From: Bacteroidales bacterium
GTDB lineage: Bacteria > Bacteroidota > Bacteroidia > Bacteroidales > JAAYJT01
Length of the DNA stretch: 64,000 nucleotides
NCBI GenBank assembly: GCA_049654165.1
Contig: JBASHR010000091.1
Span: 9,524 to 73,523 of the forward strand
Reading direction: 5' to 3'
Part shown: positions 1 to 64,000 of the stretch, piece by piece
How positions within the stretch are numbered: the first letter of the stretch is position 1
Layout of the letters: each line of letters begins with the position of its first letter
Made by a program: the position numbers and the translations under genes
Notes under the pieces: generated by a model
Database searches by the model: none
Told to the model about the DNA's origin: nothing
Seen by the model: the letters and a program-made list of their open reading frames with translations, nothing else

Positions 1-58
1 GAGCAGCATGTACTGAAATTATCGGTGATTATCTGATTTTAATTTGGTTTGGTTTCAA

Positions 59-1051
59 TCACGGAACTTCAACTGTATTCAATATATCATTAATGATCTC
101 AACAGTTGTAATGTTTTCAGCTTCGGCTTCATACGAAAGCCCGATACGATGCCTTAAAACATCATGAGCAACGGCTCTTACATCCTCAGGTATCACATAA
201 CCGCGCCTTTTGATGAAAGCATAGGCTTTTGCTGTCAAAGCCATATAGATACTGGCTCTGGGCGAAGCACCGTAGCTGATCATATCCTTATACTTATTGA
301 GTTTGAAATCAGTTGGAAAACGGGTTGCAAAAACAATATCGGTTATGTAGTTTTCAATTTTTTCATCCAGATAGACTTCCCTCACTATTGACCTTGCCTT
401 CAATATGTCCTGAGGTTTGATAATAGCCTGATTTGTGGGTATTTCATTCGTGATCCTCTGACGAAGGATGACTTTTTCTTCCTCTTTCGTGGGATAGGTA
501 ATTACCACTTTCAGCATAAAACGGTCAACCTGGGCTTCGGGCAGGGGATAGGTTCCTTCCTGTTCAATGGGGTTTTGGGTTGCAAGTACCAGGAAAGGTT
601 CTTCAATTTTAAATGTGTTATCGCCAATGGTTACCTGCCGCTCCTGCATAGCTTCGAGTAATGCGCTTTGCACTTTTGCCGGCGCACGGTTTATTTCGTC
701 TGCAAGGATGAAATTAGCAAAAACAGGTCCTTTACGAACCTGAAATTCTTCTTTTTTCTGACTATAGATCATGGTTCCAATAAGGTCGGCAGGCAAGAGA
801 TCGGGAGTAAACTGAATACGACTGAATTTAGCCTGAATTGTATTGGCAAGTGAAGTGATTGCCAGTGTTTTAGCCAGCCCTGGCACTCCTTCAAGCAGGA
901 TATGGCCATCGGCAAGCAATGCAATAAGCAGGCGTTCAATCATATGTTTCTGACCAACTATAACTTTTTGCATTTCAATGTTGATAAGATCAACAAATGA
1001 ACTTTCCTGTCTGATTTTTTCGTTCAGCTCACTGATATTTATACTTGTCAT
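59..1051 (-). CDS. MoxR-family AAA+ ATPase
   Basis: 330 aa ORF with ATG at 1051. Walker A 'EGVPGLAKT', Walker B 'ILADEINRA', and a MoxR-like N-terminus 'VGQKHMIERLLIALL'. Confidence 0.9.
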   Translation of the reverse strand: MTSINISELNEKIRQESSFVDLINIEMQKVIVGQKHMIERLLIALLADGHILLEGVPGLAKTLAITSLANTIQAKFSRIQFTPDLLPADLIGTMIYSQKKEEFQVRKGPVFANFILADEINRAPAKVQSALLEAMQERQVTIGDNTFKIEEPFLVLATQNPIEQEGTYPLPEAQVDRFMLKVVITYPTKEEEKVILRQRITNEIPTNQAIIKPQDILKARSIVREVYLDEKIENYITDIVFATRFPTDFKLNKYKDMISYGASPRASIYMALTAKAYAFIKRRGYVIPEDVRAVAHDVLRHRIGLSYEAEAENITTVEIINDILNTVEVP

Positions 1052-1395
1052 AAAAATGAATTTTTAGGAGGGCAAAATTAGCCAATTGGCTGTAACTACC
1101 ACAATATTAAACTGTTAAAAAATGTTAAACAAAGTTACGCAACTAAATAGCCTGTAGGTTTTGTATTTTAACCCTTAACTGACCGGCTCATCTTCAGGTG
1201 TTTTAATATCTTTGTAAATGCAAAAGTTATGAGGAAATACGAATTCAATACTTTGTAGTTAAGAGTTTTGTATGTTTTAGAATGAAAAAACTAGGTGCTC
1301 TTCAAGAGTAACTATTAAAATTAGGAATTTAAGCTTAACCTATACTTATTCAGGATTTTAGCTGGAGTATATATTGTAAGAAAGAAATTATATAA

Positions 1396-2622
1396 ATGAA
1401 TTTTAAAATGGCAGAAAACAAAATAGCGAAACCGTTTTTGAAATGGGCTGGTGGAAAAACTCAGCTCATCCCAGAAATAGAAAAGGCTTTGCCTATAAAT
1501 ATTTTAAAAGCTGAATTTACATACATTGAACCTTTTATTGGGAGTGGCGCCGTACTTTTTTGGATGTTAAATAAGTTTCCAAATATAAAGAAAGCCATCA
1601 TTAATGATATTAATGAAGATTTAATATACACTTACAAAACTATTGCTTCACGACCCCAAGAATTAATTTCATTTCTAGAAATTTTTCAAAATGAGTTTCA
1701 TGCTCTGGATAGCAATAACGAGGTTAAGAAATTATATTACTACCAAAAAAGAGATTTATATAATTCAAGAGAATGCCCGCAAAGCGAACAAGCTGCTTTG
1801 TTTATTTTCCTCAATCGAACTTGCTTTAATGGTTTATATAGAGTTAACAGAAAGAATGAATATAACGTTCCAATGGGCAGTTATATTAAACCAACTATTA
1901 GCGACAAAGAAAATATTTTAGCTGTTAGTGAAGCCTTGCAAAAAGTTGAGATTCTGAGTGGTGATTTTGAACAAACATTGGATTATGCAGACAATAATTC
2001 TCTATTTTATTTTGACCCGCCCTATAAACCGTTAAGTGAAACATCAAGTTTTAATTCATATGCAAAATACGAGTTTAATGATAATGAGCAAATTAGGCTA
2101 CGGGACTTCTGTAAGAAACTTGATGATTTGGACCACAATTGGATTTTAAGTAATTCAGATGTACGAGGCAAAGATAAAAATGATAATTTTTTTGATGATT
2201 TATATTCTGATTTTAAAATTAAGAGAATTGAAGCAAAAAGAAATATCAATGCAAATCCTGACAAAAGAGGGAAACTAACCGAATTGTTGATTGTAAATAA
2301 AAAGAAGTATTTAAAAGCATTAGACTTCAATAAATATGATTTGTTTGTTAAAAATTATGATAAGCCTTATTGGACACTAATAGAAAAAGTTCCTATTAAT
2401 AATATAAAAATAGATAAAAGATTATTAAGCTATGCAAATGAGCTTAGTACAAACAAAGTGGATGAGATTATAAAAAACTTTGATTTACTATATTGGATTC
2501 CAATTACTGTAAATAAAGATTTTTATCTTTTAGATGGGCAACATAGATTGTCTGCCGCCCGCAGAATGGATTTGAAGTTTATTGATGTTATTGTTCAAGA
2601 TACAGAGCTATTACAAAAGTGA
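1396..2622 (+). CDS. Dam-family (alpha-class) N6-adenine DNA methyltransferase (DpnM/M.MboIA-like, GATC) with a C-terminal DGQHR/ParB-like domain
   Basis: N-terminus 'KPFLKWAGGKTQL', motif I 'EPFIGSGAV' and motif IV 'DPPY' are typical of Dam. About 110 extra C-terminal residues contain 'LLDGQHRLSAARRM'. Confidence 0.85.
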   Translation: MNFKMAENKIAKPFLKWAGGKTQLIPEIEKALPINILKAEFTYIEPFIGSGAVLFWMLNKFPNIKKAIINDINEDLIYTYKTIASRPQELISFLEIFQNEFHALDSNNEVKKLYYYQKRDLYNSRECPQSEQAALFIFLNRTCFNGLYRVNRKNEYNVPMGSYIKPTISDKENILAVSEALQKVEILSGDFEQTLDYADNNSLFYFDPPYKPLSETSSFNSYAKYEFNDNEQIRLRDFCKKLDDLDHNWILSNSDVRGKDKNDNFFDDLYSDFKIKRIEAKRNINANPDKRGKLTELLIVNKKKYLKALDFNKYDLFVKNYDKPYWTLIEKVPINNIKIDKRLLSYANELSTNKVDEIIKNFDLLYWIPITVNKDFYLLDGQHRLSAARRMDLKFIDVIVQDTELLQK

Positions 2623-2691
2623 ACCAATAAAACAGAAGTGAAATTATCTAATTATAGAAAACAAAATGGAATTCAGATTTAAAATATTAAC

Positions 2692-3531
2692 ATGACAGAA
2701 AAATTTAAAAATTTCTTATCACAACTCTCTGTAACAAATGCTACTTTGGGCAGTTTTACTGATTTTGTAAAAGTCAAAAGGAATGTAAATAAAATTGAAA
2801 TTAAATTAAACCAATTAAATTATTTGATTGGTAAAGAAAATTTAAAGAAAGCCATAAATGAACTTTACGAAGAAAATCCCAAGGTTTTTGACGTCTTAGA
2901 TATTTTAATTGCAGTTCGTAAAAGCAATAAAGTAAAAATATCGAATCATTACGGTAGAGTTGCTTTATTAGAATCTTATTTTACTTCTCCTGCACTGATT
3001 TATGAATATTTCCAAGAAACAGGATTGGCTGAAATATTTAAAAAAAAGGATGTTACAAATCTGGTAGATTATGTTTTTGGAGTTGAAGTTGGATTAGATA
3101 CTAACGCAAGAAAAAACAGAGGTGGTAAAAATATGGTAAAAGCAGTTTCTATATTCTTTGATAATGCAGGGATTATTTATAAAAAAGAAGTAAGTAGTAC
3201 TGAATTTACTGAAATAAGTAGTTTGGGAGCAGATGTAAAGCGTTTTGATTTTGTTATTCAAACACAAAAGAAGACCTATTTAATAGAAACAAATTATTAC
3301 AATGGTGGTGGTTCGAAATTAAATGAAACTGCAAGAGCTTATTCTGATGTTGCGCCCAAGATAAATCAATATGCAAATTATGAATTTGTTTGGATAACAG
3401 ATGGGCAAGGCTGGTTATCAGCGAAAAACAAATTAGAAGAAGCTTTTAATATTATTCCTAGTTTATATAATCTTGCAACACTTAAAGAATTTATCCAAAG
3501 AATCCAGACAGAAAATATAGAAAAAGAATGA
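2692..3531 (+). CDS. DpnII/MboI-family type II restriction endonuclease (GATC)
   Basis: 279 aa. Blocks 'NLVDYVFGVEVGLDTNARKNRGG', 'KRFDFVI', 'GGGSKLNETARAY' and 'FVWITDGQGW' match my memory of R.DpnII. The gene sits between two GATC-type methylase genes. Confidence 0.8.
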   Translation: MTEKFKNFLSQLSVTNATLGSFTDFVKVKRNVNKIEIKLNQLNYLIGKENLKKAINELYEENPKVFDVLDILIAVRKSNKVKISNHYGRVALLESYFTSPALIYEYFQETGLAEIFKKKDVTNLVDYVFGVEVGLDTNARKNRGGKNMVKAVSIFFDNAGIIYKKEVSSTEFTEISSLGADVKRFDFVIQTQKKTYLIETNYYNGGGSKLNETARAYSDVAPKINQYANYEFVWITDGQGWLSAKNKLEEAFNIIPSLYNLATLKEFIQRIQTENIEKE

Positions 3532-3699
3532 TAAGAAATATAGAACATAATTTACCTTCTATGAGAAATAGGGGTGTTGACCCAATGCTAATTATTGAAA
3601 TTAATGACATATATGTTTTAGGCATTTATCAGGGTTCATTTTCAAATAAGGATATTTATAAAATAGTCTCAATAGCAACACATAAAAGAAGATAAACAC

Positions 3700-4581
3700 A
3701 TGATGGAACCTTATTTCGAGTCCGAAGATAAAAATTTCTACCTCTTACATGGAGATACAATGGAACTTTTGCCCCGGTTTGAGCATAAGTTTGATATGGT
3801 TTTTGCTGATCCACCTTATTTTTTATCTAATGATGGCCTTTCAATACAAAGCGGGCAGATTGTAAGCGTAAACAAAGGGAAATGGGATAAGTCAGAAGGA
3901 TTTGCATTTATTAATAATTTTAATCGACAGTGGCTTACATTGGTTCGCGATAAGATGAAAGAGAATGCTACAATATGGATAAGTGGCACTATGCACAATA
4001 TTTTTTCAGTAGGACAAATTTTAACAGAATTAGACTTTAAAATCCTCAATATCATTACCTGGGAAAAAACTAATCCTCCTCCAAATTTTTCATGCCGTTA
4101 TTTTACTTATTCAACCGAACAAATTATTTGGGCTAGAAAAAGTGAAAAAGTTCCTCATTATTTCAACTATGAGTTAATGAAACAACTAAACGGAAATAAA
4201 CAGATGAAAGATGTTTGGAGGCTGCCGGCAATTGCTCCCTGGGAAAAATCATGCGGAAAACACCCTACACAAAAACCATTATCGCTTTTAACTCGTTTAA
4301 TATTAGCTTCAACTAAGTCCAATGCCTGGATTTTGGACCCATTTACAGGTAGTTCAACAACTGGAATTGCTGCTAATTTAGCAAATAGACGGTTTTTGGG
4401 AATTGATAAAGAAGAGGAGTATTTGAATATAAGCAGAAATAGAAAGATGGAAATAGAAAGTCGAAAAGTAGCCGCTACATATAAACAAAAAATAAGTGGT
4501 TTTAACCATAAAAAGGAACTTGAACTTTTTTTATTTGAGGAGCGAGAAGTTGAATATGGAACAGAGCTGACCTTAAAATAA
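3700..4581 (+). CDS. Beta-class N6-adenine DNA methyltransferase (DpnA/M.MboIC-like second methylase)
   Basis: Motif IV 'FADPPYFLSNDG' lies near the N-terminus and motif I 'DPFTGSSTTG' near the C-terminus. 'NFSCRYFTYSTEQIIWARK' and 'GKHPTQKP' are as in DpnA. Confidence 0.85.
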   Translation: MMEPYFESEDKNFYLLHGDTMELLPRFEHKFDMVFADPPYFLSNDGLSIQSGQIVSVNKGKWDKSEGFAFINNFNRQWLTLVRDKMKENATIWISGTMHNIFSVGQILTELDFKILNIITWEKTNPPPNFSCRYFTYSTEQIIWARKSEKVPHYFNYELMKQLNGNKQMKDVWRLPAIAPWEKSCGKHPTQKPLSLLTRLILASTKSNAWILDPFTGSSTTGIAANLANRRFLGIDKEEEYLNISRNRKMEIESRKVAATYKQKISGFNHKKELELFLFEEREVEYGTELTLK

Positions 4582-4690
4582 AAATTATGATTTTAGTTAA
4601 GCGTATAAGCTGGCTTTCCTACCTGTATGCTTAATTTATAACATCACAACCCATTTTAACCATGTAGAGCAAATTTATCAATTCCTTAAT

Positions 4691-4722
4691 AACCCCGTAG
4701 GTTCGTAATAATCGGGCGTCTC
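4691..4722. repeat. Solo partial copy of the hairpin-repeat family seen at 22.4-24.7 kb
   Basis: 'aaccccgtaggttcgtaataatcgggcgtctc' aligns with the 'ctccgtagggatgcaataatctggcgcctc' segment of the repeat unit, with roughly three quarters of positions matching by eye. Confidence 0.45.
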
Positions 4723-4791
4723 AACAAATTCAGTCTCTGATTTTTTTAATAGGTTTAGCACTGGTGCTAATGATCCTGCGAAGATTGCAAT

Positions 4792-6381
4792 TTACATCAT
4801 CAAAGCCAGCAACTGGGAGAAGATTATCATCAGTACAAGCGCAATAGGATACACAGTAGCATAGCCTACCGAGGCAGCATCACTCTCTATTTTACTGTCA
4901 ATGGCAGCCAGCCCCGGCGTACTCGTCATTGCACCTGCAATAACTCCTAATAAAGTGATAAAGTTGAGCTTAAACACATACTGACCGATAAAAGCTCCCA
5001 CAAACATAGGCAACACAGTAATAACAATTCCAATAGCGATCAGTTGTAGTCCGTTGTCGCTCAGCACGCTGCCTAATTCGCTGCCTGCACTTGTGCCTAC
5101 GCTTGCCATGAATATGAGCAGTCCCAGCCGGCGTAAGAGCTGGTTAGCGCTACCAGTCATTGACCAAAGAATGGGACCTGTTTTACCTATATTGCTGAGT
5201 ACCAATGCTGCTGCAAGCACACCTCCGGTAAGCCCTAACCTGAAATCAAACAAACCGAAAACCGGAATGCTGATAGAGCCAAGTAATACGCCTATGACGA
5301 TACCAAGTGCTATTGGGAGGAAATTGGTTTCGGAAAGTTTCTTCTCATCATTACCAAGCAGTCGTCTCACTTCGGGCATTTCCTGATTAGAGCCGGAGAT
5401 CAGAAGCTTATCGCCAAAACGTAGTTTGCTATGCGGAAAGGGCTTCAGATCAATTCCACTTCGGCGTATACGTGTAATAGTGGCATTAAGGGCTGTGAGA
5501 TTAAGCTCATGAATGGTTTTATTAATGACCTTACTATTGGTTACAAGCAGCCAGTTTACTGTAAAGCGTTCATCAAAGGTCAGCTCTTCATCTGCCACTT
5601 CACCGATAAGCAACGCTGCTTTCTGTAATGCCTCCTCGTCTCCAACCACTTTCACAAAATCGTTAAGATGCAGGATGGTGTTAACTGTAGGAGAAAAAAT
5701 ATTCTCATTGCTTTTAACTCTGGAGATAACAGCTTGCGTCATTTTTCTAAGGTCCAGCTCACGGATAGTCTTTCCATGAACATTTGCATTGGTTACTTTC
5801 AGAACTACATTCTGTAATTTGGGATTTCCTTCCTGCATCTGCCTGATATATTCTCTTTCTTCCTTTTGTAAATCTTTTCGTGCCAGTTTTGGATAAAGCT
5901 GCACAAACAATATCACGCCAATAACGCCGGCAGGATAAGCAATACCATAGCCTACTGCTGTCAGGGGTGAGCCTGTTGCTTCAAAAGCTGCTGCCAGCCC
6001 TGGAGTACTTGTAAGAGCTCCGTTAAAAAGACCTACGCCTACTGGAACTGATATGTCGAATATAATGATTGCAAGATAGGTAATTCCGGCTGCTACTGCG
6101 ATAAGTATGGTCCCTATAACTGCTAACTGACGGCCATAGCGTAGCGCAGCATCAATAAAGCCGGGTCCGGCCTGAATGCCAATGGTGAAAATAAAGAGAA
6201 CGATACCCAGAGTCTGGAATTCCGAAGGGATAGAAAAACCAAGATGACCCATTAGCAGAGCGATAAAAATAACAGCGGACGAATCAAGTGAAAACCCTTT
6301 AATTCTGAGATTTCCCAATATCAGACCTAAACTGATAATGACAAAAAGTACAAAATATCCCTCGTGCAGTATGCTTTGCAT
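4792..6381 (-). CDS. AAE-family transporter (YidE/YbjL-like) with two central TrkA-C/RCK_C domains
   Basis: Two hydrophobic halves flank duplicated soluble domains ('VTNANVHGKTIRELDL' and 'VTNSKVINKTIHELNL'). I prefer the ATG at 6381 to the track's TTG at 6402, because a -7 box overlaps the TTG. Confidence 0.8.
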   Translation of the reverse strand: MQSILHEGYFVLFVIISLGLILGNLRIKGFSLDSSAVIFIALLMGHLGFSIPSEFQTLGIVLFIFTIGIQAGPGFIDAALRYGRQLAVIGTILIAVAAGITYLAIIIFDISVPVGVGLFNGALTSTPGLAAAFEATGSPLTAVGYGIAYPAGVIGVILFVQLYPKLARKDLQKEEREYIRQMQEGNPKLQNVVLKVTNANVHGKTIRELDLRKMTQAVISRVKSNENIFSPTVNTILHLNDFVKVVGDEEALQKAALLIGEVADEELTFDERFTVNWLLVTNSKVINKTIHELNLTALNATITRIRRSGIDLKPFPHSKLRFGDKLLISGSNQEMPEVRRLLGNDEKKLSETNFLPIALGIVIGVLLGSISIPVFGLFDFRLGLTGGVLAAALVLSNIGKTGPILWSMTGSANQLLRRLGLLIFMASVGTSAGSELGSVLSDNGLQLIAIGIVITVLPMFVGAFIGQYVFKLNFITLLGVIAGAMTSTPGLAAIDSKIESDAASVGYATVYPIALVLMIIFSQLLALMM

Positions 6382-6399
6382 ATTTATTGAAATGGTGCG

Positions 6400-6407
6400 C
6401 AAAAATA
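6400..6407 (-). promoter_or_regulatory. Candidate Bacteroidota -7 box (TATTTTTG) for the AAE transporter
   Basis: Plus strand 'caaaaata' is TAnnTTTG on the minus strand, 19 nt upstream of the ATG at 6381. Confidence 0.3.
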
Positions 6408-6450
6408 GAAAAACTATTATGATACTATCCGGGTCAGGATATCTTTGATA

Positions 6451-6506
6451 CGGATTGGAAAAATATAATAGACCAATTTCACCGGTTGGAAAAATGTAAT
6501 AGCCAT
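6451..6506. promoter_or_regulatory. Tandem direct repeat (2 x about 22 bp, 31 bp period) upstream of the AAE transporter promoter
   Basis: 'cggattggaaaaatataatagacc' (6451-) and 'ccggttggaaaaatgtaatagcc' (6482-). Confidence 0.3.
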
Positions 6507-6737
6507 ATTTATTATACTGATTATTAATGAGTTATGATTGATGTTCTATACGTATTAATGCACGGGAAGGATTTTGTGTTCTTAGGTTTATGAAACCAAC
6601 AACAAAAGCAGTAGTATCTGGAATCCAGTTTGTTAAGTGTTTGGGCATATGTTTAATACTAAAAAACCGGCAATTGTCTTTAGAGTTCCAACGGACAATT
6701 GGTGTTTGAATCAAGCCTTCAATACAAACCAAATCCC

Positions 6738-6745
6738 TATCTTTG
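6738..6745 (+). promoter_or_regulatory. Candidate -7 box (TATCTTTG) for the M28 peptidase gene
   Basis: Matches TAnnTTTG about 74 nt upstream of the ATG at 6819. Confidence 0.3.
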
Positions 6746-6818
6746 TACCCTGTAATCGTAAGGATTACATACTATTTTAAAGAATAAAATGTTATCGTAG
6801 GATCAAATCCAAATTAAA

Positions 6819-9800
6819 ATGAGAAAACTCACTTTGCTTTCACTGCTCGTATTAGCGTTGTCGTTTCGCCCTGAGGTTCAGGCACAGCAATCAAGAACCA
6901 TTGAAGAAGCCATAGCTTTTTATGTTGACAAGGTAAATGCCGACAGCATTCATAATCATATTCAGGCACTTCAGGATTTTGGAACCCGGTTTTGCCTTGC
7001 CGATAATCACAGGGATATTGCCGTATGGCTTAAAAATAAATTTATTTCCTATGGTTATTCCGATACCAAGCTCGATTCCTTTGCATTTAACTACAATTAT
7101 GGTTCAACTTATTATCAAACCTGGCAATATAATGTAATAGCCACTTACCCGGGATTTGTAAATCCTGATAAAGTGTACATTATGGGTGCTCATTACGATG
7201 CTATTGTTCCTAGTTCAAGTAATCCTTTTGTAATAGCTCCCGGTGCCGATGATAATGCAAGCGGAGTTGCAGCAGCCCTTGAAGTTGCGCGGATCATGAA
7301 AAAATATGGCTATGTTCCGGAATCAACTATTAAATTTATTGCATTTCCTGCCGAAGAATTTGGTTTGTACGGAAGCTGGGATTATGCCAACAAAGCCTAT
7401 AGCCAGGGTATGAACATAGAGTTCATGCTCAACAATGATATGATGAGTTATTGCACCCTGCCTCCTGAGCAGTGGAAAGTGGATATAATTAAGTACCCCA
7501 ACTCGCCCCAGGTAACCAATCTTGCCCGTTATATAGCTGAAAATTTCACTCCGCTAACTGTGGTTGAAACCACGCAATACATGCAGCAATCTGATAGCTG
7601 GCCCTTTTATTCAAAGGGATACAAAGCGGTTTTTCTGATGGAAGATCAGTTTACCCCATATTATCATACCGTTAACGATTTGCTCATTCATAGCAATATG
7701 GCTTATACTGCCGAAATGGTCAAGATTTCAATGGGTATGCTTGTTCATGAAAACGGAACCGGTATCATTGCCGGTGCTACATGCGGAGATCCGCTGGTTG
7801 TAGATCTCCCGTTGAACTATACCGGAAGCACCGAGTTGTATGGTAATCATTACCTTCCTAACTGGATAGTTACAAACCCCACGTATTTGTCAAATTATAT
7901 AGCCGGCAACGATCTCGTATTTAGTTTTACGCTGGAATCGAACAGCATATTATCCGGTAATATTTCATGTCCTGCCGGAAACAGAGCTGGGGTATTTATT
8001 TTAGATGAATGTCCTGATATTTTCAATCCTCCGACAGTCATCCAGTTTGCAGGTGGTAATTCAGGCGGCTCGTTCAGCCAGTTGTTATTGCCGGCAGGAG
8101 ATTATTATGCAATAGTTGCAAACTGGCCTCAGCCTATGCATACCAGTTTCACATTAAACCTCGATGCTGTTGAGGCTTCACAACAACCTGAACTTGTTGC
8201 AAACCCCGCTAATCTTAATTTCGGATCTGTAGTTATTGGTAATCAGTCGGCGGTTCGAACCGTAAAGATCAGAAATCACGGGTCTCAGCCACTGAATATT
8301 ACTTCATTGACGTTAACCGGCGAAGATCTTGATCAGTTTTCAATCAATAGTCAGCCTGCTCTTCCGCTAACTATTGAGTTTGGTGAAACTACTGATATAG
8401 GTGTGGTTTTCAACCCAATACAGCCGGGTTTGTATTCTGCATTTCTGACAATTTCAGGCAATATTCCTGATGTTGTAAATATCCCTCTTAACGGAAGCGG
8501 TATGGATAGTGTAATGATATATACTCCATTTGCTCAGGATTTTACATCAGTTGTTCCCGGACAGCTACCTGCCGGATGGTATGCAACTATGGCAAACTGG
8601 ACAGTTGTAAATTCAAATCATGCAGGAGGTGAGGCACCCGAACTTATGTTCTCAGGAACCTCTGGAGTTAATGGTTCGTACAGGCTTGTCATGAATCCGG
8701 TAAATGCTCAGTCGAATAATATACTCACGCTCAAATTCCGCTCAATGCTCAGTGATAATCCCGGAAATCAGAATCCCTTTTCATTGAAATTGCAGTCGTC
8801 CTTTAACGGAGGTATGAACTGGTCAGACCAATGGGTGCTGAACCCTTCCTCAAGTTTGCCTGCTCAGCAATACAGCGTTGATCTTGGTTCACTTGCCGGC
8901 GAAAAATTCCTGCTGGCATGGGTGTTTGAAGGAGAACCAAATAGCATAAATGCATGGTATATTGACAATATAATCCTGACCGGTGAAGAAAACCCAATTT
9001 TAGCAGGAGATTCCAATTGCGATGGTATTGTGAATGTGATAGATGTGATCACCACTATTAATTACGTACTTAATCTGAATCCTACACCTTTCTGTTTCGA
9101 AAATGCCGATGTAACGGGGGATAACATAATAAATATCCTTGATGTTATTGGTACTGTGAATATTATAATCGGGGGTGTGAAATCTGATATTGCCGGTATT
9201 GAATCAAATGAAGCCTATATAACCCTAAATTCAAATTCGATAGATATTGTAAGCGATGGCACTCTTGCAGGAATACAGTTTGAACTTATAGGCAAAAATC
9301 TTGAAAGCACTGATTTTTGGCTGGAGCTGAGCGATTATGAGTTTGCTTACAGAGTACATAAAAACAAACTTACAGGAATTATCTACAGTCTTGATAACCG
9401 CCCCTTGCCTTACGGAGAAGTGAGGCTTATCAGGTTTGGAGATCAACGGCATGATATAAAATGGGGACAAGTAATTGCAGGCAATGTGAAAGCCGAAGAA
9501 GTTGAAGTGGTGAAATCATCATTGAATAATTTATCTTTCACCAGCGATGATTATAAACTTATGGTATATCCCAATCCTGCTAAAAGTGATTTTATTATTG
9601 AGGTTGATTTGCCTGCCTTGTCTGAAACCCTTATACAAATATCTGATATGTATGGCCGCAATGTAATGGTTGTAAACGATGGCTATCTGAGCGAAGGAGT
9701 TCATAAATTCACAATAAGCGACAAGGATAAGCTGCGCCCGGGTTTTTATCTGCTTAATATTGAAGCCAGACCTTCAGGTATTGGTAATGTTATAACCAGG

Positions 9801-9824
9801 AACCTAAAGCTGGTAATACAATAA
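6819..9824 (+). CDS. Secreted M28-family aminopeptidase with dockerin-like module, cohesin-like domain and T9SS C-terminal sorting domain
   Basis: Signal peptide 'LLVLALSFRPEVQAQ'. M28 blocks 'GAHYDA', 'GADDNASG' and 'PAEEFGLYGS'. Dockerin-like 'GDSNCDGIVNVIDV...DVTGDNIINILDV'. C-terminal domain 'VYPNPAKSDFIIEV'. Confidence 0.85.
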   Translation: MRKLTLLSLLVLALSFRPEVQAQQSRTIEEAIAFYVDKVNADSIHNHIQALQDFGTRFCLADNHRDIAVWLKNKFISYGYSDTKLDSFAFNYNYGSTYYQTWQYNVIATYPGFVNPDKVYIMGAHYDAIVPSSSNPFVIAPGADDNASGVAAALEVARIMKKYGYVPESTIKFIAFPAEEFGLYGSWDYANKAYSQGMNIEFMLNNDMMSYCTLPPEQWKVDIIKYPNSPQVTNLARYIAENFTPLTVVETTQYMQQSDSWPFYSKGYKAVFLMEDQFTPYYHTVNDLLIHSNMAYTAEMVKISMGMLVHENGTGIIAGATCGDPLVVDLPLNYTGSTELYGNHYLPNWIVTNPTYLSNYIAGNDLVFSFTLESNSILSGNISCPAGNRAGVFILDECPDIFNPPTVIQFAGGNSGGSFSQLLLPAGDYYAIVANWPQPMHTSFTLNLDAVEASQQPELVANPANLNFGSVVIGNQSAVRTVKIRNHGSQPLNITSLTLTGEDLDQFSINSQPALPLTIEFGETTDIGVVFNPIQPGLYSAFLTISGNIPDVVNIPLNGSGMDSVMIYTPFAQDFTSVVPGQLPAGWYATMANWTVVNSNHAGGEAPELMFSGTSGVNGSYRLVMNPVNAQSNNILTLKFRSMLSDNPGNQNPFSLKLQSSFNGGMNWSDQWVLNPSSSLPAQQYSVDLGSLAGEKFLLAWVFEGEPNSINAWYIDNIILTGEENPILAGDSNCDGIVNVIDVITTINYVLNLNPTPFCFENADVTGDNIINILDVIGTVNIIIGGVKSDIAGIESNEAYITLNSNSIDIVSDGTLAGIQFELIGKNLESTDFWLELSDYEFAYRVHKNKLTGIIYSLDNRPLPYGEVRLIRFGDQRHDIKWGQVIAGNVKAEEVEVVKSSLNNLSFTSDDYKLMVYPNPAKSDFIIEVDLPALSETLIQISDMYGRNVMVVNDGYLSEGVHKFTISDKDKLRPGFYLLNIEARPSGIGNVITRNLKLVIQ

Positions 9825-10102
9825 CTTGTGGGCTTCGGTGTAAGTTTGCCTTATGTTTTTAGAATTCTGATTCAGGAATGTTTTTCAGCTCCTGGAGTTA
9901 TTAGGGCAGATTTGATCTGTTGATTTCTGCGTTTGAAATCATACACAATAGTAAAGCCGGTAGCTTATTGTAAACCCAAGGCTCTTGTGATTATTTGTTC
10001 GCTTGCTTTGTTAGGAGCTTCTCTCTGTGTTAGCTTTGTAATTCTTTCAGCTTATTGGATATACATATTGGGATATTATTTCCAGTTCCTTAAGTTTATT
10101 GC

Positions 10103-10132
10103 ATAAAAAAAGCCGCTTTTTCGGCGGCTTTT
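10103..10132 (-). terminator. Rho-independent terminator after tRNA-Lys (possibly bidirectional)
   Basis: Stem agccgc/gcggct (10111-10116 and 10124-10129). The A-run 10105-10110 on plus gives a U-run on the minus transcript, and TTTT follows on plus. Confidence 0.7.
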
Positions 10133-10133
10133 G

Positions 10134-10206
10134 TGATCCTGTTGGGATTCGAACCCAAGACCCCATCCTTAAAAGGGATGTGCTCTACCTGCTGAGCTAC
10201 AGAATC
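10134..10206 (-). tRNA. tRNA-Lys (anticodon UUU)
   Basis: The reverse complement folds by hand into a 73-nt cloverleaf: GATTCTG/TA/GCTC-AGCAGGTA-GAGC/A/CATCC-CTTTTAA-GGATG/GGGTC/TTGGG-TTCGAAT-CCCAA/CAGGATC/A. CCA is not encoded. Confidence 0.95.
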
Positions 10207-10300
10207 AGTTTTTAATTTTGAGGGCGCAAAAGTATATATATTCCCTGAATTAACAAAATAAAAATTACTAATAAATTATAATTTGCTGTATATTAGTGAA

Positions 10301-10636
10301 TTAAATGTTGATATTTCCATGAATTGCCAGCCAAATGCAAGCCGGTTCGCTACTTGTATAGCTTACTTTATGCCTTTTTCGGGCCGGAATAAGTAGATAA
10401 TCGCCTTTTCTCAGAAAAATATCTTCTTCATGCTCGAAACTCAGTCTTGCTTCGCCTTGTAGTAGAACCACCCATTCGTCAGTATCCTGGTCATACCATT
10501 GATCTTCGGGAGTGGTTTGCCCGGTGGAGATAATTCTTTCAACTCTTATGTTTTTTGCATGGAAGAGTGTTTCAAATACCTCATCTTCTGATCTTTGGAT
10601 TGCTTCAGAAATTTCAAAAATATTATTTGTAATCAT
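10301..10636 (-). CDS. Cupin-domain protein
   Basis: 111 aa. 'WVVLLQGEARLSFE...GDYLLIPARKRHKV' fits the cupin_2 pattern. Confidence 0.75.
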   Translation of the reverse strand: MITNNIFEISEAIQRSEDEVFETLFHAKNIRVERIISTGQTTPEDQWYDQDTDEWVVLLQGEARLSFEHEEDIFLRKGDYLLIPARKRHKVSYTSSEPACIWLAIHGNINI

Positions 10637-10770
10637 TGTAAAAATTGAGTTTGGAAGTATAAAACCTGTTTTTATGATTTTGTTTTCACCGGTTTATCTG
10701 ACCAAAAACATTATTGTACAAATGCAAAGCCTTCGGTAATGCATCATTATATGTTTTATGTACCAAATTG

Positions 10771-11739
10771 TCATATTTCATTCTTTATCAGGTAAATTGT
10801 ATATCCAACATAAATTAACAGTAAAATGGCGGCTTCCCATCTGTCAAGTTGTCTTTTCTTACCGGAAAACATGGCAATAAATAATAAAACTGTTCCCACT
10901 CCTAACAAATATAAATCTTTATTGAAATTAGTATTAAAATCAAGAGGTCTGACCAAGGCGCTTACTCCCAGAATAAAGAAGATATTAAAAATATTTGAAC
11001 CAATAATATTACCAATTGCAATATCATTATTCTTTTTTATAGCAGCAACTACTGAAGTAACAAGTTCCGGAAGCGATGTTCCGGCAGCAACAATAGTCAA
11101 TCCGATAATTTTTTGGCTAATACCCATAATATCAGCTATTTTTACAGCATTTATAACAACGATCTTTCCTCCGCCAATTAAAAAGGTCAATCCCAGAATT
11201 ATAAACGACCATATTTTAAAATTGGAAAATACTTTATGATTTATTTCGATAGGTGGTATATTTTCGGATTTCAAATGCCGAAAGACATAATAAAGGAAAA
11301 AACAGAAGAATGCCAGCAAAATTATACCATCAATATTTGACAAAACTTTGTTTTCGGAAAAAAAACTGTTTGAAAGAAGAAAAAGTACTAAAACTGCAAT
11401 GAATGAAAGTGGAATTTCTTTCCATACAGTGCTTGATTGAACAGCCAGCGGAGTAATTAATCCAGCAATACCGAGTATGGCAAGCAAGTTAAAGATATTA
11501 CTGCCAATTATGTTTCCAAATGCAATGTCAGCATGAGATTGATATGCGGCAAAAGTATTTACAATAAATTCGGGCATTGATGTTCCAAATGCTACTATCG
11601 TCAAGCCAATTGCCAATTCTGATACTTTGTATTTTCTGGCTAAAGCCGACGAACCATCTACCAGCCAGTCAGCACCTTTGATTAATATACCAAACCCAAT
11701 TATTAATAATAAAATTGCAGTTATCATGATATTATTCAT
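10771..11739 (-). CDS. CaCA-family cation/Ca2+ antiporter (YrbG-like)
   Basis: Polytopic membrane protein with the two alpha-repeats 'GTSMPEF' and 'GTSLPEL'. Confidence 0.9.
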   Translation of the reverse strand: MNNIMITAILLLIIGFGILIKGADWLVDGSSALARKYKVSELAIGLTIVAFGTSMPEFIVNTFAAYQSHADIAFGNIIGSNIFNLLAILGIAGLITPLAVQSSTVWKEIPLSFIAVLVLFLLSNSFFSENKVLSNIDGIILLAFFCFFLYYVFRHLKSENIPPIEINHKVFSNFKIWSFIILGLTFLIGGGKIVVINAVKIADIMGISQKIIGLTIVAAGTSLPELVTSVVAAIKKNNDIAIGNIIGSNIFNIFFILGVSALVRPLDFNTNFNKDLYLLGVGTVLLFIAMFSGKKRQLDRWEAAILLLIYVGYTIYLIKNEI

Positions 11740-12181
11740 TCATCAATTTAAGGAGGCTTAGTAATTCAAAAACCAATCCATAATCAAAATTTTATCTTTC
11801 AATCTCATTTCTTTCTTTTTTTCATAAACAGATCAGAATTATTTGATCATTGAGACGAAAATGCTTTGTGTTTGGTTGCTTTAATTATTTGAAACCCAGA
11901 TATTTAGTCAGGCGAAGATTTAATCTGTGAGATTTTGTCCCACAGTCAGTGATCAGAATATTGATAATCATAATATTACTTGCTAATTCCGGTCGGGTAT
12001 ATGAATAGTGTGGGATAAGAGATAATTCATATTCAGTTTGCCAACATGTTTATCAATATGTAATTCGTTCAATTTTAATACCTTAGTCCATACTATGCAT
12101 ACAACTGTTTTCCAGCCATAATATTTCAACTAAACAGCTTGAAGTCAAACAAATAAACAATATTAATTCATCGGATCGCAA

Positions 12182-12790
12182 TCAAACTTCTCCTTTTCCT
12201 TCCCTTATCATCAAAGGCTCGATTCCTGTACAGTCAATAATTGTAGAAGGAACATTGTCGCCGGGTCCGCCATCAATAACAATATCAACTATATCCTTGT
12301 ATTTTTCATAGATGAGTTCCGGATCGGTAGTGTATTCAACGATTTCGTCATCGTCCCGGATTGATGTTGACATTATGGGGTGTCCTAACTCTTTTACAAT
12401 TTCCAGAGGTATATTGTTTTCCGGAATTCTGATACCAAGAGTTTTCTTTCTGCTTTGGAATATTTTAGGCACATTACTGCTGGCGTTCAGAATAAAAGTA
12501 TATGGACCAGGCAAACTATTGCGCATAAGACGGAAAACCTCATTTGAAATGGGTTTGGTATATTCTGAAAGCTGGCTCAGATCGGTAAAAATAAATGTAA
12601 AATTGGCCTTATCTTTTCTTACGCCTTTTATATGCGCTATTCGTTCAAAGGCTTTGGGTTTGAGAATATCACATGCAAGCCCGTAAATGGTGTCAGTAGG
12701 ATAAATGATTACGCCACCATCGTTAAGACATTCGACTACCATTTTAATATGGCGGGCGCTTGGGGTTTCCGGATGAATTTTTAGTAGCAT
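12182..12790 (-). CDS. tsaC: L-threonylcarbamoyladenylate synthase (TsaC/YrdC family)
   Basis: 'YPTDTIYGLACD' YrdC motif. I chose the ATG at 12790 (MLLKIHPE...). The track's extension to 12931 runs through the SRP RNA gene. Confidence 0.85.
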   Translation of the reverse strand: MLLKIHPETPSARHIKMVVECLNDGGVIIYPTDTIYGLACDILKPKAFERIAHIKGVRKDKANFTFIFTDLSQLSEYTKPISNEVFRLMRNSLPGPYTFILNASSNVPKIFQSRKKTLGIRIPENNIPLEIVKELGHPIMSTSIRDDDEIVEYTTDPELIYEKYKDIVDIVIDGGPGDNVPSTIIDCTGIEPLMIREGKGEV

Positions 12791-12827
12791 AGCTTTGTTG
12801 ATTAATTGTACTGAGAACTTAAAAAAA

Positions 12828-12924
12828 GGGTAAGCCAAAAATATCGCACCGCTACAACTGCCTACCCTTGCTTCCTTCCGGACCTGGGGGAGTTCAGCAG
12901 GAGCTGGTCGTATCCGACTTACCC
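12828..12924 (-). ncRNA. ffs: Signal recognition particle RNA (4.5S type)
   Basis: The minus strand reads GGGUAAGUCGG...CAGGUCCGGAAGGAAGCAAGG...UUGGCUUACCC followed by U7. The domain IV motif 'CAGGUCCGGAAGGAAGCA' is nearly identical to E. coli 4.5S. The 5' and 3' ends pair (GGGUAAGUC with GGCUUACCC), and the U-run follows at 12821-12827. Confidence 0.85.
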
Positions 12925-13014
12925 GCTGCAAAGATAGAAATTTTTGGATTATCTTGCGTTTTTAACCTGATATTTAACATTACTTTATAAATTTGCCAAT
13001 TATAAAAAATTACA

Positions 13015-13548
13015 ATGATGGAAGAGAAATCAATGACTCTTAACAAGAATTCCATGATGACCTCAATTTCGGTTGGCGGCGCAATCGTATTGGTATCAAT
13101 TGTTTTATACATTTTCGATCTTGATGCACGTGGTTTCTGGGGTTATCTTATTTATGCAATTCTGCTTGCCGGTATTATCTGGGGAACAAAAAAATTCCGC
13201 GATCACTATAATAACGGATTATTAACCTATGGGCAGGGTATTAAGTCGGGCTTATTGATAGGATTATATACAGGTATCATCAATGCTGTTTATACCTTTT
13301 TGTTTTTTAAGTATTTTGCTCCAGAACAGATAAGTGTAGTGCTTCAAAAATATGAAGAACAAATTCTTGAAAGAACTCCTGATATTACTGATCAACAGCT
13401 TGATATGGCACTTTCAATGACTGAAAAATTCATGACACCGGGATTTATGGCTTTTAACTCTTTGATATACACCCTATTATCTGCCCTGCTTTTATCATTG
13501 ATAGTTGCGATTTTTATGAAACGCAATGTGCAAAAGTCCATTGAATAA
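13015..13548 (+). CDS. DUF4199-like small membrane protein
   Basis: 177 aa with 4 predicted transmembrane helices. The layout resembles the Bacteroidota DUF4199 family. This is recognition by eye only. Confidence 0.55.
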   Translation: MMEEKSMTLNKNSMMTSISVGGAIVLVSIVLYIFDLDARGFWGYLIYAILLAGIIWGTKKFRDHYNNGLLTYGQGIKSGLLIGLYTGIINAVYTFLFFKYFAPEQISVVLQKYEEQILERTPDITDQQLDMALSMTEKFMTPGFMAFNSLIYTLLSALLLSLIVAIFMKRNVQKSIE

Positions 13549-13562
13549 TCAATTATTATTTC

Positions 13563-14507
13563 ATGAACATAACAGTTGTAGTTCCATTATTTAACGAAGA
13601 AGAATCGCTTCCTGAGCTTGTTTCCTGGATTGAAGGCGTAATGAATACCAATGATTTCAGTTATGAAATTATACTTGTTGATGATGGTAGCAGGGATGGT
13701 TCATGGAAGGTGATTGAGCAGTTAAGTGCGAGGAATTCTAATGTGAAAGGAGTTAGGTTCAGGCGGAATTATGGCAAATCAGCCGCTTTGAACGAAGGGT
13801 TTGCACTGGCATCAGGTGATGTGGTTATCACTATGGATGCCGATTTGCAGGATAGTCCTGAAGAAATACCTGAATTGTACAGAATGATCAAGGATGAGGG
13901 TTATGACCTTGTTTCGGGCTGGAAGAAAAAGCGCTATGATTCAAAACTCACTAAAAACCTCCCTTCAAAAATTTATAATGCTGCCACCCGAAGAATGTCG
14001 GGACTGAAGTTGCATGATTTTAACTGCGGTTTGAAAGCGTATAAAAATGAAGTTGTAAAAAACATTGAGATTTATGGCGAGATGCACCGCTATATTCCTA
14101 TGATTGCAAAATGGGCTGGGTTTCAGAAGATTGGTGAAAAAGTTGTTACACATCAGGCAAGGAAATTTGGTACCACAAAATTCGGTGCTGAGCGTTTTAT
14201 TCATGGTTTCCTCGATTTGCTTTCAATTGCCTTTGTAACCCGTTTTGGCCGCAAGCCCATGCATCTTTTTGGTTTACTCGGAACCCTTATTTTTATAATA
14301 GGCTTTTTCATTGCAGGCTATCTGGCGTATGCCAGGATCTTCATGGACGTTTACCGAATGACCGAGCGCCCGCTGTTTTATTTTGGTTTGCTGGCTATGA
14401 TCCTGGGAACTCAACTGTTTCTGACTGGTTTTCTGGCTGAACTCATTGCCCGTAATAACAGCGACAGGAATAAATATCAGATTGAGAAAAGGATAGGTCT
14501 GGAATAA
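13563..14507 (+). CDS. GT2 polyprenol-phosphate glycosyltransferase (GtrB/ArnC/DPM1-like)
   Basis: 'VVVPLFNEEESL', 'DDGSRDGS', the DxD motif 'DADLQD' and two C-terminal transmembrane helices. Confidence 0.85.
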   Translation: MNITVVVPLFNEEESLPELVSWIEGVMNTNDFSYEIILVDDGSRDGSWKVIEQLSARNSNVKGVRFRRNYGKSAALNEGFALASGDVVITMDADLQDSPEEIPELYRMIKDEGYDLVSGWKKKRYDSKLTKNLPSKIYNAATRRMSGLKLHDFNCGLKAYKNEVVKNIEIYGEMHRYIPMIAKWAGFQKIGEKVVTHQARKFGTTKFGAERFIHGFLDLLSIAFVTRFGRKPMHLFGLLGTLIFIIGFFIAGYLAYARIFMDVYRMTERPLFYFGLLAMILGTQLFLTGFLAELIARNNSDRNKYQIEKRIGLE

Positions 14508-14638
14508 AGGGCTTTTAAGAAACCGAAATCTGAAAAATAGAAGGTGTGAAGTGTTTTATAAACATCAAAACAGATAAAAACTGATTGCCTTAATATGATT
14601 TATCAACACAGGGGAATTTTTAATTAATTCTGCCGGAG

Positions 14639-15796
14639 ATGCAAGGAAAAAAAGTAGTAATTATTGGTTCGGCATATCCATTGAGGGGCGGACTTTCAAA
14701 TTTTAATGAAAGACTGGCAAGGGAATTTATCAATGCCGGTTTTGAAACCACAATTTATACTTTCAGCCTGCAATATCCGTCAATTCTTTTTCCGGGTAAA
14801 ACTCAACTTTCGTCAGAACCAAAACCTCATGACCTTGATATCAGGGTAGTGATAAACTCGGTAAATCCTGCAAACTGGGTGAAATGGGGGAGGAAGATCA
14901 GGAACTTGGAACCTGATCTGGTTATCATGAAATTCTGGATTCCTTTCATGGCGCCCTGTCTGGGAACTCTGGCACGCATTATACGCAGGAATCGTAAAAC
15001 CAGGGTGATTACAATTATTGATAACCTTGTTCCACACGAAAAACGACCTTTTGACAATCTTTTAGCCGCATATTTTGCCCGTAGTGTTGATGGTTTTCTG
15101 GCAATGTCGAGGGCTGTGTATGAACAGGTTGAGTTATTTGTGAAAAAGAAGCCAAAAATATTTTCACCTCATCCGGTTTATGATGTTTTTGGAAAAAAAA
15201 CTGATAAGGTAAGAGCAAGAAAAAAGCTAAGCATTGATGAAAACGGAAAATATATTTTGTTTTTTGGGTTCATAAGGGATTACAAAGGACTTGATCTGCT
15301 GCTTGAAGCTATGGCAAATCCGGAAATAAAGGCTCAGAATATAAAGCTGCTGGTTGCAGGTGAATATTATACTGATCCCAAGCCTTATAACCGTATAATC
15401 GAACAAAATGATCTCTCAGATTATGTGGTTTTGCATACCGACTTTATTCCTGATTCTGCAGTGGGGCTATATTTCAGCGCTGCCGATTTGGTGGTTCAGC
15501 CTTACAAAACTGCCACTCAGAGCGGAGTTACCCAGATAGCATATCATTTTGAGGTTCCTATGATAATAACTGATGTGGGCGGATTATCTGAATTTGTTCC
15601 GCACGAGAAAGTGGGTTATATCGTACAGCCCGACCCGGCTTCGATCGCTGACGGTATTCTGAGATTCTTTAAAACTGCTGATAGATCTCATTTTCTGAAC
15701 CATTTAAAAGAAGAAAAGAAAAAATATGGCTGGGACTTCTTTCTTGGAAAGATACTTGAATTAAAAGACATTATTGACACAAAGCAAAGAAACTAA
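14639..15796 (+). CDS. GT4-family glycosyltransferase
   Basis: 385 aa. The C-terminal half 'FFGFIRDYKGLDLL...TDVGGLSEFVPHEKVGYIV' is typical of GT-B retaining glycosyltransferases. Confidence 0.8.
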   Translation: MQGKKVVIIGSAYPLRGGLSNFNERLAREFINAGFETTIYTFSLQYPSILFPGKTQLSSEPKPHDLDIRVVINSVNPANWVKWGRKIRNLEPDLVIMKFWIPFMAPCLGTLARIIRRNRKTRVITIIDNLVPHEKRPFDNLLAAYFARSVDGFLAMSRAVYEQVELFVKKKPKIFSPHPVYDVFGKKTDKVRARKKLSIDENGKYILFFGFIRDYKGLDLLLEAMANPEIKAQNIKLLVAGEYYTDPKPYNRIIEQNDLSDYVVLHTDFIPDSAVGLYFSAADLVVQPYKTATQSGVTQIAYHFEVPMIITDVGGLSEFVPHEKVGYIVQPDPASIADGILRFFKTADRSHFLNHLKEEKKKYGWDFFLGKILELKDIIDTKQRN

Positions 15797-15797
15797 G

Positions 15798-16820
15798 ATG
15801 ATCATAAGAAGCAAAGCACCTTTACGACTTGGATTAGCAGGCGGTGGCTCTGACGTGGCGCCTTATTCTGATTTATATGGAGGAGCAATCCTCAACGCAA
15901 CAATAAATATGTATGCTTATGCTACCATAATACCCCGGAATGATGGTAAAATTGTACTTAATAGTTACGACAGTAAGCAAAGCATTGAACTTAAAGCTGA
16001 GAAAACTCTTGCAATAAACGGAAAACTCGATCTTCACAAAGGGGTTTATAATCGTGTGATCAAAGATTATGTGCACAAGCCACTGGCCTTTGAGCTTACT
16101 ACTTTTGTGGATGCGCCTCCCGGATCAGGATTAGGCACTTCATCTACCATGGTGGTAAGTATTTTAGGGGCTTTTACCGAGTGGCTGAAACTCCCGCTCG
16201 GAGAATATGATATTGCACGCCTGGCATACGAAATTGAACGTATTGACCTTGGTATGGCAGGAGGAAAGCAGGATCAGTATGCTGCTACTTTTGGCGGTGT
16301 GAATTTCATGGAGTTTTTTAAGGATAACAAGGTCATTGTGAATCCTTTGCGTATAAGAAGTACATACCTTAACGAACTGTCATACAGTCTGATACTCTTT
16401 TATACTGAAACCAGCCGGCTTTCGTCAAAGATCATTGAACAGCAGGTTAAAAATGTGTTGCATAATAAAGTAGAATCTATCGAAGCAATGCATCAGCTTA
16501 AAAATCAGGCTATTATGATGAAGGAAGCTTTGCTCAAAGGCGATCTTGACGAAATGGGACATATCCTTGATTTTGGATGGCATTACAAAAAACAGATGGC
16601 TGATGACATTACCAACGAACAACTGGATCATATATATGAAACTGCCCGTAAAGCCGGTGCAAGCGGAGGAAAGATCTCGGGCGCCGGAGGAGGCGGATTT
16701 ATGATATTTTATTGTCCTGAAAACACCCGCGTCAAAGTAATTCAGGAACTTGAAAAGCTGGGCGGAAGGGTCAGACGTTATGAATTTACCACTATGGGGC
16801 TTAGTACCTGGACAGTTTGA
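15798..16820 (+). CDS. GHMP-family sugar kinase
   Basis: Motif II 'PPGSGLGTSSTMVV' and motif III 'SGAGGGGF'. The ATG at 15798 lies 1 nt after the upstream stop, whereas the track start at 15774 is a TTG. Confidence 0.8.
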   Translation: MIIRSKAPLRLGLAGGGSDVAPYSDLYGGAILNATINMYAYATIIPRNDGKIVLNSYDSKQSIELKAEKTLAINGKLDLHKGVYNRVIKDYVHKPLAFELTTFVDAPPGSGLGTSSTMVVSILGAFTEWLKLPLGEYDIARLAYEIERIDLGMAGGKQDQYAATFGGVNFMEFFKDNKVIVNPLRIRSTYLNELSYSLILFYTETSRLSSKIIEQQVKNVLHNKVESIEAMHQLKNQAIMMKEALLKGDLDEMGHILDFGWHYKKQMADDITNEQLDHIYETARKAGASGGKISGAGGGGFMIFYCPENTRVKVIQELEKLGGRVRRYEFTTMGLSTWTV

Positions 16821-16951
16821 TATGTCTGTAAATATCACTCGTCATTGAGGTTCTTAAAAGTCCGGGATAAGAGAATAATTACAGCTATAGTGATATTTGT
16901 TTCAGACCCTGTTGTGAAAATAATTTCAAATCAATCAAAATTTAAAAGTCT

Positions 16952-17485
16952 ATGCAACCATATAGGAATTTCCTTCATTTAGCGCGAAATCGCCACTCTG
17001 TCAGGGAGTTTGATACCAGGGTTATAGAAATGGAAAAAATAAATCATGTTCTTGAGGCAGGCAGAATTGCCCCCTCGGCAGCTAACTTACAGCCCTGGAA
17101 TTTCATTGTTGTAAAGGATGAGCCATATCGTTCCTATGTTTTTGAGGCTTATAACAGGGTGTGGTTCAGGGATGCACCTGTTTATATTGTACTTTGCGCT
17201 GATCATAATATCTCATGGAAGCGTTCGGATGGTAAAGACCATGCTGATATTGACCTTGCTATTGCTGCCGACCATATGACTCTGGCTGCTGCTGAGCTGG
17301 GACTTGGAACATGCTGGGTTTGTAATTTCAACCCTGTCAGACTAAAAGAGCTTTTAAATATCCCTTCTAACTTTGAACCTGTTATAATCCTTCCTTTGGG
17401 ATATCCGCTGGATACAGGCGATCCCGACCGTCATGAAACAAAACGCAAACCATTAAACGAAATAATAAAGTGGAATTGTTTTTGA
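16952..17485 (+). CDS. Nitroreductase-family protein
   Basis: 'RHSVREF' and 'PSAANLQPW' motifs, 177 aa. Confidence 0.8.
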   Translation: MQPYRNFLHLARNRHSVREFDTRVIEMEKINHVLEAGRIAPSAANLQPWNFIVVKDEPYRSYVFEAYNRVWFRDAPVYIVLCADHNISWKRSDGKDHADIDLAIAADHMTLAAAELGLGTCWVCNFNPVRLKELLNIPSNFEPVIILPLGYPLDTGDPDRHETKRKPLNEIIKWNCF

Positions 17486-17617
17486 ACCGGAATCTTAGTG
17501 GCGTAAGCAGCATGAACATAGGCTGTTACATTCAGTATTATTCAAAAATCAACCAAAAGGATTAAAATGTCCTGAAATATTGTTCTTCTATCTTCGTTTA
17601 GGCTAAAAACTCAGTAT

Positions 17618-19348
17618 ATGCGATTTATCTGGACTTATTTTCTTCTGTTTGTATTCCTTTTAAGTAATCATTCAAATCTTTTTGCACAAAATAAATATCC
17701 ACAGGGATATTTTCGTATACCACTTGATCTTACTCCTTCATTATCCGGTACTTTTTCTGAAATCAGATCCAATCATTTTCATTCAGGTATAGACCTCAGA
17801 ACCCAGGGAGTTGAAGGCAAACCTGTTTATGCAGTTGCTGACGGATATGTGGCGAGGATCAGAGTTCAGCCTGTGGGATTCGGAAAGGCCTTATATATTG
17901 AACATTCCAATGGATATACCTCTGTGTACGGGCATCTCCGCAATTTTATCCCCGCCATTCAGAAATATGTTGTTGCAGAACAATACAGAAGGGAATCGTT
18001 TGATGTGGATTTATACCCTGCAGAAGATAAATTCTACTTCAAGAAGGGTGATCTGATTGCATGGAGCGGAAATTCAGGAAGTTCGGGAGGACCTCATCTG
18101 CATTTTGAGATAAGAAATACTGCAAATCAGAACCCGATAAATCCCTTGTTTTTTGGGCTGGACATCCGGGATAATATAGCTCCTGTCATACAGGCTTTCA
18201 AGGTTTATCCTGTAAACGAATATTCCACTGTGAATAATTCGCCGGATAATATGCTGTTCACTGTTACGGCAAATAATAACACATACACCATCAACGATAA
18301 TAAGCCACTTATGATATCGGGCGATGTGGCTTTCGGTGTTCAGTCGTATGACAAGCATAATGCCAGTGAGCTTCGTAACGGCATTGTTTCATTTAAGGTT
18401 TTTATTGACGATGAGCAGGTTTTTTCTTACCGCGTGGATGAGGTTAGTTTTGATGAGACCCGATATGTGAACTCAGTTATTGATTATGAGGAACTTATCA
18501 GAAGTAAACGAAGGTTTATTCAATCCCGGATACTGCCAAATAATCCGCTTAAAATTTACTCATCAGTAAAAAACAAGGGTGTTTTTACTTTTGATGAAAA
18601 CAAAGAATACAAAGTTGCTGTTGAGCTTGCTGATGTGGCAGGTAATAAAGCAGTATTAAAATTTCTGGTTGTTGGAAAACCACCTGTGCATATACCTTTA
18701 AACCGCAGAGAGCATAAAAATGCGGTTCATTTCAGATGGGATCGTCCTAATAGTTTTGAGTCTGAGACCTTTAACCTTGAAATTCCATCCGGTTCATTGT
18801 ATGAGAACATCTGGTTCACATATAAGGAAGAACAGCCAAAAAATGGAACCTTTGCAAAGCTTTATCATGTGCATAATTATTATACACCTTTGCATAATAG
18901 TTTTACGATCTCGATAAAAACGGAGGATATGCTGCCGGCATTGATCACTAAGGCAGTAGTTGCCCGCCTTGATGAAAAGGGGCAATGGGTTTCGGAAGGT
19001 GGCGATTATAAAAATGGCTTTATGACTGCGAAATCAAGAAATTTTGGAGTTTATAGCGTGAAAGTTGACACTCTTGCACCGAAAATCATACCTGTCAACA
19101 TTCAAAACGGAAAAAATATTAGTCAGCAGAAAACCATCAATCTGAAGATCAGCGATTCATTTGCAGGTATTAAGTCATACAGGGCAACCATGAACGGGAA
19201 ATGGATTTTGATGGATTACGACAGGAAAAATGATCTGATAACCTATGAAATTGACGACAGAACATTAAAAGGCAATAATTCATTCTTGCTGGTGGTTGAG
19301 GATAATGTTGGAAATCGCTCGGAGTACAAGGCTAATCTGGTAAGATAA
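17618..19348 (+). CDS. M23-family metallopeptidase
   Basis: Signal peptide, 'HFHSGIDL' and 'GNSGSSGGPHLHFEIR'. Confidence 0.85.
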   Translation: MRFIWTYFLLFVFLLSNHSNLFAQNKYPQGYFRIPLDLTPSLSGTFSEIRSNHFHSGIDLRTQGVEGKPVYAVADGYVARIRVQPVGFGKALYIEHSNGYTSVYGHLRNFIPAIQKYVVAEQYRRESFDVDLYPAEDKFYFKKGDLIAWSGNSGSSGGPHLHFEIRNTANQNPINPLFFGLDIRDNIAPVIQAFKVYPVNEYSTVNNSPDNMLFTVTANNNTYTINDNKPLMISGDVAFGVQSYDKHNASELRNGIVSFKVFIDDEQVFSYRVDEVSFDETRYVNSVIDYEELIRSKRRFIQSRILPNNPLKIYSSVKNKGVFTFDENKEYKVAVELADVAGNKAVLKFLVVGKPPVHIPLNRREHKNAVHFRWDRPNSFESETFNLEIPSGSLYENIWFTYKEEQPKNGTFAKLYHVHNYYTPLHNSFTISIKTEDMLPALITKAVVARLDEKGQWVSEGGDYKNGFMTAKSRNFGVYSVKVDTLAPKIIPVNIQNGKNISQQKTINLKISDSFAGIKSYRATMNGKWILMDYDRKNDLITYEIDDRTLKGNNSFLLVVEDNVGNRSEYKANLVR

Positions 19349-19389
19349 AGCGATATATTTTAGTCGAAAATTCCTTCTTAAAAATAATT

Positions 19390-20631
19390 TTAACCTTCGT
19401 TATTGTTAATTGCCCTGATTCTTTGCAGCAGGGTAGGGTGGGAGTAATGGAAAAACACATATAAAGGGTGAGGGGTAAGGTTGCCAAGATTTTTCTGGGT
19501 AAGCTTTTTCAGGCTGTTTATCAGCTCCTGACCAAATCCATAGTCTTTAGCATACCTGTCAGCCTGATATTCAGCTTTCCGCGACCAAAGGTTTAAAAAT
19601 ATTCCAAGTATAAATGATATGGGGCTGAACAAAATTCCAAAGGCTATCATACCTATATGAAAAGAATGTTCCTCAACACCAAATGCTGTGCTAAGCTCAG
19701 GGCTTCCGATAAACACTGAGAACACCAGTAATATTATTCCGGTTTGTAAAATGCCAGTTATCAGGTTTATCCATATGTGTTTTTTCTTGTAATGACCCGT
19801 TTCATGAGCTAAGACAGCCACTATTTCAGTTTTCTCCAGGTCGTTGATCAGTGTGTCGTAAAGAACAATGCGTTTTTTAGGACCTATACCAGTAAAATAA
19901 GCATTGGCTTTTGTGGATCGTTTCGAACCATCAATAACAAAAATATTTTTCAGCTTAAAGCCGGCTTTATTGACAAACTGCAGGATAGAATCACGCAATT
20001 CTCCTGCTTCAAGAGGGGTTTGTTTATTGAATAAAGGTACAATGATACTTGAATATACAAGGGTCATGAATATCGAAAAAATGCTAATGGCTATCCATGC
20101 ATATATCCAGAACATTTGCGGGGTTTTCATATAAATCCATATGATTAATGAAAGCAGTCCGCCGCCTATTATTGCACCTAGCAGCCAGCCTTTGAGTTTG
20201 TCGAGTATAAAAATTAAAGGTGTGGTTTTATTAAAGCCAAAACGTTCTTCGATCACGAAAGTCTGATAAACCGCAAAAGGAGTTGAAAGAATATCGGATA
20301 CAAGCATTAATGAGCCAAAAAACAATAATGCCATAAGTACTGGATGTGTGGTAATGCTACGGATTATCCCGTCAGCCCATGGAATACCACCAGCCAGAAT
20401 AAAAACCATCATTACCAGAAACCCGAAAGTACCTGAGATCAGACCAAAACGGGTATTTGCCTTTTTGTATTGCTGTTGTCTGGAGTATTGTTCTTCATCA
20501 TAAATACCTTTCAACTCATCGGGAATATGAGTGAAATGATGCCGATAGTTAAGAAAGTCAAGCCATAGTTCAAACAAAAAGTCGGCAACAAGGATGGCTA
20601 TAATGATACTGAAAAGTAATGAGGGGCTCAT
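19390..20631 (-). CDS. M48-family (Ste24/HtpX-like) membrane zinc metallopeptidase
   Basis: Multi-transmembrane N-terminal half and HExxH motif 'HETGHYKKKH'. Confidence 0.85.
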   Translation of the reverse strand: MSPSLLFSIIIAILVADFLFELWLDFLNYRHHFTHIPDELKGIYDEEQYSRQQQYKKANTRFGLISGTFGFLVMMVFILAGGIPWADGIIRSITTHPVLMALLFFGSLMLVSDILSTPFAVYQTFVIEERFGFNKTTPLIFILDKLKGWLLGAIIGGGLLSLIIWIYMKTPQMFWIYAWIAISIFSIFMTLVYSSIIVPLFNKQTPLEAGELRDSILQFVNKAGFKLKNIFVIDGSKRSTKANAYFTGIGPKKRIVLYDTLINDLEKTEIVAVLAHETGHYKKKHIWINLITGILQTGIILLVFSVFIGSPELSTAFGVEEHSFHIGMIAFGILFSPISFILGIFLNLWSRKAEYQADRYAKDYGFGQELINSLKKLTQKNLGNLTPHPLYVFFHYSHPTLLQRIRAINNNEG

Positions 20632-20645
20632 TGAAAAATGATGAT

Positions 20646-22175
20646 TTAGTAAGGTAATTCCTGTTCTTCATCGGTTTCATCATCCATTTCATTCATTTTA
20701 CTCTGGTAGGTAACCACATTCTGACCATATGCCTGACCTGTTCCGGGTTCAAACTGAGGTGCAGTTTCAAGTTCGAGGAATTGAGCATTTTTATCAATAA
20801 ACTGGAATCTCAGATCACTTAACTTTCCGTTTCTATGCTTCGCAATGCTTACTTCAGCAATTCCTCTGGTGGAGTTACCCTGGTCGTCCACTGTAATTTT
20901 ATAATACTCAGGACGATATAGGAACAGCACCAGGTCGGCATCCTGTTCAATAGCCCCCGATTCACGAAGGTCGGACAGGATGGGTTTTTTTGAACCTCCG
21001 CGGGTTTCAACAGCACGGCTTAGCTGAGAAATAGCTATGATTGGAATATTCAATTCTTTGGCAAGGCTTTTTAGTGAACGTGAGATATTACTTATTTCCT
21101 GCTCACGGTTTCCTTTTATCTCACCACCACCCGACATTAACTGAAGGTAGTCAATCATTGCAAGCTGTATGTCGTGTTGAGCTTTAAGCCGGCGACATTT
21201 AGCCCTTAATTCAAAAATAGTAAGCGCCGGACTGTCGTCAATAAGTAGGGGGGCATCTTCAAGGTTCTTGATTTTTGCATTTAGCTGGTGCCACTCATGA
21301 TTTTCGAGATTACCCTTTTTAAGTTTTTCGGCAGCTAGCCCGGTTTCTGCTGAAATAAGGCGGGTAACAAGCTGGATTGCAGACATTTCAAGAGAAAATA
21401 CAGCAATAGGCTTATTATAAACAACTGAAATATTAAGAGCCATTGAAAGCATAAATGCTGTTTTACCCATACCTGGTCTGGCTGCAATAATGATAAGGTC
21501 AGAAGGCTGCCAGCCGTTGGTTACGCGGTCTAACGATGAAAATCCCGACGGAACCCCGCTAAGCCCACCTTCTGTATTTTTTGCTTTTTCAATGTTTTCT
21601 ACAGCTTCCCTGATAAGATCAGGCATATTATAAACGCTGCGCCTGATATTGGTTTCGCTTAACGAAAACAAATTCCTTTCAGCCTTGTCGAGCAAATCAA
21701 AAACATCAACAGTATCTTCAAAAGAGTCATGAATTATTTCGGATGAAGTACGAATCAATTCACGCTGTATATATTTCTGCATTAAGATACGTGCGTGGTA
21801 TTCAATATTGGCTGCCGATGATATCCGGTTTGTAAGTTGGGTGATGTAAAATGGACCGCCTACAATGTCAAGCTTGCCATTGGTTTTGAGTTTGTTTGTA
21901 ACTGTAAGGATATCAACCGGTTGGGTTTCCTGAAATAATTGCAGTATTGCTTCATAAATATACTGATGTATCTCTTTATAGAAAGTTTCCGGTTTTAATA
22001 TATCAATCACTGCTGTGAGAGCATCTTTCTCAAGCATGATAGCGCCAAGTACGGCTTCTTCAAGATCCAGCGCCTGTGGCGGCAGTTTTCCATGTTCGCT
22101 TATATCGCTGACAGCAACCCGTTTAGCGGTTCTTCTGGTAGTTTTTTCAGCGATAGGTGTTTTAGTTTCTTCCAT
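20646..22175 (-). CDS. dnaB: Replicative DNA helicase DnaB
   Basis: 'PPQALDLEEAVLGAIML' N-terminal domain, Walker A 'ARPGMGKTAF', and 'SLEMS', 'IDYLQLM' and 'ISQLSRAVE' blocks. Confidence 0.95.
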   Translation of the reverse strand: MEETKTPIAEKTTRRTAKRVAVSDISEHGKLPPQALDLEEAVLGAIMLEKDALTAVIDILKPETFYKEIHQYIYEAILQLFQETQPVDILTVTNKLKTNGKLDIVGGPFYITQLTNRISSAANIEYHARILMQKYIQRELIRTSSEIIHDSFEDTVDVFDLLDKAERNLFSLSETNIRRSVYNMPDLIREAVENIEKAKNTEGGLSGVPSGFSSLDRVTNGWQPSDLIIIAARPGMGKTAFMLSMALNISVVYNKPIAVFSLEMSAIQLVTRLISAETGLAAEKLKKGNLENHEWHQLNAKIKNLEDAPLLIDDSPALTIFELRAKCRRLKAQHDIQLAMIDYLQLMSGGGEIKGNREQEISNISRSLKSLAKELNIPIIAISQLSRAVETRGGSKKPILSDLRESGAIEQDADLVLFLYRPEYYKITVDDQGNSTRGIAEVSIAKHRNGKLSDLRFQFIDKNAQFLELETAPQFEPGTGQAYGQNVVTYQSKMNEMDDETDEEQELPY

Positions 22176-22364
22176 GACCCAAAAATAAGTAATTACATTA
22201 TATCCCTGCAGAATTAACTACAAAAAAGTTTTTAACACCGGATAAGACACGCCACAAGCCTAAAAAGAGTCATAAACCTTTATTCCTACAAAATAAAAGC
22301 TATCTCTTGCTGAACTATTAAATGCTGATCTATCCTATTAATTCTGCAGATTTTGAACCCCGAA

Positions 22365-22778
22365 GGGGTGCAATTATTATAACCCCAATGTTTTCACTCC
22401 ACCATAGAGAACCCCGAAGGGGTGACATAATATTATCCGGCACTTCGCGAGCCTCAGGGTCCATGATAACAGCCTCGTAGAGATGTAATAATCAGGCGCT
22501 TCGGGAGCTTCAGCACCCGGAAAATTAGCCTTACCTGCCTTTATCAAATTCGTTAAGGCTTGCAACTCTTAGGAAGGGCATTTTGTAATAAATCGCTCTA
22601 ATCCTGCCATCTGGAACCCCGAAGGGGTGTTATGATTATAACGTGTGGTGCTCTAAATAACATGCAAACCCCGAAGGGGTGGTATAATATTATCCGACAC
22701 TTCGAGAACCTCAGTGTCTGTGCTAATAACCTTGTAGGGATGTGATAATCCGGGCGCTTCGATAGCCTAAGCACCCGT
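22365..22778. repeat. Hairpin-rich composite tandem repeat, array 1 (about 1.65 units, 249-257 bp period)
   Basis: 'accccgaaggggtg' occurs at 22367, 22411, 22616 and 22668. Stem-loops of the form GRCRC-N13-GYGYC have the conserved loop 'ttcgRgagcctca'. The unit order is A-B-D-A-B. Confidence 0.9.
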
Positions 22779-22835
22779 GATATGAGGAGATTTTTTGATA
22801 GAGATTTCTCCCATAATTTTTATAATCATCATCAA

Positions 22836-23993
22836 TTAATCCAGATTTTTCAGATTTCTGAAATTTACCAGATTCACATCACGAACAACCTGTTCAAAAT
22901 CACCGTCATATATTAGTAACGGGTTCACTGCCCTGTCAGGAAATGTTTTCTTGAAATACGTAAATTGTTTTAAAAAATCCGGATGAAACGTTGCAGATGA
23001 CTTTACTTCAACAGGTTGCAATTGATGTCCAAGGCGACGAACTATGTCCACTTCGCTGTGGTTACTGTCACGATAAAAGAACAGATTGCTGTCAAGTCCT
23101 TTATTAAAACGCATTTTCATAAATTCAACCACCACCATATTCTCAAAAATTGCTCCCCTTAGCGGGTCACGGTTTAGTTGATTTGTGTTTTCAATTCCCA
23201 AAAGATAAGATAGTAAGCCCACATCATAAAAGTAAATTTTAGGTGATTTTATAAATCTTTTACTGACATTATCGGAAAAAGGCTGCAACATAAAAATGAT
23301 ATAGGATGCTTCAAGGATGTTTATCCATGCCTTCACTGTTGCAACTGTGATGCCGGTTTCACCTGCAATAGCTGAAAGATTGACCAGATTTCCGGCACGG
23401 CCGGCACATATCCGTACAAAACGCTGGAACTGGCTAAGATCTTTGACTTTGATAAGACTATGCAGGTCGCGTTCAATGTAAGTTTCGTAATAATTGCGGT
23501 ATGCCTTGTAAGGAGTGAGGTTATGCGCATAAACTCCGGGATAATATCCGCGGAGCATAATACTGTCCGTTGTGCTATTAGCACTATCACCAATTTCAGA
23601 AATTGAAAATGGCAACAATTTAATAATTGCTGTTCTTCCTGCCAGGGATTGAGTAACACTATCCAGCAAAGAAAACTGATTGCTTCCAGTGAGAATAAAT
23701 TTTACGCTATCTCTGTACTCATCAATTACCTCCTGTAGATACGAAAGTAACTGAGGCAGATGCTGTATTTCATCAAGAATTGCACCTTTTTGATTCTGTT
23801 TCAAAAACGAGCGCGGGTCTGATTCCACCATAGCTCTGGTATCTGGACTTTCAAAGCTATAATACGGCAGATGTCCGAACAAATGTTTTACAAGCGTTGT
23901 CTTACCAGATTGTCTAGGTCCGGTAATAGTGAGTACAGGGTATTGTGCTGCCATTTCCAGTACTTCTGCTTCTATTTCTCTTCTTAAATACAT
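22836..23993 (-). CDS. AAA_14/DUF4143-type ATPase (COG1373-like), function unknown
   Basis: Walker A 'GPRQSGKTT', Walker B-like 'AILDEIQ', and a C-terminal 'EVDIV...VEVK' region as in DUF4143 proteins. Confidence 0.8.
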   Translation of the reverse strand: MYLRREIEAEVLEMAAQYPVLTITGPRQSGKTTLVKHLFGHLPYYSFESPDTRAMVESDPRSFLKQNQKGAILDEIQHLPQLLSYLQEVIDEYRDSVKFILTGSNQFSLLDSVTQSLAGRTAIIKLLPFSISEIGDSANSTTDSIMLRGYYPGVYAHNLTPYKAYRNYYETYIERDLHSLIKVKDLSQFQRFVRICAGRAGNLVNLSAIAGETGITVATVKAWINILEASYIIFMLQPFSDNVSKRFIKSPKIYFYDVGLLSYLLGIENTNQLNRDPLRGAIFENMVVVEFMKMRFNKGLDSNLFFYRDSNHSEVDIVRRLGHQLQPVEVKSSATFHPDFLKQFTYFKKTFPDRAVNPLLIYDGDFEQVVRDVNLVNFRNLKNLD

Positions 23994-24019
23994 TTTTATG
24001 TATATTTATAGTTGAACTG

Positions 24020-24027
24020 CAAATATA
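24020..24027 (-). promoter_or_regulatory. Candidate -7 box (TATATTTG) for the ATPase gene
   Basis: Plus strand 'caaatata' is TAnnTTTG on the minus strand, 27 nt upstream of the ATG at 23993. Confidence 0.3.
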
Positions 24028-24086
24028 CATAATATTAATAAATGATGTATCAGTTTGTTTTTTTATTAAAGGCTTATAATAAGAAT

Positions 24087-24657
24087 AAAGCCCCAAAGGT
24101 GGTATTATATTATTTCACGATTCAATAACCTCAGCACCCGAAAAATCAACCTTATATGCCTTTATCAAATTCGTAAAGATTTGCAACCCACGTGATAACA
24201 TTTTGTAATAAACCGCCTTAACTCTGCCATTTAGAACCCCGAAGGGGTGTTATGATTATAACACCTGTGATGCTCTAAACCACTTTTAAAGCCCGAAGGG
24301 GTGACATAATATTATCCGACGCTTCGAGAGCCTCAGTGTCCATGATAACAATCTTGTAGGGATGCAATAATCAGTCGCTTCGGGAGCCTCAGCGCCCGGA
24401 AAGTCAGTACTATATGTCTTTAACAATCCCTAAGGTCTGCAACCCCACGTGAAGGCATTTTGTAATAAACCGCCTTAACTCTGTCATCTAAAACCCCGAA
24501 GGGGTGTTATGATTATAACACCTGTGATGCTCTAAACAACATGTAAACCCCGAAGGGGTGACATAATATTATCCGACACTTCGAGAGCCTCAGTGTCTGT
24601 ACTAACTGCTCCGTAGGGATGCAATAATCTGGCGCCTCGGGAGCCTCAGCGCCCAGG
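24087..24657. repeat. Hairpin-rich composite tandem repeat, array 2 (about 2.6 units, 257 bp period)
   Basis: 'accccgaaggggtg' occurs at 24236, 24493 and 24547, with the variant 'agcccgaaggggtg' at 24290 and a degenerate copy at 24087. The unit order is B'-D-A-B-D-A-B, in the same orientation as array 1. Confidence 0.9.
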
Positions 24658-24683
24658 GGTTATAATATGATAGAAACAGCGAC

Positions 24684-26147
24684 TCAGTCAGCCTCTATTA
24701 TATCATGCAGGAAATTATAGAAGTATCTTATAGCTTTTAAATACTGAACCGAGGATTTTTTCATTTTATTCATGAAAGAATCAGCTTCAGGCAGATTTGC
24801 TACAGCTTCATTATATTCAAGTATTGCTTCAGCATCAGATAAAACCTTTTCAATAGCGAGTTCACTGTTGTAATGAGCTGCTATAGCTAAAATATCACTT
24901 TGTCCGAAAAAAACTGGGTCATAATAATAGTTCAGTGAAAGAACATCTTCAAGATCTATAAATGAAACAGGGTTAATTTCCGGTTCGGATGCGATAAGCT
25001 CATCATATATCAATCTGATTTCTTTATCATTAAAAGTAACTATACAATTACACTTAGCAGCAATATCTGAAAGTATTTGTTTGAATTGTATGAGGGGGTT
25101 GATATCAGGTTCAGGCAAATAATGATTTATTTCCATTTCTGTATCCTGTTCTCCGGGTATTCCAACACTAATAAAAAACGGAAGTTGTTCGTAGGGCTTT
25201 AAGCCGTCAAACAAAGGCAAAGCAGGTTTATGATACCAAACCCTCAAAAAACATACAGGATGATTTCTTTTCCCCAGAAATTCTTTTAAAGACGCTTTGT
25301 CAGTTAATATGATATTTTCTTTATGAGCTTTGAGTTTCCTTATTTGCACCGGATTTGTAATGAAATCATCCGGAATATTGTCAGGGAGTAATATTCCTTT
25401 GTAATACAGGTCGAATTTCTGAATTTCATCCAGCCATTGCAGCTTAAAAACCGAGTTCTGTGGTACATGTTTCCAGCAGTGCCCTTTAAAATCGCATGGA
25501 TAAGGGTAATCACAATAAGTACCGATGTCAATTGCGGGTGATTTACTAAGTTTTATCACTGCAAGCTGCTCTTTGATCTCCTGTTCCACAAATGGCTGTA
25601 GCTTTAATATATCTTTAGTAACATTTTGCTGTATAAATAACTCGTTGAGTTTTGGTTCGCCATCAAGGACATAATCCTTATTCATATAAATAATGAAGAT
25701 GCCATCGAGTTTCAGTCCGCTGCCGGTGATCACATAGTATTGCAGAGCGGCATCCATTAAATATGTTTCGCTGATCGCAAGTGAGCTTTTAACTTCATAG
25801 CCGTACCATTTACCATCCTGAAACGTCAGGATATCGAGAGCAGCCAGTACATCATGATATATAAATGCTGCTTCATAGATAGTTTCAGTATTTTGAGAAA
25901 TGAGGCTTTGTGTATATGCCACCGATTTTGAATACTGAAAAGGGGTAGAAGGTGATGCATCCACACCTTCGGGGAACAGGTCTCTGGCAAGTATACCTAT
26001 ATTAGTTCCTCGTTTGAACTTTGCAAGTTGTTCAGGTGTCAGCTTGTCGCGAAGATAATAGCGTTTTTTGTATAAATACAATGCTTTATGGCATTGCCAG
26101 CCTCTGATAAAAGCTGATTTGGAAAGAGCATGTTTACTGGCTGTCAT
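24684..26147 (-). CDS. DUF2779-like protein with N-terminal Cas4/AddB-type PD-(D/E)xK Fe-S nuclease domain
   Basis: Cys in 'GWQCHKALY' plus 'CDYPYPCDFKGHC' gives the 1+3 Cys pattern of Cas4/AddB clusters. 'D(ILT)...YEVKSS' is a D...ExK motif. The C-terminal ~250 aa are unassigned. Confidence 0.7.
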   Translation of the reverse strand: MTASKHALSKSAFIRGWQCHKALYLYKKRYYLRDKLTPEQLAKFKRGTNIGILARDLFPEGVDASPSTPFQYSKSVAYTQSLISQNTETIYEAAFIYHDVLAALDILTFQDGKWYGYEVKSSLAISETYLMDAALQYYVITGSGLKLDGIFIIYMNKDYVLDGEPKLNELFIQQNVTKDILKLQPFVEQEIKEQLAVIKLSKSPAIDIGTYCDYPYPCDFKGHCWKHVPQNSVFKLQWLDEIQKFDLYYKGILLPDNIPDDFITNPVQIRKLKAHKENIILTDKASLKEFLGKRNHPVCFLRVWYHKPALPLFDGLKPYEQLPFFISVGIPGEQDTEMEINHYLPEPDINPLIQFKQILSDIAAKCNCIVTFNDKEIRLIYDELIASEPEINPVSFIDLEDVLSLNYYYDPVFFGQSDILAIAAHYNSELAIEKVLSDAEAILEYNEAVANLPEADSFMNKMKKSSVQYLKAIRYFYNFLHDIIEAD

Positions 26148-26190
26148 GATTTGAAGCCCAAATATGTGGGCAAAGACTTATGCAGGCGGA

Positions 26191-26235
26191 TAAAAAAGAC
26201 CGGATGTATAGCGGTTTATCCCGCTATACATCCGG
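26191..26235 (-). terminator. Rho-independent terminator of the S8 peptidase gene
   Basis: Perfect 15-bp stem ccggatgtatagcgg/ccgctatacatccgg (26200-26214 and 26221-26235). The A6 run at 26192-26197 on plus gives a U-run on the minus transcript. Confidence 0.85.
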
Positions 26236-26242
26236 AGTTGAA

Positions 26243-29200
26243 TTATTTCATCGAAACTATTTTCTTGATAAACAGTTCATTACCAATGCTGATTCTGCAG
26301 AAATAAATTCCGGGCAACATGTCTTCTGACTCAACGGGCAGTTGATAATCGCCGGCTTGTTCATAAGTGTCTTTCAATGATAGTATTATTTTACCCTGAG
26401 AATTGAACAATGCAATATTAACCTGTGAATCTACCGGTAATGAATAGGATATCATTGTTGAACCTGAGAAGGGATTAGGATAAACAGCAGGTTCGTAAAT
26501 TTTGGTCATTAAATTTTCATTATACTGATATTTCATCATCGGCACTTCTATTGCATTAACATTGGCAGCAACTACTTCACCCCAGGCGAGGTCATTGAGT
26601 CTGGTTTTGAATTTCATGATGGTTGTTCTTTCAGCAGGCAGGGGCGAATTATCGAAGCTGAAAATAATACAGCGCAGGCTGTTGCCAATTTCAGCACATC
26701 TGAATTCATAGCCTCTCATAGCTATTTCTACATCCTTCATTGTTAATCCCTGAATATCAAATTGCAATCCGGCTAGTGTGCCATCATTTGCAAGTTCAAT
26801 TCCATCATTATTCAGATAAATATACCCTATTTCTGAATTCACTATTTGCGAGCCATTTTTACCTCCACTCATAATTATATTAACTGTGCCAACAATATCC
26901 AGCACGTTGATGACATTATCTCCGTTAATGTCAGCATTTTCAAAACAGAACGGAGTAGGATTCTGAAGCAGAACGTAATTGGTAGTTGTAACAACATCGA
27001 GTACATTCACAACTCCGTCGCAGTTGGAATCACCCGGCAACGGCAGGCTCATACTTCCAATGAAAATATTGTCAATAAACACATTGTCACCCTCACTACT
27101 GATCTTATCATGTATGCGGCAGCTTGATTGAAGTGTTATTGTGAAAGCCGTGCCTTTAAATTCAGAAAGATTGAATATCTTTTTGGAAAACGGATCAGTA
27201 TTTGAGGTTGGATTAAAATCCATAACACCATCAATATCAGCAACCTGAATAGTATCATTTATAAGAACTCTGAACCATGAGAATTTGGGTCCCAGACTAT
27301 ATGTCTGACGCAAATCAAAAGCCAGATATACCTCGGGCATATTAGTAGCGTCAACATTACATATTTCAGCAAAACCATGAAAATCAACGTTTGAATTCCA
27401 TGCCTGCTGTGGTGTTGTTCCTGTAGGTGTACCTGACCAGCCTGTGAATAATCCAGCACCGGTGAAATGCAATCCGAATTCACTTTCTTTTGCCGAACGC
27501 CTGTCAACTTTTACATATGCCTTTGAGTTTGAGGAAAGAATGAAATTATCTGATTCTCCGCTTTCAAAATCATCTTCAAGAGGGAGGTTTCTTCCGTCAA
27601 TGGTAAAATGATCATCAAAAACCTTGGTGGTACTGCCATTGGCGTTAACTACGGTAACCTGGACGCTGTAAACACCGGGAGCAGTGAAAATAATTTCGGG
27701 ATGCTGACTAGCAGAGTTGGTTCCGTTAATGAACATATATGTTGAAGGTGTAAAACTCCATTGCCAGCTGGTAGGATTATAAAGAGTATTATCTTCAATT
27801 GTAATTGGGTCATAAATACAACCAGTTGTTAGGCTGGCTTCAAACTGCGGATACGGAGCAGGGTTGTTTGTTACCACAATGAAGCCTTGTTTGGTAAGGG
27901 TTTCATTTCCGTATGCATTTTGAACTGTCAGGGTCACATCGTATGTGCCGGAAGCGGAATAGGTAATACCTGTGGGATCTTTAACAGTTGAAGTAGCAGG
28001 CATACCTCCATTGAATGTCCAGTTCCAGGAATTGGGAATTCCTTTTGTGAGATCGGTGAAATTAATTGACTGACCGGGTTGAATAATAGTAACGGGAGTA
28101 CTGAAAGCAGGTTGTGGTGAAAAAGGAACAGCTTTAACAGCTTCGTAGGCATCAATTCTTCCGGCACCCAACTGTCCTGCCCATTGTGGATTCAAAGCGT
28201 CAATATTAACGCAAGTAGCTTCCATAACGCTTTTAAGATCAGCATTTGTGAGGTTGGGATTAATTGATTTCATCAATCCGGCAAGTCCTGCTGCCACAGG
28301 TGTAGCCATTGAAGTACCAAAATATGAATCGTAGTAACCCATTGACGTGTTTTCAAACACAGTGCTTAAAAGTCCCATAGGACCGGGTGAAGCATAACCT
28401 CCCGGAGCACATACTGAAACGTAGGTACCCCAGTTCGAAAAGTCAGTTTTTACGTCATTATCATTAGTTGATGCAACAGCAATAACGTGATTATATCCTG
28501 CAGGATATCTTATTGCATTGTCAGACTCGTTTCCTGCAGAAGCTAAAAACGAAATTCCCATTGCTGCTCCCGTATTAATCATATTCTGATATGTCTGGCT
28601 GTATCCTGAACCTCCAAATGACATGCTTATAACATCGGCGCCATTGTTAATTGCCCAGTTAACACCCTGCTGAGAGTGAGTAATTGTTACTGCCTGACTG
28701 GAAGCTCTTACGCCAATTATACTTGTATTATAGCCAATTGCAGCAATTCCGAGATGATTATTCGTTTCGCCTGCAGCAAGTCCGGCACAGTGAGTTCCAT
28801 GCGACCAGTCGCCAGGATCACCGGTATTTGGAGGATTTGAATCAGGGGTGTTATTTACCACGTTACGCTGCAAAACAACTTTATTGGTGAGATCGGGATG
28901 GTGTGACCATACAGCATTATCAACAATGGCAATTTTAATTTCAGGATCGCCCTTTGTAATTTCCCATGCCTGTTCAGCATTGATAACATCGAGATGCCAT
29001 TTCCATTTATATGGCCCATTGACCAGATTGTAAAGGCTGTCGTTAGGCTTGAAATCAAGATAATAGCAAGGTACTTTTTCTGCATAATCTATTTCAGGTT
29101 TGGATTCAAGTTCTGAAATTATTTTATCGAGTGCTTTATGATCGGCGAAAGTTAAAAGGAAGGTTCTTAATAATTTGATATCATTATTAGCATCAAGAGG

Positions 29201-29446
29201 ACGGCTAATGCTGATAAGTTCATGTTTGCTAAAAATATCGGCAAAATAACCGGCATCTTCCTTTTTCACTGTATAATCAGGTGCTACGGAAATTTGCGGA
29301 TCATAGTCATCATGGAATTTAACAAAGATTTGTCCGTCAACAAAATCTTTTTCGAAGGTTTGTGCGTTAGCGACATAACCTGTCAGCATAGAAGCAAAGA
29401 ACAAAATAGTCATTACCTTGCTGATCAATTTGTTAGCATTTTTCAT
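26243..29446 (-). CDS. Secreted S8 (subtilisin-like) serine peptidase with PKD domains, dockerin-like module, cohesin-like domain and T9SS C-terminal domain
   Basis: Catalytic triad contexts 'IAIVDNAV', 'HGTHCAG' and 'GTSMATP'. Two PKD-like repeats ('FTDLTKGIPNSWNWTFNGG...'). 'GDSNCDGVVNVLDV...DINGDNVINVLDI'. C-terminal domain 'VYPNPFSGSTMISY'. Confidence 0.9.
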   Translation of the reverse strand: MKNANKLISKVMTILFFASMLTGYVANAQTFEKDFVDGQIFVKFHDDYDPQISVAPDYTVKKEDAGYFADIFSKHELISISRPLDANNDIKLLRTFLLTFADHKALDKIISELESKPEIDYAEKVPCYYLDFKPNDSLYNLVNGPYKWKWHLDVINAEQAWEITKGDPEIKIAIVDNAVWSHHPDLTNKVVLQRNVVNNTPDSNPPNTGDPGDWSHGTHCAGLAAGETNNHLGIAAIGYNTSIIGVRASSQAVTITHSQQGVNWAINNGADVISMSFGGSGYSQTYQNMINTGAAMGISFLASAGNESDNAIRYPAGYNHVIAVASTNDNDVKTDFSNWGTYVSVCAPGGYASPGPMGLLSTVFENTSMGYYDSYFGTSMATPVAAGLAGLMKSINPNLTNADLKSVMEATCVNIDALNPQWAGQLGAGRIDAYEAVKAVPFSPQPAFSTPVTIIQPGQSINFTDLTKGIPNSWNWTFNGGMPATSTVKDPTGITYSASGTYDVTLTVQNAYGNETLTKQGFIVVTNNPAPYPQFEASLTTGCIYDPITIEDNTLYNPTSWQWSFTPSTYMFINGTNSASQHPEIIFTAPGVYSVQVTVVNANGSTTKVFDDHFTIDGRNLPLEDDFESGESDNFILSSNSKAYVKVDRRSAKESEFGLHFTGAGLFTGWSGTPTGTTPQQAWNSNVDFHGFAEICNVDATNMPEVYLAFDLRQTYSLGPKFSWFRVLINDTIQVADIDGVMDFNPTSNTDPFSKKIFNLSEFKGTAFTITLQSSCRIHDKISSEGDNVFIDNIFIGSMSLPLPGDSNCDGVVNVLDVVTTTNYVLLQNPTPFCFENADINGDNVINVLDIVGTVNIIMSGGKNGSQIVNSEIGYIYLNNDGIELANDGTLAGLQFDIQGLTMKDVEIAMRGYEFRCAEIGNSLRCIIFSFDNSPLPAERTTIMKFKTRLNDLAWGEVVAANVNAIEVPMMKYQYNENLMTKIYEPAVYPNPFSGSTMISYSLPVDSQVNIALFNSQGKIILSLKDTYEQAGDYQLPVESEDMLPGIYFCRISIGNELFIKKIVSMK

Positions 29447-29605
29447 TGTGGAATTGTTTTGATGAATACTACTTTTTTAGGGCTACAAAAGTACAATTTT
29501 AACTTAAACCTGACCCTAAAACACCGACTTTCTGTTTCAAAAAGTGATACTTAGGCCTATAAGAACAAAAATTAGTACTTTCGTAGTCAAATTAAAAATT
29601 GCAAA

Positions 29606-30862
29606 ATGGCTATACTTATCACAAACATTAAAGAGCTTGTAGGCGTTGATTACGAAAGAAAAGCAAGGTTGTGCGGATCTGAAATGGGAATTCTTAAAAC
29701 TATTGAAAACGCTTTTTTATTTATTGAAGACGGTCTGATATCATTATTCGGACAGATGGAAGAATTAAATAATTCTGTTGTTAATGATAATGTTCGGGAA
29801 ATTACAAAAATAGATGCCGGCGGGCGTATGGTTTTTCCTTCTTTCTGTGATTCACACACTCATCTTGTGTACGCCGGAAGCCGTGAGATTGAATATATTG
29901 ATAAGATCAGAGGTTTATCGTACGAAGAAATTGCAAAGCGTGGGGGAGGAATACTCAATTCAGCCAAAAAACTTCACGATACCTCATTTGAAAGCCTTGT
30001 AGAACAGGCAACTGAGCGACTTAATGAAATTATTGGGTTGGGAACCGGCGCTGTTGAAATTAAATCGGGTTATGGTTTGAACACTGAAGATGAGCTGAAA
30101 ATGCTCAGGGTTATCAAAAAGCTTAAGGAGACTTCGCCGCTGACAATTGTATCAACTTTTCTTGGCGCTCATGCAGTTCCTGCTGAATATAAAGGTCGCC
30201 AAAGCGAATACGTTGACCATATAATAAACGAAATGATACCTTTGGTTGCCGCCGAGAAGCTTGCTGATTATATAGATGTGTTTTGCGATAAAGGTTTTTT
30301 TACGGTTGAAGAAACAGAGCGCATTCTTATGGCCGGAATCAAACATGGAATGCGACCAAAGATACATGCCAATGAGCTTGATTATTCAGGTGGGATACAG
30401 GTGGGAGTCAAATACAATGCCCTGTCAGTTGATCATCTGGAATATACAGGGGAAGAAGAGATCAAATGCCTGCTTGGCTCAGAAACAATGCCTACATTAT
30501 TGCCCGGAGCATCATTCTTTCTTGGTTTGATATACGCACCTGCCCGCCGTATGATTGATGCAGGTTTGCCGGTTGCTTTGGCAAGCGATTTTAACCCCGG
30601 ATCGTCGCCTTCAGGAAATATGCAACTGGTTTTATCAATGGGCTGTATAAAATACAAGATGACGCCTGAGGAAGCAATTAACGCTGTTACTCTTAACAGC
30701 GCCTATGCCATGGGTTTAAGCGAGGATTTAGGAAGTATTGCCGTAGGTAAAAAAGCTAATGTGTTCATAACCAAACCTGTACCAACATACTCGTTTTTAC
30801 CTTATGCTTTTGGCAACAATAAAGTGGAAACTGTGATATTAAATGGCAAGATACAGAAATAA
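29606..30862 (+). CDS. hutI: Imidazolonepropionase
   Basis: 'DSHTHLVYAG', 'KIHANEL' and 'ASDFNPGSSP' blocks, 418 aa. Confidence 0.9.
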   Translation: MAILITNIKELVGVDYERKARLCGSEMGILKTIENAFLFIEDGLISLFGQMEELNNSVVNDNVREITKIDAGGRMVFPSFCDSHTHLVYAGSREIEYIDKIRGLSYEEIAKRGGGILNSAKKLHDTSFESLVEQATERLNEIIGLGTGAVEIKSGYGLNTEDELKMLRVIKKLKETSPLTIVSTFLGAHAVPAEYKGRQSEYVDHIINEMIPLVAAEKLADYIDVFCDKGFFTVEETERILMAGIKHGMRPKIHANELDYSGGIQVGVKYNALSVDHLEYTGEEEIKCLLGSETMPTLLPGASFFLGLIYAPARRMIDAGLPVALASDFNPGSSPSGNMQLVLSMGCIKYKMTPEEAINAVTLNSAYAMGLSEDLGSIAVGKKANVFITKPVPTYSFLPYAFGNNKVETVILNGKIQK

Positions 30863-30936
30863 AGATGAGGTATTGAGCCACTATTGATTTGTAAATATTT
30901 TATTTAATAATAATCAAATAAATCATTAAATTTTTT

Positions 30937-32622
30937 ATGAAACAACTTATTGAATGTGTACCTAATTTTAGTGAAGGTCGTAATATGGCCGTTATTAAGC
31001 AGATCACTGATCAAATCGAAACTGTTGAAGGCGTCAAGCTTCTTGATGTGGATCCGGGAGCAGCAACCAATCGCACTGTTGTAACTTTTGTAGGAACTCC
31101 TGATGAAGTGGTTGAAGCTGCTTTTCGGGCTGTTAAAAAAGCGTCGGAAGTAATTGATATGCGTCACCATAAGGGAGAGCATCCGCGTTTTGGAGCAACA
31201 GATGTTTGTCCGCTGGTTCCGATATCTGGCATTACTATGGAAGAAACAGTGTTTTATGCCCGTAAGCTTGCTGAACGGATTGGAAATGAATTGGGTATTC
31301 CTGTTTATTGTTATGAAAATGCTGCATTTACACCTGAACGAAAGAATCTGGCTAACTGTCGCGCGGGAGAATATGAGGGCTTACCTGAGAAACTTGCAAA
31401 ACCTGAATGGAAACCTGATTTTGGTCCGGCTTCTTTCAACGCTAAGGCAGGTGCCACAGCAGTGGGAGCAAGGGATTTTCTTGTAGCATATAATATTAAT
31501 CTGAACACCACTTCAACACGAAGGGCTAATGCAGTTGCTTTTGACATAAGAGAGAAAGGACGTCCCATGCGTGAAGGGAATCCTATTACAGGGAAAATTG
31601 TAAAGGACGAGAAAGGGAACGATGTTTATATCCCGGGTTCTTTAAAGGAATGTAAGGCAATTGGATGGTTCATTGAAGAATATGGTATAGCCCAGATCTC
31701 AATTAATCTTACCAATATCAGTGTTACACCTGTTCATATAGCTTTTGAGGAAACCTGTAAAAAAGCCAATGAGCGTGGACTAAGGGTAACAGGTTCTGAA
31801 ATTGTAGGTTTGATTCCACTGAAAGCAATGCTTGATGCAGGTAAATATTTTTTACGTAAACAAAAACGTTCGCTTGGAGTATCGGAGGAAGAGATAATAA
31901 AAATTGCAGTGAAATCTATGGGGCTTGACGAGCTTAAACCTTTTAATCCTGAAGAAAAAATAATTGAATATATACTTCGTGACAAGACTGAGAAACGCCT
32001 AGTAGATCTCACCTGTAAGGAATATGCCAATATTACAGCCAGCGAGTCGCCAACACCCGGTGGCGGATCGGCTTCAGCATATATAGGAGCTTTGGGTGCT
32101 GCATTAGGAGCTATGGTTGCAAATTTATCTGCTCATAAGGCAGGCTGGGACGACAGATGGGAAGAGTTTTCTGACTGGGCAGAGAAAGGACAGAAAATCA
32201 AGGATGAGCTGTTGTTCCTGGTTGATGAAGATACCAGATCATATAACCTTATTATTGAAGCTTTCAAACTGCCAAAAGGTACTCCTGAGGAAATTGCCGA
32301 ACGTAAAAAGGCCATTCAGGATGCTACCCGATATGCCATTGAAATCCCGTTCAAGGTAATGCAAAAAGCTTTTGAATCAATGGAAATAATAAAAGCAATG
32401 ACTGAGCATGGTAATCCAAGTTCGGTATCTGATGCCGGAGTAGGAGCGCTTTGTGCCCGTACTGCCGTTATGGGAGCTTTTATGAATGTCAGGATCAATG
32501 CATCAGGGCTTGAAGACAAAGATTTTATAAATGATATAATTGCAAAAGGCGCTGTTATAGAGAAAAAGGCAAAAGATCTTGAAGCTCAGATCCTTGAAAT
32601 AGTGTTTGAAAAGGTAAAATAA
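30937..32622 (+). CDS. ftcD: Bifunctional glutamate formimidoyltransferase / formimidoyltetrahydrofolate cyclodeaminase
   Basis: N-terminal 'ECVPNFSEGRN' transferase signature. The C-terminal ~200 aa carry 'SPTPGGGSASA', the cyclodeaminase motif. Confidence 0.85.
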   Translation: MKQLIECVPNFSEGRNMAVIKQITDQIETVEGVKLLDVDPGAATNRTVVTFVGTPDEVVEAAFRAVKKASEVIDMRHHKGEHPRFGATDVCPLVPISGITMEETVFYARKLAERIGNELGIPVYCYENAAFTPERKNLANCRAGEYEGLPEKLAKPEWKPDFGPASFNAKAGATAVGARDFLVAYNINLNTTSTRRANAVAFDIREKGRPMREGNPITGKIVKDEKGNDVYIPGSLKECKAIGWFIEEYGIAQISINLTNISVTPVHIAFEETCKKANERGLRVTGSEIVGLIPLKAMLDAGKYFLRKQKRSLGVSEEEIIKIAVKSMGLDELKPFNPEEKIIEYILRDKTEKRLVDLTCKEYANITASESPTPGGGSASAYIGALGAALGAMVANLSAHKAGWDDRWEEFSDWAEKGQKIKDELLFLVDEDTRSYNLIIEAFKLPKGTPEEIAERKKAIQDATRYAIEIPFKVMQKAFESMEIIKAMTEHGNPSSVSDAGVGALCARTAVMGAFMNVRINASGLEDKDFINDIIAKGAVIEKKAKDLEAQILEIVFEKVK

Positions 32623-32626
32623 CAGA

Positions 32627-33208
32627 GTGGAAAAACCGACTTTCAATCCAGGCGAGTTCAAATTACATCAGAGCCATTTTGAATCGAAAAGTGCACTGCA
32701 TGGCATAAAACATACTTACAGGGTAATGTGTCATGTGTTGGTTCTGGGTAACAAAATGAAATGGGAGCGGGAAACCCGCCTTGCTTTTTGTGCTGCCTTT
32801 ATCCATGATATGTCGCGCATTCATGATGGTTATTGTACAAATCATGGTTTGTGGGCAGCACAGCATAAATTGCCGCTGTTTACTGAGTTTTTTAAAAGTC
32901 AGGGGATTAATAATTATGAGATTGAAGAGATAGGAGTGGCTGTTCAGAACCATTCTGAAAGATTTGAGCTGGAAAAAGATCATAAATTCCGGAAAACAAC
33001 TGCTTTGCTTAAAGATGCCGATGCCCTTGACCGTATAAGACTGGGTGAAAACAATCTTGATCCTTCATATCTGAGGCTTAGTTATACAAAAGGAATGATC
33101 CCCTTTGCCAGGGACTTGTATTTTGCTTCTGAAACCAGGGAAATCAATGATTTTAACGATATATTAAAGCTGGCAGAATCAATAATGAACAGGAATGTGT
33201 TGAAATAA
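32627..33208 (+). CDS. HD-domain protein (function unknown)
   Basis: 'H...FIHDMSR' and 'LKDADALDRIRL'. A GTG start lies 4 nt after the ftcD stop, which suggests coupling. Confidence 0.6.
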   Translation: MEKPTFNPGEFKLHQSHFESKSALHGIKHTYRVMCHVLVLGNKMKWERETRLAFCAAFIHDMSRIHDGYCTNHGLWAAQHKLPLFTEFFKSQGINNYEIEEIGVAVQNHSERFELEKDHKFRKTTALLKDADALDRIRLGENNLDPSYLRLSYTKGMIPFARDLYFASETREINDFNDILKLAESIMNRNVLK

Positions 33209-33312
33209 AATTGGTAGGAAATTCAAACTTCCGGAATGATAATTTGTTATTGGTTTTTGATAAGAAAGTCATAAATTATGCCTTTCAGGGGCTATGCTTT
33301 TTTAATTAGTAT

Positions 33313-33320
33313 TAATTTTG
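33313..33320 (+). promoter_or_regulatory. Candidate -7 box (TAATTTTG) for the M6-like protease gene
   Basis: Matches TAnnTTTG 35 nt upstream of the ATG at 33355. Confidence 0.3.
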
Positions 33321-33354
33321 CCTCCTATTATTATTCTTACTAAATTTTTTAAAC

Positions 33355-36291
33355 ATGAAAACTGTTTTTACTAAATCCGGGAATCTGATGAAAAAACTAA
33401 AGATTTCTCTGGTTCTTTTGTTCTTTATGAGCTCGTTTGCTCTTAATGCCGCCTGGTTCGACAGGCTGCCATACACTGTTACCCAACCTGATGGAAGTAC
33501 AATTGAATGCTTTGTATCGGGTGATGAGTTTTTTAACTGGCTTCACGACGATGCTGGTTATACTATCATTGTGGGTAATGACGGATTTTACTATTATGGT
33601 ACTGTTGAAGGTGAAATAGTTGTTCCTACTGCCTACAGAGTTAATAGTGTAAATCCTGAAAGCGTTGGTTTGCAGCCATGGGCTAAAATTTCACAAAGGG
33701 AATATCAGAATAAAAGGGATGAGTTCTGGAAAGATGCCACCCGTTCAACCCGCTCACCTCATAACGGAACATTGAATAATCTGGTAGTTTACATCAGATT
33801 TAACGATCAGCCTGAGTTTACGCTTCCACGTTCAGTTTATGATGGTCGTTTTAATAATCCCAACGGCTCTTCTTTACAATCATATTATACAGAGGTTTCG
33901 TATGATAATTTACTGATTGAAAGTTATCACTATCCAATTTGTGACCTTTCGATAAACCTTTCCTATCAGGATCCGCACAATAGAAGTTATTTTGAACCAT
34001 ATCATGCAGTCAACAATCCTGATGGTTATAAAAACTCCTCGCAACGTACTTCAAGAGAGCATACTTTATTAAAAGATGCCATAGCTTTCATTCATGATGA
34101 AGTACCGCTTGATCTCGATATTGATGCCGACAACGACGGCTATGTTGATAACATGTGTTTTATAATCCGGGGAAATTCAGGTGCATGGGCTGATCTGTTA
34201 TGGGCACACCGCTGGGTGCTTTATTCCTATAATGTTTATATTCATGGGAAAAAGGTATATGATTACACTTTCCAGCCTGAAAATCAGAATGATGTTCAGA
34301 CCATCTGTCATGAAATGTTTCATTCTCTTGGAGCTCCTGATTTGTACCACTATACAGATAATGGTATAGCACCAGTCGGAACTTGGGATTTAATGGAAAG
34401 CGGTTTTGGACACATGCTTGGATATATGAAATACAAATATGCAAGCCATACATGGATAACAGAAATACCTGAAATTACAACAGCAGGCACATACACACTC
34501 AATCCTTTGACCTCGCCTACAAATAATATTTACAAGATAGCTTCACCTAATTCTACTACACAATATTTTATAGTTGAATACCGGAGAAAGGTTCCTGGCA
34601 CATTTGATATGAATCTTCCGGGTTCAGGACTTATTGTCTACAGGATTGATGAAGCTGCAGGCGATGGTAATGCTGACGGACCGCCGGATGAAGTATATGT
34701 GTACCGTCCTAATGGAACTCCAACAAACAACGGCACTGTAAATCAGGCATATTTTGCTGCAAATGTCAATCGTACTGCTATAAATGACAATACCAACCCG
34801 AGCAGCTTTTTGCAGAATGGTAGTCCGGGCGGTTTGAACATTTTCAATATTGGACAGGCAGGCGAAACAATTTCATTTGATGTTTTAATGGGAACCGAGA
34901 TCATTCCTGATATCATCGCTGATGTTACAACAGTTCCCGCCGGAGGGTCAGTTCACTTTACAGATAACTCTTCAAATAACCCTACTTCGTGGTTATGGAG
35001 CTTCCCGGGTGGTAATCCGGCAACATCCACTCAGCCAAATCCGACCATTACCTATGAAACACTGGGTATTTATGATGTAAGCCTTGAAGTTTCAAATAGT
35101 TTTGGAAGTGCTCAGATAAATCTGGAAAACTTTATCATTGTTGGCGACCCTGAAATTCAGGTTACACCTGAAGCTTTAAATATTACCCTTGCACCCAATC
35201 AGAACGGAATAGCAGATCTGATAATTACAAACACAGGTAACACCTGGCTGCGCTATTCATCTGAAAAAGAATTTATAAGTGCTGCCGGTGAAGTTGGAAC
35301 CATACTCGGAACATATGGAAATGTATCTTTAAGCCGTAGTGGTATTACCTGGGCTGATGGCTCATTATACATTGTTGGGCTTAATGGAACCTTAAATGTT
35401 TATGATACGGTTCAGAAACAAATTGTCAATACCTATGACATTCACGCACAACCATTCAGTATAGCCTATGATGGTGAATATCTCTGGATAGGAAAAAATA
35501 ATGGAACTGTTTTCGCTTATACTCTCGATGGTGTTGCAACAGGTGCTTCTTTCCAGTTGCCTACAAGTGATATTTATTCTCTGGCATGGGATGGAAATTA
35601 TTTTATTGTCAACCTTATTGGAGCATCAAATCCTACGTTCTACAGAGTTGATAATCAGGGTGAGATACAGCAGGTGCTAACTACAGCCTTTGAAGATCGT
35701 GTTACACAATTAGTCTGGGTTCCTTCTCATGCCGAAGGAAATCTGTGGGCGAGCTCATTGGGCAAAATACTTCATTTTACTGAAACTGACGATGGCAGGT
35801 TTGTAGTTATTGAAGAATTTAATGCACCAGCAAGTCTTAGTTATTCTATTGGGCATGATGGCACTGACCTGTGGTGGAGCGGACTGGGCAATCAGCTCTA
35901 TCGGTTCGAAGACGGAGTTCAGGACTGGTTTTATTATTTAGACGATACTACCCTGATCGAAGCAAATACGAGTGTGGAAATCCCGGTTTATTTTAAAACC
36001 AAAAGTCTTGAAATAGGAGTTCATAGCGGAATGATAAGACTGTTTAGCAATGATCCTTCAAACACTATTGTGGAAATACCAGTGCATCTGATTGTTAACT
36101 ATGATGTTGAATTGCCCGGCGATTCAAATTGCGATGGTGTTGTAAACATTAATGACCTTGTGCATACAGTAAATTATATCCTGGGTATGAACCCTATACC
36201 ATTCTGTTTTGATAATGCCGATTTTAACGACGATGGTACGGTGGATACAAATGACCTTGTGTTGACAATTAACCTTATTATGGGATTATAA
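33355..36291 (+). CDS. Secreted M6 (InhA-like) metalloprotease with PKD domain, beta-propeller-like region and C-terminal dockerin-like module
   Basis: 'HEMFHSLGAPDLYH' zinc motif, PKD 'FTDNSSNNPTSWLWSFPGGNP', and a terminal 'GDSNCDGVVNINDL...DFNDDGTVDTNDL'. An alternative start at 33388 (MKKLKISLVLLFF...) gives a cleaner signal peptide. Confidence 0.8.
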   Translation: MKTVFTKSGNLMKKLKISLVLLFFMSSFALNAAWFDRLPYTVTQPDGSTIECFVSGDEFFNWLHDDAGYTIIVGNDGFYYYGTVEGEIVVPTAYRVNSVNPESVGLQPWAKISQREYQNKRDEFWKDATRSTRSPHNGTLNNLVVYIRFNDQPEFTLPRSVYDGRFNNPNGSSLQSYYTEVSYDNLLIESYHYPICDLSINLSYQDPHNRSYFEPYHAVNNPDGYKNSSQRTSREHTLLKDAIAFIHDEVPLDLDIDADNDGYVDNMCFIIRGNSGAWADLLWAHRWVLYSYNVYIHGKKVYDYTFQPENQNDVQTICHEMFHSLGAPDLYHYTDNGIAPVGTWDLMESGFGHMLGYMKYKYASHTWITEIPEITTAGTYTLNPLTSPTNNIYKIASPNSTTQYFIVEYRRKVPGTFDMNLPGSGLIVYRIDEAAGDGNADGPPDEVYVYRPNGTPTNNGTVNQAYFAANVNRTAINDNTNPSSFLQNGSPGGLNIFNIGQAGETISFDVLMGTEIIPDIIADVTTVPAGGSVHFTDNSSNNPTSWLWSFPGGNPATSTQPNPTITYETLGIYDVSLEVSNSFGSAQINLENFIIVGDPEIQVTPEALNITLAPNQNGIADLIITNTGNTWLRYSSEKEFISAAGEVGTILGTYGNVSLSRSGITWADGSLYIVGLNGTLNVYDTVQKQIVNTYDIHAQPFSIAYDGEYLWIGKNNGTVFAYTLDGVATGASFQLPTSDIYSLAWDGNYFIVNLIGASNPTFYRVDNQGEIQQVLTTAFEDRVTQLVWVPSHAEGNLWASSLGKILHFTETDDGRFVVIEEFNAPASLSYSIGHDGTDLWWSGLGNQLYRFEDGVQDWFYYLDDTTLIEANTSVEIPVYFKTKSLEIGVHSGMIRLFSNDPSNTIVEIPVHLIVNYDVELPGDSNCDGVVNINDLVHTVNYILGMNPIPFCFDNADFNDDGTVDTNDLVLTINLIMGL

Positions 36292-36312
36292 ATTCTGCTG
36301 ATATTATAAATG

Positions 36313-36361
36313 CCACGAATGCGGGAAATGAAAATTCAGGTTCTGCATTCGTGGTTTTTTA
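36313..36361 (+). terminator. Rho-independent terminator of the M6-like protease gene
   Basis: 10-bp stem ccacgaatgc/gcattcgtgg (36313-36322 and 36345-36354) followed by TTTTTT. Confidence 0.75.
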
Positions 36362-36627
36362 ATACCGTTTGTGAGATTGTAAATGAAGTTTATTCCTTTG
36401 GGTTTACATTTCATTCCTGAACCCGAATCCAAAATTGAGAATGAGCATTTTGTACGGTTTGAACTCACAAAATAGTCCAGGCTGTTTTGTAAATTATGCC
36501 GGTGGTTAAAATCTTCAGAACAATTGAGCGGAACGATAATTGATCTGTTAAATTTTAGAATCAGTATTATTGCTACTTTTTTTACAAAGGAACAGATGTT
36601 TTATATTTGTTATTGAAGTACTATTTG

Positions 36628-36635
36628 TATTTTTG
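36628..36635 (+). promoter_or_regulatory. Candidate -7 box (TATTTTTG) for the PUL regulator gene
   Basis: Matches TAnnTTTG 27 nt upstream of the ATG at 36662. The context is AT-rich, so chance hits are likely. Confidence 0.25.
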
Positions 36636-36661
36636 AGCCTGCACTTTATAAGAAAAAAAAG

Positions 36662-39538
36662 ATGCCGGCTATACGTGAACATTATTGGATATCAGGGGTT
36701 GTGAAAATCCGGCTTTGCTTTGTCTGTTTTATTTTTATCAGTTTACCGCTGTTTTCCCAAAATCCATTCAATATAACAAACTACAAAAAATCCGATTACC
36801 ATGCAGCTAATCAAAACTGGGATATTGATCTGGATGAGGCTGGAAATGTGTATTTAGCCAATAGTAAAGGTTTGCTGAAGTTAAGTGGTTCAAAATTTGA
36901 ACTTTACGAATTACCTGCCAAAACCATAGTACGTTCGGTAGCTATTATTGACTCTCTGGTTTACACCGGTTCCTTTGAAGAATTTGGCTTTTGGGCTCCT
37001 GATAATAAAGGAAGTCTTTGTTATCATTCGTTGGCTACTTATTTAACAGATGATACTCTGGAAAATGATGAGATATGGAAAATTGTAAATCATAGAGATA
37101 AGATTTATTTTCAGAGTTTTGGGAAATTGCTTTGTTATGATCATCAACGTGTTATTTCAATTCCTATCCCCGGATCAATTCTTTTTCTGCTTAAATGCAA
37201 TGAGCGTCTTTTTGCTCAGGAGATAGGTGGAGGGCTCTATGAAATTGTTGAGAATGAATTGTTTTTTATAAATGGCAGTCAGATTTTCAGTGATACAGAA
37301 GTTAAAACCATATTGCCATTCAAATCAGGGAAGTTCATAATTGGCACCAGCAGTAAAGGGTTATATTTGTTTGATGGCTTATCTTTTACATACTGGCAGA
37401 ATGAAGCATCGGAACTGCTTATGGATTTAAAAATCAATAATGGTGTAAAATCGGGCAATCTGTTTATTTTTGGAACTATTATCAAAGGATTGATAATACT
37501 TGATGAGACCGGCAGGCTGGTCAACCATATTCACACGGGCAATTCTTTACAGAATAATACAGTTCTTGCGTTGTGTCTGGATAATGACAATAATTTATGG
37601 GTTGGACTTGACAAGGGGTTTGACTATATAGCTTTCGACAGCCCTTTGATATACTATAATTATGATGTTACGGGATTCGGAGCAGTTTATACTGCTTGTT
37701 TGTACAAAGATACTCTCTTTGTCGGAACCAATCATGGAATTTATTATTTTGCATCTGATAAAATAGGATTCTATTCAAATAAAAGCTTTCTTGCCGGTTC
37801 GCAAGGTCAGGTTTGGTTTATTAAAAATATTGATGGTAAGTTATATACAGGTTTAAATGATGGTACTTACCTTATTGAAAATCTGAAGTTAAGACCTGTT
37901 AGTAGTGTGAACGGAGGTTTTAACCTTGAAAAAACATCGTTCAATAATGCTGATCATCTCATACAAGGCACTTACAACGAGTTAGTTATCTACAACAATG
38001 TCAAGGGTATATGGCAACAGCATCACACTATAAAGGGATTTGGCGCTCCTGCACGTTTTCTGGAGGTTGACCATACCGGGAATATATGGCTGGGGCATAT
38101 AGTATCGGGTATATATATGGTTCAACCCGATATGAATTATCAGGAAGTTGTTAAAATCGTTAATCCGCTTGAAAATACTGAGTTTGATAAAAACCATAAC
38201 CGCGTTTATAAGATTGATAACCGGATTATCGTTCCAACCGGAAGAACAATGCTTCAATGGGATGCAGTAAAAAACAAACTGGTTCCTTACGATGAATTAG
38301 TTAAACAACTTGAAGGATTTGAATCGTCTCTAACCATAATTCCGGCTTTGCCAAACCAATACTGGTTCGTCAATAATAATGAATTGGGTTTATTTGAAAT
38401 CCGTTTTGAAAAAGCCAGGCTGATAAACAGGATTATACCTGAGATGTATGGTCTTAATCTGGTTGAAGATTATGAGAATATAATAACTCTTAATGACAGC
38501 ATTTACCTCGTATGTCTTGAAAATGGTATTTCATTACTGAACCTCAATAAACTAAACAGAATGAAAGGGCTTGACAATGCCCCCGTAATCAACGAAGCGG
38601 TATTCTGGAAAAATGCTGACAATCAACTGCATATTAACATTGGTTCTGACAGGAATAAAGAAATACGCCATACTCATAATAATTTGAAATTTGCTTTTTC
38701 GGCATCAGGGTCGGCAGGTAAGAAAAAATATTTTCAATACAAACTTAATGGACTGGAAACCAATTGGAGTCAATGGACTGTAAATACCGAAGTAACTTAT
38801 AATCGCTTACCACCTGGTTTATATACTTTTTTACTGCGAACTCTTGATCCACAGGGAAAAATAACAGAAGGTACCGGTGTAGTGATAAAAATTAAGCCTC
38901 CATGGTATCTTTCATATTTTGCCATTGCTTTTTATTTGATCATGCTGGTGGGGTTGATCTGGCTTATTCGCTTGAACTATCTGAGGCGTTACTGGAAAAA
39001 CATGGAAGTGGCACTTAAAAAAGAACAGGAACTTTTATTGCAGGAGAAAGAACGAGCTGAGAAAGAAGTGATAAGGCTTACAAACGAGAATCTACAGGCT
39101 GAAATTGCAATGAAAAATGCTCAGCTTGCCAATAATACAATGATCCTGATCAGGAAAAATGAGTTGCTGAGTGAAATTCGTGATGAGCTTGACAGGCAAA
39201 GAGAAGAACTTGGCAGCCGGATTCCTAAAAAATATTATCAAAAAATTTCACGACTAATTGATGATAGTATTAAAAGCGATCATGACTGGGAGATGTTTGA
39301 AAAATTATTTGATCAGGCACATAAGAACTTCTTTCAGAAACTTAAATCCGACTATCCTGACCTTACTTCCGGCGACTTGCGCTTATGTGCTTATCTAAGG
39401 CTTAATCTGTCATCAAAGGAAATTGCGCCTCTTTTGAATATTACAGTTAGAGGAGTTGAAGAGCGGCGCTATCGTTTAAGAAAACGTTTACAGCTTCCTT
39501 CTGATGTTAATATTTCTGAGTTTATTCTGTCGTACTGA
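36662..39538 (+). CDS. Transmembrane one-component regulator: periplasmic propeller/Y_Y_Y sensor, TM helix, coiled coil and LuxR(GerE)-type HTH
   Basis: Long N-terminal repeat region, 'YFQYKLNGLETNWSQW' Y_Y_Y-like block, TM helix 'FAIAFYLIMLVGLIWLI', and C-terminal 'LTSGDLRLCAYLRLNLSSKEIAPLLNITVRGVEERRYRLRKRL'. Confidence 0.8.
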   Translation: MPAIREHYWISGVVKIRLCFVCFIFISLPLFSQNPFNITNYKKSDYHAANQNWDIDLDEAGNVYLANSKGLLKLSGSKFELYELPAKTIVRSVAIIDSLVYTGSFEEFGFWAPDNKGSLCYHSLATYLTDDTLENDEIWKIVNHRDKIYFQSFGKLLCYDHQRVISIPIPGSILFLLKCNERLFAQEIGGGLYEIVENELFFINGSQIFSDTEVKTILPFKSGKFIIGTSSKGLYLFDGLSFTYWQNEASELLMDLKINNGVKSGNLFIFGTIIKGLIILDETGRLVNHIHTGNSLQNNTVLALCLDNDNNLWVGLDKGFDYIAFDSPLIYYNYDVTGFGAVYTACLYKDTLFVGTNHGIYYFASDKIGFYSNKSFLAGSQGQVWFIKNIDGKLYTGLNDGTYLIENLKLRPVSSVNGGFNLEKTSFNNADHLIQGTYNELVIYNNVKGIWQQHHTIKGFGAPARFLEVDHTGNIWLGHIVSGIYMVQPDMNYQEVVKIVNPLENTEFDKNHNRVYKIDNRIIVPTGRTMLQWDAVKNKLVPYDELVKQLEGFESSLTIIPALPNQYWFVNNNELGLFEIRFEKARLINRIIPEMYGLNLVEDYENIITLNDSIYLVCLENGISLLNLNKLNRMKGLDNAPVINEAVFWKNADNQLHINIGSDRNKEIRHTHNNLKFAFSASGSAGKKKYFQYKLNGLETNWSQWTVNTEVTYNRLPPGLYTFLLRTLDPQGKITEGTGVVIKIKPPWYLSYFAIAFYLIMLVGLIWLIRLNYLRRYWKNMEVALKKEQELLLQEKERAEKEVIRLTNENLQAEIAMKNAQLANNTMILIRKNELLSEIRDELDRQREELGSRIPKKYYQKISRLIDDSIKSDHDWEMFEKLFDQAHKNFFQKLKSDYPDLTSGDLRLCAYLRLNLSSKEIAPLLNITVRGVEERRYRLRKRLQLPSDVNISEFILSY

Positions 39539-39757
39539 TAAAATGCAAATCTTTTTCCAATACGTTATTGAGCATTGATTTTAGTTTAAAGTCTTAATAA
39601 ATCTTTAAAATATACTTATTCAATCATTTGATATTCAAAATGTTACCCTACAGTATTCGTCAAATGATGTAGTAAAGAGGTGTTTGCAATATAATGCTTT
39701 TTAAGAGTGTGGTATTATTGATGAGAGATTTTTATTGATTTTAGCTTGTAATAATAC

Positions 39758-39765
39758 TAATTTTG
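39758..39765 (+). promoter_or_regulatory. Candidate -7 box (TAATTTTG) for susC-like/PUL operon
   Basis: Matches TAnnTTTG about 100 nt upstream of the ATG at 39868, with a TTG about 20 nt further upstream (39735-39737). Confidence 0.35.
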
Positions 39766-39867
39766 CATTCTTATTTCAGATTTTTGTGGTTTAATCAAGT
39801 GAGATCTAACTGATATTTTTCCGTAACTAATTATCTAAGAGTTCATTAATTCAGAACCAAATAAAAA

Positions 39868-42800
39868 ATGCTTATGAAATTGAAAACTTTTACAAAACAA
39901 TTTTTCCGACGAATAGCACCATTGATGCTGTTCCTGCTTCTTCCGGTTATTGGTGTTTTTGCACAAAAGGTTATTACGGGTACAGTTACAGCTTCGGATA
40001 GTGGTGAGACTTTACCGGGGGTTAATGTCAGGATCAAAGGTACTACCAGAGGAACTACAACTGATATGGATGGTAATTTCAGACTTGAAGTACAGCCTGA
40101 AGATCGTACACTGGTGTTTTCGTTTATCGGATATCAGGATCAGGAAATTCTTATTGGTACACAGCAGACCTTTCGTATAGTAATGCAGTTAAGCAGCACC
40201 TCTCTTGAAGAAATTGTGGTCATTGGTTATGGAACTGTGAGGAAAAGCGATCTTACAGGTGCTGTAAGCTCTATCAAATCAGAAGATATTGGAAAGATCA
40301 CTGCCATACATCCGGAGAAAGCCTTGCAGGGAAAAGTTACCGGAGTGCAGGTTACCACTACATCAGGCGCACCCGGAGCGGGCGCAGCAGTGAGGATCAG
40401 AGGGGTTGGTACTTTCAATAATTCCTCACCAATTTTTGTTGTTGATGGAGTTATCCTCGATGATATCTCGTTTTTAAATTCTGCAGACATAGCATCCATG
40501 GAAGTATTGAAAGATGCTTCTGCAACAGCTATTTACGGTTCACGGGGTGCTAATGGTGTTATTCTCATTCAAACAAAAACAGGTTCGGTTGGGCAGGAAA
40601 AACCGGTTTTTGCTTTTTCAAGTGAATATGGGATTCAAAAGCTTGCTAAAAAGATAGACCTGCTTAATGGACGTGAATTTGCGATTATCTCAAATGAGAT
40701 TCGTCCCGGTTCATATAATAATGTAGATGCCGTTCCCAATACTGACTGGCAGGACCTTGTTTTCAGAACTGCTCCTGTGCAGAACCATCAGTTATCAATT
40801 ACCGGTGCCACAAATGTTTCGCAGTATTATGTGGGAATCGGGTTATATCAGCAGGATGGTATAGTCCCGAAATCAAATTATAAACGATTGACATTGAAGT
40901 TCAATAACACTTATAATTTGTCGAAATATTTCAGGCTGGGTAATAATATTACCATGGCACCATACGAACAGCGAAATGCACCAAATGTTACCTATTCAGT
41001 TTATCGTGCGCAGCCCTTGCTGAAGCCTTATTATGATGATGGAAGCTTTGGCGTTGTTTACAATGTTGGGAACCCTCTGGCCGATCTGGCATATTCCAAT
41101 AATTTTCGCAGTGGGATCAGGGGTGTGGGAAATATTTTTGCTGAAGCTAACCCACTTGAAGACATTACCCTTAAATCAAGTTTTGGTATTGACGCTTCAT
41201 TCAATAAATTTAAAGCCTTTACCCCTGCTTATACTGTATTTAATCCTGATGGCACAGCTTCGCAGCAATATAATGAATTCAGTGATATTTCAAAAGGTAA
41301 TACCGAAAACCTGAGCTGGCTGTGGGAAAACACGGCATCATGGAACAAAAGCATTGATAAACATAATATCAATGCTGTAGCTGGTTTTACCATGCAGAGA
41401 ACCCGTTCGGAAGAGATCCGTTTTGCCGGACAGAATGTAATACGCGACAATTCTAATTTCTGGTACATTGAGCCACCTTATATCATTGATGAATCGAACA
41501 ACATTAATATGCTGCAAAGCATTTTTAACGGTGTTGACGCCAATCTCTATTACTCAATGATCTCGTATTTATTCAGGGCTAATTATACTTTCGACAATCG
41601 TTACATTGGTACTGTTACTTTTCGTCGTGACGGATCATCAAAATTCAGTAAAGAAAACCGGTTCTCAAACTTTCCTTCTTTTGCTCTGGGATGGAATATT
41701 GTGAACGAGAAGTTTATGCAGAAGTTCCAGCTTATTTCGAACCTTAAGCTAAGAGCAAGCTGGGGAATAATAGGCAATGAAAAAATATTGTATTTCGACC
41801 GCTTTGCAAGAGTTCAGTCCGATCTTCTTGTGATATTGTCAAATCCGGATGCTTCATTTCCGGCAGCAAGTTATTTCAAAAGCGGAAATCCGGATCTGAG
41901 ATGGGAAAGCACTACCCAAACTGACATCGGGCTTGAAGCAGGAATTCTGAACAATCGTCTTACCGGAGAATTTGACTATTATCATAGGGTGACTGATGAT
42001 ATTCTTGTAGAGCTGTCAACCCCCGGTCATGTTGGTAACGGGCAGGGGCAGCGGGTGCGTTATAATGCAGCTTCAGTTCTTAACAGTGGTTTTGAATTTA
42101 ATATCCGCTGGCGCGAAAAAGTCAGAGACTTTAGTTACAGCGTAGGTGTGCTCGGAACCACCATTCATAACGAAATCCTTGAAATAGGAGGCTCAAGTGG
42201 AGTTGATTCAGTGTTGATAGGTGGTTATCTTGCTAACGGACAACCGGTTACATTAAGCAGAATTGGATTGCCAATCGGAGCTTTTTACGGCTATGTTACC
42301 GATGGGATTTTCCAGAATCAGGATGAACTAAATGTTTATCCACATTCATCACTGGCTGAGGCTGGTGACCTGCGCTTTGTGGATGTTGACGGAGATAAGA
42401 GAATTACCGGTCTTGACAGAACATATATAGGCTCACCTATCCCCAAATTTATTTTTGGATTGAACTTCGAGTTTTCTTACAAAGCTTTTGACCTTTCAAT
42501 GGATATTCATGGTCAAACGGGGAACAAGATTTTTAACGGCAAGGATGTTGTACGACCTGACCCCTATAATTTTGAAAAAAGCGTATGGAACCGATGGACA
42601 GGCCCTGGAACAACAAATACAGAGCCCAGAGCTTCGTTCGGAGGATATAATTACACACCTTCTGACAGGTTCATACAAAATGGTTCTTTTATAAGAATGC
42701 GTACTATAATGTTAGGATATACGCTTCCGGCAAATGTTTCAAAGAGACTGGCAATGCAGCAGGTTAGGGTTTATCTGAAAGGAACCAATATGTTCACATT

Positions 42801-42921
42801 TACCAAATATACCGGTTACACACCTGAAATAGGCAGTTATGATGTATTGTCGAACGGTATTGATAATGGTATTTATCCTATTTCGGCGGTTTATTCTTTT
42901 GGTTTGAATATCACTTTTTAA
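39868..42921 (+). CDS. SusC-like TonB-dependent outer-membrane transporter
   Basis: Carboxypeptidase-regulatory-like N-terminal domain 'GTVTASDSGETLPGVNVRIKGTTRGTTTDMDGNF', 'VVIGYGTVRKSDLTGAV', a plug domain, and a terminal aromatic residue. Confidence 0.95.
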   Translation: MLMKLKTFTKQFFRRIAPLMLFLLLPVIGVFAQKVITGTVTASDSGETLPGVNVRIKGTTRGTTTDMDGNFRLEVQPEDRTLVFSFIGYQDQEILIGTQQTFRIVMQLSSTSLEEIVVIGYGTVRKSDLTGAVSSIKSEDIGKITAIHPEKALQGKVTGVQVTTTSGAPGAGAAVRIRGVGTFNNSSPIFVVDGVILDDISFLNSADIASMEVLKDASATAIYGSRGANGVILIQTKTGSVGQEKPVFAFSSEYGIQKLAKKIDLLNGREFAIISNEIRPGSYNNVDAVPNTDWQDLVFRTAPVQNHQLSITGATNVSQYYVGIGLYQQDGIVPKSNYKRLTLKFNNTYNLSKYFRLGNNITMAPYEQRNAPNVTYSVYRAQPLLKPYYDDGSFGVVYNVGNPLADLAYSNNFRSGIRGVGNIFAEANPLEDITLKSSFGIDASFNKFKAFTPAYTVFNPDGTASQQYNEFSDISKGNTENLSWLWENTASWNKSIDKHNINAVAGFTMQRTRSEEIRFAGQNVIRDNSNFWYIEPPYIIDESNNINMLQSIFNGVDANLYYSMISYLFRANYTFDNRYIGTVTFRRDGSSKFSKENRFSNFPSFALGWNIVNEKFMQKFQLISNLKLRASWGIIGNEKILYFDRFARVQSDLLVILSNPDASFPAASYFKSGNPDLRWESTTQTDIGLEAGILNNRLTGEFDYYHRVTDDILVELSTPGHVGNGQGQRVRYNAASVLNSGFEFNIRWREKVRDFSYSVGVLGTTIHNEILEIGGSSGVDSVLIGGYLANGQPVTLSRIGLPIGAFYGYVTDGIFQNQDELNVYPHSSLAEAGDLRFVDVDGDKRITGLDRTYIGSPIPKFIFGLNFEFSYKAFDLSMDIHGQTGNKIFNGKDVVRPDPYNFEKSVWNRWTGPGTTNTEPRASFGGYNYTPSDRFIQNGSFIRMRTIMLGYTLPANVSKRLAMQQVRVYLKGTNMFTFTKYTGYTPEIGSYDVLSNGIDNGIYPISAVYSFGLNITF

Positions 42922-42933
42922 AAACTCGCGATT

Positions 42934-44430
42934 ATGAAAAAAATATCCTATATATTAGTCTTTAGCAGTATAGTTTTATTTTCGGCTTGTGAAGATTTTC
43001 TTGAAGTCAGCCCTCAGGGTCAGCTTACACAGGAAAGTTTCCCTATTAATGCGGCTGACGCCCTTCTTTCAACAAATGCTGCTTATTCAACATTGAGGAA
43101 CTGGCATTATCATTCAGGCGGATATCCTATTCTGGATATTATGTCAGACGATTCCCATAAAGGAAGTAATCCCAATGACCAGTTAAACACTTTAGGACCC
43201 TATGATAATTTCACCCACGTCCCCACCCAGGATGGGCTTGATCGCTGGTGGGCATCATTGTATCAGGGTATTAAGCGTACTAATGTAGTTATTGAAAAGG
43301 TTCCTGATATTGAAATGAACACTACACTTAAGAACCGTTATATCGGAGAAGCCAAATTCTTACGTGGTCTGTATTATTTTGACCTTCTCAGAGCATTCGG
43401 TGGTGTGCCAATAGTGGAGACTACTTCGCCACCGCTTAAACTTCCACGTGCTTCGATCAATGAGGTTTACGAGTTGATTGAAAACGATTTGTTGTTTGCC
43501 ATTGATAACCTTCCGGAGAAAAACGAGTATCCAGCCACTGATCTTGGCAGAGCCACAAAAGGAGCTGCAAAAGCTTTGCTGTCAAAAGTTTATATGTTTC
43601 GCCATGATGCAGGTAAGAACGATCTTGTTAATGCCGAAAAATATTTACTCGAAATAATCCTTTCAAATCAGTATGACCTTGAACCTGATTTCGAGGATGC
43701 GAATGGCAAAAATGGTGAGCATGGCGTTGAATCAGTCTTTGAGATTGGTGCTATGGAAAGCTCCGGAGCTGTCGGGAATCAGTATGCCAATACTCAGGGT
43801 GTTCGTGGAACCCCTAACCGTGGATGGGGTTTTAACCGCCCTTCACTTGATTTGCGTGCAGCTTTTGAAGAAGGTGATCCCCGCCTTAAATTAACAATAA
43901 TTGATCTTGGCGATGTCATTGACGGGGTATTGATTTTAGGAGATGGTACTACACCTGATAAAACATTTGATGACAACGGAAACCTTATTGAAATGGAATG
44001 TTATAACAGAAAAGTCTGGATACCGGGAACTTCCACCAATACTCAGTTTGGTCATAACCGCCGCCTGATCCGTTTTGCAGATGTGTTACTGATGGCTGCT
44101 GAGGTTTTGAATGAAAATGGAAAGCCGTCACAGGCTCTGGTGCATCTTAACAGAGTTCGTGCAAGGGCAAGGCATGGCAATAATGCTATATTACCTGACG
44201 TTACAACAACTGATAAAAATGAATTACGCGATTTGATACTTCATGAACGTCGTGTGGAACTTGCACTTGAAGGTCATCGTTTCTGGGATCTTGTCAGAAC
44301 CGGCATGGCTCCTCAGATATTAGGCCCATTAGGCTTTGTTCAGGGTAAACACGAATTACTTCCGGTGCCTCAGAATGAAATAGATATATCACAGGGAACT
44401 TTAACTCAGAACCCAAATTGGAGTTTTTAA
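42934..44430 (+). CDS. SusD/RagB-family outer-membrane lipoprotein
   Basis: Lipobox 'LFSAC', 'FLRGLYYFDLLRAFGGVPIV' and 'ERRVELALEGHRFWDLVR'. Confidence 0.95.
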   Translation: MKKISYILVFSSIVLFSACEDFLEVSPQGQLTQESFPINAADALLSTNAAYSTLRNWHYHSGGYPILDIMSDDSHKGSNPNDQLNTLGPYDNFTHVPTQDGLDRWWASLYQGIKRTNVVIEKVPDIEMNTTLKNRYIGEAKFLRGLYYFDLLRAFGGVPIVETTSPPLKLPRASINEVYELIENDLLFAIDNLPEKNEYPATDLGRATKGAAKALLSKVYMFRHDAGKNDLVNAEKYLLEIILSNQYDLEPDFEDANGKNGEHGVESVFEIGAMESSGAVGNQYANTQGVRGTPNRGWGFNRPSLDLRAAFEEGDPRLKLTIIDLGDVIDGVLILGDGTTPDKTFDDNGNLIEMECYNRKVWIPGTSTNTQFGHNRRLIRFADVLLMAAEVLNENGKPSQALVHLNRVRARARHGNNAILPDVTTTDKNELRDLILHERRVELALEGHRFWDLVRTGMAPQILGPLGFVQGKHELLPVPQNEIDISQGTLTQNPNWSF

Positions 44431-44459
44431 TAATTTTTGTTTAATTAAATTTTGTAATT

Positions 44460-45698
44460 ATGAAACGTAATCATGTTGTTTTGAGCCTTGGGCTCGTAGT
44501 ATTAGCTCTTACAATAGCTATTAGCTCCTGTAAGAAAGAAGATCCCGATCTTACACTTGCAACTCTTGTTGCCGGTACTATAGATCTGAATGCAGCAACT
44601 TCACCGAATGATGTGCCTGTAAATCCTACCATCGTTGCTACTTTTAGCACTGATGTTGATCCTGCTACCGCAGTTGCTGCAAATATTACACTTACCCAGG
44701 ATTATGATAATACTGACATTCCGCTGAATATATCAGCTTCAGGTAAGACTATTACAATAAAGCCAGAGATGGATTTGAGCACCGGTGCTTTGTACAAACT
44801 AAAATTCAAAGACGGTATAAAATCTACTGCAGATAAATATCTTACTGGATTTGAACGTAACTTCACTACTATCGGAACTTTTGCTCCTGCAGGTGTTAAA
44901 GCACACTGGAAATTTGAGAATGATGCTAAAGACGAAACCGGAGTCTTTAACTCATCGGCTGCAATAGATATTACCTATGTTGATTCTCGTAATGCAAATG
45001 CAGGAAAAGCTGCAAAATTTAATGGTACTACAAGTATCATTGAAATTCCCAATGGCGACCAGCTTGTTAATACACAGAAATTTACTATTTCTTTCTGGGT
45101 TAAGGCTGAAGATTCAGGAAAAGGACATTTTGTACTTGGGTTAGGTGCTTTTTATGGTATTCAGTTTGAAATGTTTGGAGGTTTGGATGGTGCAAAATTT
45201 GCTATCCAGTACGAACTTGAAAATGGAAATACTGTTGCTGAAGATATGTGGTTCCCAAGCAATGCCACCTATAATCAGAATGGAGGCTGGCAGGGCTGGG
45301 ATTTTGCAAAATCTATTGAGCCTGATGATATGAAAGCCATGCTGAAAAATAAATGGTTGCACGTCACATATACTTTTGATGGAGTAAGCAAACGTGGAAT
45401 CTTGTACTATAATGGCGAGAAAATGAAGAGCTTTGACTTTAATCTGTGGCCTGATGGCGATGCAAAACGTACCGTAAAAGGCATGAAATACGGCGGTGTT
45501 GCTCCTGATGTTGTAAACGAGCTTGCATTCGGATTTATCCAGTCACGTCAGGGCACAATGTGGGCTAATGAACCATGGGGCGGTTATACTTTCCCGGAAG
45601 CTAACCATTTTCAAGGCCAGTTAGATGATGTTCGTATTTATCACAAAGTACTTACACCTAACGAAATTGACCTGATGTATAAATCAGAAAAACCCTAA
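44460..45698 (+). CDS. Surface lipoprotein with Ig-like (SbsA_Ig-type) and LamG/concanavalin-like domains; candidate surface glycan-binding protein
   Basis: Lipobox 'AISSC'. Position immediately after susD. 'HWKFENDAKDETG...QLDDVRIYHKVLTPNEID' is typical of Laminin_G_3 domains. Confidence 0.65.
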   Translation: MKRNHVVLSLGLVVLALTIAISSCKKEDPDLTLATLVAGTIDLNAATSPNDVPVNPTIVATFSTDVDPATAVAANITLTQDYDNTDIPLNISASGKTITIKPEMDLSTGALYKLKFKDGIKSTADKYLTGFERNFTTIGTFAPAGVKAHWKFENDAKDETGVFNSSAAIDITYVDSRNANAGKAAKFNGTTSIIEIPNGDQLVNTQKFTISFWVKAEDSGKGHFVLGLGAFYGIQFEMFGGLDGAKFAIQYELENGNTVAEDMWFPSNATYNQNGGWQGWDFAKSIEPDDMKAMLKNKWLHVTYTFDGVSKRGILYYNGEKMKSFDFNLWPDGDAKRTVKGMKYGGVAPDVVNELAFGFIQSRQGTMWANEPWGGYTFPEANHFQGQLDDVRIYHKVLTPNEIDLMYKSEKP

Positions 45699-45719
45699 TT
45701 TTTGTTTTTGGTTAATAAT

Positions 45720-45760
45720 GGGGAGGAGAGTGGGTTAATTCCCCTCTCCTTTCTTTTTTT
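45720..45760 (+). terminator. Intrinsic terminator/attenuator inside the PUL
   Basis: Hairpin AGGAGAG-T-GGG/ttaatt/CCC-CTCTCCT (45724-45750) followed by 'ttcttttttt'. Confidence 0.7.
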
Positions 45761-45768
45761 ATGTGTTT

Positions 45769-47748
45769 ATGAAGTCAGGGATCAGTTATTTAGTTTACCT
45801 GTTGAGCTGCATTATTATTGCATTGATGTCGTGTAATGACAAGAATGACACTCCGGCTCAAACATTACAACTAATCAGGGTTAAAGCTGATGATATAATT
45901 TTATCGAACACCCAATTGATCTCCGATATTCCTGTTAACAGTTCATTTTTTATTGAATTTACAAACGCTGTTGACACCACTTCCGCGAAAAAAAATATTT
46001 TTCTTGTCAGTACTAAGAATAACGATAAGGTTTCTTGTGACTTTGAGTTTTCAAACGAAAATAAAACCATTATTCTAACTCCCTTAAATCCATTAATTAA
46101 TGAATCAGACTATTCACTTGAGATAACCCGGGAGCTTAAAGGTTCGAAAAAAGAGAGCTTTGCCGGAATAAAATTTGAATTTAAAACTGAACCCGGAATT
46201 TTGAAGCTGGTTTCAGCCTCACTTAATGGTACAGCTTTGAGTTCGAATATGCATTTAAGAAATATTTCATACAACAATATTGAGCTTATCATTAACTTTT
46301 CTCATAGCCTTGATCCTAACCAATTTAAGAATGCTTTTTCATTTTATCCTCCTTTGAATTTTGATGCAACCCTCTCAGCCGATGGCACAACAGTAACTAT
46401 AACAAACAATGAAGACCTGGATTATTATTCAAAATACTCTTTTTATATATCACCCGATCTTGTTGCGGAAAATGGCTTCTCATTTAAAGGTTTCCTTACA
46501 TATTTTTATACCGGTCTAAACCCTTCAGTAAAAATGCCTCAGTTGAGCGATGAAGAATTGTTAACACTGGTTCAGCAGCAAACCTTCAGATACTTTTGGG
46601 ACTTTGCTCATCCTGTCAGTGGTCTGGCACGTGAACGCAATTCTTCAGGTGAAACAGTCACTACCGGAGGTAGTGGATTTGGAATGATGGCAATTATTAC
46701 AGGAATTGAAAGGAATTTTATAACACGAAATCAGGGAGTAGAAAGATTACATAAAATCATTAATTTTTTAACTAATGCTGACCGTTTTCATGGTGTCTGG
46801 CCCCACTGGTTAAATGGGTCAACCGGAAAAGTAATTCCATTCAGCACTAAAGATAATGGCGGCGACCTTGTTGAAACCTCATTTCTGGCTGCAGGACTTA
46901 TCACTGTCAGGCAATATCTGAACCCCGCTGATGATTCAGAAGAAGCTCTTATTACCGGAATAAATAATTTGCTGAACACTATTGAGTGGTCGTGGTACAC
47001 ACGTGGCGGACAAGAAGTGCTTTACTGGCACTGGTCGCCAAATTATGGCTGGGAGATGAATATGCAGATCAAAGGCTATAACGAAGCTCTTATAACATAT
47101 TTTCTGGCTGCCTCTTCTGATGCGTTTCCGGTTGATGCTCAGGTTTACCATAAGGGATGGGCTGGTTCTTCCTATTTTGTCAATGGTAAGTCGTTCTATG
47201 GCATTCAGTTGCCACTTGGGTTTGATTATGGAGGACCTCTTTTCTTTGCTCACTATTCTTTTCTTGGTTTAAATCCAGTAAATCTTACCGACCAGTATGC
47301 CAGTTACTGGATTCAGAATGTAAGCCATACATTGATCAACATGCAGCATTGTATTGTGAACCAGAAGAATTACACAGGCTACAGTGTCAATTGCTGGGGG
47401 CTGACAGCAAGCGATGACCCTGCCGGCTATAAGGTTCACGAACCAACAAGAGACAATGGTACTATCACTCCTTCGGCTGCGATTTCGTCCATGCCTTTCA
47501 CTCCCGAAGAATCTATTAAGGCATTAAAGCATTTTTATTATGTTTTGGGTGATAAATTATGGGGGCCTTATGGCTTTTACGATGCTTTTAATCCGCATGA
47601 AGGCTGGTGGGCTAACTCATATATTGCAATTGATCAGGGACCTGTTATTGTAATGATAGAGAATTATCGAAGTACCTTATGCTGGAACCTCTTTATGTCG
47701 GCTCCCGAAGTTCAGCAGGCAATGATAAAACTTGGCTTCTCAAATTGA
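45769..47748 (+). CDS. Lipoprotein with two N-terminal Ig-like domains and a GH144-like (PF10091 'glucoamylase-like', (alpha/alpha)6) domain; putative beta-1,2-glucanase
   Basis: Lipobox 'ALMSC'. The catalytic part 'QQTFRYFWDFAHPVSGLARERN...GFGMMAIITGIERNFI...RFHGVWPHWLNG' resembles the Bacteroidota glucoamylase-like family that includes GH144. The ATG at 45769 is preferred over the GTG at 45763. Confidence 0.65.
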   Translation: MKSGISYLVYLLSCIIIALMSCNDKNDTPAQTLQLIRVKADDIILSNTQLISDIPVNSSFFIEFTNAVDTTSAKKNIFLVSTKNNDKVSCDFEFSNENKTIILTPLNPLINESDYSLEITRELKGSKKESFAGIKFEFKTEPGILKLVSASLNGTALSSNMHLRNISYNNIELIINFSHSLDPNQFKNAFSFYPPLNFDATLSADGTTVTITNNEDLDYYSKYSFYISPDLVAENGFSFKGFLTYFYTGLNPSVKMPQLSDEELLTLVQQQTFRYFWDFAHPVSGLARERNSSGETVTTGGSGFGMMAIITGIERNFITRNQGVERLHKIINFLTNADRFHGVWPHWLNGSTGKVIPFSTKDNGGDLVETSFLAAGLITVRQYLNPADDSEEALITGINNLLNTIEWSWYTRGGQEVLYWHWSPNYGWEMNMQIKGYNEALITYFLAASSDAFPVDAQVYHKGWAGSSYFVNGKSFYGIQLPLGFDYGGPLFFAHYSFLGLNPVNLTDQYASYWIQNVSHTLINMQHCIVNQKNYTGYSVNCWGLTASDDPAGYKVHEPTRDNGTITPSAAISSMPFTPEESIKALKHFYYVLGDKLWGPYGFYDAFNPHEGWWANSYIAIDQGPVIVMIENYRSTLCWNLFMSAPEVQQAMIKLGFSN

Positions 47749-47833
47749 TAGTTTTCTGATTTATGAAATAAATAAAGTGATTTTAATGATTTGTCAGAAT
47801 AAGAATAAACCATTTCAAAATATTTTTAACAAT

Positions 47834-49222
47834 ATGAGGATCAGTACATTATTTCTCTTTTTTCTAACCCTTTTAATATCTTGCGGACAACCGGAAAAAC
47901 AGATTTACAAATCTCATGGAAAGGTTGATTATCCTTTATCACTCGAAGATGAACTTATGATTGACACTATCCAAAAAAAGACTTTTCAGTTTTTTGTTAA
48001 CGAGCATCATCCGGAGTGGGGAATTGTAAAAGACCGTGCTTCTGAATGGGCCCCATCAAGTATTGCTTCTACAGGCTTTGCAATTCCGGTTTTTGCTGTG
48101 GGAATAGAAAGAAACTGGATAGCACGCGAAGACGCAGCAAAAATTGTGATGAATATTCTGGAATTCTTTTACAATGCACCTCAGAGTGCTGACACTAATG
48201 CTGCCGGATATAAAGGATTTTTTTATCATTTTCTTAGAATGAATTCCGGTACCCGGGAATGGAAGTGTGAGCTTTCGTCAATTGACACTGGTATTTTGAT
48301 GATGGGGATCATTTTCGCACGAAACTATTTCAACATTGATAATATAACAGAAACGCAAATACGCCTGTATGCTGATAAATTGCTTGAAAGGATGGACTGG
48401 AGTATTTTCAGCATGCCTGCCGAAAGCCGTCATCCTTACACTATATCAATGGGCTGGTCGCCGGAAGAAGGCAGGACTGACTGGGGTTGGTATGGCTATA
48501 ATGAGGGGCTTTTTCTTTACACTCTCGCCGCCGGTACTGGAATGGAAGATATAGAAAGAAGTTATAACGCATGGTTAAGCACATACAAATGGCAAACTCC
48601 GTACGAAGGTTATTCACATGTGGTTTTCCCGCCTTTGTTTGGTCATCAGTTTTCTCATGCATTTATTGACTATCGTGGTTTGGTTGATTCCTATATGAAA
48701 GAAAAAGGTATTGATTATTTTGAAAATTCCAGGCGTGCCACTTATGTACAAAGGTTGTATGCCATGGATAATCCTTATGGATGGAAGGGTTATGACTCAC
48801 TGTGCTGGGGTATAACAGCCAGTGACGGTCCTACTGAGAAATACAATGCCAATGGAAGAGAATTTCTGGGATATGCAGGAAGAGGAACCAGCGGGCCTGA
48901 TTTTAATTATTTCGATGACGGCACCATTGCACCCTATGCCTCTTTATCATCTCTTCCTTTTGCGCCTGAAATCGTTTTACCAACCATTAAAACAATAAAC
49001 GAAAGATATGGTTCCAAAATATGGGGTAAATATGGGTATTATGATGCATTTAACCCCACAGCTAACTGGGTAAACAACGATTTTCTGGGAATTGCCGAGG
49101 GACCAATGATAATTATGATCGAGAACTTCAGAACCGGACTGGTTTGGGACTATGTAATGAAGGATAGGATTATTCAGAATGGGTTGAAAAAACTTGGTTA
49201 TGAGTATATGACACAGAAATAA
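47834..49222 (+). CDS. GH144-like (alpha/alpha)6 lipoprotein, paralogue of the previous gene
   Basis: Lipobox 'LLISC' after the ATG at 47834. 'QKKTFQFFVNEHHPEWGIVKDRAS...STGFAIPVFAVGIERNWI' aligns with the upstream paralogue, as does the shared C-terminal 'GPMIIMIENFRTGLVW' versus 'GPVIVMIENYRSTLCW'. Confidence 0.65.
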   Translation: MRISTLFLFFLTLLISCGQPEKQIYKSHGKVDYPLSLEDELMIDTIQKKTFQFFVNEHHPEWGIVKDRASEWAPSSIASTGFAIPVFAVGIERNWIAREDAAKIVMNILEFFYNAPQSADTNAAGYKGFFYHFLRMNSGTREWKCELSSIDTGILMMGIIFARNYFNIDNITETQIRLYADKLLERMDWSIFSMPAESRHPYTISMGWSPEEGRTDWGWYGYNEGLFLYTLAAGTGMEDIERSYNAWLSTYKWQTPYEGYSHVVFPPLFGHQFSHAFIDYRGLVDSYMKEKGIDYFENSRRATYVQRLYAMDNPYGWKGYDSLCWGITASDGPTEKYNANGREFLGYAGRGTSGPDFNYFDDGTIAPYASLSSLPFAPEIVLPTIKTINERYGSKIWGKYGYYDAFNPTANWVNNDFLGIAEGPMIIMIENFRTGLVWDYVMKDRIIQNGLKKLGYEYMTQK

Positions 49223-49248
49223 ACTGGAAATACAAAATATTGGTCTTC

Positions 49249-52200
49249 ATGAAAAGATACTACTCAAGGTTTATTGCATTATTCCTGCTCTTGCTGATAT
49301 CCCGGTTTTTGTTTTCTCAGATCATTATTCTTGATGAATTTGAAAGCACTGAAGGATGGAATTTTATTAAATCTGATGGTGTTGAGCTTAAGCTTGACAC
49401 TGAGCAGGGATTAACCGGAAAAGCCATCCGTTTTGATTATGATTTTACTAAAGGTACCGGTTATGGAGGGGTTCAGAAATTTTTTCCGATTGATCTTCCT
49501 GAGAATTATGAATTTACTTTTTACCTGAAAGCCCAATCGCCTGATAATAATTTTGAAGTCAAGTTTATTGACGAATCCGGAGATAATGTCTGGTGGGTGA
49601 ATAACCGCAATTATAGATTTCCTAAAGAATGGAAGAAAATCCGTATTAAAGAACGCCATATTGATTTTGCATGGGGTCCTGCAAGCGACAGAAACCTGAA
49701 GCGTATTGACCGGATTGAATTTACAATTGCTTCCTTTGTTGGCGGCAAAGGTACTATCTGGCTTGATGACCTGAAGTTTGAACCACTTCCTGCGGAGATA
49801 AAGTCATATCCGCTACCATCCGTAAGTACTTCATCGGTTCTGAAAAAGAATACAGCAGATAATATGCTGGACGGGTTAGCAGAGACATATTGGTTTAGCA
49901 AAGGTTCGGGTGATCAAACTGTGAATATTGATTTTAAATTGAGTCGTGAATTCGGTGGCTTGCAGATAAGATGGCTGGAAGGTCATTTTGCAAAGGATTT
50001 TGATGTATTTCTCACAGGTGATGCAAAGGATTGGGAGAAAGCCTATTCGGTCAGAAACAACCAGACAGATGTTAGTTTTATTCGTTTGCCTGAGGCTCAG
50101 GCACGATTTTTACGCCTTGAACTAAAAAATTCATCTTCACCAAAAGGATACGGAATCAGAGAAATTGAATTTCTTGAAGTACAGGAATCCCTTTCTCCCA
50201 ATGATTTTTTCAGATATGTTGCCAAAAATTCCACGCAAGGGTATTATCCCCGGTATTTTACTGAACAGGCTTCGTACTGGACTATCAGCGGAGTGAATAA
50301 TGATGTAAGGGAAGCTTTGATAAACGAAGATGGTATGATAGAAGCTGACAAGGCTTCTTTTTCAATTGAACCCATGATCAGGGTAAATAACAGACTTTAT
50401 AACTGGAATAACGTTCAGGCGTCGCAATCACTTGGTTTTGACGGAAGCTACAAAAACTTTACTTTTCAGCCTACAGTTCAGTGGTTGTGCGAAGGTATAA
50501 AGCTCTATGTTTCTGTTGCTTCAATAGGCGAGGCAAATAAGAACTCAATGCTGGATATACGTTATACACTTGAAAATCTGAACACGGAACCAACTGGATT
50601 TGATTTGTTTTTGATGATACGCCCTTTTCAGGTCAATCCCTATTACCAGTTTCTGAATTTGCCGGGCGGAGTGGGTAAGATCAGTAGTATCAGCGAATAT
50701 AACGGAGTAATAACAGTAAATGATAAAGTTATAATCCCACAGCGAAAATATGATGCTTTTGGAGCTGTAAATTTCAATAATGGAAATATCGCTGATCTGC
50801 TTTCAAAAGGTATAATGCCGGATAAAACCAGTGTTACAGATGAGCACGGACTTGCCAGCGGAGTGATAAAATATTCTTTTAATCTGAATCCAGGCGGGAT
50901 TACAGAGTTTTATATGCTTGTGCCATTTTATGAAACAGCTTTTATTGATCAGAATTCAGACCCTGATGCTGTGAGTGTAGAATTTGACAAATCAGCAAAT
51001 TTCTGGAGGTCAAAAGTTGATAAAATCAGGTTTAATCTTCCGTCTTCGGCTGACAGAATCATAAACACATATAAAGCCAACCTTATCTACATACTTATTA
51101 ATCGCGATTTAGCTGGCATTCAGCCGGGTTCGCGTTCGTATGAAAGAAGTTGGATACGCGATGGTTCATTAACATCTTCAGCATTGTTGAAATCCGGAAT
51201 TATTGATGAAGTAAGAGATTTTATTAACTGGTATGCGCCACATCAGTACGAGAACGGAAAGGTGCCCTGTGTGGTTGATTTCCGTGGCCCCGACCCTGTA
51301 CCGGAAAACGACAGTCATGGTCAACTGATATATCTGATACGCGAATATTTCAATTTTACAAAAGACACTGCTTTTTTGCGTTCGAAAAACAAACATGTGC
51401 TAATGGCTGCAGATTACATAGCATCGCTTGTTGCAGAACGTTCAATTGATCATTTTAAATATGGTAACGATAGCGTAAGGGCATATTATGGCCTGGTTCC
51501 GGAATCTATCAGTCATGAAGGCTATTCAGAGAAGCCAATGCACTCATACTGGGATAATTTCTTTACAATAAAAGGTTTGAAGGATGCTGCAGAAATTCAA
51601 AAGATACTTGGCGAAACCGAAAATTATGAGCGGATAAAAATGCTGAAAGACACTTTTGAAGTGAATCTTTACAACTCAATAAGGGCTGCAATGAAAATAA
51701 GGGGCATTGATTATATTCCGGGTTGTGTGGAACTTGGTGATTTTGATGCCACCTCAACAACTGTGGCACTTACCCCATGCAATGAACTGAAAAACCTTCC
51801 GAAGCCTCAGATTTACAATACTTTTGATAAATATTACGAATATTTCAGGGATAGGAGGGATAATAAAATAGAATGGAGAGATTATACACCTTATGAAAAC
51901 CGTTTGATCGGGTCTTTTATCATACTTGATCAGCCCGACAGGGCGCATGAGCTATTGGAATTTCTGCTTGATGATCAGAGGCCTCAGGGATGGTATCACT
52001 GGGCTGAGATTGTATGGAAAGATTACCGTGTGCCCCGGTTTATTGGCGATATGCCTCATACCTGGATAGGCAGCGATTTCATTAATGCTTTTCGGACAAT
52101 GTTTGTTTATGAAAACGAATATGATCAGTCCCTTGTATTAGCTCCGGCACTTTATCAGGATTGGATTGACTCACCTGAAGGTATGTCAGTGGAAGATCTT

Positions 52201-52428
52201 CCTACTTATTTCGGAGATATATCCTATTCAATCAAAAAAGAATACAATTTCTATCGTTTTTTAGTTACCGGTGACGTTAAATTGCCTGCTAACGGTATCA
52301 AGATTAAGAATTTCAACCGTTCAAAACTGCCATCAAGAGTTATTATTAACGGCAAAGAAACCGGGTATTTCACCAATAACGAGATCATTGTCAAAGAAAT
52401 CCCTGCCGAATTACTGATTTATTACTAA
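49249..52428 (+). CDS. Secreted multidomain protein: CBM-like domain, F5/8 type C (discoidin) domain and C-terminal GH15-like (alpha/alpha)6 region; putative glycoside hydrolase of unknown specificity
   Basis: Signal peptide after the ATG at 49249. Discoidin block 'DGLAETYWFS...GIREIEFLE'. 'ERSWIRDGSLTSSALL' resembles the GH15 'WxRD' region. Confidence 0.55.
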   Translation: MKRYYSRFIALFLLLLISRFLFSQIIILDEFESTEGWNFIKSDGVELKLDTEQGLTGKAIRFDYDFTKGTGYGGVQKFFPIDLPENYEFTFYLKAQSPDNNFEVKFIDESGDNVWWVNNRNYRFPKEWKKIRIKERHIDFAWGPASDRNLKRIDRIEFTIASFVGGKGTIWLDDLKFEPLPAEIKSYPLPSVSTSSVLKKNTADNMLDGLAETYWFSKGSGDQTVNIDFKLSREFGGLQIRWLEGHFAKDFDVFLTGDAKDWEKAYSVRNNQTDVSFIRLPEAQARFLRLELKNSSSPKGYGIREIEFLEVQESLSPNDFFRYVAKNSTQGYYPRYFTEQASYWTISGVNNDVREALINEDGMIEADKASFSIEPMIRVNNRLYNWNNVQASQSLGFDGSYKNFTFQPTVQWLCEGIKLYVSVASIGEANKNSMLDIRYTLENLNTEPTGFDLFLMIRPFQVNPYYQFLNLPGGVGKISSISEYNGVITVNDKVIIPQRKYDAFGAVNFNNGNIADLLSKGIMPDKTSVTDEHGLASGVIKYSFNLNPGGITEFYMLVPFYETAFIDQNSDPDAVSVEFDKSANFWRSKVDKIRFNLPSSADRIINTYKANLIYILINRDLAGIQPGSRSYERSWIRDGSLTSSALLKSGIIDEVRDFINWYAPHQYENGKVPCVVDFRGPDPVPENDSHGQLIYLIREYFNFTKDTAFLRSKNKHVLMAADYIASLVAERSIDHFKYGNDSVRAYYGLVPESISHEGYSEKPMHSYWDNFFTIKGLKDAAEIQKILGETENYERIKMLKDTFEVNLYNSIRAAMKIRGIDYIPGCVELGDFDATSTTVALTPCNELKNLPKPQIYNTFDKYYEYFRDRRDNKIEWRDYTPYENRLIGSFIILDQPDRAHELLEFLLDDQRPQGWYHWAEIVWKDYRVPRFIGDMPHTWIGSDFINAFRTMFVYENEYDQSLVLAPALYQDWIDSPEGMSVEDLPTYFGDISYSIKKEYNFYRFLVTGDVKLPANGIKIKNFNRSKLPSRVIINGKETGYFTNNEIIVKEIPAELLIYY

Positions 52429-52444
52429 GAAAACAACTTCATTT

Positions 52445-54253
52445 ATGAGTGAATCTAAACTAAAATTGAATAATACCGGGTCGGAAGACCGGATAAGGTT
52501 TTCGCAGTTAGCAGCTTATGGTGCCGGTGGTATTATTCCAATTGCACTTTTTAATATTGCCGGCATTCTTGTTGGGTTGATGGGAAATATCAGCCTTGGG
52601 CTGAGTGCTTTCTGGCTGGGGGTGATTTTAATAATTCCCCGCCTTTGGGATGCAGTTTCTGACCCTATTATTGGTCATCTTTCTGACAATACCAGAACCC
52701 GATGGGGGAGAAGACGTCCTTACCTGCTTATTGGAGGCATCCTGGTAGCCATAACTTTTGTGATATTATGGTGGATACCAAAAGGCGATCTGGTTCGCTC
52801 ATGGTTCCCTTCTGAAACTCAGTTTCAGGCATTTCAGTTGGTTTACATCCTTGTGGCATTACTGCTTTTTTATACTTCAACAACAATTTTTGAGATACCT
52901 CATGGTGCTTTGGGTATGGAAATGACTACCGATTACCATGAGCGCACACGACTGTTCAGCGCTAAGAGTTTTGTCGGAAACCTCTTTGCAATGAGCACTC
53001 CATGGCTTTTCTGGCTTGCAAACCGTGAGTTTTTCAGAGGCACCGGAGGTAATGAAGCTGACGGGATGCGTTATGTGTCACTACTTATTGCAGCCTTTTT
53101 AATACCATTATCATTCTGGTGGAGTATAAAACTTCGCGAGCCTGAATTTGCAAGGGTTTCAAAGCAGGAAAAATCTCCTTTTTGGAAAGATATGAAGCAT
53201 GCTGCCTCGAACAGGAATTTCATAATGCTCACCCTTACCATTTTCACTCTTGCCATGGGTTTTAATTTTGTGAACCTTCTGGGATCCTATATCCCTATTT
53301 TTTATGTTTTTGGCGGGAATAAAATGGAAGGGGCCTATTTGCTAGGCATTAACGGAACTATTTGGGCTATTACTGGGGTGCTTGCTGTTTTCCCGCTTAA
53401 CTGGATAAGCCCCAAACTTGGCAAACGCTCAACTCTGATTCTTGCTATTGCATTGATGGTTCTGGCGCAGTTATCTAAAATAGTTTGTTATAATCCTGAT
53501 TATCCCTATCTGATAATTATACCTACTATCCTGCTGTCGTCAGGGATGTTGTTTTTCTTCACTCTTGGCTCATCAATGGTTGGCGATATATGCGATGAAG
53601 ATGATCTGAAAACTGGTCAGCGTACCGAAGGTAGTTTTTATTCGATTTTCTGGTGGTTCATAAAAATGGGAACCGCTCTTGCAAGCTTTGTGGCCGGCGC
53701 TTTGATTGTTTTAACAATGTTCGATCAAACTCAGGTTACAAAAGTGGATTCGCTTCAGGGCAGCATCAGGGAATTGCGAAGCGAAATTCAGGTCAATAAT
53801 GAAAATGTAGCTGCGAATTCAACTGTTGACAGCCTTTTGGCAAAATCATTGTTGCGTTGTGAAGAGCTCGAGAGTCATCTGGAAACCAAAGCTGCAAACG
53901 TAAAACACAGCCATGATCATTATCAGTTTTTATTGAAATCAGTAGCGGAAGTCAGGGAGGAAATAATCGCCCTTGACCCGGACTTACCTGATGAATTATT
54001 TGAAACCGAACTTAATACTATTGAAGAAAAGATAACTGTTTTAACAAAACAATCGCCTTATACATTACTGATGATGAGGATAGTGGAGATTGGACTTCCG
54101 TTACTTCTAAGCATATTTTCAGTCTATTTTATTTTGCGTTACACCCTCACTGAGAAACGAAGTCATGAGATAAAGGAATTACTGAAACTTAGAAATATCA
54201 GTAACGGGGTCACTGATGAAAATGAGGTGCTCAACCTGAAATATGATGAATAA
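52445..54253 (+). CDS. GPH-family (MelB-like) glycoside:cation symporter with a large insertion before the last TM helix
   Basis: 'DPIIGHLSDNTRTRWGRRRPYLL' GPH signature. About 115 polar, helical residues (aa ~426-540) lie between the penultimate and last hydrophobic segments. Confidence 0.8.
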   Translation: MSESKLKLNNTGSEDRIRFSQLAAYGAGGIIPIALFNIAGILVGLMGNISLGLSAFWLGVILIIPRLWDAVSDPIIGHLSDNTRTRWGRRRPYLLIGGILVAITFVILWWIPKGDLVRSWFPSETQFQAFQLVYILVALLLFYTSTTIFEIPHGALGMEMTTDYHERTRLFSAKSFVGNLFAMSTPWLFWLANREFFRGTGGNEADGMRYVSLLIAAFLIPLSFWWSIKLREPEFARVSKQEKSPFWKDMKHAASNRNFIMLTLTIFTLAMGFNFVNLLGSYIPIFYVFGGNKMEGAYLLGINGTIWAITGVLAVFPLNWISPKLGKRSTLILAIALMVLAQLSKIVCYNPDYPYLIIIPTILLSSGMLFFFTLGSSMVGDICDEDDLKTGQRTEGSFYSIFWWFIKMGTALASFVAGALIVLTMFDQTQVTKVDSLQGSIRELRSEIQVNNENVAANSTVDSLLAKSLLRCEELESHLETKAANVKHSHDHYQFLLKSVAEVREEIIALDPDLPDELFETELNTIEEKITVLTKQSPYTLLMMRIVEIGLPLLLSIFSVYFILRYTLTEKRSHEIKELLKLRNISNGVTDENEVLNLKYDE

Positions 54254-54264
54254 ACAACAAAACG

Positions 54265-56697
54265 ATGACATTCAGCTTTAAGAAAAACAGTTTTTATTTT
54301 AACGATCGGAAAATATTCCTTAATTCTGGTGAGATTCATTATTTCAGGATAAAGCAAAGCTTATGGGATAAGCACCTGAAAGCAGCTAGTGAAGCCGGTT
54401 TGTTTGCTGTAAGCACCTATATTCCGTGGGCATGGCATGAACCGGAAGAAGGTTTGTTCGATTTTGATGGAGCTACGCATCCTGAACGCAATTTGAAATT
54501 GTGGTTACAGAAATGCAAGTCACATGGTTTGTATTGTATTGTAAAACCCGGACCTTTTATTCTTGCTGAATTTCGTGGAGCAGGTCTCCCTGACTGGTTT
54601 CTTGAAAAACATGGTGACGATGTTAAAATGCGGAACCGAAAAGGGGAAATTGTCAATAGTGAAGGTGTTAATCTTTTTCATCCGGTTTATCTTGAAAAAG
54701 TCAGATTGTGGTACAACCAGATAATGCCGTTGATTAGAAGCCAGGAAGTTGATGCCGGTGGTCCTGTTATCATGATGCAGTTATGCAATGAAATAGGTGT
54801 GTTTTCATGGCTCGCCCATCAGGCTGATTATGGCGGAGAGGTGAGAAATCGTTTTATAAAATATCTGCGACAAACATTTAATTCGGTTTCGGAAATAAAC
54901 AGGCTTTGGAACACTGATTATCAATCGTTTGATAATATTGAACTTCCTCCCGATGGCATGACACCTTACGCTTCAAAAGGTGATAGAAGCAGAGACTATG
55001 AATGGCATAAATTCTGGCGCCGCTACTATGGAAAATATTTACGACTGCTAACTACCATGATCAGAGAGAAAAATATCGGATTGATTTTATATCATAATCT
55101 GCCTGGCTGGATTTATGGCAGCGGATATGAATTTCCGGTTAATCTAACAATGTACGATGATTTGTTTGGCGATAAGAGCGAGATCATTTTCGGGGTTGAT
55201 CATATTCCGGAGTTTGTTTCTTACCGTAATATGCACGACGATCGCATTATCAATGATATCACAGTTGCAATGCAGGGGGATAAACCTTTGTTTGCTGCTG
55301 AGTTTCAGAGTGGTTCACGCGAATATCACGTTGTTACCAACCCTCGCGAGATGGAACTGTTTTACAAGGCTAGCATTGCCAACGGGCTTAAGGGCTGGAA
55401 TTACTACATGTTTTCGCAAGGGCTTAATCCGGAACGTAAAGGATATTCGGGAGATACCTTTTATTGGTTCACTCCGCTTAACGCTCATGGTGAACGCAGT
55501 TCTGCCTATGACCTTGTGCAGCGTATGAGCAGGCTTGTTAAAGTGTCGGAAGATCTGATAGTTAACGCTGAACGCAAAGCAGATATCTGTGTTTTATTTT
55601 ATCCTCCTTATTATGCTACCGAACTTGAACGACCTGAGAATGGAGCCTGTGATCTCAGGTTTGTTCCATCAAAAATTAGAAGAGCCGCGTATTTCGATGG
55701 TTTGCTGAAAGTGTTGCAGGTTTTGAATATTGACTATGACATGGCTGACCTGAGCGGAGCTTCTGCTGAAAGTCTTGGAAAATATGCTCAGGTATGGGCT
55801 TTTTGTACTGATGAAATGGATGCAGAAGACCAGCAGGTTTTAGCCGATTATGCAAACAGTGGCGGACAATTGGTAATATATCCGTATTTGCCTGATCGTA
55901 CTTTAAGGCAGGAGCCATGTTCTATCCTCAGAGATGCACTGAACTGTCATCCTGAAAAGACAGAAGTTATAAGTTCGCCTCTTATTGATATCCTTGGTTT
56001 TAAAGATATTAAATGTTCAAACCCGCAAATTGTTTTTGTTGATAAATCCTTGAATGATGCTGAAATCATTGCACGAACCCTTAATGGTACAGCTTGTGGT
56101 TTTATTAAGAAATCCGGCAAAGGAAGTGTTATTTTCCTGGGAACCTGGCTCGGGTTTGATACTGAAGGGCATAAGCCGGTTTATGAGGCTTTGTTACGCA
56201 GATCAGAAGCTGTGTTAAGACAGGCGGTTTCCTCTAATGATAATGTTACAGTGAGAGAAAGATTCACTCAGGATAATTCTGCAATTCTGTTTATTGGCAA
56301 TTATTTCAACGAAGAGCAAAAGACCAGAATATCATACACGAATCCGGCGAATGGTGATATTGCCCATATTCCGTATTCAGGTGAAGAGATTATAATGCCT
56401 CCATTGTATAGCATACTTACACCCGTTTGTCTGGCAGTAACTGATGAGATCAGACTTCTGCACAGCACTTCCGATATTCTTGACATTACAGTGAATAAGG
56501 ATGAAATTGGATTCAGGTTGTATGGCGACAGGGATCTTATGGGTGAAATTGTTTTGGAAGGTGAGGGAGTTAAAAATATCAGCCTGATCCATCTTGATGG
56601 TAAACAGATTGAATTTAAATATTCTGATGTTCGCCTTGTAATTAATTACTCTCATAAACATCGGAAGGAGATCTTGCTCACATTAAAAAATAGTTAA
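54265..56697 (+). CDS. GH35-like glycoside hydrolase/transglycosylase (cytoplasmic, no signal peptide)
   Basis: 'YIPWAWHEPEEGLFDFDG' and 'MMQLCNEIG' are GH35-type blocks. Confidence 0.7.
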   Translation: MTFSFKKNSFYFNDRKIFLNSGEIHYFRIKQSLWDKHLKAASEAGLFAVSTYIPWAWHEPEEGLFDFDGATHPERNLKLWLQKCKSHGLYCIVKPGPFILAEFRGAGLPDWFLEKHGDDVKMRNRKGEIVNSEGVNLFHPVYLEKVRLWYNQIMPLIRSQEVDAGGPVIMMQLCNEIGVFSWLAHQADYGGEVRNRFIKYLRQTFNSVSEINRLWNTDYQSFDNIELPPDGMTPYASKGDRSRDYEWHKFWRRYYGKYLRLLTTMIREKNIGLILYHNLPGWIYGSGYEFPVNLTMYDDLFGDKSEIIFGVDHIPEFVSYRNMHDDRIINDITVAMQGDKPLFAAEFQSGSREYHVVTNPREMELFYKASIANGLKGWNYYMFSQGLNPERKGYSGDTFYWFTPLNAHGERSSAYDLVQRMSRLVKVSEDLIVNAERKADICVLFYPPYYATELERPENGACDLRFVPSKIRRAAYFDGLLKVLQVLNIDYDMADLSGASAESLGKYAQVWAFCTDEMDAEDQQVLADYANSGGQLVIYPYLPDRTLRQEPCSILRDALNCHPEKTEVISSPLIDILGFKDIKCSNPQIVFVDKSLNDAEIIARTLNGTACGFIKKSGKGSVIFLGTWLGFDTEGHKPVYEALLRRSEAVLRQAVSSNDNVTVRERFTQDNSAILFIGNYFNEEQKTRISYTNPANGDIAHIPYSGEEIIMPPLYSILTPVCLAVTDEIRLLHSTSDILDITVNKDEIGFRLYGDRDLMGEIVLEGEGVKNISLIHLDGKQIEFKYSDVRLVINYSHKHRKEILLTLKNS

Positions 56698-59600
56698 ATG
56701 GAAGTTTTAAATCAGCATGGGTTAATATTTCATTTTCAGGATGATGGCTCAGTAAAAAGTATTGAAGCAGATCCGATTCGAATAAGCATGAAGAATGCTA
56801 CCCTTTTTGGATATTCAGGAGCAAATATTTTCCTGCGTAAAAGATCAGACACTATTAAATTCAAAGCGCTTACGGGAGCAGGAAGTAATAGTGCTTTTAC
56901 GATAAAAGATAACAGGTTCATAGCAAAAGGAATTTGGGACGGGATAGAATATGTTTGTGAGTTGCAACTTTCTGAGCAGAGCCATAGCTGGCAATGGAAA
57001 ATAGAAACCACAAACCGGACAAGTCAGTCAGTTGAATTTGATTTGATCATGGTTCAGGATATAGGTTTGAAACAGATTCAGGATGGATTGGTAAATGAGT
57101 ATTATGTAAGCCAGTATATTGAAAGGAGAATTCTGGAAGACCCGGTTTATGGCAAGGTAATTTGTTGCCGGCAGAATATGAAGGAAGTTAGCGGGAATCC
57201 ATGGATGATGATGGCTTGTAAAAATGGTGCTGCTTCAGGTCTGACGGATGGTATGTTGTTTTATGGCAAGTCTTTTCGCGAAAACTTTATTCCGGAAGCT
57301 TTGGTTTCAGAAAGTCTCAATGGTGAGTATGCTGGAGAATCATCGGTTGTTGCATTGCAGGAACAGCCTTTCAGGCTTGAATCCGCTGAAAGCCATTGCA
57401 GCATTTTTGTTTGTAAGTTTCTTCATGACCATCCTTTGGCGACTTCAAACACTGATCTGAACCTGCTACCTGAATTGATCAATGAATTTGATGAAGAGAG
57501 ATCAAATTTTAATGCTCAGGAGCTGAAAAAGCCTGTCAGTAGCACATTTACCAGTTCGGGATTACTTCCTGTTGAAGATCTGACTAGCGAAGATCTGGAA
57601 AGCTTATTTGGCACGGATTATCGTCATGCTGAGTATAAGGATGGTAAACTGCTTTCGTTTTTTTATGGAGAAAATAATCATGTTGCTTTCCACCTTAAAG
57701 AAATTCAGTGCGACCGCCCTCATGGACATATAATGCAGTCAAAAGCCGGTTATGAACCTGACGAAAGCATCGTTTCAACCACTTCATTTGCTTTTGGCGC
57801 TTTCAATTCACACCTAACTCAGGGTAACACCAATTTTAACACCCTTCTCTCAGTATGTTCAAGTCAGTATAATCAGGATCCGGAAACGGGACAAAGGATA
57901 TTTCTTGAACTAAATGGCAAATATTACCTTCTGGGAGTACCTTCTGCTTTTGAAACCGGTTTGAACCATTGTCGCTGGATCTATAAACACAGGGATTCAG
58001 TTTTTCAGGTTCGAACCTGGACTTCAAAGACTGCTCCGCAGGTGAATCTGGATTTTAAAGTGCTTAAGGGTGAACCAGTGAAATTATTGATTACTAATCA
58101 GTTTGACAGGGTTATTAACTGGTCTGCTTTAAGTGGTGATACTGCACATGAATTTATATGTAAGCCCTCTCAGAATAGTCTGATTTCAGAAAAATTTCCT
58201 GATGCTCAATTCAGGATAAGGATCAATGGTTCGGCAGACTACAAAGTAGCAGGCGATGAAACTCTATATAGCGATCATCAGAGTCGTTGTGCTTCATTTT
58301 TTGTTCTTAATATTGAGAAAACAAGAGAGTTTTCAATGAGCTTTCTTGGTGAAGTTGAAAAAAGGTCGGAATTTGAAAAGTTTGAGGATTATGATGCACA
58401 ATTTATCAGGGATAATAATAATGCTTTGGAGATTTGGAAAGATCTCAGTCAGAATCTTTCTGTTCAAAGCCCACATCATGATATTTCGGCAATAAATGAA
58501 ATCCTGCCCTGGTTTGGAATGAATGCGCTGATACATTACCTGACCCCGTACGGATTGGAACAGTTTAGCGGCGCAGCGTGGGGCACTCGTGATGTTGCTC
58601 AGGGACCAATAGATTTGTTACTGAGTATGGGTAAATATTCAGAAACCAGAAAAATACTTTGTATCATCTTTTCAAATCAGAACCCTGATGGAGGTTGGCC
58701 TCAGTGGTGGATGTTTGACAGGTATAAAAATATCCGTTCCGATCATGCTCACGGAGATATTATCTACTGGTGTATCATTGCTTTGAGCAGATATATAAGA
58801 ACTACCGGCGACCTTAATATCCTCGATGAAATTTTGCCTTATTATAATAATAATGGTGAAGATGTTAAAGAACAAACACCGCTGTATGAACATGTTGACA
58901 GGTTGATTAACATGATCACGGATTCATTTATTCCGGATACCTGTTTTGTGCCTTTTGGAGGTGGTGATTGGAATGATTCATTACAACCTGTAAGTCAGGA
59001 GCTTGCTGACCGTATGATATCTTCCTGGACGGTGGAAATGAATTATCAGGCATTTAATGAATATGCAGAAGTTTGTGATATGGCTGGCAGGAAAAAAGAT
59101 GCGAGGCGACTGAGAAAAATTTGCAGAAACATAAAATCTGAATTTAACAGGTTCCTGATGAAAGATTCCGTTGTTGCCGGCTATGGTCTTATTGGTAAAA
59201 ACGGCAGTATCAGCCTATTGCTTCATCCTTCTGACCGGGTTACGGGAATAAAATACAGCATTTTACCAATGAACAGAGGTGTAATAAGCGGACTGTTCAC
59301 AAAAAAACAAGCTGAATATCATCAGCAGATAATTGAAAAGCATTTAAAAGGGCCTGATGGTGCCCGTTTAATGGATCGCCCTCTAAAATACAGGGGAGGA
59401 ATACAAAACATTTTTCAAAGAGCCGAGAGCAGTGTGTTTTTTGGTCGTGAAATAGGTCTGATGTATATGCACGAACACGTTCGCTATGCCGAATCGCTTG
59501 CTGTTACAGGTAAAGCTGATGAGTTTGTCAGGGCTCTTCGTCAGGTTATACCGATAGAATACAGTGAAGTTGTACCTTGCGGTGATTTACGCCAGTCAAA

Positions 59601-60039
59601 TTGCTATTACAGCAGTTCTGATGTTGCATTCAGTAATCGTTACGAAGCTGACAAATTGTATAAAGAGATTGCTAAATACAGGGTCACACTGAAAGGGGGG
59701 TGGAGGGTTTATTCAAGTGGTCCCGGTATTTACACAGGCTTGATAATCCAACGTCTGCTTGGACTAAGAATTGAATCTGAGAAAATTGTTTTTGACCCCG
59801 TAATGCCATTGGCAATGGATGGGTTAACGGCATCATTTGATTTGTTGGGTAAAAAGGTCAGAATTGTATACAGAGTTAAAAATAAATGTTATAGCCCGGA
59901 AAAAATCATAGTTAACGGGCACGAGCTTCAATTCCTGAGAGAAAAAAATAAGTACAGGGAAGGAGGCTCAGTAATCGGGAGAACTTATCTCTTAGGTTTC
60001 CTTGATAAAAATGAAAATATGATAGAAATCAATATATAA
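56698..60039 (+). CDS. GH94-like phosphorylase, candidate 1,2-beta-oligoglucan phosphorylase
   Basis: 1113 aa with no signal peptide. 'GAAWGTRDVAQGP', 'NPDGGWPQWW' and 'FGGGDWNDSL' are GH94 catalytic-domain-type blocks. The ATG abuts the upstream stop. Confidence 0.7.
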   Translation: MEVLNQHGLIFHFQDDGSVKSIEADPIRISMKNATLFGYSGANIFLRKRSDTIKFKALTGAGSNSAFTIKDNRFIAKGIWDGIEYVCELQLSEQSHSWQWKIETTNRTSQSVEFDLIMVQDIGLKQIQDGLVNEYYVSQYIERRILEDPVYGKVICCRQNMKEVSGNPWMMMACKNGAASGLTDGMLFYGKSFRENFIPEALVSESLNGEYAGESSVVALQEQPFRLESAESHCSIFVCKFLHDHPLATSNTDLNLLPELINEFDEERSNFNAQELKKPVSSTFTSSGLLPVEDLTSEDLESLFGTDYRHAEYKDGKLLSFFYGENNHVAFHLKEIQCDRPHGHIMQSKAGYEPDESIVSTTSFAFGAFNSHLTQGNTNFNTLLSVCSSQYNQDPETGQRIFLELNGKYYLLGVPSAFETGLNHCRWIYKHRDSVFQVRTWTSKTAPQVNLDFKVLKGEPVKLLITNQFDRVINWSALSGDTAHEFICKPSQNSLISEKFPDAQFRIRINGSADYKVAGDETLYSDHQSRCASFFVLNIEKTREFSMSFLGEVEKRSEFEKFEDYDAQFIRDNNNALEIWKDLSQNLSVQSPHHDISAINEILPWFGMNALIHYLTPYGLEQFSGAAWGTRDVAQGPIDLLLSMGKYSETRKILCIIFSNQNPDGGWPQWWMFDRYKNIRSDHAHGDIIYWCIIALSRYIRTTGDLNILDEILPYYNNNGEDVKEQTPLYEHVDRLINMITDSFIPDTCFVPFGGGDWNDSLQPVSQELADRMISSWTVEMNYQAFNEYAEVCDMAGRKKDARRLRKICRNIKSEFNRFLMKDSVVAGYGLIGKNGSISLLLHPSDRVTGIKYSILPMNRGVISGLFTKKQAEYHQQIIEKHLKGPDGARLMDRPLKYRGGIQNIFQRAESSVFFGREIGLMYMHEHVRYAESLAVTGKADEFVRALRQVIPIEYSEVVPCGDLRQSNCYYSSSDVAFSNRYEADKLYKEIAKYRVTLKGGWRVYSSGPGIYTGLIIQRLLGLRIESEKIVFDPVMPLAMDGLTASFDLLGKKVRIVYRVKNKCYSPEKIIVNGHELQFLREKNKYREGGSVIGRTYLLGFLDKNENMIEINI

Positions 60040-60043
60040 TCCT

Positions 60044-60718
60044 ATGAGTATGAGATACAGCAGATTAACAGCTTTTATTTTATTTCTTGCATTTCATTTT
60101 TCTGTTTCTGCTCAGGAAAACGAACATCATTTTGCTGGTGCAATACGTGAATTCAAAGAAATTGACAAAGCAAATCCTCCTAAACCCGGATCAATTTTGT
60201 TTATCGGAAGTTCTTCGTTTACGATATGGACTGATCTGGATAAGTATTTTCCGGGTATTGATATAATCAACCGCGCTTTTGGTGGTTCAACCCTGAACGA
60301 TCAGATATACTTTGCCGGTGATGTTATTTTCCCGTATCTGCCACGACAAATTGTTATCTACTGTGGTGAAAATGATCTTGCATTTGACGACCAGTTGACT
60401 ACTGACGAAGTATTTGAAAGATTTCTTACTCTGTACAAGATAATACGCTCTGAATTGCCTGAAGTGCCGGTGTTATACGTTTCAATGAAACCAAGTCCTG
60501 ACAGATGGCATCTTGCAGAACGGTTTTTTGAAGCTAACAGGAGGATACAGAGATTTATAGATGAAGAGCAAAATCTTATTTATATTGACATCTGGGATTC
60601 AATGCTGGATAGCAACGGCAAGCCTGATCCCTCCTTATTTCTTGAAGACATGCTTCATATGAATGAAAAAGGGTATGCTATCTGGAAAAAAGCTCTTGAA
60701 GACAAACTGATAAAATAA
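60044..60718 (+). CDS. SGNH/GDSL-family esterase (secreted)
   Basis: Signal peptide, block I 'FIGSSSF', block III 'CGENDL' and block V-like 'DMLHMN'. Confidence 0.75.
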   Translation: MSMRYSRLTAFILFLAFHFSVSAQENEHHFAGAIREFKEIDKANPPKPGSILFIGSSSFTIWTDLDKYFPGIDIINRAFGGSTLNDQIYFAGDVIFPYLPRQIVIYCGENDLAFDDQLTTDEVFERFLTLYKIIRSELPEVPVLYVSMKPSPDRWHLAERFFEANRRIQRFIDEEQNLIYIDIWDSMLDSNGKPDPSLFLEDMLHMNEKGYAIWKKALEDKLIK

Positions 60719-60726
60719 CCCGTCAG

Positions 60727-63024
60727 ATGAGAATATTTCAGCCTCTTATAGCAACACTGTTTTTTGCTGCATTGCTGGTTTCGTGCAATAAATCAGTGAA
60801 GCATACTTCCGATAAGGAAATGGATACTTTTATTACGAACCTGATGCAGAAAATGACAATTGAGGAAAAAATAGGGCAACTGAATCTGCTTGCAGGCTAC
60901 GAAGACATTATCACTGGGCAGGCTACATCATCTGAGATTGGAAAAAATATAAAGGAGGGCAGGGTAGGAGCCTTGCTTAACGTGAAATCGCTTGAAAAAA
61001 TCCGGGCTTTGCAGGAAGTAGCTGTAAATGAAAGCCGGCTCGGGATTCCTTTGATATTTGGAATGGATGTCATTCATGGGTACAAAACGATTTTCCCTAT
61101 TCCTTTGGCGCTGGCAAGTAGTTTTGATATGGAACTTATTGAGCAAAGTGCACGTATTGCAGCTATTGAAGCAAGTGCCGATGGCATATGCTGGAATTTC
61201 TCACCTATGGTTGATATTACCCGTGACCCGCGATGGGGGCGAATTGCTGAGGGAGGTGGTGAAGATCCCTTTTTGGTTTCCAAAATTGCAGAAGCCTTTG
61301 TTCGCGGATATCAGGGAGATGACCTTGCTGATTCTCATACTATCCTGGCTTGTGTAAAACATTTTGCATTGTACGGAGCCGCTGAGGGAGGACGTGATTA
61401 CAACACCACTGATATGAGCCGTATTCGCATGTTCAATGAGTATTTTCCTCCTTTCCTGGCTGCTATAAAAGCCGGTGCTGGAAGCGTTATGACTTCATTT
61501 AACGAGGTTGATGGTATTCCGGCATCTGGAAATAAATGGCTGCTTACGGAAGTGTTGCGCGATAAGTGGGGGTTTAACGGTTTCGTGGTTACTGATTATA
61601 CAGCCATAAACGAAATGGTCAATCATGGTGTTGGCGATTTGCAGACAGTTTCTGCATTGGCTTTAAATGCGGGGGTTGATATGGATATGATTGGCGAAGG
61701 CTATATCTCTACACTGGGAAAATCACTTGAGCTGCAAAAAATCACCAAATCTATGATTGAACGATCCTGCCGCCGAATTCTGGAAGCTAAATATAAGCTT
61801 GGCCTTTTTAAAGATCCTTTCCTGTATTGCGATCCCGAAAGAATTGAAAAAGAAATTTTCACAGAAAAGAACAATGAAATAGCCCGCGATATTGCAGCTC
61901 AGACTTTTGTATTGCTGAAAAATCAGGATCATTTATTACCATTGCAGAAAAAAGGGAAAATTGCACTTATTGGACCTTTGGCTGACAATCAGTTGAACAT
62001 GGCAGGTATGTGGAGCGTTTCAGCCGATCATTCGCAATCGGTTACTGTGCTTAAAGGTTTCAGGGATGCTGTTTCAGACCAGGCAGAGATCATTTATGCA
62101 AAAGGCTGTAATATTATAGATGACCCTGAATATATCCGGCGTATAGCTGCGCACGGAGGCCTGGATGCCGATACACTGAAAACTCCTGAAGAACTACTTG
62201 ATGAAGCATTAAAGGCAGCACGGAATTCGGATGTAGTGGTAGCAGTAATGGGAGAAGCTGCTGAGATGAGTGGAGAAAGCGCTAGTCGTTCCGATATTTC
62301 ATTGCCCGGAAACCACCAGCAAGTATTGAAAGCATTGTTAAAAACAGGAAAACCTGTGGTTCTTGTCCTTTTCACAGGACGACCTTTAACACTGGCATGG
62401 GAAGATGAAAATATTCCAGCTATTCTGAATGTATGGTTTGGAGGTACACAAACCGGAAATGCTGTTGCTGACGTAATTTTTGGCAAGGTGAATCCTTCAG
62501 GCAGACTTCCGGTTAGCTTTCCACGAAATGTAGGTCAGATTCCTGTTTATTACAATCATAAAAACACTGGTCGTCCACTACCGGAAGGAGAATGGTACAC
62601 TAAATACCTGTCAAATTATCTTGATATCCCAAATGAACCCTTATATCCGTTTGGATATGGGCTGAGCTACACTGAATTTGAATATTCCGGTTTGAAATTG
62701 GATAAGCAAATACTTACTGAAGGCGACAAGCTAAATGTACAGGTTACGCTGAACAATACCGGGAAATATGATGGTGCTGAAGTTGTTCAGCTCTATATTC
62801 GTGATGTTGTGGGAAGTATTACCCGCCCTGTGAAAGAGCTTAAAGGGTTCAAAAAAGTGTTCCTGAAAGCCGGGGAATCGCAAGTTATGTCTTTTACGCT
62901 TACAACTGAAGACCTTAAATTCTATAATTATGACCTTAAGTATGATTATGAACCGGGAGAATTTCTGATCATGACAAGTGGTAATTCCAGAGATGTACTC
63001 ACTGCTTCTTTTTTATTGCAATAA
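60727..63024 (+). CDS. bglX: GH3 beta-glucosidase (BglX-like) lipoprotein
   Basis: Lipobox 'LLVSC', 'GRVGALLNV', 'DPRWGRIAEGGGEDP', 'GFNGFVVTDY' and a C-terminal Fn3-like domain. Confidence 0.9.
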   Translation: MRIFQPLIATLFFAALLVSCNKSVKHTSDKEMDTFITNLMQKMTIEEKIGQLNLLAGYEDIITGQATSSEIGKNIKEGRVGALLNVKSLEKIRALQEVAVNESRLGIPLIFGMDVIHGYKTIFPIPLALASSFDMELIEQSARIAAIEASADGICWNFSPMVDITRDPRWGRIAEGGGEDPFLVSKIAEAFVRGYQGDDLADSHTILACVKHFALYGAAEGGRDYNTTDMSRIRMFNEYFPPFLAAIKAGAGSVMTSFNEVDGIPASGNKWLLTEVLRDKWGFNGFVVTDYTAINEMVNHGVGDLQTVSALALNAGVDMDMIGEGYISTLGKSLELQKITKSMIERSCRRILEAKYKLGLFKDPFLYCDPERIEKEIFTEKNNEIARDIAAQTFVLLKNQDHLLPLQKKGKIALIGPLADNQLNMAGMWSVSADHSQSVTVLKGFRDAVSDQAEIIYAKGCNIIDDPEYIRRIAAHGGLDADTLKTPEELLDEALKAARNSDVVVAVMGEAAEMSGESASRSDISLPGNHQQVLKALLKTGKPVVLVLFTGRPLTLAWEDENIPAILNVWFGGTQTGNAVADVIFGKVNPSGRLPVSFPRNVGQIPVYYNHKNTGRPLPEGEWYTKYLSNYLDIPNEPLYPFGYGLSYTEFEYSGLKLDKQILTEGDKLNVQVTLNNTGKYDGAEVVQLYIRDVVGSITRPVKELKGFKKVFLKAGESQVMSFTLTTEDLKFYNYDLKYDYEPGEFLIMTSGNSRDVLTASFLLQ

Positions 63025-63047
63025 TCCGCTTACTATTGTAGAATTAT

Positions 63048-63055
63048 TACTTTTG
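63048..63055 (+). promoter_or_regulatory. Candidate -7 box (TACTTTTG) for the sugar-porter gene
   Basis: Matches TAnnTTTG 47 nt upstream of the ATG at 63102. Confidence 0.3.
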
Positions 63056-63101
63056 AACTCTTTAAATTCACATCACTATAACCCGAATTAAATCTTTTAG
63101 T

Positions 63102-64000
63102 ATGAATACAGGCAAGACCACAGGTTATCAGACAGGGAATGTTAACCATGTCCGAATTCTGGCATTGACGATTGTTGCAACACTTGGCGGCTTTTTATTT
63201 GGTTTCGACAGTGGGGTTATCAACGGCACTGTTCATGCACTACAGGAGGCTTTCAATTCCGATGTTGTTGGTACAGGTTTCAATATTGCATCCATGTTAC
63301 TGGGATGTGCTGTAGGTGCTTTTTTTGCCGGAAATCTGGCGGAGAAGATAGGTAGAAAAAGGACTTTGCTCATAGCAGCAGTATTTTTTATTGTTAGCGC
63401 CTGGGGTTCAGGTATCGCTGCCAGCTCTAACGAGTTTGTTTTTTACAGGATTCTGGGAGGGCTTGCCGTTGGAGCAGCAAGTATAATATCGCCCGCCTAC
63501 ATTGGCGAAATAGCACCTCCTCATATCAGGGGTAGGCTTATATCATTACAGCAGCTTGCAATTGTTCTGGGGTTGTTCATGGCTTTTTATTCCAATTACA
63601 ATATCGCTCTTGGTGCCGGCGGAGCAGCAAATACTTTCTGGTGGGATTACAAAGCATGGCAATGGATGTTTTGGATGGAAATTTTCCCGGCATCGCTGTT
63701 TTTTCTGTTCCTTTTTCTTATTCCTGAATCACCACGCTATCTTGTTGCTATAGGAAAGCATGATAAAGCCCGTAAGATACTGGCAAAGCTTACTGAAACG
63801 GAAACGGCAACTCTTCAGGTTGAAGCAATCAGACAAACAGTTATCGGAGAGCGTAAATCACGCCTCTCTGATATTAAAAACCCTGATTCCGGAAGAATTT
63901 ATCCAATAGTGTGGGTAGGAATGGCATTGGCTGCCTTACAGCAGTTTACGGGTATCAATGTCGTATTTTATTATGGCTCTGTATTATGGCAGGCTGCTGG
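63102..64000 (+). CDS. MFS sugar-porter family transporter (XylE/GalP-like), 3'-truncated by the window end
   Basis: Absent from the ORF track because it has no stop. My hand translation gives MNTGKTTGYQ...LGGFLFGFDSGVINGT...GRKRTL...PESPRYL...QQFTGINVVFYY, which are sugar-porter signatures. Confidence 0.85.
   Translation, partial: MNTGKTTGYQTGNVNHVRILALTIVATLGGFLFGFDSGVINGTVHALQEAFNSDVVGTGFNIASMLLGCAVGAFFAGNLAEKIGRKRTLLIAAVFFIVSAWGSGIAASSNEFVFYRILGGLAVGAASIISPAYIGEIAPPHIRGRLISLQQLAIVLGLFMAFYSNYNIALGAGGAANTFWWDYKAWQWMFWMEIFPASLFFLFLFLIPESPRYLVAIGKHDKARKILAKLTETETATLQVEAIRQTVIGERKSRLSDIKNPDSGRIYPIVWVGMALAALQQFTGINVVFYYGSVLWQAA

Follow-up and report, generated by a model that had tools for sequence, protein, structure and literature searches.

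A strain-variable array of REP-like hairpin doublets around an ATPase gene in a Bacteroidales genome, most likely mobile DNA

The 64-kb stretch of DNA analysed here (the window) carries a repeat array comprising four complete units and a degenerate fifth, with a period of 257-259 bp, which flanks a DUF4143 ATPase gene on both sides. Repeat search and MAFFT alignment delimited five register-matched pieces, at 22289-22545, 22546-22800, 24068-24168 (the degenerate one), 24169-24425 and 24426-24680, while Tandem Repeats Finder reported 24182-24654 with a period of 257, 1.8 copies, 88% matches and a score of 774. The elements making up the two arrays, namely doublets of REP hairpins (A and B), two further stem-loops (SL1 and SL2) and a D tail, are listed below together with the gene and the direct repeats which accompany them; E-values are those of an nhmmer profile built from other genomes' doublets.

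22356..22437, + strand: REP doublet 1 (A1 at 22356, B1 at 22410); E 1.6e-17, exact core motifs
22439..22461, no strand: SL1 hairpin copy 1, with a degenerate stem; alignment, pair counts
22495..22517, no strand: SL2 hairpin copy 1; alignment, pair counts
22518..22614, no strand: D tail copy 1; unit alignment, repeat search
22615..22696, + strand: REP doublet 2 (A2, B2); E 8.9e-17
22696..22718, no strand: SL1 hairpin copy 2, with a perfect GACAC/GTGTC stem; alignment, pair counts
22753..22775, no strand: SL2 hairpin copy 2, closing the left array; sequence, alignment
22836..23993, - strand: AAA_14 + DUF4143 ATPase gene, between the arrays; Pfam
24074..24090, + strand: left copy of the imperfect direct repeat TTATAATAAGAATAAAG which brackets the right array; empty site of the relative L125 aligned with both junctions
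24087..24138, + strand: degenerate B' REP fused to an SL2-like hairpin; alignment, weak nhmmer match at 24079-24111 (E 0.46)
24139..24234, no strand: D tail copy 0; unit alignment
24235..24316, + strand: REP doublet 3 (A3, B3); E 2.3e-16
24318..24340, no strand: SL1 hairpin copy 3; alignment, pair counts
24374..24396, no strand: SL2 hairpin copy 3; alignment, pair counts
24397..24491, no strand: D tail copy 3; unit alignment
24492..24574, + strand: REP doublet 4 (A4, B4); E 5.2e-18
24575..24597, no strand: SL1 hairpin copy 4; alignment, pair counts
24631..24653, no strand: SL2 hairpin copy 4, closing the right array before the DUF2779 stop; sequence, alignment
24660..24677, + strand: right copy of the bracketing direct repeat, TTATAATATGATAGAAAC; alignment with the L125 empty site

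The final ~25 nt of D tail copy 1 are similar to the unique DNA immediately to the left of the first REP (22330-22355).

The composite repeat described by an earlier, sequence-only reading of this DNA is real, as Tandem Repeats Finder, MAFFT and the counts of the core motif against shuffles agree. The core, CCCGAAGGGGTG, has 8 exact copies in the window, all on the + strand and all within the two arrays, against a mean of 0.07 matches in the shuffle control, in which one mismatch was allowed and which was therefore looser than the exact criterion. Both arrays had been located by that reading, but the first motif begins at 22356 instead of 22365; its A-B pairs correspond to four full doublets, while the B' block is degenerate and fused directly to an SL2-like hairpin. 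The 8-bp hairpin it assigned to part A is perfect in two of the four copies and near-perfect in a third, but absent from the first. The repeat is non-coding, as had been proposed: the period is not divisible by 3 and hence no reading frame is common to the copies. Its position at gene ends was likewise borne out, with 27 nt (~30) between 24657 and the stop codon at 24684, and 46-57 nt between the end of the left array or its last hairpin (22779-22790) and the stop codon at 22836, which lies ~60 nt beyond SL2 copy 2. The identical repeats and unique spacers of a CRISPR array were not found, as the stretches between the repeats are repeated too, with 81-88% identity between units.

Blocks A and B ('aaccccgaaggggtg') are the two halves of a ~80-nt doublet of the 26-nt hairpin motif AACCCCGAAGGGGTGAYATKATTATA, arrays of which are present in at least 118 loci of Bacteroidota, Ignavibacteria, Calditrichota, Chloroflexota and other lineages. 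The family was collected with the pattern CCCGAAGGGGTG-N35-50-CCCGAAGGGGTG in the contigs of one genome per species, and since this pattern required a pair of exact cores at a distance of 47-62 nt, the spacing of the doublet and the invariance of the core are partly due to ascertainment. Among the matches listed for the 118 loci, the 12-mer core is found 445 times without mismatch, with a consensus extending to 26 nt, and the 15-mer 646 times with at most two mismatches. The profile built only from the doublets of other genomes matched the four window doublets with E-values from 5e-18 to 2e-16, and gave no other convincing match over the 64 kb. Some of the matches outside Bacteroidota could be contamination of metagenome bins. 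Dispersed copies together with one Y1 transposase locus occur within each of several genomes, for example an Alkalitalea MAG (L026, L044, L081, L082, L091) and the Ignavibacteria MAG-299 (L003, L062).

Each REP is a 5-bp stem (ACCCC/GGGGT) around a 3-nt GAA loop, preceded by AA on the 5' side and followed by a conserved tail on the 3' side, and the two REPs of a doublet are arranged head-to-tail. The tail of the first reads TGA-AT-ATTATAG and that of the second TGACAT-AT, where conservation ends. In the family loci listed, stem pair 3-13 is C-G in 389 copies, T-A in 58 (32 loci), G-C in 5 and A-T in 2; non-Watson-Crick combinations comprise T-G (12) and C-A (4), and 19 combinations in all are one-sided or mispaired. 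Stem pair 6-10 is T-A in 11 copies and A-T in 2. The cUUCGg tetraloop previously suggested was rejected, because this covariation (3 with 13, 6 with 10) fits a 5-bp stem with a 3-nt loop, the fold which ViennaRNA also favours on both strands. The family thus shares with REP/BIME elements a short extragenic palindrome in many copies and compensatory stem changes (pairs 3-13 and 6-10). By crude ORF calling, 82 of the 87 classifiable clusters are intergenic, and 418 of 494 neighbouring REP pairs lie on the same strand. The alternating orientation with set linkers typical of BIMEs was not found in the window, where 8 of 8 copies are on the + strand; nor was GTAG or CGTC found at the foot of the stem, which is flanked by AA on the 5' side and TGAYAT on the 3' side. 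As a side observation, motif arrays yield spurious gene calls, such as a 434-aa 'protein' across an array with a 57-nt period.

A Y1_Tnp gene adjoins the repeats in 24 of the 118 loci (among the matches listed). It encodes an HUH/Y1 protein of 153 aa, and inverted doublets touch both its ATG and its stop codon. REPs upstream of the gene are on the gene strand in 73 cases and on the opposite one in 11, while downstream the first two REPs are inverted in nearly every locus having them. Three of three Y1 genes selected by protein homology alone have the same inverted-doublet layout, so that the REPtron arrangement, a Y1/HUH gene between inverted REPs, is found in 24 loci and in 3 motif-independent ones. 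The view of an unnamed, genome-private element was overturned by these findings, as parts A and B are the halves of a cross-phylum doublet which flanks a Y1 (IS200-like) transposase gene. Integron attC, dif/Xer sites, tRNA/rRNA fragments and CRESS-type origins, considered from the motif only, were set aside on the same association. No Y1 gene lies within the 64-kb window, which weighs against the mobile-element explanation in so far as a resident mobilising enzyme is hypothetical; other genomes do combine REPs with a cognate gene, e.g. the Alkalitalea MAG.

In the protein alignment the HuH motif, WQ and YIxNQEEHH are conserved, and the HuH and catalytic-tyrosine (YIENQ) motifs align with IS608 TnpA (2a6m). 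The signature Y---Q--HH is that of subclass 1.2 of PMC6006769, within class 1, and the class 2 signature of REPtron proteins (Y---NP) is absent. Paralogues are diverged, the two copies of locus L017 sharing 67% and 69% identity with the protein of L117. Subclass 1.2 of TnpA-Y1 was recorded as 'REP: no' (Quentin et al. 2018, PMC6006769), in a search which demanded a GTAG/GTGG foot and a 7-20 bp stem and would therefore overlook the present hairpin. No description of a link between the doublet and subclass 1.2 was found in the literature, the motif as a text string returned no paper, and on REP/RAYT in these taxa nothing was found beyond the RAYT papers of 2010-2018.

The arrays vary between close relatives. 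In a relative whose DnaB is 96% identical (L125), 99 bp take the place of the window's 690-bp spacer, the right array is wholly absent, the left region is built differently from the window's left array, and the ATPase gene is present but has no array upstream. In relatives whose DnaB identity is 77-79%, DUF2779 adjoins DnaB, with neither the ATPase gene nor REPs. Alignment with L125, which holds a single copy of the bracketing repeat (AGATAATAGAAAC), revealed that ~17 nt of the empty site recur, imperfectly and in direct orientation, on either side of the right array. To our knowledge, HUH/Y1 transposition leaves no target duplication; copying into the right intergenic region therefore more likely went via recombination or duplication. 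The possibility that the units are the ends of an IS or MITE, raised at the outset, holds in part, in that the doublet flanks a Y1 gene and the right array has a target-like direct repeat. Membership of IS200/IS605 or of a MITE family does not agree with flanking hairpins that are mutually inverted and same-contig paralogues that are diverged.

Most likely, the repeat is no new structured RNA but an accumulation, variable between strains, of small mobile REP/BIME-like DNA hairpins, and we consider it probable that copies of a REP-type mobile hairpin have gathered here into a BIME-like cluster. On the model of IS608 TnpA and the E. coli TnpA-REP, the Y1 enzyme would act on single-stranded DNA, its putative substrate, where it would recognise the hairpin, cut the doublets and move them into intergenic DNA. 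At the window locus, one doublet with ~175 bp of neighbouring DNA (SL1, SL2 and the D tail) would have been amplified in tandem, by slippage or recombination, resulting in the 257-bp period, and the block would also have been copied from the left intergenic region to the right one. If the arrays also served the two upstream genes as terminators or mRNA stabilisers, this would be a secondary effect.

The hairpin-rich character and REP/BIME-like position noted from the start were confirmed. A competing explanation is that the arrays are a cis-acting RNA of the ATPase and DUF2779 3' UTRs, read on the minus strand and kept there as a terminator or mRNA stabiliser. In its favour, both arrays begin 27-57 nt beyond minus-strand stop codons, a U-rich sequence (CACCCCUUCGGGGUUUUAG) follows the REP hairpin on the minus strand, the best whole-unit folding z-score is found on that strand (-2.18, compared with -0.77 for + RNA and -1.91 for + DNA), and family clusters lie between convergent genes somewhat more often than the background (23 of 87 cases against 60 of 365). 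However, a scan for terminator-like sites inside the arrays found them on the plus strand only and none on the minus strand, and the REP nearest to the upstream gene may face either way (40 family members in the same orientation as the neighbouring gene, 58 in the opposite one). A strong gene-end bias was not found, the excess between convergent genes being modest by crude ORF calls. Rfam 15 gave no match at the gathering threshold and nothing relevant at E<=10, the best being a 23-nt hairpin fragment of Acido-Lenti-1 (16.7 bits, gathering threshold 37). The expressed strand had been left unresolved by the sequence-only reading, and the wobble pairs of SL1 and SL2 indeed favour neither strand, 6 G-T cells pairing on the + strand only and 5 A-C cells on the - strand only. 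Selection for pairing had also been claimed: pairing is maintained, but selection for RNA structure is unsupported, given arrays which are missing (right) or rearranged (left) in the relative with 96% identical DnaB, either orientation with respect to genes, and modest z-scores. An RNA element of this kind is thus improbable.

Two further explanations take their cue from the neighbouring genes, and we regard both as very improbable. The presence of arrays on both sides of the ATPase gene, and its absence between DUF2779 and DnaB in the relatives at 77-79% DnaB identity, would suit repeats that form the ends of a mobile cassette carrying this gene, but the arrays are direct instead of inverted and are out of register across it, L125 has the gene without the right array upstream, and none of the 118 other REP loci (among the matches listed) has a homologue of it. 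The ATPase gene is a bystander between the arrays and no partner of the repeat. Regularly spaced direct repeats adjoining a replication gene could also be binding-site arrays (iterons, centromere-like or nucleoid-protein sites) with a chromosomal function beside dnaB; against this, arrays of the same motif occur in unrelated gene contexts in other genomes, and those of the window are unconserved in close relatives.

The stem-loops SL1 and SL2 and the D tail account for two thirds of each unit. The two hairpins and their conserved 13-nt loop (TTCGRGAGCCTCA, the loop pattern also being written TTCGRSAGSCTCA) are present in 8 copies, in which 82% of pair cells are paired, and the stems of SL1 (GACAC/GTGTC) and SL2 (GGCGC/GCGCC) differ at two pairs on both sides. 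The claim that these stems are compensatory stands as far as the stem-loops and the both-side differences go, which however amount to effectively one or two events without broad covariation. The doublet profile search detected no kinship of SL1, SL2 or D to the REP. A reading of SL1 and SL2 as diverged inverted REPs, forming a '++--' quartet, fits the spacing but was rejected because neither the single-REP nor the doublet profile gave a minus-strand match there. No copies of SL1, SL2 or D were found outside the lineage in the loci collected, in two metagenome pattern scans or in plasmid and phage collections. The metagenome scan for B with the start of SL1 had no match and that for the D-A junction hit one unrelated contig, beside an IS91-like gene; blastn of the composite matched no plasmid or phage, and none of the 118 loci contains the loop in exact form (among the matches listed).

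E. coli BIMEs are mosaics of elements. Compatibly with the mobile-DNA explanation, the 257-bp unit might be a mosaic of two mobile families, with SL1 and SL2 forming another REP-like hairpin family, independent of the first and recognised by a protein of its own. Both sides of the stem vary around a constant loop, a comparable loop is seen in hairpins (CCC-TTCGACAGGCTCA-GGG) present in tandem in a Chitinophaga contig (L066) and singly in L015, and the spacing of B-SL1 (~29 nt) and SL1-SL2 (56 nt) resembles '++--' quartets elsewhere. We nonetheless consider it rather unlikely, since only 8-9 copies exist, all at one locus, no associated gene was identified, the doublet profile does not detect SL1 and SL2 as inverted REPs, and the loop likeness in L066 is limited to 11 of 13 nt, with 3-mismatch matches in 1 Mb near the chance estimate of ~50.

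Among known systems, the E. coli REP/BIME elements with their TnpA-REP (RAYT) resemble the present family in being short extragenic hairpins in many copies, located mostly at gene ends and forming composite arrays able to include flanking DNA, and in having a low-copy Y1/HUH gene between inverted hairpins. They differ in that the present hairpin has no GTAG or CGTC tag and a stem of only 5 bp with a GAA loop, its units are head-to-tail doublets in long direct arrays whereas BIMEs alternate in orientation, and its protein bears Y---Q--HH, not Y---NP; moreover, classical REPs are species-specific, while the present core is nearly identical across phyla. The proteins match subclass 1.2 of PMC6006769 in length (~150 aa), motifs (HuH D/N-H-[VI]-H, WQ, Y---Q--HH), few diverged copies per genome and Bacteroidetes hosts, but unlike that 'REP: no' subclass they have REP doublets hard against both ends of their genes, and their hosts extend to Ignavibacteria, Calditrichota and Chloroflexota. 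IS200/IS605 elements, considered here along with their gene-less derivatives, provide the nearest solved structure (IS608 TnpA, 2a6m), with aligning HuH and YIENQ motifs, and the doublet, two different hairpin ends on one strand, is like left and right IS ends with nothing between. However, the present Y1 gene lies between two whole inverted doublets and not inside one, and in contrast to near-identical IS copies the gene copies are diverged (L017 at 67% and 69% to L117). As in the REPIN/RAYT system of Pseudomonas (Bertels and Rainey), a paired-REP unit is apparently copied and a single-copy Y1 gene is flanked by units, but REPINs are inverted pairs folding into one long hairpin and the present pair is direct.

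At the window locus, a candidate new structured RNA is replaced by a mobile-DNA explanation, which also covers the breaks of short-read assemblies here and the differences between close strains. More broadly, and tentatively, with somewhat less than even confidence, we propose that subclass 1.2 Y1/HUH genes are the core of an unrecognised REPtron-like system, whose substrate would be an asymmetric head-to-tail doublet, near-constant across Bacteroidota, Ignavibacteria, Calditrichota, Chloroflexota and others and building arrays of at least 20 copies, the window array being a local outgrowth. A Y1 subclass described as orphan thereby gains a putative substrate, and the REP family found here is conserved in sequence across phyla, whereas the REPs known from previous work are species-specific. 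On the proposed reading, its near-invariance would imply a tight enzyme-substrate constraint, frequent horizontal transfer, or a host function beyond selfish spread. Two questions become directly testable, namely by what route class 1 (IS200-like) enzymes came to be associated with REPs, and whether a direct doublet is mobilised as one unit.

The repeat reported by the sequence-only reading is present in the window, far above chance. There are two arrays, one on either side of a DUF4143 ATPase gene. Tandem Repeats Finder reports a repeat at 24182-24654, in the right array (period 257, matches 88%, score 774), and the 12-mer CCCGAAGGGGTG occurs in eight exact copies, all on the plus strand and only in the arrays, against a mean of 0.07 copies in shuffles, even with the looser criterion of at most one mismatch. 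Repeat search and MAFFT alignment gave five register-matched pieces (22289-22545, 22546-22800, 24068-24168, 24169-24425 and 24426-24680); the first motif begins at 22356, a little to the left of the 22365 initially proposed. A full ~257-bp unit runs A, B, SL1, SL2, D, where A and B each carry a 26-nt hairpin motif (REP), SL1 and SL2 are two further stem-loops and D is the tail. The left array is ordered A-B-SL1-SL2-D-A-B-SL1-SL2 and the right array B'-D-A-B-SL1-SL2-D-A-B-SL1-SL2, with B' a degenerate B fused to an SL2-like hairpin. The features of the window are:

10134-10206, minus strand, tRNA gene (ordinary feature)
12824-12931, minus strand, Bacteroidales small SRP RNA (94.8 bits; ordinary feature)
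20646-22175, minus strand, DnaB gene
22836-23993, minus strand, AAA_14/DUF4143 ATPase gene
24684-26147, minus strand, DUF2779 protein gene
26243-29446, minus strand, Subtilase gene

The best relatives of the DnaB are named Bacteroidales, and they and the type of the SRP RNA each assign the organism to the Bacteroidales. Immediately upstream of the ATPase start codon lies an 18+18-nt near-perfect palindrome (23996-24032; TTATGTATATTTATAGTT / AACTGCAAATATACATAA, 89% complementary); it is conserved in L125, a relative, and resembles an operator site.

With one genome taken per species, the pattern CCCGAAGGGGTG-N35-50-CCCGAAGGGGTG recovered at least 118 loci, a lower bound from a sample biased by the search pattern. 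Among the matches listed, these are mostly in Bacteroidota, with others in Ignavibacteria, Kapaibacteria, Kryptoniota, Calditrichota, Chloroflexota (including five from one Brevefilum bin), Nitrospirota, Elusimicrobiota, one planctomycete and one Desulfonema bin. Contamination may lie behind some of these bins, and two actinobacterial matches (L060 and L068), which lack the extended motif clusters present at other loci, may be unrelated to the family. Across the 436 aligned copies among these matches, the conserved block extends to AACCCCGAAGGGGTG-A-Y-A-T-K-A-T-T-A-T-A, and copies are arrayed, 316 of 418 same-strand neighbour distances being 45-59 nt, a spacing favoured by the search pattern itself. 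A profile built solely from the doublets of other genomes detected the four A-B blocks of the window with E values between 5e-18 and 2e-16; elsewhere in the 64 kb it gave no convincing match. Among 46 isolated doublets, the first member keeps a long tail (...GGGGTG-a-AT-t-ATT-a-TAG) and conservation of the second ends at ...GGGGTGAcAT-AT. Because A (GGGGTGTTATGATTATAAC) is of the first-member type and B (GGGGTGACATAATAT) of the second, the two parts distinguished earlier are the left and right halves of a single ~80-nt element. No paper describing this repeat was found. At one locus (L130, 2916-4220) a 434-aa 'gene' is called across 21 REP copies with a 57-nt period (19 codons); it has no Pfam match and is almost certainly a spurious ORF made by the repeat array.

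When a single stem pair was allowed to vary at a time, REP pair 3-13 among the matches listed was C-G 389 times, T-A 58 times (32 loci), G-C five times and A-T twice, against 12 T-G and four C-A, and pair 6-10 was found as T-A (11) and A-T (2). These counts support a 5-bp stem with a loop of 3 nt (GAA for the plus strand, UUC for the minus strand), and this fold is also the one that ViennaRNA prefers for either strand, whether folded as RNA or as DNA. The cUUCGg tetraloop proposed from the sequence would need a register shifted by one, is contradicted by both pairs and is disfavoured by the same folding. One-sided pair changes favour neither strand, as the sequence-only reading had left it. 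DNA mini-hairpins in which C-G closes a GAA loop are unusually stable, which would fit a putative single-strand DNA substrate.

At several loci a plus-strand array is followed, after a gap of ~500 bp, by a minus-strand array, and the gap holds a 153-aa ORF matching Pfam Y1_Tnp and the NCBIfam IS200/IS605 transposase. According to tblastn, this Y1 gene adjoins the repeats in 24 of the 118 loci among the matches listed, and there is none within the 64-kb window. Upstream REPs lie on the gene strand in 73 cases and on the opposite strand in 11, the first two downstream are inverted in nearly all loci having any, and the repeats abut the coding sequence (e.g. ...AACCCCGAAGGGGTGAAATAAAATG on the start side, ...GAATAATAATATCACCCCTTCGGGGTT on the stop side). 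Because these 24 loci had been found via the motif, three homologues (P0023, P0044 and P0054) were chosen on protein similarity alone; the motif stands at the flanks of the gene in all three contigs, one of which has 21 consecutive copies with a 57-nt period. The proteins retain HuH, WQ and an invariant Y-I-x-x-Q-x-x-H-H, aligning with the HuH and catalytic-tyrosine (YIENQ) motifs of IS608 TnpA, which is the closest protein of solved structure, and many are labelled 'REP element-mobilizing transposase RayT' by JGI and 'IS200/IS605 family transposase' by NCBI. In locus L017 (264-5047), a gene for a type I restriction-modification methylase lies between two Y1 genes that have diverged and that both have REP doublets. 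The methylase gene is split into two ORFs, 1101-1847 and 1908-2687, with the motifs DPACGTGGFL and NPPF, and an HsdS-like gene comes after it. In L116 (4033-4491) the Y1 gene has an in-frame stop codon, still with REP doublets on both sides, and is likely a pseudogene.

The same signature is given for the new TnpA-Y1 'subclass 1.2' of Quentin et al. 2018 (~148 aa; DH[IV]H, WQ, YIKNQKEHH), described as of low copy number and hosted by Cyanobacteria and Bacteroidetes; it was published as 'REP: no' (PMC6006769), whereas the Y1 genes here have REPs at their flanks. The REP search in that study accepted only stems of 7-20 bp with GTAG/GTGG at the foot (PMC6006769), so a 5-bp hairpin without the tag would have been invisible to it.

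All eight copies of SL have the loop TTCGRGAGCCTCA and a 5-bp stem in common, and may form an inner 3-bp helix (GRG/CTC). Compensatory stem changes had been claimed and are seen, with a single paralogue split and nine related sequences as the basis: pairing holds in 82% of the pair cells, SL1 and SL2 differ in both bases of two pairs, and the covariation score was reached in 3 of 500 shuffles. SL1 and SL2 have the spacing of the '++--' quartets at other loci, as diverged inverted REPs would, but REP profiles give no match there and this reading was rejected. A similar loop, CCC-TTCGACAGGCTCA-GGG, stands in tandem in the Chitinophaga contig L066, a faint sign that a second family of hairpins may exist; the repeat there (3940-4260) is a different tandem hairpin of ~45 nt (TGTCATGCTGCCCTTCGACAGGCTCAGGGTGACAGCC) whose loop resembles that of SL1/SL2. 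The final ~25 nt of D, for their part, resemble the unique DNA immediately left of the first REP (TTAACTCTGCCATTTAG versus TTAATTCTGCAGATTTTG, with AACCCC next in both), the product expected if a doublet and its flank had been duplicated in tandem. Other families of REPs are reported to form clusters of this kind, duplicated together with flanking DNA (PMC3733652). SL1, SL2 and D may be DNA that was co-amplified, or else belong to a second family of hairpins.

The arrays interrupt short-read assemblies of this organism: four contigs from independent assemblies (L119, L121, L122 and L123) end within ~100-270 bp of the ATPase and DUF2779 genes, so inside the arrays. In L125, whose DnaB and ATPase are 96% and 92% identical to those of the window, the DUF2779-ATPase gap is just 99 bp, and 8 bp stand in for window positions 24068-24666. 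In the window, the insert lies between two imperfect direct copies of the sequence at the empty site (24074-24090 and 24660-24677), which suggests that the copy entered the right intergenic region via recombination or duplication and not by clean HUH transposition. In its left region, L125 has three REPs, a partial SL2 and a short D, ordered differently from the window, together with an unrelated ~130-nt insert (3400-3520) between the first REP and the SL2 remnant; this insert contains a short tandem repeat of the GGAGAATG type as well as a hairpin that resembles a terminator (aaacgggctttagcccgttt). In relatives at 77-79% DnaB identity, DUF2779 and DnaB are neighbours, and the ATPase gene and REPs are both absent. 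Since the right array is missing and the left rearranged in L125, and these further relatives have no REPs, the arrays are young and variable. Relative to L126 and L128 (77-79% DnaB), the ATPase gene (22836-23993) is an insertion between DUF2779 and dnaB; its arrival was separate from that of the arrays, because L125 has the gene without the right array and no other REP locus among the matches listed has it.

According to crude ORF calls among the matches listed, REP clusters are somewhat commoner between convergent genes (23/87 versus 60/365 in the background) and rarer between divergent ones (12/87 versus 75/365), and the orientation of the nearest REP to the upstream gene is mixed (40 versus 58). 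Whole-unit folding is unremarkable (z of -0.77 for plus-strand RNA, -2.18 for minus-strand RNA and -1.91 for plus-strand DNA), and a consensus scan placed terminator-like sites on the plus strand only, at the A hairpins. We conclude that the element is primarily DNA-level and mobile; a putative effect of the arrays on transcripts is possible.
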